Part shown: positions 1 to 18,663 of the stretch, piece by piece
How positions within the stretch are numbered: position 1 is the stretch's first letter
Layout of the letters: each line of letters opens with the position of its first letter
Source: a candidate division FCPU426 bacterium
GTDB lineage: Bacteria; Oederibacteriota; JAAXVQ01; JAUVAV01
Length of the DNA: 18,663 nt
Direction: 5' to 3'
Assembly: GCA_030637655.1 (NCBI GenBank)
Contig: DAOWGI010000042.1
Location: 1 to 18,663 of the forward strand
Notes under the pieces: generated by a model
Seen by the model: only the letters and a program-made list of their open reading frames with translations
Told to the model about the DNA's origin: nothing
Database searches by the model: none
Made by a program: the position numbers and the translations under genes

Positions 1-1
1 C

Positions 2-1165
2 GAGCCTTGGTCAAGTGGTAATCTGGAAGAGACGCTCACAGCAGGCAGAGCCTATTTCTTCGCGCAACAAAGAACACCAGGTGTTGTCCGCTACTTAAGA
101 GCCGAGGATTCGGATGATTCGAACATTAAAGATGAATCTTCTCCGGACAATGCGTGGGGTTTGATACGCGTGGTAGAGGAGAAGGATGTTAGTTTTCATG
201 TTTATGTGGAAGGGGTGGAGGCTGTTGACAATACTCCGGTCGATGTTGATGCCAAACCCAATACCTTTACCATGTATGTTGAAATACGTTATGATGGTAC
301 CGGTGAAAAAGTATCAACTGTGAAGACCTTTCTCATGGAACCTTCATTAACCACAGGAAGCTATACACCGGCCAACGGCACCTTGAATCTGAGATCCGCC
401 AGCACCACAGATGGATACGCGAATTTAACTACTCAGGCGTATGATCTCGCGGAGACGATTTATATTCTGGTGCGCGATGCTTCCGGTTCCGAGGATCCGT
501 CGCCTGGGTATTCGCCGGAAATTCGGGTCCGGGCCTCTGCGCCGGCCAGTATTGTTTTAACCGCTGAAACGGAAGATTCATACCAACTGGCAAATGGAGT
601 AACAGTTTACCAAATAGAAGCCAACGCGAATGCCCGTCTTAATGCGCTTGTTCATGACGCCAATGGGAACGAAGTTGAAAATGCCGCGCTAACATTTGAA
701 ATTGTGAATACACTGAATACTTCAAGCACTTTGGGAGCGCCCAGGTCATTAACTACAAACGCGGATGGAGCCGGTTATGCTACCTTCTTTGCCGGTCCGC
801 AAAATCTCGAACATACGATTCGCGCGTCTGCAGGTTCTGTTTCAACAGAAATAACCATCTTTGTTACAGTAACCAGAGATGGCGGTGTGTATCCAAATCC
901 GTTTAATCCGTTACGTGGAGAGAAAGCAAACATTGACTATAATTTGGAGGAAGATGCATCAATAAAAATTGAAATTTACACACTGCTGGGTGATTTAGTT
1001 TGGACCATAGAGATTCCGCATGCTCATAAGGGCGTGAATTCAACACCCTGGAACGGCAAGAACAATAGCGGAGTTACTGTCGCGAATGGCGGTTATATTT
1101 GCGTCATTAAAGCCAATGATCAAGAGAAGAATCGCTTCAAGATTGGCATTTATAAAGAAAAATAA
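2..1165 (+). CDS. 5'-truncated large surface/secreted protein: bacterial Ig-like (Big_1/invasin-type) domain followed by C-terminal T9SS type-A-CTD-like / FlgD-Ig domain
   Basis: Frame 2 is open from base 2 (EPWSSGNLEETL...) into the tracked ORF, so the TTG at 161 is probably not the true start. Big_1-like motif 'LNALVHDANGNEVENAALTF...TTNADG.GYATF'. The C-terminus from about 890 reads 'YPNPFNP...IDYNL...IKIEIYTLLGDLV...WNGKNNSG..VANGGY...KIGIYKEK', typical of CTD/FlgD-Ig domains. Confidence 0.8.
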   Translation, partial: EPWSSGNLEETLTAGRAYFFAQQRTPGVVRYLRAEDSDDSNIKDESSPDNAWGLIRVVEEKDVSFHVYVEGVEAVDNTPVDVDAKPNTFTMYVEIRYDGTGEKVSTVKTFLMEPSLTTGSYTPANGTLNLRSASTTDGYANLTTQAYDLAETIYILVRDASGSEDPSPGYSPEIRVRASAPASIVLTAETEDSYQLANGVTVYQIEANANARLNALVHDANGNEVENAALTFEIVNTLNTSSTLGAPRSLTTNADGAGYATFFAGPQNLEHTIRASAGSVSTEITIFVTVTRDGGVYPNPFNPLRGEKANIDYNLEEDASIKIEIYTLLGDLVWTIEIPHAHKGVNSTPWNGKNNSGVTVANGGYICVIKANDQEKNRFKIGIYKEK

Positions 1166-1198
1166 GAAAAAACAGCTGGAGAAAGCGGGGATGCGCTC

Positions 1199-2449
1199 AT
1201 GAAAAGAACTCTCACTATATTAATCACCCTTACTGCTTTCGTGGGATTGCTTCAGGGAAATAGTTATGCCGGAGCAGGGGATTATGGTATGCCGGGAGAA
1301 TATCTTGATTATCCCTTTGGCGCGCGTGTCGCGGGTATGGGAGGGGCAAATACCGGTTTGGCGGATGATGTTACAGCGATTTTTAACAATCCGGCCGGAT
1401 TGGCCACTCAGGATCCCATACAGATCGGGTTGCAGCATGTTATGTTATTTGAAGATACTATGTTGGATTTTTTAGGATTCTCTCTGCCGGTAATTAATAT
1501 AGGTCACATAGGTCTGGGTATTGTATTTCTTCATTCATCAGATTTTTATGTGGTAGATGATGGTTACGCGCCTACTTCTGATCATACGAGTTCAATGAGC
1601 AAAGGTTCGGCTTATTTGAGTTACGCGCGTGATATATTTCCCGGCCTCTCTGCCGGAGTAAATGTTAAAGTTGCCTATGAAGATATCTTTGGCCACTCCG
1701 GCACTGGTATTGGAATTGATGTTGGCGGTCTGTACAGTCCCATACCTGAATTCCAGGTTGGAGTGTATGTAAAAAATGCGCTGACACCGCAAGTGCTGGG
1801 TGATATGTATTTTGGTTCTGTTACCCTGGGTGTGGCTGGAAAGCTGTTTAATAATGATTTGCTTTTAGCTGTAGATGTTAGTAAGTCTTTAGGTCCACAA
1901 GATAGTATTTTATGGGAAGTTGGCGGTGAGTTGGATGTATATAATGATATGGCGTTTATTCGCGCCGGCTTGGATGATGAATTAAAGGTTTATCTGGGAG
2001 TTGGCGGTAAATATATGAATATTACTTTGGATTATGCCGCCAGCATTGAAGCTTTGGGTTTGGCGCATAAGATTTCAGCCGGTTATTCCATGGGCGGTTT
2101 TGAAATGAGTGTTCGCGCCACACCGAAGATATTTTCCCCTGTGGGCATAAGAAAAACAACGACCTTCGCAATCAAAGCGGTGTCTAAATATCAAATACGT
2201 GATTGGGAGTTGAATATTAAGGATCAGAACGGTGATATTGTGCGTTCTTATTCCGGGGAAGAGAATCCTCCGAATCAGATCGTTTGGAACGGCAAGGATG
2301 ACAGAGGATTACCGGCGCCTGATGGTAATTTCAGCGCCCAAATGATCGTAACGGATTCAAATGGAAAAGTTATTAAATCAAATTTCGAGTCAGTTAAAAT
2401 TCAAAGCGCTGTTCCACTTGATGGGGAAGGTGGACTGGAGCTTGACTAA
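1199..2449 (+). CDS. PorV/PorQ (UPF0164)-family outer-membrane beta-barrel with C-terminal FlgD-Ig-like domain
   Basis: Signal peptide (MKR-hydrophobic-SYA). Family signature 'GARVAGMGGANTGLADDVTAIFNNPAGLA'. Amphipathic strands such as 'GIGIDVGGLY'. From about 2108, 'PKIFSP...WELNIKDQNGDIVRSYSG...IVWNGKDDRG...PDG'. Confidence 0.85.
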   Translation: MKRTLTILITLTAFVGLLQGNSYAGAGDYGMPGEYLDYPFGARVAGMGGANTGLADDVTAIFNNPAGLATQDPIQIGLQHVMLFEDTMLDFLGFSLPVINIGHIGLGIVFLHSSDFYVVDDGYAPTSDHTSSMSKGSAYLSYARDIFPGLSAGVNVKVAYEDIFGHSGTGIGIDVGGLYSPIPEFQVGVYVKNALTPQVLGDMYFGSVTLGVAGKLFNNDLLLAVDVSKSLGPQDSILWEVGGELDVYNDMAFIRAGLDDELKVYLGVGGKYMNITLDYAASIEALGLAHKISAGYSMGGFEMSVRATPKIFSPVGIRKTTTFAIKAVSKYQIRDWELNIKDQNGDIVRSYSGEENPPNQIVWNGKDDRGLPAPDGNFSAQMIVTDSNGKVIKSNFESVKIQSAVPLDGEGGLELD

Positions 2450-2502
2450 ACCGACTGCTCTCTTAGGGAGCGCTAATTATTGCCAAACAAAGGGGAAAAA
2501 CC

Positions 2503-5500
2503 ATGCTGGGTAAAGCAAAGGGACTCTGTGTACTGTTATTAGGGGTAGCCTTGCTTGGCTTGGGAATGCAACCAAGCTGGGCTGTGGACCTGGAAAAAGA
2601 AAAAATGGCCAAGGAGGCTTGGGATCAGGCAGCGGATACCATGGTCGTGGACTCGCAAGATACCGAACTTCCCGGTATGTGGGAGGAGTATTATAAAAAA
2701 TATTCAAATATGCCCAAGGCTTCCCGCGCCCTGTACATGGTAGCAGAGACTCAATTCCAGCAGCGTTTTTACCAAAAAGCCGGCAAAGCCTATGAAATAT
2801 TCCTGAAAAAATACCCCAATGAGCCTTTTTCCGATTCCGCGGCTTATCGCCTGGGTGAATGCGCTTTTAATCAAAAGGAGTATAAATCAGCCTTATTTCA
2901 ATGGAAAAAATTACTGGGAAAATATCCAGGAACTTTTTTGAAGCCCGAGGCTTTTTACGGACAAATTTTATGTTATATCGTTCAGAAAAAGTGGCGGAAA
3001 GCAGCAGCCGCGATTGAAGAATTGACCCGGCGTTATCCGTACTATCGCAAAGAAAAGAAGGTTAAACTGCCTCTGGGTTTGGTCTATTATCATAACCGCC
3101 AATACAATCAGGCCTTGCAGTATTTTCGCAGCGTGGATGGAGATACGGCTGTTTATTATGTGGGCCGCTGCCTGGAAAATTTAAATCGATTTTTGCCGGC
3201 TGCCGCCAATTATAAGAAAGTGGTGGAGAAATATCCGGATTCCATCTATGCTCTGGATGCCGCTTACAGTAAAGCGGATTCATACTATAAGGGCAGTAAT
3301 TATTCTGTGGCAGATAAAGAATTCAAAAGTTTCTTGAAAAAATTTCCAAGATCCAAGTATCGTCCCTATGCTTTGTACAAACTGGCTGTTTGCCAAATTC
3401 GGCAGGAAGAATATGCCAAAGCCCTGGGCCATTTAGGGATATTGTTGTCCGAAGTAGAGCGTTCCACTTTGGCGGCCAACGCCTATTATTTGAAAGGTGA
3501 GTGTTTACGCCAGACCAAAAAAATGAAAGCAGCGATTATTGCTTACAACCAAGTGGTTAAAGAGTATCCCAACACCTATGTTTCCGGCAGCGCCAAATTT
3601 AAAGCCGGTTGGGTTATGTTGAGCGGCGGGAATTCAAAACAAGCCTTAAAAACCTTTCGTGAGTTTTTAACGACCTATCCAATTCATGAGAATGTGCAAT
3701 TGGCCACCTATTTGCTCGGAAATAGTTACTTTAAGCAGGAATTGTATGTGCAAGCCATTCCGATTTATCAAAATATTCTAATGAAATACAAATATTCGGA
3801 TGTTTCGGACGCGGCTTTGGCAGCTTTGCAAATGGCGTATTTTATTCCCAAGCAGTATGAACAATTGATCTCCACCACCCATTATATTTTAAAAGTCCTG
3901 GCTGCCAATTTTCCGCCATCCAAAAGTACCTGGCGTTCACTATCGTATTTTTACTTGGGCGAGGCCTATTTTCACATGGGCATGTTCCCCCAGTCTGCCG
4001 GGCAATATAAGAAAATTGTCGAGAATTTTTCGGATTCACCGGTTTTGAATTGGGCCAAGCTGGGTTTGACGTACGCGTATTTTGAAGCCGGTAAATTTAA
4101 AGAATCACAACGGGTTGCCAAAGGTTTGGAGACCTCGGAAGATGCTCCGGTTAAGTTGAAAAACTACGCTGCTTTGATGACAGCGCATAATCTGTTTAAC
4201 CGCAAAAAATATGAGGATGCGATTGTAAAATATGAAACATTCGCGAAACTCAATCCCACCATGCCGGAAGCCGGGGATGCCTATTATTACGCAGGGCAAT
4301 CATATTTTCAGTTGGAATATTATGCCAATGCCATTGATTCCTGGCAGCGTGTTGTGCAATATTTTAAGCAGAGTGAAAAAGCGCCGGATGCCGCGTATAA
4401 AATGGGAGATACCTTTTTCAAAGCGCAAAAATACGATCAGGCGATTGCCGCTTATAAAATGTTGAAACAGTGGCCGGAAGAGAGTAATCCTCATCGTAAA
4501 AAAGTACAGTTGCATATCGCCCAATGTTATTACAATGCCAAACAAGATAATCAGGCGATTGCCGCCTACAAAAAATTCATCAATGATTATCCGGATGATC
4601 CCAAAGTCAAAGATGCCATGGAAGGCATTCAATTAAGCTATTACCGCAAGGGTCAGACCTCGGACGCGGTTCCGCAACTCATGGAGTTTGTGGTTAACTT
4701 TCCGAATAGCCGGCTGGCTGTGGACGCGCTTTATCGGGTGGCGGAAATCTATTATCAAGAAAAAAATATGGAGCAGACTATAGCCGCGTTTCAACAATTG
4801 ATCGCCGATTATCCGGAAAGTTCCTTATTACCCAACGCGCAATATTACATTGCCATCTGTAATCAAGATTTGGGGCATCGGGACAAGGCAATCCGTAGCT
4901 ATCAAGCCTTTATTCGCAATTTTCCGACCCACGAATTGGTCGTGGATGTGCGTTTTCGTTTGGGAAGTGGATATTTTGCCAAAGAAGATTATGAGGCGGC
5001 TATTGATGCCTATCAGGCGCTGGTTGATTTGCACGCCAAATCGGAATATGCGGCCAATGCGTTGTACAATGTAGCGCTTTGCTATAAAAAAATGAAAAAA
5101 TGGCGCCAAGCCATTGAGACGTATACTCAATTCTATAAGAAGTTTCCGGATGATCCCAAAGCCAAAGACTGCTTGCTGCAAATTGCGACTACTTATCGCG
5201 ATGAAAAACGGTACCCATCAGCTATCAAAATTTATGAAGAAATGGCAGCCAAAAAAGAGTACCAGGAGGAAAAAGGGGAAATCCTGTATTCTATCGCTGA
5301 TTCCTACATCCAAATGGAAAATAAGGAAGCAGCAACAAAAGCATTTGAACATATGCGGGAATTACGGCCTAAAAACGATGTTTATCGCTTGACGGCCTTG
5401 GCGAAACTAGGTAGTCTTTATGAAGAATTGGAAAAGTGGGGAAATGCCTACGATATCTACAGTGATTTGGGTACTTCCGGTGGCAAACCGGAATGGACCC

Positions 5501-5643
5501 AGGCTGCCAAAAGCCGTTTGTCCATTCTGAAATTAGAACACAAAGCGGAAGTGGCGGCTTTTTTACAGGAAAAAGCAGCAAAAAAAACAACGTCGAAAAA
5601 GAAAATAAAGAAGAAGAAGTCAAAAAAATCTAAGAAAAAGTAA
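2503..5643 (+). CDS. Exported multi-TPR protein (BamD/CpoB-like TPR repeats) with poly-Lys C-terminal tail
   Basis: AGGGG RBS-like site upstream. Sec signal ending in SWA. The TPR pattern 'A.Y.LG..Y.....Y..A...Y......YP.S' repeats along the whole length. Ends KKTTSKKKIKKKKSKKSKKK. Confidence 0.9.
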   Translation: MLGKAKGLCVLLLGVALLGLGMQPSWAVDLEKEKMAKEAWDQAADTMVVDSQDTELPGMWEEYYKKYSNMPKASRALYMVAETQFQQRFYQKAGKAYEIFLKKYPNEPFSDSAAYRLGECAFNQKEYKSALFQWKKLLGKYPGTFLKPEAFYGQILCYIVQKKWRKAAAAIEELTRRYPYYRKEKKVKLPLGLVYYHNRQYNQALQYFRSVDGDTAVYYVGRCLENLNRFLPAAANYKKVVEKYPDSIYALDAAYSKADSYYKGSNYSVADKEFKSFLKKFPRSKYRPYALYKLAVCQIRQEEYAKALGHLGILLSEVERSTLAANAYYLKGECLRQTKKMKAAIIAYNQVVKEYPNTYVSGSAKFKAGWVMLSGGNSKQALKTFREFLTTYPIHENVQLATYLLGNSYFKQELYVQAIPIYQNILMKYKYSDVSDAALAALQMAYFIPKQYEQLISTTHYILKVLAANFPPSKSTWRSLSYFYLGEAYFHMGMFPQSAGQYKKIVENFSDSPVLNWAKLGLTYAYFEAGKFKESQRVAKGLETSEDAPVKLKNYAALMTAHNLFNRKKYEDAIVKYETFAKLNPTMPEAGDAYYYAGQSYFQLEYYANAIDSWQRVVQYFKQSEKAPDAAYKMGDTFFKAQKYDQAIAAYKMLKQWPEESNPHRKKVQLHIAQCYYNAKQDNQAIAAYKKFINDYPDDPKVKDAMEGIQLSYYRKGQTSDAVPQLMEFVVNFPNSRLAVDALYRVAEIYYQEKNMEQTIAAFQQLIADYPESSLLPNAQYYIAICNQDLGHRDKAIRSYQAFIRNFPTHELVVDVRFRLGSGYFAKEDYEAAIDAYQALVDLHAKSEYAANALYNVALCYKKMKKWRQAIETYTQFYKKFPDDPKAKDCLLQIATTYRDEKRYPSAIKIYEEMAAKKEYQEEKGEILYSIADSYIQMENKEAATKAFEHMRELRPKNDVYRLTALAKLGSLYEELEKWGNAYDIYSDLGTSGGKPEWTQAAKSRLSILKLEHKAEVAAFLQEKAAKKTTSKKKIKKKKSKKSKKK

Positions 5644-5666
5644 AATAGTTACTTTAGGAGGGATAC

Positions 5667-6317
5667 ATGGATCTCGGAAATTTGGATTATATTGAAATAT
5701 TCAGGAGTAGTTTTACTTTAATGATTTTGTTGGTCTGCTCGATTTTGGCGGTGGCGTTTATGATCGAGCGCTGGCTCTTTTACCGTAGAGCTAAAGTGGA
5801 TTCTACGCGATTTTTATCAAGAATTAAGATGTCCCTGGAAAACAATAATTTTCAGGAAGCGGTTTCTACCTGTGAACGGGATCGGAGTCCGGTAGCAGCA
5901 GTTTTGCGTGTGGGTTTGCTAAATCGCGCTTTGCCCTATCATCAACTGGATGAGTTGATGCATACCACCCGAGAAGAGGAACGGGTAAAATTAGAGCGCT
6001 ATTTGGGTGTTTTAGGAACACTTGGCAACTCTGCTCCATTTATTGGCTTGTTCGGAACGGTTGTGGGTATTATTAAAGCTTTTCATGATTTGGCTGCTTC
6101 GGGTTCCGGTGGACCGACGGTTGTTGCTGCCGGTATTGCGGAAGCGTTGGTTGCGACAGCTGCCGGTTTGGCTGTGGCTATTCCTTGCGTTATGGTCTTT
6201 AATTACTTCATGCGTAAGGTTAAAAACATTGCCGTGGAAATGGAAGCGGTGTCTAAACGGTATCTGATAATTTTGACCAATCGTGATGTAGAGGCGGCGA
6301 GCGGCAGAAAACGATAA
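5667..6317 (+). CDS. exbB: MotA/TolQ/ExbB proton channel family protein
   Basis: AGGAGG RBS. Three TM segments with 'APFIGLFGTVVGII.AF' and 'GIAEALVATAAGLAVAIP', conserved Thr/Glu intact. exbB versus tolQ cannot be firmly separated; the neighbouring TonB_C protein and absence of tolB/pal favour exbB. Confidence 0.9.
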   Translation: MDLGNLDYIEIFRSSFTLMILLVCSILAVAFMIERWLFYRRAKVDSTRFLSRIKMSLENNNFQEAVSTCERDRSPVAAVLRVGLLNRALPYHQLDELMHTTREEERVKLERYLGVLGTLGNSAPFIGLFGTVVGIIKAFHDLAASGSGGPTVVAAGIAEALVATAAGLAVAIPCVMVFNYFMRKVKNIAVEMEAVSKRYLIILTNRDVEAASGRKR

Positions 6318-6324
6318 ATAAATT

Positions 6325-6537
6325 AGTTCCTGTTGTGGAAAGTCTTTTTTTTACTGGAGTTATGTCATTCCCGCATGGTTTTAGCGGCCCCGACCGGAAA
6401 AGATATATAGGGACGCCTTCGGCAGGAATCCAGAGGCTAAGGTAGGGGCGTGATTAATCGCGCCCCTACAAGATACCCGACAAAATCATTCGGGTATGAC
6501 AATCTTTTCAGAAAACAGTCTTTCCGCAACAGGAACT
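6325..6537. mobile_element. MITE-like composite repeat with 18-bp terminal inverted repeats and nested palindromes
   Basis: AGTTCCTGTTGTGGAAAG (6325-6342) versus CTTTCCGCAACAGGAACT (6520-6537), 17/18 complementary. Inner arms TGTCATTCCCGCATGGTTTT... and ...AAAATCATTCGGGTATGACA. GTAG palindrome in the middle. Confidence 0.65.
6442..6469. repeat. GTAG...CTAC REP-like palindrome
   Basis: GTAGGGGCGTGATTAATCGCGCCCCTAC, 28 nt, one G-T mismatch. Confidence 0.8.
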
Positions 6538-6568
6538 GTTTCGAAATTCTATTTGGGGGTAATTCACC

Positions 6569-7024
6569 ATGGGTATGGGTGGTGGAGATCAGGGAGATTC
6601 TATTACGGAAATTAATGTAACACCATTGGTTGATGTCTGCTTGGTGTTGGTTATTATTTTTATGGTTACCGCGCCAATGGCCATGCAGGCCGGCATTATT
6701 GTGGCCAGCAGCAAGGTGGATGCGGCGGAAGGTCAAGTTTCGCAAAATGAATCCGTTTCTGTGCGCCTAACAGCGGAAAAATTATACTTAAACGATCGCG
6801 TGGTTACCTTAGAATCGTTGCCTGCTCTGATGACAGCGAAATTGAAGGTAAATAAGAAAAAAGTAGTGACTATTACCTCGGATGAGGAGGTAAAACACGG
6901 GATCATGGTTACGGTTTTGGATATTGCCAAACAGAGCGGCGCTGAGGGTTTGTCTATTATGCGGCCACCTAAAATGGGCAAGCTGGATAAAAAGAAGAAG
7001 AAGAAAAGAAGAAGAAGAAGATAA
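6569..7024 (+). CDS. exbD: ExbD/TolR family protein (copy 1) with basic C-terminal tail
   Basis: 'EINVTPLVDVCLVLVIIFMVTAP' with the essential TM Asp. Periplasmic 'V.ITSD....HG.MV.VLD.AK.SG'. Ends KKKKKKRRRRR. Confidence 0.9.
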   Translation: MGMGGGDQGDSITEINVTPLVDVCLVLVIIFMVTAPMAMQAGIIVASSKVDAAEGQVSQNESVSVRLTAEKLYLNDRVVTLESLPALMTAKLKVNKKKVVTITSDEEVKHGIMVTVLDIAKQSGAEGLSIMRPPKMGKLDKKKKKKRRRRR

Positions 7025-7028
7025 ATAG

Positions 7029-7180
7029 TGTAGTGTCTCCAAAATGTGGGTACATTTGATTTTATACTTCTATCGTCATTCCGGCATGCTTTCAGCCGGA
7101 ATCCAGGAGTTTTGAGTCTCTGGACCCCGGCTACAATCATGCCGGGGTGACGGCTGTACCGTTATTTAAGAGACGCTACA
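7029..7180. mobile_element. MITE-like element enclosing a GTCATTCCGG...GGAATCCAG / CTGGACCCCGG...GGGGTGAC double hairpin
   Basis: Outer arms TGTAGTGTCTCCAAAATGTGGGTACA and TGTACCGTTATTTAAGAGACGCTACA (20/26 complementary). Inner palindromic unit at 7074-7152. Confidence 0.6.
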
Positions 7181-7196
7181 ATAGGGGGTAAGTGCA

Positions 7197-7598
7197 ATGG
7201 GTGCTGGAGGCGGCGACAATCCGATCACAGATATTAATGTAACGCCATTGGTTGATGTGTGTTTGGTGCTGGTTATTATTTTCATGGTAACCGCGCCTCT
7301 TTTTAGTCAACCGGTTATGAAAGTGGAACTGCCCAAAGCTACCACTGATGAGGGAGAATCCACTGAAAATATTACCATTACCATTGATCCTGACGAAAAT
7401 ATCGCGGTAAATGCCAAAGAGGTAACGCTGCTTGAATTGAAACCGGAATTGAAAATGAAATTACAGGAAAGTTCTGAAAAATACGTGATTATTCGAGCTG
7501 ATAATCTTACCAATCATGGTATTGTACTTAATACCCTGGATTTAGCCAAGGAATTAGGAGCGAGAAAGCTGGTTTTCGCTACCGAACATAAGGAATGA
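7197..7598 (+). CDS. exbD: ExbD/TolR family protein (copy 2)
   Basis: 'DINVTPLVDVCLVLVIIFMVTAP...V.LPKA' and 'VIIRAD....HG.V...LD.AK..G'. AGGGGG RBS-like site upstream. Confidence 0.9.
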   Translation: MGAGGGDNPITDINVTPLVDVCLVLVIIFMVTAPLFSQPVMKVELPKATTDEGESTENITITIDPDENIAVNAKEVTLLELKPELKMKLQESSEKYVIIRADNLTNHGIVLNTLDLAKELGARKLVFATEHKE

Positions 7599-7602
7599 TT
7601 TT

Positions 7603-8634
7603 ATGGCCATTCGTGTGATTATTGAAGAAGAAGAAAAATTTGCCGCTGATTTTGATATTTCCGGATTGAGTAAGGGTGGTTTTATCTCCCTGTTTGGACA
7701 TGCTTCCGTATTCTTTATGATAGCTATGATCACGCATCAACAAAAAAAAGCGGAAGTCCTGTTGACTGAGATTAGTTTGGTTGATCAGATTATTCCCGTT
7801 CCGGAAGAGGAAGAACCGCCACCGCCGGTTCCGATCGCGCCTCCGGAAGAGAAAAATGTCTGGGATTTCTTAAAACAAGCGATACCCTTAAAACAGAAAG
7901 CGGAATTGGCCAGTCAATTGCCTATTAATTTGCCGAAAAAACAGGACAAACTGGAAATGGCCGCCATGCCGGACGCCCTGAAATTGGGCAGTAAAAAAAA
8001 TCTGGACAAACCAATGATGGGCAAACCGCTGGATTTGGTCGGACGCAAGGCAATGAAACAACCGGCAGGAATGAATATGAATGCTTTAAAAATGAATAGA
8101 CGGAAGGATTCTTTGGCCAGTACCGCCAAATTGCCGTCAGGCATCAGATTAGGCAAGAAGAGCAGCTTTTTGCCGCAGCAACAAAGACCGCTGGTGAATA
8201 CCCAACGTTTTGCCAGGCGTGCCAATCTGCAGGCGCGGGGAGGATCTTTGGCAGATATGCCGACCATAAAAAAACCGATTAAAAAGAAAAAGGTTCAGTT
8301 TGATACCACTAATTTGAAGATTCTGCGGGAGAAAAACACCTTTCAGATTTTTGGTCCTTTGAAGAATCGGCGCAGAATTAAGATTTTTTTACCGCGTTAT
8401 CCCCGCTGGGCGGAAGAACAGGGTATTGAGTGTTCAGTCAGTTTTCACTTGTTTGTATTGCCGGACGGAAGGGTAAAAAATAATTTATATATGGAACAAA
8501 GTTCAGGCTATTCTGAAATAGATAAATTGGCTTTGACGGCATTGAGTAAATTTCAGTTTGTGCCTTTGGGTAGTGGTAAAAAACAGGAAGAACAAGAAGG
8601 TGTTATTGTTTTCTATTTCCGGTTATCGAGGTGA
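7603..8634 (+). CDS. tonB: TonB-family energy transducer
   Basis: N-terminal TM with S-x3-H motif (SLFGH). Pro-rich PEEEEPPPPVP segment. Long Lys/Met-rich linker. TonB_C domain 'PRYPRWAEEQGIE.SV...V.PDG.V......SSGY..ID..AL.A...FQF.P'. Confidence 0.85.
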   Translation: MAIRVIIEEEEKFAADFDISGLSKGGFISLFGHASVFFMIAMITHQQKKAEVLLTEISLVDQIIPVPEEEEPPPPVPIAPPEEKNVWDFLKQAIPLKQKAELASQLPINLPKKQDKLEMAAMPDALKLGSKKNLDKPMMGKPLDLVGRKAMKQPAGMNMNALKMNRRKDSLASTAKLPSGIRLGKKSSFLPQQQRPLVNTQRFARRANLQARGGSLADMPTIKKPIKKKKVQFDTTNLKILREKNTFQIFGPLKNRRRIKIFLPRYPRWAEEQGIECSVSFHLFVLPDGRVKNNLYMEQSSGYSEIDKLALTALSKFQFVPLGSGKKQEEQEGVIVFYFRLSR

Positions 8635-9575
8635 TGAGAATGACTACGCGCATGGGGAAATACCTATTCATTATGCTATTGGCAGGAGTGGTTGCTGTTT
8701 CCACCCAGGCTTTTGCGAAGGATGACAAAGATCAATTGGCAGGTCCGCCGGAAAAGAAAGAAGAGGCCAAAGCGGATGACCAGGATGTGGTTATTCGTGG
8801 TGTGCAGCGCCTGAAAGTAAAAGTGGAAAAACCGGAACCGGATTTGATTTTTGATGTGGATGAAATTGCAGTTCCTTATGTGGTGACCGAGAGCAGTGTT
8901 TTGGATGTTTCGCCGACCTCTATGGCGTATCCTGCCATCTCAGTTCCCGGTGAATTAAAAGCTGAGCAAGCTGCTTCACCGTATATACAACTGTTTCGTC
9001 GTCCCCCAATATTGACCCTAAATCCGCGCTATAAAGGAAATGTCGGTATTGCCAAATGGCGTCTGCGTATTACGGACAGTTTTGGAAACGTATTTAAAGA
9101 TTATTCCGGCAAAAGCTCCTTGCCAAAACGGATTGTGTGGGATGGAAAAGGCAAAGGAAAAAAAGGAATGCTGGATGTAGGGACTTCCTACTCCTATATT
9201 TTTTCCATCATTGATGTGGCTTCCAACCCGACCAGTCATATGGGAAAACCCATTGTATTGGAATCCTTGATGTACGAAAAAGACGGCCTGCTTATTGCCA
9301 AAGTTGTGGCAGATGCGATTTTTGAGAAAAAAGGGCGTAAGACGATTATCAGTCAGAAAGGCAAATTATATTTGAAAGAAGTTGCCGATTTATTAGTCCA
9401 CCATCAGCGATATCCTTTGGTGGTGGAGTCTTATTTTAAAGATGTGGATGATGCGAATTATAGGGGTGAAAAGATTCAGGAATATTTGGCAAAAATGTTA
9501 GTGATACCGAAAAAACGTATACAGATAGTAGCGCGGAAATCGCGTTTGAAAAAATTGGTATTCAAAATAAAGTAG
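8631..9575 (+). CDS. Exported hypothetical protein: TonB-box-like N-terminus, FlgD-Ig-like domain, degenerate OmpA_C-like domain
   Basis: The GTG start overlaps the tonB stop (GTGA), but the true start may be a nearby ATG. Signal peptide ending in AFA. 'DVVIRG' at 8784-8801. 'WRLRITDSFG...YSG....P..IVWDGK'. C-terminal 'F.......LKEVADLL......VVESY......RG..I.EYL....IP..RI' resembles the OmpA_C pattern without GHTD. Confidence 0.7.
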   Translation: MMRMTTRMGKYLFIMLLAGVVAVSTQAFAKDDKDQLAGPPEKKEEAKADDQDVVIRGVQRLKVKVEKPEPDLIFDVDEIAVPYVVTESSVLDVSPTSMAYPAISVPGELKAEQAASPYIQLFRRPPILTLNPRYKGNVGIAKWRLRITDSFGNVFKDYSGKSSLPKRIVWDGKGKGKKGMLDVGTSYSYIFSIIDVASNPTSHMGKPIVLESLMYEKDGLLIAKVVADAIFEKKGRKTIISQKGKLYLKEVADLLVHHQRYPLVVESYFKDVDDANYRGEKIQEYLAKMLVIPKKRIQIVARKSRLKKLVFKIK

Positions 9576-9619
9576 GGGCGTATTGCAATACGCCCCTACA
9601 GGCGTATCGCGATACGCCT
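9572..9619. repeat. Tandem REP-like palindromes
   Basis: Perfect 28-nt GTAGGGGCGTATTGCAATACGCCCCTAC (9572-9599) directly followed by perfect 20-nt AGGCGTATCGCGATACGCCT (9600-9619). Confidence 0.85.
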
Positions 9620-9621
9620 CA

Positions 9622-9750
9622 TAACATGGCCTTCGGGGCGGGGTGCAAGTCCCCACCGGCGGTAATAGTCCGCGAGTCCTTGTGATATAAGGATTGATCC
9701 GGTGAAATTCCGGAACCGACCGTGAAAGTCGGGATGGGAGAAGGTACGCA
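9622..9750 (+). ncRNA. FMN riboswitch (RFN element) aptamer
   Basis: Matches the RFN consensus blocks: CTTCGGGGCGGGGTGCAAGTCCCCACCGGCGGT..AGTCCGCGA...TGATCCGGTGAAATTCCGGAACCGACCGT.AAAGTCGGGATGGGAGAAGG. P1 pairs CCTTC 9630-9634 with GAAGG 9740-9744. It lies upstream of ribD. Confidence 0.96.
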
Positions 9751-9775
9751 ATAATATTTTATATTGCTATTTTTG

Positions 9776-9810
9776 AACCCCGAAGCTAATATAGCTTTCG
9801 GGGTTTTTTT
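9776..9810 (+). terminator. Intrinsic terminator (riboswitch expression platform)
   Basis: Stem AACCCCGAAGCTA-ATA-TAGCTTTCGGGGTT with one bulge, followed by a T7 tract. Confidence 0.9.
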
Positions 9811-10968
9811 ATGACGGTTCCTACAGATCGTAAATACATGCAAATGGCCTTGGCTTTGGCAAAACGTGGTATGCCGCGAACCTGGCCTAATCCCATGGTC
9901 GGGGTGCTGATTGTCAAAGGCCGGAGAATTGTTGCGCGCGGATGGCATCATTGCTGTGGTGGTCCGCATGCTGAGATTCATGCGCTGAAAAATGCCGGAT
10001 CAAGAGCTTATGCTGCAACCATGTATTTAAATTTGGAACCCTGCGCGCATCATGGGAAAACACCACCTTGCGCGCACGCTGTAGCCAAGGCCGGCATTAA
10101 ACGAGTGGTTTGCGCCATGCAGGATCCCAATCCAAAGGTAGCTGGGAAAGGATTTGCCTACTTGCGAAAAGCAGGTGTCGAGGTACAGGTGGGATTAATG
10201 CGAACCGAAGCACAGGTCTTGAATCGTGTTTTTTTAAAACTGCTGGCAACGGATTTGCCCTATGTGGTGAATAAAACGGCACTTTCTCTGGATGGTAAAA
10301 TCGCTTGTTTTAACGGAAAATCACGCTGGATATCGGGTTTGGCGGCCAGGAAATATGCGCATCAATTGCGTTCTACGGCGGATGCCATTGTGGTGGGAGC
10401 GCAGACTGTGTTTCAAGACAATCCGGAATTAAATATTCGTTTGGTTCCAAATCCCCGTCAACGTATGCCATTGCGTGTGCTGCTGGAAGGGAAACGTAGA
10501 ATACCATTGAATATTAAAATGATGAAAAATAGTCAGCGACAAAATATTGTGATCGCTTCCACACACTCTCCGCTCTCTGCGAAAAAGTACCCGGACGGTG
10601 TCCGGCTCTGGACATTTAAGCAGGCCTCTAAACGTGTGCCGATCGGGGCGCTTTTGCGCCGTTTGCGAAAAAACGGGGTAAATTTTGTTTTGGTTGAAGG
10701 TGGCGCGGATATTCATGCTGCTTTCCTGGGCTTAGCCGGATCCAAAACTCAGGTTTACTCGGATGAAATACATATGGTCTTAGCGCCAAAACTAATAGGC
10801 AACAAAAATGCTTTGGGACCTATAGGAGGAAAAGGTGTGTCTGATCCGAATCGTGCCTTGCTGCTGGAGGACCTGCAGTTGGAGTTATTAGGTTCGGATA
10901 TTCTGATTAAAGCCAAACCAGTCAAGCCAAGGCTGTGTAAGCCAAAAACGCGAAAAGGAAAAGGATAA
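9811..10968 (+). CDS. ribD: Bifunctional pyrimidine deaminase/reductase RibD
   Basis: 'PNPMVG', 'HAE', 'LEPCAHHGKTPPC', 'DPNP.VAG.G', 'SLDGKIA...G.SRWIS', 'DNP.L..R', 'VLVEGG'. Confidence 0.96.
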   Translation: MTVPTDRKYMQMALALAKRGMPRTWPNPMVGVLIVKGRRIVARGWHHCCGGPHAEIHALKNAGSRAYAATMYLNLEPCAHHGKTPPCAHAVAKAGIKRVVCAMQDPNPKVAGKGFAYLRKAGVEVQVGLMRTEAQVLNRVFLKLLATDLPYVVNKTALSLDGKIACFNGKSRWISGLAARKYAHQLRSTADAIVVGAQTVFQDNPELNIRLVPNPRQRMPLRVLLEGKRRIPLNIKMMKNSQRQNIVIASTHSPLSAKKYPDGVRLWTFKQASKRVPIGALLRRLRKNGVNFVLVEGGADIHAAFLGLAGSKTQVYSDEIHMVLAPKLIGNKNALGPIGGKGVSDPNRALLLEDLQLELLGSDILIKAKPVKPRLCKPKTRKGKG

Positions 10969-10972
10969 GAGT

Positions 10973-11614
10973 ATGTTTACCGGCCTTACTTCTGAAGTTG
11001 GCGCGATTCAGAAAATAAGACCTCAATCGGGTATTGTGAATTTGACGTTATATGCTCCGAAGCTGAGCGCAACGGGAGTAAAATTCGGTGATTCCATTGC
11101 CATGAACGGAATTTGTTTGACGGTAGTGGAATTGCACGCTAAGGGTTTTACTGTGCAAGTCATGCAGGAAACAGTAAAGCACACCACCTTGGGAAACTGG
11201 CAAGTGGGCGATGCGATTAATCTGGAACGAGCACTGACTTTTGCTGATCGCTTGGACGGTCATCTGGTGAATGGTCACGTGGATGGGACGGCAATAATTC
11301 ATGACATACGTAAAGAAGGAGCAGCTCAACAAGTGGTTTTATCAGCCACCAACGACGTGCATCGGTATATTGCGAAAAAAGGCTCTGTGGCCATTGATGG
11401 TGTGAGTCTGACTGTGTCGGAAATCGCCGAAGCAAATCGGTTTACGGTGGCTCTGATTCCGCATACTCTGGTAGAGACGAATTTGCAGTTCTTGAAACCC
11501 GGAAAACGGGTAAATGTTGAAGTTGATATTATTGCCCGATATTTGGAACGCTTGACGCAGTCAACAACCCGATCCGGATTAACCCTGGAAAAATTACGCG
11601 AATATGGTTTTTGA
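10973..11614 (+). CDS. ribE: Riboflavin synthase (alpha chain; named ribE or ribC depending on nomenclature)
   Basis: N-terminal MFTG, 'GDSIAMNGICLTV', 'NLERAL...RLDGHLV.GHVDG', 'KGSVAIDGVSLTV', 'LIPHT', 'VNVEVD..ARY'. Confidence 0.96.
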   Translation: MFTGLTSEVGAIQKIRPQSGIVNLTLYAPKLSATGVKFGDSIAMNGICLTVVELHAKGFTVQVMQETVKHTTLGNWQVGDAINLERALTFADRLDGHLVNGHVDGTAIIHDIRKEGAAQQVVLSATNDVHRYIAKKGSVAIDGVSLTVSEIAEANRFTVALIPHTLVETNLQFLKPGKRVNVEVDIIARYLERLTQSTTRSGLTLEKLREYGF

Positions 11615-11642
11615 AGTATTATTATCAAAATTAAAAATCAGC

Positions 11643-11751
11643 AACCACGGATGAACACCGATTAACACGGATTTTAAAAGCTGTTTCATCATATTTATTG
11701 TTTTTGCATTTTTTAGACCTTATCAGTGTTTATCCGTGTTCATCTGTGGTT
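11643..11751. repeat. Long inverted repeat with 10-bp internal periodicity (AACAC.GAT type)
   Basis: AACCACGGATGAACACCGATTAACACGGAT (11643-11672) versus ATCAGTGTTTATCCGTGTTCATCTGTGGTT (11722-11751), 26/30 complementary, with an AT-rich loop. Confidence 0.8.
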
Positions 11752-11800
11752 ATTTAGGTTTTTAAAGGGTTTAATAGGATGGTAAGGAGGGTAGTACAGC

Positions 11801-13000
11801 ATGAACAGAATTGAAGAAGCAATTCAGGATATTCGTAAAGGTCGTATGATTGTTGTGGTGGATGACGCAAATCGCGAGAATGAGGGTGATTTGGTTATGG
11901 CCGCGGAAAAAGTAACCCCGCAAGCAATAAATTTCATGGCCAAGCACGGAAGAGGTTTAATATGTATGCCGATGCTGCCTGAACGTTTGGATGCGCTTAA
12001 TTTAAGCAGTATGGTAAGCGAGAATACGGATCGTTTGAGAACGGCTTTTACTGTTTCTGTGGATGCGCGGGAAGGAATCAGTACTGGAATATCCGCCCAG
12101 GATCGGGCCGAAACAGTAAAAATACTTATTGATCCCAAAACTGAGCCGGCTGATTTGGTAAGACCAGGGCATATATTTCCGTTGCGGGCACGTGAAGGTG
12201 GAGTGCTGGTTCGGGCCGGGCATACTGAGGCGGCGGTTGACTTGTCACGCTTGGCCGGCCTGACTCCGGCTGGTGTGATTTGTGAAATTATGAACAATGA
12301 TGGGACCATGGCCAGAATGCCGGAATTGAAACGGTTTGTTAAGCGGCATAAATTGAAAATCATCAGTATTGCCGATTTGATCAAGTACCGAAGAAAAAAA
12401 GAGAAGTTGGTGGAAAGAAGGGCGCAAGCCAATCTGCAAACGCGGTGGGGAACCTTTAAAGTGATTGCTTATGAATCAACCGGAGAAGATGGACCACATT
12501 TGGCGCTGGTAAAGGGTGATTTTATGAACTCGCGAAAGCTGCCCTATGTTCGTGTTCATTCAGAGTGCTTAACCGGTGATGTTTTTGGTTCACTCCGGTG
12601 TGATTGTGGAGATCAATTGCATGAAGCCATGCGACGTATCGAAAAACATGGGCTGGGCGTTGTGCTGTATATGCGCCAGGAAGGAAGAGGCATAGGACTG
12701 GTAAATAAATTAAAAGCCTATTACTTACAGCAAGCGGTCGGATTAGATACTGTGGAAGCCAATGAAAGGCTCGGTTTTGCTCCTGACTTGCGGGACTATG
12801 GAACAGGAGCTCAGATACTGGCTGATTTGGGCCTGAAGCGGATAGCCTTGATGACCAATAATCCGCGCAAAATAATAGGCTTGGAGGGGTATGGTATAAA
12901 AATAGTGAAGCGGATACCTCTTCAAGTAAAGTATTCAGAGGAGAACATTAGATACATTAAAACCAAAAAAAACAAACTAGGTCATATTTTAGAAATTTAG
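11801..13000 (+). CDS. ribBA: Bifunctional DHBP synthase / GTP cyclohydrolase II
   Basis: AAGGAGG RBS. '[11 protein letters not shown]', 'RPGHIFPL', 'RAGHTEA'. GCH-II motifs '[20 protein letters not shown]', 'QEGRGIGL', 'RDYG', 'MTNNP'. Both domains look intact. Confidence 0.97.
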
Positions 13001-13041
13001 GCGCTTACAAATGAAATTCTTTACAAAAATGGAAAGAAAAT

Positions 13042-13134
13042 TAACCGCCGATGAACGCAAATAAACGCAGATATTTATAGCCTAATGGATAAAAAAGATT
13101 TTAATTTGCGTGTATCCGCGTGTATCGGCGGCTA
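13042..13134. repeat. Second long inverted repeat of the 10-bp-periodic family (AACGCAGAT variant)
   Basis: TAACCGCCGATGAACGCAAATAAACGCAGAT ... ATTTGCGTGTATCCGCGTGTATCGGCGGCTA. It is followed by TTTGGTTCCGGTTTGTCCGGGTTAGG, possibly the end of another repeat. Confidence 0.75.
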
Positions 13135-13174
13135 AATTTGGTTCCGGTTTGTCCGGGTTAGGGAAGGTGAAATA

Positions 13175-14350
13175 ATGCATTCGAATAAGTTGGGTCGGAT
13201 ACCTCCGTATATTTTAGCGAAAGTTGTCGCCGAAACCAAAGCCGCTCGCGGTCAGGGGGAAGATATTATTGATTTTGGTATGGGCAATCCGGATATGGCG
13301 ACTCCTCAGCATATTGTAGATAAACTGGTTGAGGCAGTCTCCAAACCGCAAAATCATCGTTATTCCGTTTCACGTGGTGTCTACAAACTTAGAGAAGCGA
13401 TTTGTAAATGGTATGAGCGCAGGTATGCGGTTGAATTAAATCCGGATACGGAGGCGATTGCCACCATTGGAGCCAAAGAAGGTGTTTCCCATTTTATGCT
13501 AGCTTTACTCAATCCCGGCGATACGGTTATTGTGCCTACGCCCTGTTATCCGATACATGCGTATTCCGTTGTGTTGGCGGAAGGAAATGTCATTGGTATT
13601 CCGTTTCAGCCGGGTGAAGATCTTTTTCCGCGTATTGAAGCGGTGTGCAAAAATTCCTGGCCAAAACCCAAAGCGATTATTTTATCCTATCCTCACAATC
13701 CTACCGGATCGATTGTGGATTTGTCTTTTTTCGAGAAGGTGGTTGATTTGGCCCGGAAAGAAAATTTGTTGGTGATACATGACCACGCCTATGCGGAATT
13801 GTGTTTTGGTGATTACAAATCCCCCAGTCTGCTGCAGGTTCCGGGAGCCAAGGAATTGGGCGTAGAGTTTTATTCTGTCTCCAAAACCTATAATATGGCG
13901 GGCTGGCGTATTGGTTTCATGGTTGGGAACGCGAAAGCAGTGGGTATTTTAACCAGAATTAAAAGTTATTTGGATTACGGCATGTTTGCGCCGATTCAGA
14001 TTGCCGGGATATGTGCTCTGAACGGTCCGCAAGCGTGCGTGGCCAATATTGTGGACACTTACCGTTCCCGGCGTGATGTGTTAGTGGACGGATTAAATAA
14101 GCTGGGATGGGAAGTTTCCAAACCCGAAGCCACCATGTTTGTCTGGGCGCAAATTCCGGAAAAATTCCGCCATATGACATCGGTTGATTTTGCTATGAAA
14201 TTATTAGCAGAGGCCAAAATTGCGGTTTCCCCGGGCGCGGGATTTGGTGAAGGCGGTGAAGGATATGTTCGCTTTGCTTTGATTGAGAATGAAAAACGAA
14301 CACAGCAGGCCTTGCGCGGTATCAAAAAAATGTTTGCGGAAAAGACGTAG
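13175..14350 (+). CDS. alaC: Class I/II PLP aminotransferase, AlaC (YfdZ)-like alanine transaminase
   Basis: 'PPY...AAR..GEDIIDFGMGNPD.ATP.HIV.KL', 'YS.SRG', 'YPIH.Y', PLP lysine motif 'SVSKTYNMAGWRIG', 'RIKSYLDYG.F.PIQ', and 'VRFALIENE.R..QA.RGIK.MF' all follow E. coli AlaC as I recall it. Confidence 0.85.
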   Translation: MHSNKLGRIPPYILAKVVAETKAARGQGEDIIDFGMGNPDMATPQHIVDKLVEAVSKPQNHRYSVSRGVYKLREAICKWYERRYAVELNPDTEAIATIGAKEGVSHFMLALLNPGDTVIVPTPCYPIHAYSVVLAEGNVIGIPFQPGEDLFPRIEAVCKNSWPKPKAIILSYPHNPTGSIVDLSFFEKVVDLARKENLLVIHDHAYAELCFGDYKSPSLLQVPGAKELGVEFYSVSKTYNMAGWRIGFMVGNAKAVGILTRIKSYLDYGMFAPIQIAGICALNGPQACVANIVDTYRSRRDVLVDGLNKLGWEVSKPEATMFVWAQIPEKFRHMTSVDFAMKLLAEAKIAVSPGAGFGEGGEGYVRFALIENEKRTQQALRGIKKMFAEKT

Positions 14351-14374
14351 GGGCGCACCAGCCGGTCGCCCTAC
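14347..14374. repeat. GTAG...CTAC REP-like palindrome between convergent genes
   Basis: GTAGGGGCGCACCAGCCGGTCGCCCTAC, imperfect. It contains both flanking stop codons. Confidence 0.75.
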
Positions 14375-16101
14375 AATGAATTATTCATAGGCAAATTGTT
14401 TATTTTCGGTACGTTTACCAAGGGCAGTGTGAACCAAAAACGACTACCTTGATTTATTCTGCTTTCGACCTCAATGTTTGAACCGTGTGATTCCAGAATT
14501 TCCTTCACGATTGATAAACCCAGACCAGTACCTACATATTTGCGCGTGGAGGAAGAATCAACCTGATAGAAACGTTGGAAGATTTTTTTGATGGATTTTT
14601 TAGGGATTCCGACTCCTGTGTCCAGGATACTGATTTCCAAGGTTTCCGGTTGCGATTGCTCGTAGGCCTGTGAAGAAGCGATCAACTTGATCCGGACTTT
14701 TATAGAACCGCGTTCGGTAAACTTGATTGCATTGGAAATGAGATTTTGTAATACTTGCTGGATTTTTTGACGATGAATTCTTACCAAACCCGGCCCTGCC
14801 GGACTTTCGTGAATTAATTTTAATCCCTTGGCTTTGGCCATCTCGCTGGTGTCGGCAATAACATTGTCTACCAGTTCCGGCATTGCCACCACTTCCATAT
14901 TTTTTAAAAGCATCTTTTGATCCTGGATACGGGCCAATGTTAATAGGTCGTTAATCAGGTTAAGTAAATTGTTGACATTTCTACTGACAATACGCAATTT
15001 GTCTTTTTGGTCTTCAGTTAAGGTTCCGATTTTATCGTTTAAAAACAGCTCTGTGTATGTTTTAATGGAGGTGATGGGTGTTCTTAATTCATGAGAGACA
15101 TTGGAAAGAATCCTGTTTTTAAACCGGTCCATTTCCCGCAAATCTTTATTGACCTCTTCACGTTCCTTGATTTTAAGTTGCAGTTCAATGTACAACAGCG
15201 CGTTTTCAACAGCAATGCCGAGTTCGCTGCCAATGCGAATCAGTTGATCCGGATCTTTGAAGTGGAGATGATTTTTTTGACTGCCGGCAATGGCCAAAAC
15301 ACCGACGATACGTTTTTTCGAACGCAGCGGGATCAGCAGCAAATCCCGGACAATATCCAAAGGTTCTTTTTTTATGGCCTGCAGATGGCAGGATACATTA
15401 CGTAGCAGTAATGGTTTGCCGGAAGCATAGGTTTTTTTAAGCAGGGCATCGGCAAAGGAGAACTCACGAAGCTTGGGAAGTAAGTGTTCCGGAACACCGG
15501 AATGCGAAATAAGGTTGAGTTTTTTTAATTGGGGATCGTAAACGTATATCCAGCCGCAACTCATTTGCATCATCTGCAAAATTTCACGCAACCCGCGGTC
15601 CAAAAAAGTATTAAGGTCAATGGATTGGTTGATGATGCTGGTAATCTCGTTTAAAAAGGAGAGCTTACGCGTTTCGCACTGGATTTCTTCATTGCGCGTA
15701 ACCAGCGTCTGTACCATATGGTTGAATGACTGGGTTAGGCGGCCAATCTCATCTTGCGAGCGTACGGCTAACGGTTCAGCCAAGAGACCGGTTTCGAAAA
15801 GTTTGATGCCGTCTTCCAATTCTTCCAGAGGACGCACCACTTGATAAACAAAAAACAGGCCCAGACTAAGTGTGAACAACAGAGGACCGACTAGTAATAA
15901 TAACAGGATCCAACCGGTGTTCCCGTGGGTATATGATATACTGGTGCGGAAAGATAAAAATGTGAAAAATACAAAATTTATGGCAACGAAAGCCAATATA
16001 ATAAATAATAATTTATTCCATATTTTTTTTGGAAACAATAACGAGAATCTAATTATATTCCGGAAGTTATCCCGGAGTTGTCGAAGCAGCATTCGGATCA
16101 T
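14371..16101 (-). CDS. Sensor histidine kinase (2 TM - HAMP - GAF - HisKA - HATPase_c)
   Basis: HAMP 'RPL..L...DEIGRL..SFN.M'. GAF 'LLLIPLRSKKRIVGVL...LGIAVENALLY'. H-box 'SHELRTP', N-box 'NLISNAIKFT', G1 'DTGVGI', G2 'GTGLGLSIV'. Confidence 0.95.
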   Translation of the reverse strand: MIRMLLRQLRDNFRNIIRFSLLFPKKIWNKLLFIILAFVAINFVFFTFLSFRTSISYTHGNTGWILLLLLVGPLLFTLSLGLFFVYQVVRPLEELEDGIKLFETGLLAEPLAVRSQDEIGRLTQSFNHMVQTLVTRNEEIQCETRKLSFLNEITSIINQSIDLNTFLDRGLREILQMMQMSCGWIYVYDPQLKKLNLISHSGVPEHLLPKLREFSFADALLKKTYASGKPLLLRNVSCHLQAIKKEPLDIVRDLLLIPLRSKKRIVGVLAIAGSQKNHLHFKDPDQLIRIGSELGIAVENALLYIELQLKIKEREEVNKDLREMDRFKNRILSNVSHELRTPITSIKTYTELFLNDKIGTLTEDQKDKLRIVSRNVNNLLNLINDLLTLARIQDQKMLLKNMEVVAMPELVDNVIADTSEMAKAKGLKLIHESPAGPGLVRIHRQKIQQVLQNLISNAIKFTERGSIKVRIKLIASSQAYEQSQPETLEISILDTGVGIPKKSIKKIFQRFYQVDSSSTRKYVGTGLGLSIVKEILESHGSNIEVESRINQGSRFWFTLPLVNVPKINNLPMNNSL

Positions 16102-16107
16102 GAATGT

Positions 16108-16136
16108 ATTTTATTTCTAAATGCATAAAATTGCAA
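16108..16136 (-). promoter_or_regulatory. Putative sigma70 promoter for the kinase gene
   Basis: Minus strand TTGCAA - 17 nt - TAAAAT, then 6 nt before the ATG. Confidence 0.55.
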
Positions 16137-16256
16137 GGACAGCTATAAGAAAAATTGCGCACGGTCCTGTTTTCCTCCAGTTGCAGCCGGGTGTCATTCA
16201 CGACCGAGCCAATGAGTTCATGACCATCTTGACCACCACTAACAGACAGCAGGGAA

Positions 16257-16281
16257 GTAGAGACGCGATTAATCGCGTCTC
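16257..16281. repeat. GTAG-family REP-like palindrome
   Basis: GTAGAGACGCGATTAATCGCGTCTC. The core 16260-16281 is a perfect palindrome and the right CTAC end is degenerate. Confidence 0.75.
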
Positions 16282-16345
16282 GTAAGCATAGCGGGTTTAA
16301 TTTGGATCATAGCCGGTCGGTAAAGATGTAAATGATACCAAAAAC

Positions 16346-16374
16346 GTAGAGACAAGGCATTGCCTTGTCTCTAC
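16346..16374. repeat. GTAG...CTAC REP-like palindrome
   Basis: GTAGAGACAAGGCA-T-TGCCTTGTCTCTAC, with perfect 14-bp arms. Confidence 0.85.
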
Positions 16375-16495
16375 TTAAGCATTTACGGCTTTGGTCTGAA
16401 CCTGCACTTGCACCAGCTACAGCTCGTGGTTCACCGGAATCCGTCATTCCGGATAATATTTATGAGCCATTTTATGATAACATCCAGCGCAATCC

Positions 16496-16586
16496 CGAAG
16501 AGTGTTAGCAGGGGACGTTGGTTAGTTGTCTAGTTGATATTTAGTTGACAAATGGACAACAAAGCAACGTCCCTGTAAGACTTTCG
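16496..16586. repeat. Long imperfect hairpin
   Basis: CGAAGAGTGTTAGCAGGGGACGTTGGTTAGTTGTCTAGTTG ... CAAATGGACAACAAAGCAACGTCCCTGTAAGACTTTCG. The arms are complementary apart from a few bulges and mismatches. Confidence 0.65.
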
Positions 16587-16675
16587 TGTTCAGCACAAAA
16601 ATGTGGGACAGGGTAAGTTTTTCAAAGGGGGAAGAATGCTTAAAACCTGCTTTTGTGCCTAAGTCCGACAGGCTC

Positions 16676-17290
16676 CTAGGTTTGAATCTGCTCCCGTCGG
16701 CTTTCGTAAAGCCAGAGCAACAGAAAAAAGAAGACATGCGACAAATTTGCACTGAGCAATTGAATATACTGTTTAAACGCGGGAAATAACAGCGCAACGA
16801 TCAAACAGTATCCGACCAGAAAGAGACGATTAAATAGCCAGAACCAACGGGGGTAACCCGTTTTTCTTTTTATCATCATGATCACAAAGAGAACAGACTC
16901 GATGATGGTCAGCACGAGTCCTATTAGGTAGAGGGGCGCCTTATACCGAAGAAAACTTTCGCCAAAAATTGAGCTGACCGCCAAATTGAGTTGTCCCGCG
17001 TGGATTTTCATATATTCCAGGAAACTAGTGGACCCTTGGATCAACGTTGAAATGGCAACCAGATATGACGCTACAATAAAAAAAGCCAATCCCATCTTAG
17101 GATAAGGTTTGGAGAAAATTTTATAGATCGCCCAATAACTGGCAATCAGAAGCGGAAAGAGTAAACTGCCAAAAAATCCTGAATGTAAACAGGGCAACGA
17201 ATTGTTCCTGATACCGTAGATGACCGCCCAATCGGCAAATGTGATTATCAGTGAAATAAGAAATCCCCCAAAAAAGAGACGTTTAAGCAT
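16676..17290 (-). CDS. Hypothetical multi-pass membrane protein (possibly DUF6796-like)
   Basis: About 6 hydrophobic segments. The 'KTGYPRW...FN' motif is reminiscent of DUF6796 (weak, from memory). Its start overlaps the upstream gene's end by 8 nt. Confidence 0.7.
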   Translation of the reverse strand: MLKRLFFGGFLISLIITFADWAVIYGIRNNSLPCLHSGFFGSLLFPLLIASYWAIYKIFSKPYPKMGLAFFIVASYLVAISTLIQGSTSFLEYMKIHAGQLNLAVSSIFGESFLRYKAPLYLIGLVLTIIESVLFVIMMIKRKTGYPRWFWLFNRLFLVGYCLIVALLFPAFKQYIQLLSANLSHVFFFLLLWLYESRREQIQT

Positions 17291-17831
17291 ATTTATTTTC
17301 CTTTCGCTTTAGTGTTCTTAAATAAGAGACAATCAATAATGCCCAAAAGACAACAATTCCCAGCCACTTTAAAAATGTAGTCCCTCTACTGATATAAAAG
17401 AGGAGGTCGGAAATTGCTGGATAGCTCCCAGCCAGCATAACAATCGTTGCATTTTCCAGATAATCTAAGGCGAGAATGAGGGAAAAAAGGCCGATAAATT
17501 TGATCCGGAGAAAAAGCAGTGAATGGCGATATTTCAAAACAAGGTTATACACGTAGTACAACGATAAATTCCAAATAATCGCCCATACACAATCTAGTAT
17601 GTAAAAAAATGCTGTGCCCTTGACGCCTAACTGACTCCACGCCCGGATCGTGACCAGGCACTCGGCTTTTGACAAAAAGATAAACAAATCGAGGGGTTTT
17701 CCTTCTGATATTTCAAAGATACTCATTATCTTTAGACAGCTGATGCCTAGAAAAATGAGCGAGATTATCATGATCGGTGATGCCAATATTCTATGATGAC
17801 GATCGATGTAGCGATTTAATTTTTGTTTCAT
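17283..17831 (-). CDS. Hypothetical membrane protein (about 4 TM; LG..G...D / D..EN / KW motif family)
   Basis: Hydrophobic segments with intramembrane polar motifs 'LGVKG....ILD', 'LDYLEN' and 'TFLKW'. Function unknown. Confidence 0.75.
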   Translation of the reverse strand: MKQKLNRYIDRHHRILASPIMIISLIFLGISCLKIMSIFEISEGKPLDLFIFLSKAECLVTIRAWSQLGVKGTAFFYILDCVWAIIWNLSLYYVYNLVLKYRHSLLFLRIKFIGLFSLILALDYLENATIVMLAGSYPAISDLLFYISRGTTFLKWLGIVVFWALLIVSYLRTLKRKENKYA

Positions 17832-17837
17832 ATATAA

Positions 17838-17866
17838 AAAATATTACATTTTATAATTTTAGTCAA
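17838..17866 (-). promoter_or_regulatory. Putative sigma70 promoter for the membrane-protein pair
   Basis: Minus strand TTGACT - 17 nt - TATTTT, then 6 nt before the ATG. The AT-rich context weakens the call. Confidence 0.4.
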
Positions 17867-18005
17867 GACAATTCACCGGCCGGGATCCACCGCCAAACCA
17901 TATAAATAAAATAAATTTCCGCTAATCTAGGCGCCTAACCATTAAAAAATCCGCGTGCGTGAACGAGATAACCCACTTCCGGATGTGGTTCATGAAATTG
18001 CTGTT

Positions 18006-18082
18006 TTGAGACCGATAGTCGGAGAGGTAGTAAACAAATATCTGGAATGTGGGGATTTGAGCAAAGGCTTTGCGCGGATAGT
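18006..18082 (+). pseudogene. Fragment of IS91-family transposase (zinc-binding domain N-terminus) cut by the IS3 element
   Basis: Translates LRPIVGEVVNKYLECGDLSKGFARI, matching the IS91/ISCR motif 'YL.CG.L..GFAR.'. Similarity ends at the IS3 left end. It is absent from the ORF track. Confidence 0.7.
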
Positions 18083-18149
18083 TGAACTTCCCCAGATTTA
18101 GTGGACACACCGAAGAAAGAAACTTAAAATAACTTATCGGAGGTGTGAA

Positions 18150-18446
18150 ATGGGAAAAATCATGAATAATTATACCAAAGAATTTAAGCAAGAGGCCGTA
18201 AAGTTGGTTGTTGAAAGAGGTCGACCAGCGATAGATGTAGCCAGGGAATTGGGTATCAAAGGAGGCACACTGTATAACTGGGTGGAAAAATTTAAAAGAC
18301 ATGGCCAAACAGCGTTTCCTGGCAAAGGATATTTGATGCCTCAGGATGAAAAGGTACGCCAGCTGGAGAAAGAGCTGAAAGAAGTAGCCATGGAGCGTGA
18401 TATATTAAAAAAAGCCATGGCCGTCTTTTCCAGACATCAGAAATGA
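18150..18446 (+). CDS. IS3-family transposase OrfA (HTH)
   Basis: GGAGGT RBS. 'YTKEFKQEAVKLV.......VARELGI...TLYNWV' and leucine zipper ending 'ERDILKKA..FS'. Confidence 0.92.
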   Translation: MGKIMNNYTKEFKQEAVKLVVERGRPAIDVARELGIKGGTLYNWVEKFKRHGQTAFPGKGYLMPQDEKVRQLEKELKEVAMERDILKKAMAVFSRHQK

Positions 18447-18663
18447 AGTGCCAATTCATTTCTGAGTATAAGTGGATCTATCCAGTGAAAATGATGTGTC
18501 GGGTGTTCAAATTAAGCCGGAGTGGTTATTATAGCTGGGAAAGGCGGCCTAAAAGCAGACGTTAAAAGGAAAATTAGCTGTTGGTGCAGCAAATCAAGCA
18601 GATACGCGTGAGCAATCCTAAAAAAGAGGTGTACGGCTCACCCAGAATGAAAGATGAGTTGAA
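18443..18663 (+). pseudogene. IS3-family OrfB with two in-frame stop codons
   Basis: The -1 frame reads MKCQFISEYKWIYPVKMMCRVFKLSRSGYYSWERRPKSRR*KEN*LLVQQIKQI...YGSPRM. Stops are TAA at 18563-18565 and TAG at 18575-18577. Confidence 0.85.

Follow-up and report, generated by a model that had tools for sequence, protein, structure and literature searches.

Eight co-oriented genes of a candidate division FCPU426 bacterium encode, in order, the tail of a giant exported protein, a PorV-like barrel carrying an Ig domain, a TPR protein, ExbB, two ExbD paralogues, TonB and an Ig plus OmpA-like protein (g1 to g8, Table 1). On balance they seem to work as a single unit, namely a machine that is driven by protons, spans the envelope and is dedicated to one giant protein of surface type. 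The reading builds on the parts found, their families, a conserved gene order, paralogous copies of the cluster, and one case in which barrel and TPR protein are fused. Each operon comes with a conserved giant protein of its own, which speaks for a dedicated system. A literature search found no description of such a machine or operon.

The gene train

The window, i.e. the whole stretch of DNA analyzed, is 18,663 nt long and corresponds to the entire contig DAOWGI010000042.1 (assembly GCA_030637655.1). The host genome (G000) is a 3.28 Mb assembly, 91.55% complete; the bacterium is uncultured, and comes from a cold seep. Translated ORFs were assigned to families by Pfam and NCBIfam profile searches. 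ORF positions and family matches bear out the gene order given in a preliminary description of this DNA and, as stated there, the searches detected in the window no genes for TonB-dependent (Plug-domain) receptors, TolB, Pal, PorK/L/M/N or SprA. From g1 to g8, genes are separated by 33, 53, 23, 251, 172 and 4 nt, the last two overlapping by 4 nt.

Table 1. Positions of genes, repeats and sequence motifs in the window
Feature	Position	Strand	Description
g1	2-1165	+	C-terminal 387 aa of giant exported protein; FlgD-Ig-type, CTD-like end domain
g2	1199-2449	+	PorV/FadL-type barrel (residues ~30-310) and C-terminal FlgD-Ig (~320-400)
g3	2503-5643	+	1,046-aa exported TPR protein; signal peptide ends SWA/V
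g4	5667-6317	+	ExbB/TolQ-type proton channel; MotA_ExbB PF01618, 113.6 bits
MITE-like insertion	6325-6537		213 bp, between exbB (g4) and exbD1 (g5); absent from relatives
Terminal inverted repeats	6325-6350 / 6512-6537		26 nt, of the 213-bp element
GTAG palindrome	6442-6469		nested inside the 213-bp element
g5	6569-7024	+	ExbD paralogue 1; transmembrane Asp present
Second dispersed-repeat insertion	7025-7196		between g5 and g6; 33-nt hairpin at 7074-7152
g6	7197-7598	+	ExbD paralogue 2; transmembrane Asp present
g7	7603-8634	+	TonB-type transducer: TM helix, Pro/Glu-rich then Lys-rich linker, TonB_C
g8	8631-9575	+	signal peptide, disordered N-terminal region, FlgD-type Ig, OmpA/MotB-like domain
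TonB-box-like motif of g8	8784-8834	+	residues 52-68; best-conserved g8 segment
REP palindrome	9572-9599		28 nt, GTAG...CTAC; overlaps g8 stop codon, end of gene train

The giant protein and its barrel

The first gene had been described as encoding a CTD-like cargo. The CTD-like end holds, but the ORF, at the end of the contig, covers only the last 387 aa of the protein, and the N-terminal ~1,550 aa are missing from the assembly. Intact orthologues in full-order loci are 1,787-1,941 aa long and feature Big_1-like Ig domains, the orthologue in the variant locus L024 being 2,043 aa long; signal peptides are present on the orthologues. FlgD_ig is the sole CTD-type model passed by the g1 tail (45.4 bits, cut-off 27). 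The models of T9SS type-A and type-B CTDs stay below cut-off (Por_Secre_tail PF18962, 21.2 bits, and CHU_C, 20.8 bits, both with cut-off 27; TIGR04183, 21.6 bits, cut-off 23).

Placement of g2 in the PorV family is suggested by the nearest solved folds, the family score falling just short (PorV_fam, 85.6 bits, cut-off 90); UPF0164 (31.5 bits) is over cut-off, and the C-terminal domain matches FlgD_ig at 34.1 bits. The best Foldseek matches of the AF2 model (pLDDT 78) are 6h3i_F and 8gl6_F, from Type 9 translocon entries (E 1e-8, TM 0.62), chains which we take to be PorV; FadL and TodX rank below. A count of CTD-bearing proteins had been suggested, and the host genome encodes 73 CTD-tailed ORFs along with 48 PorV-like barrels. 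The barrel directly follows a CTD-tailed ORF in 30 of the 48 cases (mean 1.2, maximum 6 in 1000 shuffles), and the same pairing occurs at 58 of 79 loci drawn from many phyla. A cargo with its own barrel next in line is a module of general occurrence. In 13 of the 48 barrels, OmpA_C resides within the barrel polypeptide.

As the barrel also resembles the FadL and TodX substrate channels, one could see in the operon an uptake system energised by TonB, in which import would pass through the FadL/PorV-type barrel and substrate capture would fall to the giant surface protein. Import is the normal role of TonB systems, and no plug-type receptor lies nearby. Yet the TonB-box-like motif is found on g8, and none was detected on the conserved mature N-terminus of g2. 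It also counts against uptake that TonB is not known to be required by FadL-type channels. Moreover, the pairing of barrel and CTD-tailed protein is a T9SS-type trait according to PMC9143113, and on the whole uptake is improbable.

The motor and its periplasmic partners

ExbB, ExbD and TonB_C, the motor parts of a Ton system, all score over Pfam cut-offs, g5 and g6 matching PF02472 at 83.5 and 101.7 bits and g7 matching PF03544 at 42.9 bits (cut-off 24.6). The transmembrane helix of g7 features the motif S29-x3-H33. Searched against PDB sequences, the profile of g7 orthologues matched TonB in 13 cases out of 13 and TolA in none, and the NCBIfam search of the window ORFs found no TolA match for g7. 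Five Plug genes were found in the host genome (contigs C57, C38, C4, C64 and C112), none beside any of the three clusters described below. Upstream of the motor genes, g3 matches TPR families, the YbgF/CpoB model yielding 373 bits over 12 stretches.

No Pfam or NCBIfam family was matched by g8, and its description as a FlgD/OmpA-like protein stands by fold, not by sequence families. The AF2 model (pLDDT 73 overall, about 90 for residues 128-313) retrieved OmpA/MotB-like domains, MotY and FlgD in Foldseek, the OmpA-like domain having diverged too far for the canonical OmpA HMM. The N-terminal motif, [DE]-[VI]-[VIT]-[VI]-[KRT]-G-x-x-[KR]-[LIV]-K-[VI], falls within a stretch of predicted disorder (pLDDT <50), and is present also in an Endomicrobiales-labelled MAG (L118). 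Group conservation is 0.76 at residues 50-66, 0.31 at residues 30-49, and 0.55-0.66 in the remainder of the protein. Judged from its sequence, this looks like a conserved TonB-box-like motif and a candidate docking site; of the TonB box proposed earlier, the conserved motif in a disordered N-terminus is retained, any role in binding being putative.

The same genes may be read as a Tol-Pal-like envelope-integrity system, with TolQ and TolR in g4-g6, TolA in g7, a Pal/TolB hybrid in g8 and an oversized CpoB in g3, which would use barrel and giant protein as outer-membrane anchor in order to tether this membrane and constrict it. TolQ is the best NCBIfam match of g4 (140 bits), TolR that of g5 and g6 (68 and 89 bits), and the CpoB-like repeats of g3 and the OmpA/MotB-like fold of the periplasmic g8 go in the same direction. 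If g8 docks by its N-terminal motif, the contact would be like that of TolB with TolA. No canonical tolQRA-tolB-pal cluster was found in the host genome, the sole TolB-like ORF (contig C65, 151.6 bits, cut-off 343) not adjoining a TolQ homologue. The TolQ and TolR scores are, however, under the family cut-offs (221 and 127 bits, respectively), the transducer is TonB-like by sequence and its profile matches TonB structures only, g8 lacks the lipobox Cys of a lipoprotein, and the cluster does not include TolB. Neither the giant protein nor the PorV-like barrel has a Tol-Pal counterpart. Three paralogous copies and a patchy distribution, with absence from about half of the phylum, would be odd for a housekeeping division system, and we regard this reading as rather unlikely.

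Conservation of the operon

All eight genes are found in the same order at 10 of 16 orthologous loci, in six families (f1, f2, f7, f10, f12 and f17), and two further loci exhibit the same order, cut by contig ends. The identity of g8 among same-order loci drops to 24-29%, and the downstream rib genes are retained in f1 and f2 only. Four loci depart from the full order. TPR and ExbB genes are not located between barrel and ExbD in L024 and L038, neither barrel nor giant protein was detected at L037, and ExbD-ExbD-TonB-g8 are the only parts detected at L023. Clusters of like composition are found in the host genome on contigs C29 and C7, and all three of its two-ExbD clusters have a CTD protein and barrel pair upstream. 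At locus L046, in a relative, a single ORF encodes the barrel (residues 31-323) fused ahead of a g3-type TPR protein (365-1356), the fusion lacking both the Ig domain and the signal peptide proper to the TPR protein.

The preliminary description had allowed that the linkage may be incidental; a common exbB-exbD-exbD-tonB-TPR cluster would then lie beside one of many cargo-barrel pairs. With 48 barrels in 3.28 Mb, nearness by chance is conceivable, and in two MAGs labelled Elusimicrobiota the TPR-motor-TonB-g8 core has neither barrel nor giant protein next to it; because of the latter, coupling of the core to the T9SS-like pair is not obligatory. Because of the conservation data, i.e. the order shared by strongly diverged loci, the pairs upstream of all three clusters and the fusion at L046, chance adjacency is nonetheless extremely unlikely. 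The conserved linkage of CTD protein, barrel, TPR protein and ExbB-ExbD-ExbD-TonB extends deep into the phylum as well as to the paralogues and, by these sequence comparisons, is not incidental.

T9SS components in the host genome and in the phylum

The absence of a canonical T9SS set, as reported for the window, extends to some components only. SprA was not found in the host genome, either with TIGR04189 or by tblastn with the SprA-like proteins of two relatives. Yet 58 of 61 phylum genomes, and eight of nine in the host's own family, carry a SprA-like gene (intact ORFs of ~1,750-2,330 aa, with scores of about 70-127 bits per segment). Because of this, and of the 91.55% completeness of the assembly, the missing SprA is probably an assembly gap.

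PorK/L/M/N and PorU are thought to be essential for type IX secretion. The Gld counterparts of PorK/L/M/N were monitored in the host genome, in G016 and G040, relatives whose assemblies are both 100% complete, and in two T9SS-positive controls (G071 and G076). GldL/GldM models (TIGR03513, PF12081) gave no match over cut-off in the host and the two relatives, PF12081 none in G008 either, compared with 150-241 bits in the controls. GldN (PF19841) was missing in the same three genomes, and found at 222-248 bits in the controls. GldK (TIGR03525) exceeded the cut-off in none of these three and in none of the 61 phylum genomes, vs. 597-599 bits in the controls; partial matches of FGE-sulfatase type, reaching at most 89 bits, were present in 20 of the 61. 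Full-length PorU (NF033707) was not detected in the host genome or in relatives G001-G003 (G003 being the same genome as G040), and was found in the Ignavibacteriae control only (953 bits). The host genome has 34 matches to this model and, among the matches listed, all fall in the CTD part (positions 962-1095). Non-detection of PorKLMN may stem from sequence divergence beyond the reach of HMMs, the SprA-like proteins themselves scoring low.

The preliminary description had suggested a hybrid or ancestral T9SS-like apparatus powered by a TonB-type motor. Conserved linkage, abundance of CTD-tailed ORFs and PorV-like barrels, and undetected Gld and PorU components support this idea in part. That ExbB-ExbD-ExbD-TonB replaces PorLM as general motor for export or release of all FlgD-Ig/CTD-tagged proteins of the cell is unlikely, even though the numerous CTD-tailed ORFs and barrels, the widespread SprA-like gene, the lack of GldK/L/M/N and PorU matches, and the need of the translocon for some power source would all suit it. 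The operon, monitored by its marker, a full-length g8 orthologue, resides in about 28 of the 61 genomes. Because this number does not match that of SprA-like genes (58 of 61), and GldK is over cut-off in none, so that no complementary pattern emerges, the operon cannot serve the phylum at large as the power source for exporting CTD proteins. In four of five near-complete genomes lacking g8, moreover, the best TonB match is found in a different cluster with a single ExbD.

Proposed mechanism and relation to known systems

In the dedicated machine favoured here, proton flow through ExbB and the two ExbD paralogues, paired as a heterodimer, would move g7. The transducer would span the periplasm and dock its C-terminal domain, by strand addition, on the N-terminal motif of g8, its putative Ig plus OmpA-like periplasmic partner. 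The long TPR protein g3 would be positioned beneath the barrel g2, which may hold the CTD-like tail of g1 at the outer membrane, by analogy with PorP/SprF-type barrels and the type-B CTD proteins of Bacteroidota. Force from the motor would in this way reach the pair formed by barrel and giant protein, and could help export or assembly of g1, release it, or move or re-shape it on the surface. Outer-membrane crossing itself would probably take place via the SprA-like translocon of the phylum.

More tentatively, the operon may represent an undescribed class of proton-driven envelope machine, in which stator and TonB arm act, via the g8 adaptor and the TPR scaffold, on a giant protein held by a barrel. 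The force would drive export or release of this protein, or move it, as in a gliding-like or adhesin-tensioning device. If this is true, such a machine exists in lineages with a SprA-like translocon in which PorK/L/M/N and PorU were not detected, and ties the outer-membrane toolkit of the T9SS to the motors of the Ton/Tol/Agl-Glt family.

The operon shares with Ton systems the S-x3-H motif, the transmembrane Asp and a TonB-box-like motif on a partner protein. It differs from them in having two ExbD paralogues and no plug-domain receptor, in the location of the candidate TonB box on a soluble Ig/OmpA-like protein, and in the outer-membrane partner, here a PorV-like barrel plus the giant protein.

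Triads made up by a CTD protein, its cognate barrel and a wall anchor of OmpA_C type have a precedent in PorE-PorP-PG1035 and SprF-SprB, as described in PMC9143113. Like the operon, these T9SS anchoring triads (PMC9143113, PMC12618676) have a protein with a CTD tail, often of giant size, encoded directly upstream of the barrel that belongs to it, as well as an OmpA_C-type partner in the periplasm and the involvement of TPR modules. In contrast, the operon barrel appears to be of PorV/FadL type, its protein has a FlgD-Ig-like tail that stays under the cut-offs for type-A and type-B CTDs, the unit includes a complete ExbB-ExbD-ExbD-TonB motor, and no PorK/L/M/N or PorU was detected in the genome.

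The Myxococcus Agl-Glt core complex (aglR, aglQ, aglS, gltD, gltE, gltG and gltC; Luciano et al. 2011, PMC3169522) is clustered as one unit and, according to that paper, the core is found with unknown function in non-gliders. The two systems match in part by composition, each featuring one TolQ-like and two TolR-like proteins, a TonB-like transducer, and a TPR protein some 1,000-1,200 aa long. As differences, GltG carries a FHA domain missing in g7, GltC and GltE have no equivalents in the operon, and Glt barrels are OmpA-like or autotransporter-like, not PorV-like, and come without a CTD-tailed giant protein. Use of ExbB/ExbD/TonB energy in exporting a protein through the outer membrane has a precedent in the Oar-dependent secretion of PopC in Myxococcus (PMC6434023), but Oar belongs to the TonB-dependent transporters of plug type, which the operon lacks.

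Repeat insertions within the operon

Both large gaps of the operon are made up by dispersed repeats, for which blastn against the genome gave 100 and 42 matches, respectively. The corresponding gaps measure just 45 and 41 nt in the locus of a relative (L004). Together with the inverted repeats, these data agree with the earlier notion that the gaps are filled by MITEs. The two insertions may affect expression of this copy of the operon.

Organization of the operon

The 18,663-bp window is an entire contig (C107) of genome G000 (3.28 Mb, 120 contigs, 91.55% complete), the closest named relative of which is a MAG labelled Candidatus Firestonebacteria. The 11 runs listed for positions 1-9600 are all DNA, from cold-seep, marine-sediment or unspecified metagenomes. 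Eight co-oriented ORFs (g1 to g8) cover positions 2-9575, spaced by 33, 53, 23, 251, 172 and 4 nt, with a final 4-nt overlap, and are followed by riboflavin genes, an aminotransferase and a histidine kinase. Pfam/NCBIfam and repeat searches bear out the preliminary description of this gene train, since the families are as read and both large gaps are dispersed repeats (100 and 42 blastn matches in G000), the same gaps measuring about 40 nt in relatives. The main correction concerns g1: comparison with orthologues shows that the window holds only the final 387 aa of a protein of ~1,800-1,940 aa, the rest being cut by the contig end. Promoter-like sites (24 vs. 19.2±3.7 in shuffles) and terminator-like sites (17 vs. 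12.6±3.8) are not clearly above expectation, and a strict σ54 -24/-12 pattern was found upstream of g1 in none of 11 relatives.

Coordinates of features in the window (no prefix), in genome G000 and in related loci
Feature	Location	Remarks
g1, giant CTD-tailed protein (tail)	2-1165	+ strand
g2, PorV-like barrel	1199-2449	+ strand
g3, TPR protein	2503-5643	+ strand
g4, ExbB	5667-6317	+ strand
g5, ExbD1	6569-7024	+ strand
g6, ExbD2	7197-7598	+ strand
g7, TonB-type protein	7603-8634	+ strand
g8, Ig + OmpA-like protein	8631-9575	+ strand
g8 motif	8784-8834	residues 52-68
Dispersed repeats	6325-6537, 7025-7196, 11615-11800, 13001-13174, 16102-16675	MITE-like, GTAG REP palindromes; several families, intergenic
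REP palindrome	9572-9599	28 nt; overlaps g8 stop codon
Contig starts inside giant CTD-protein genes	164-529; G000:C65:164-529	paralogous genes
SprA-like ORF	G040:C2:6679-13212	locus L008
SprA-like ORF	G029:C4	locus L009
Cargo-barrel regions, examples	G000:C39:64519-67499, C98:38000-40596, C117:20542-23339	
Single-ExbD cluster	G000:C1:1442-11123	locus L015
Barrel-TPR fusion ORF	L046:9935-14002	record labelled Clostridia
TolB-like ORF and cargo-barrel pair	G000:C65:2149-8130	
1,027-aa exported protein	L118:4826-7906	minus strand; Endomicrobiales-labelled MAG

The g1 tail matches FlgD_ig (45.4 bits) and, below threshold, both T9SS sorting domains. Orthologues of g1 carry signal peptides and, besides Big_1-like Ig domains and the tail, almost no recognisable domains; a sequence search against solved structures gave a single weak match (4ei0, E 0.005). 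The g2 product scores 85.6 bits with the PorV/PorQ barrel family (cut-off 90) and ends in a FlgD_ig domain. Its AF2 model (pLDDT 78) comes nearest to two Type 9 translocon structures, 6h3i and 8gl6, in both cases through chain F (E 1e-8, TM 0.62), taken to be PorV, with FadL and TodX ranking behind. The TPR protein g3 (1,046 aa) has a signal peptide, g4 belongs to the ExbB/TolQ family, g5 and g6 to the ExbD family, and the transmembrane Asp is kept in both ExbD paralogues. In g7 a transmembrane helix with S-x3-H is followed by a linker, Pro/Glu-rich then Lys-rich, and by a TonB_C domain; the profile of its orthologues has 13 matches among PDB sequences, all of them TonB.

No Pfam or NCBIfam family matches g8. 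Its model (pLDDT 73 overall, about 90 over residues 128-313) predicts a β-sandwich and, behind it, an OmpA/MotB-like domain, too divergent to be matched by the canonical OmpA HMM; structural matches include the MotB-like 3khn, PA0833, YiaD, OmpA_C domains, MotY and FlgD. Conservation within g8 peaks (group conservation 0.76, vs. 0.31 immediately before and 0.55-0.66 elsewhere) at the motif [DE]-[VI]-[VIT]-[VI]-[KRT]-G-x-x-[KR]-[LIV]-K-[VI], found in a disordered stretch behind the signal peptide and presumably akin to the TonB boxes found in E. coli receptors. Complex prediction for the g7 TonB domain (235-343) and the g8 N-terminus (30-135), made with separate alignments, scored 0.00 and 0.00, and says nothing either way on binding.

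Conservation of the gene order

Being a specific marker of the operon, g8 was used to fetch 16 orthologous neighbourhoods within the phylum. The full eight-gene order is found in 10 of them, distributed over six families (f1, f2, f7, f10, f12, f17), the CTD-tailed protein measuring 1,787-1,941 aa, the barrel ~420 aa and the TPR protein 1,028-1,097 aa, and g8 identity to the window copy drops as low as 24-29% among orthologues. Two more loci (f2, f18) have the same order, and are cut by contig ends. Of the remaining ones, L024 and L038 feature the giant protein and the barrel followed directly by ExbD-(ExbD)-TonB-g8, L037 features TPR-ExbB-ExbD-ExbD-TonB-g8, with no barrel detected, and L023 only ExbD-ExbD-TonB-g8. 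The downstream rib genes are kept in f1 and f2 only. Contigs C29 and C7 of G000 each carry a paralogous cluster with this composition, bringing the copies in this genome to three. The full operon is also present in L039, a record labelled Spirochaetia. In L046 a single 1,356-aa ORF links a barrel, at residues 31-323, through a Glu/Lys-rich linker to a g3-type TPR region at 365-1356, and the Ig domain and the TPR signal peptide are absent from it; this is a Rosetta-stone fusion. Conserved order, paralogues, fusion and the Spirochaetia-labelled copy together establish that the linkage is real, and dispel the earlier caveat that it might be incidental; chance juxtaposition of the two halves is hardly credible.

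The g8 profile found no full-length match, and two partial ones, in five genomes labelled Calditrichales, Latescibacterota, Poribacteria, Zixibacteria and Elusimicrobia. Two Elusimicrobiota-labelled MAGs contain a core made up by TPR-(Ig-repeat OmpA protein)-ExbB-ExbD-ExbD-TonB-g8, no barrel or giant protein being found in the 8-11 kb fetched upstream. In the Endomicrobiales-labelled locus L118, the TPR-exbB slot is filled by a 1,027-aa exported protein, which combines some eight FlgD-Ig/CHU_C-like repeats with a canonical OmpA_C domain and has no barrel.

Proposed coupling and similarity to known systems

Parts, order, paralogues and the barrel-TPR fusion are direct observations; their most likely coupling is a chain. 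The ExbB/ExbD1/ExbD2 stator would move g7, the TonB domain of which would dock on the g8 motif; g3 would be located beneath the barrel g2, and g2 would hold the g1 tail, so that motor force would be passed to the pair formed by the barrel and the giant protein. The force might serve to export or assemble the latter, to release it, or to move it. If the coupling is true, this would be a new way to bring inner-membrane energy to an outer-membrane surface protein, and the short candidate docking motif on g8 would offer a tractable handle on energy delivery.

In composition, the operon resembles the Agl-Glt core complex (PMC3169522) by its motor set and large TPR protein, T9SS anchoring triads by its outer-membrane pair, and Tol-Pal by stator scores and an OmpA-like partner, but lacks defining features of each. 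We regard it as a variant of known motor-coupled envelope systems. A Tol-Pal-like tether, to which the stator scores and the OmpA-like partner would be suited, is unlikely; g8 has no lipobox Cys. TonB-dependent uptake, which the TonB-type g7 could suggest, is improbable. Literature searches found no published description of the operon; clusters related to it may be included in the supplements of Luciano 2011 (Figure S1, Tables S2-S3). New are the putative docking motif of g8, the barrel-TPR fusion, the threefold presence of the operon in one genome, and a distribution of the operon that does not match that of SprA.

T9SS components and distribution of the operon

Type IX secretion is described in reviews as a Bacteroidota system needing a PorLM motor and a PorKN ring. 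In two Bacteroidota control genomes GldK, GldL, GldM and GldN score 150-599 bits and form a contiguous operon. None of the four exceeds the cut-off in G000 or in the relatives G016 and G040 (both 100% complete), and GldK exceeds it in 0 of 61 phylum genomes, negatives which may reflect divergence, SprA itself being found at only about 70-127 bits per segment. In a search of G000, relatives G001-G003 and controls, full-length PorU was found only in the Ignavibacteriae control; G000 has 34 matches, and those listed correspond to the CTD part of the model. SprA was not detected in G000 either by TIGR04189 or by tblastn with the SprA-like proteins of two relatives. Yet SprA-like ORFs, about 1,750-2,330 aa long where intact, reside in 58 of the 61 phylum genomes sampled and in 8 of 9 genomes of the same family, so that an assembly gap is the most likely reason for their absence from G000. 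G040 has a SprA-like gene at a distance of about 4.5 kb from its orthologue of the histidine kinase found in the window; a location of SprA just past the contig end is unsupported, since the last three genes of the window have no counterpart at the G040 locus. The Ignavibacteriae-labelled MAG G004 (source of L005, L006 and L010) has SprA (539 bits) and PorU (953 bits), and no match to the GldK, GldM and GldN models searched; it may represent an assembly gap or a T9SS without recognisable PorKLMN.

The lack of detectable PorLM homologues would favour the operon as the general T9SS motor, as the preliminary description suggested, but its distribution makes this quite unlikely. About 28 of 61 phylum genomes contain a g8 orthologue of full length (30 of 61 at E ≤ 1e-8, two partial matches included), vs. 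58 of 61 with SprA-like ORFs. Five near-complete genomes missing g8 were searched with a TonB profile. In four (f6, f9, f9, f11) the best match falls in a different cluster, made up by a TPR protein of ~1,000 aa, a 530-625-aa ORF, ExbB, a single ExbD and TonB (L120-L123); the fifth, G005, yielded a match of 27 bits only. The same single-ExbD layout is found in contig C1 of G000, with a 598-aa ORF weakly matching TonB_dep_Rec_b-barrel, Plug not being seen. Occurring both in G000 and in families devoid of the window-type operon, this cluster may be a phylum-wide system. Together with the Elusimicrobiota cores devoid of the pair, these data make the operon look like a lineage-restricted, dedicated elaboration, and not the general partner of SprA in the phylum. 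In about half of the phylum genomes a complete TonB-type motor is tied to a single giant CTD-tailed protein with its barrel. True coupling would sharpen the question of what powers SprA-type translocons outside Bacteroidota.

Cargo-barrel pairs and repeated sequences

According to HMMs built in this analysis, G000 has 48 ORFs for PorV-like barrels and 73 with a CTD-like domain at the end, a large expansion of both. Thirty of the 48 barrels lie ≤700 nt downstream of a CTD-tailed ORF on the same strand (mean 1.2, maximum 6 in 1000 shuffles), and 13 of the 48 continue, in the same polypeptide, into FlgD-Ig repeats and then a canonical OmpA_C domain. Among 79 loci from many phyla, seeded by the g2 alignment, a CTD-tailed ORF immediately precedes the barrel in 58, paired loci including those labelled Calditrichia, Elusimicrobia, Zixibacteria, Ignavibacteria and Poribacteria. 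Pairing within G000 and across phyla indicates that a cargo with its own barrel is a general module. Its analogue in the literature is the pair of type-B CTD and PorP(SprF), which PorE can attach to the cell wall (PMC9143113, PMC12618676). In this uncultured phylum a SprA-like translocon is accompanied by CTD-tailed proteins and PorV-like barrels, both by the dozen, PorK/L/M/N and PorU being undetected. In contig C65 of G000, a TolB-like ORF (151.6 bits, below cut-off), with no adjoining TolQ/ExbB homologue, immediately precedes an 829-aa CTD-tailed ORF and a barrel ORF of 680 aa.

Two of the dispersed repeats of the window sit within the motor operon. Within the first large gap is a 213-bp element, bounded by terminal inverted repeats of 26 nt, in which a GTAG palindrome is nested. 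The poly-Lys/Arg tail of g5 is not a product of the neighbouring repeat, the first base of which coincides with the final one of the stop codon. The window and C65 both start, at an identical offset, inside paralogous giant CTD-protein genes, the two stretches being 43.5% and 44.3% identical, respectively, to the same stretch of the G016 orthologue, which points to assembly breaks within these repetitive giant genes.
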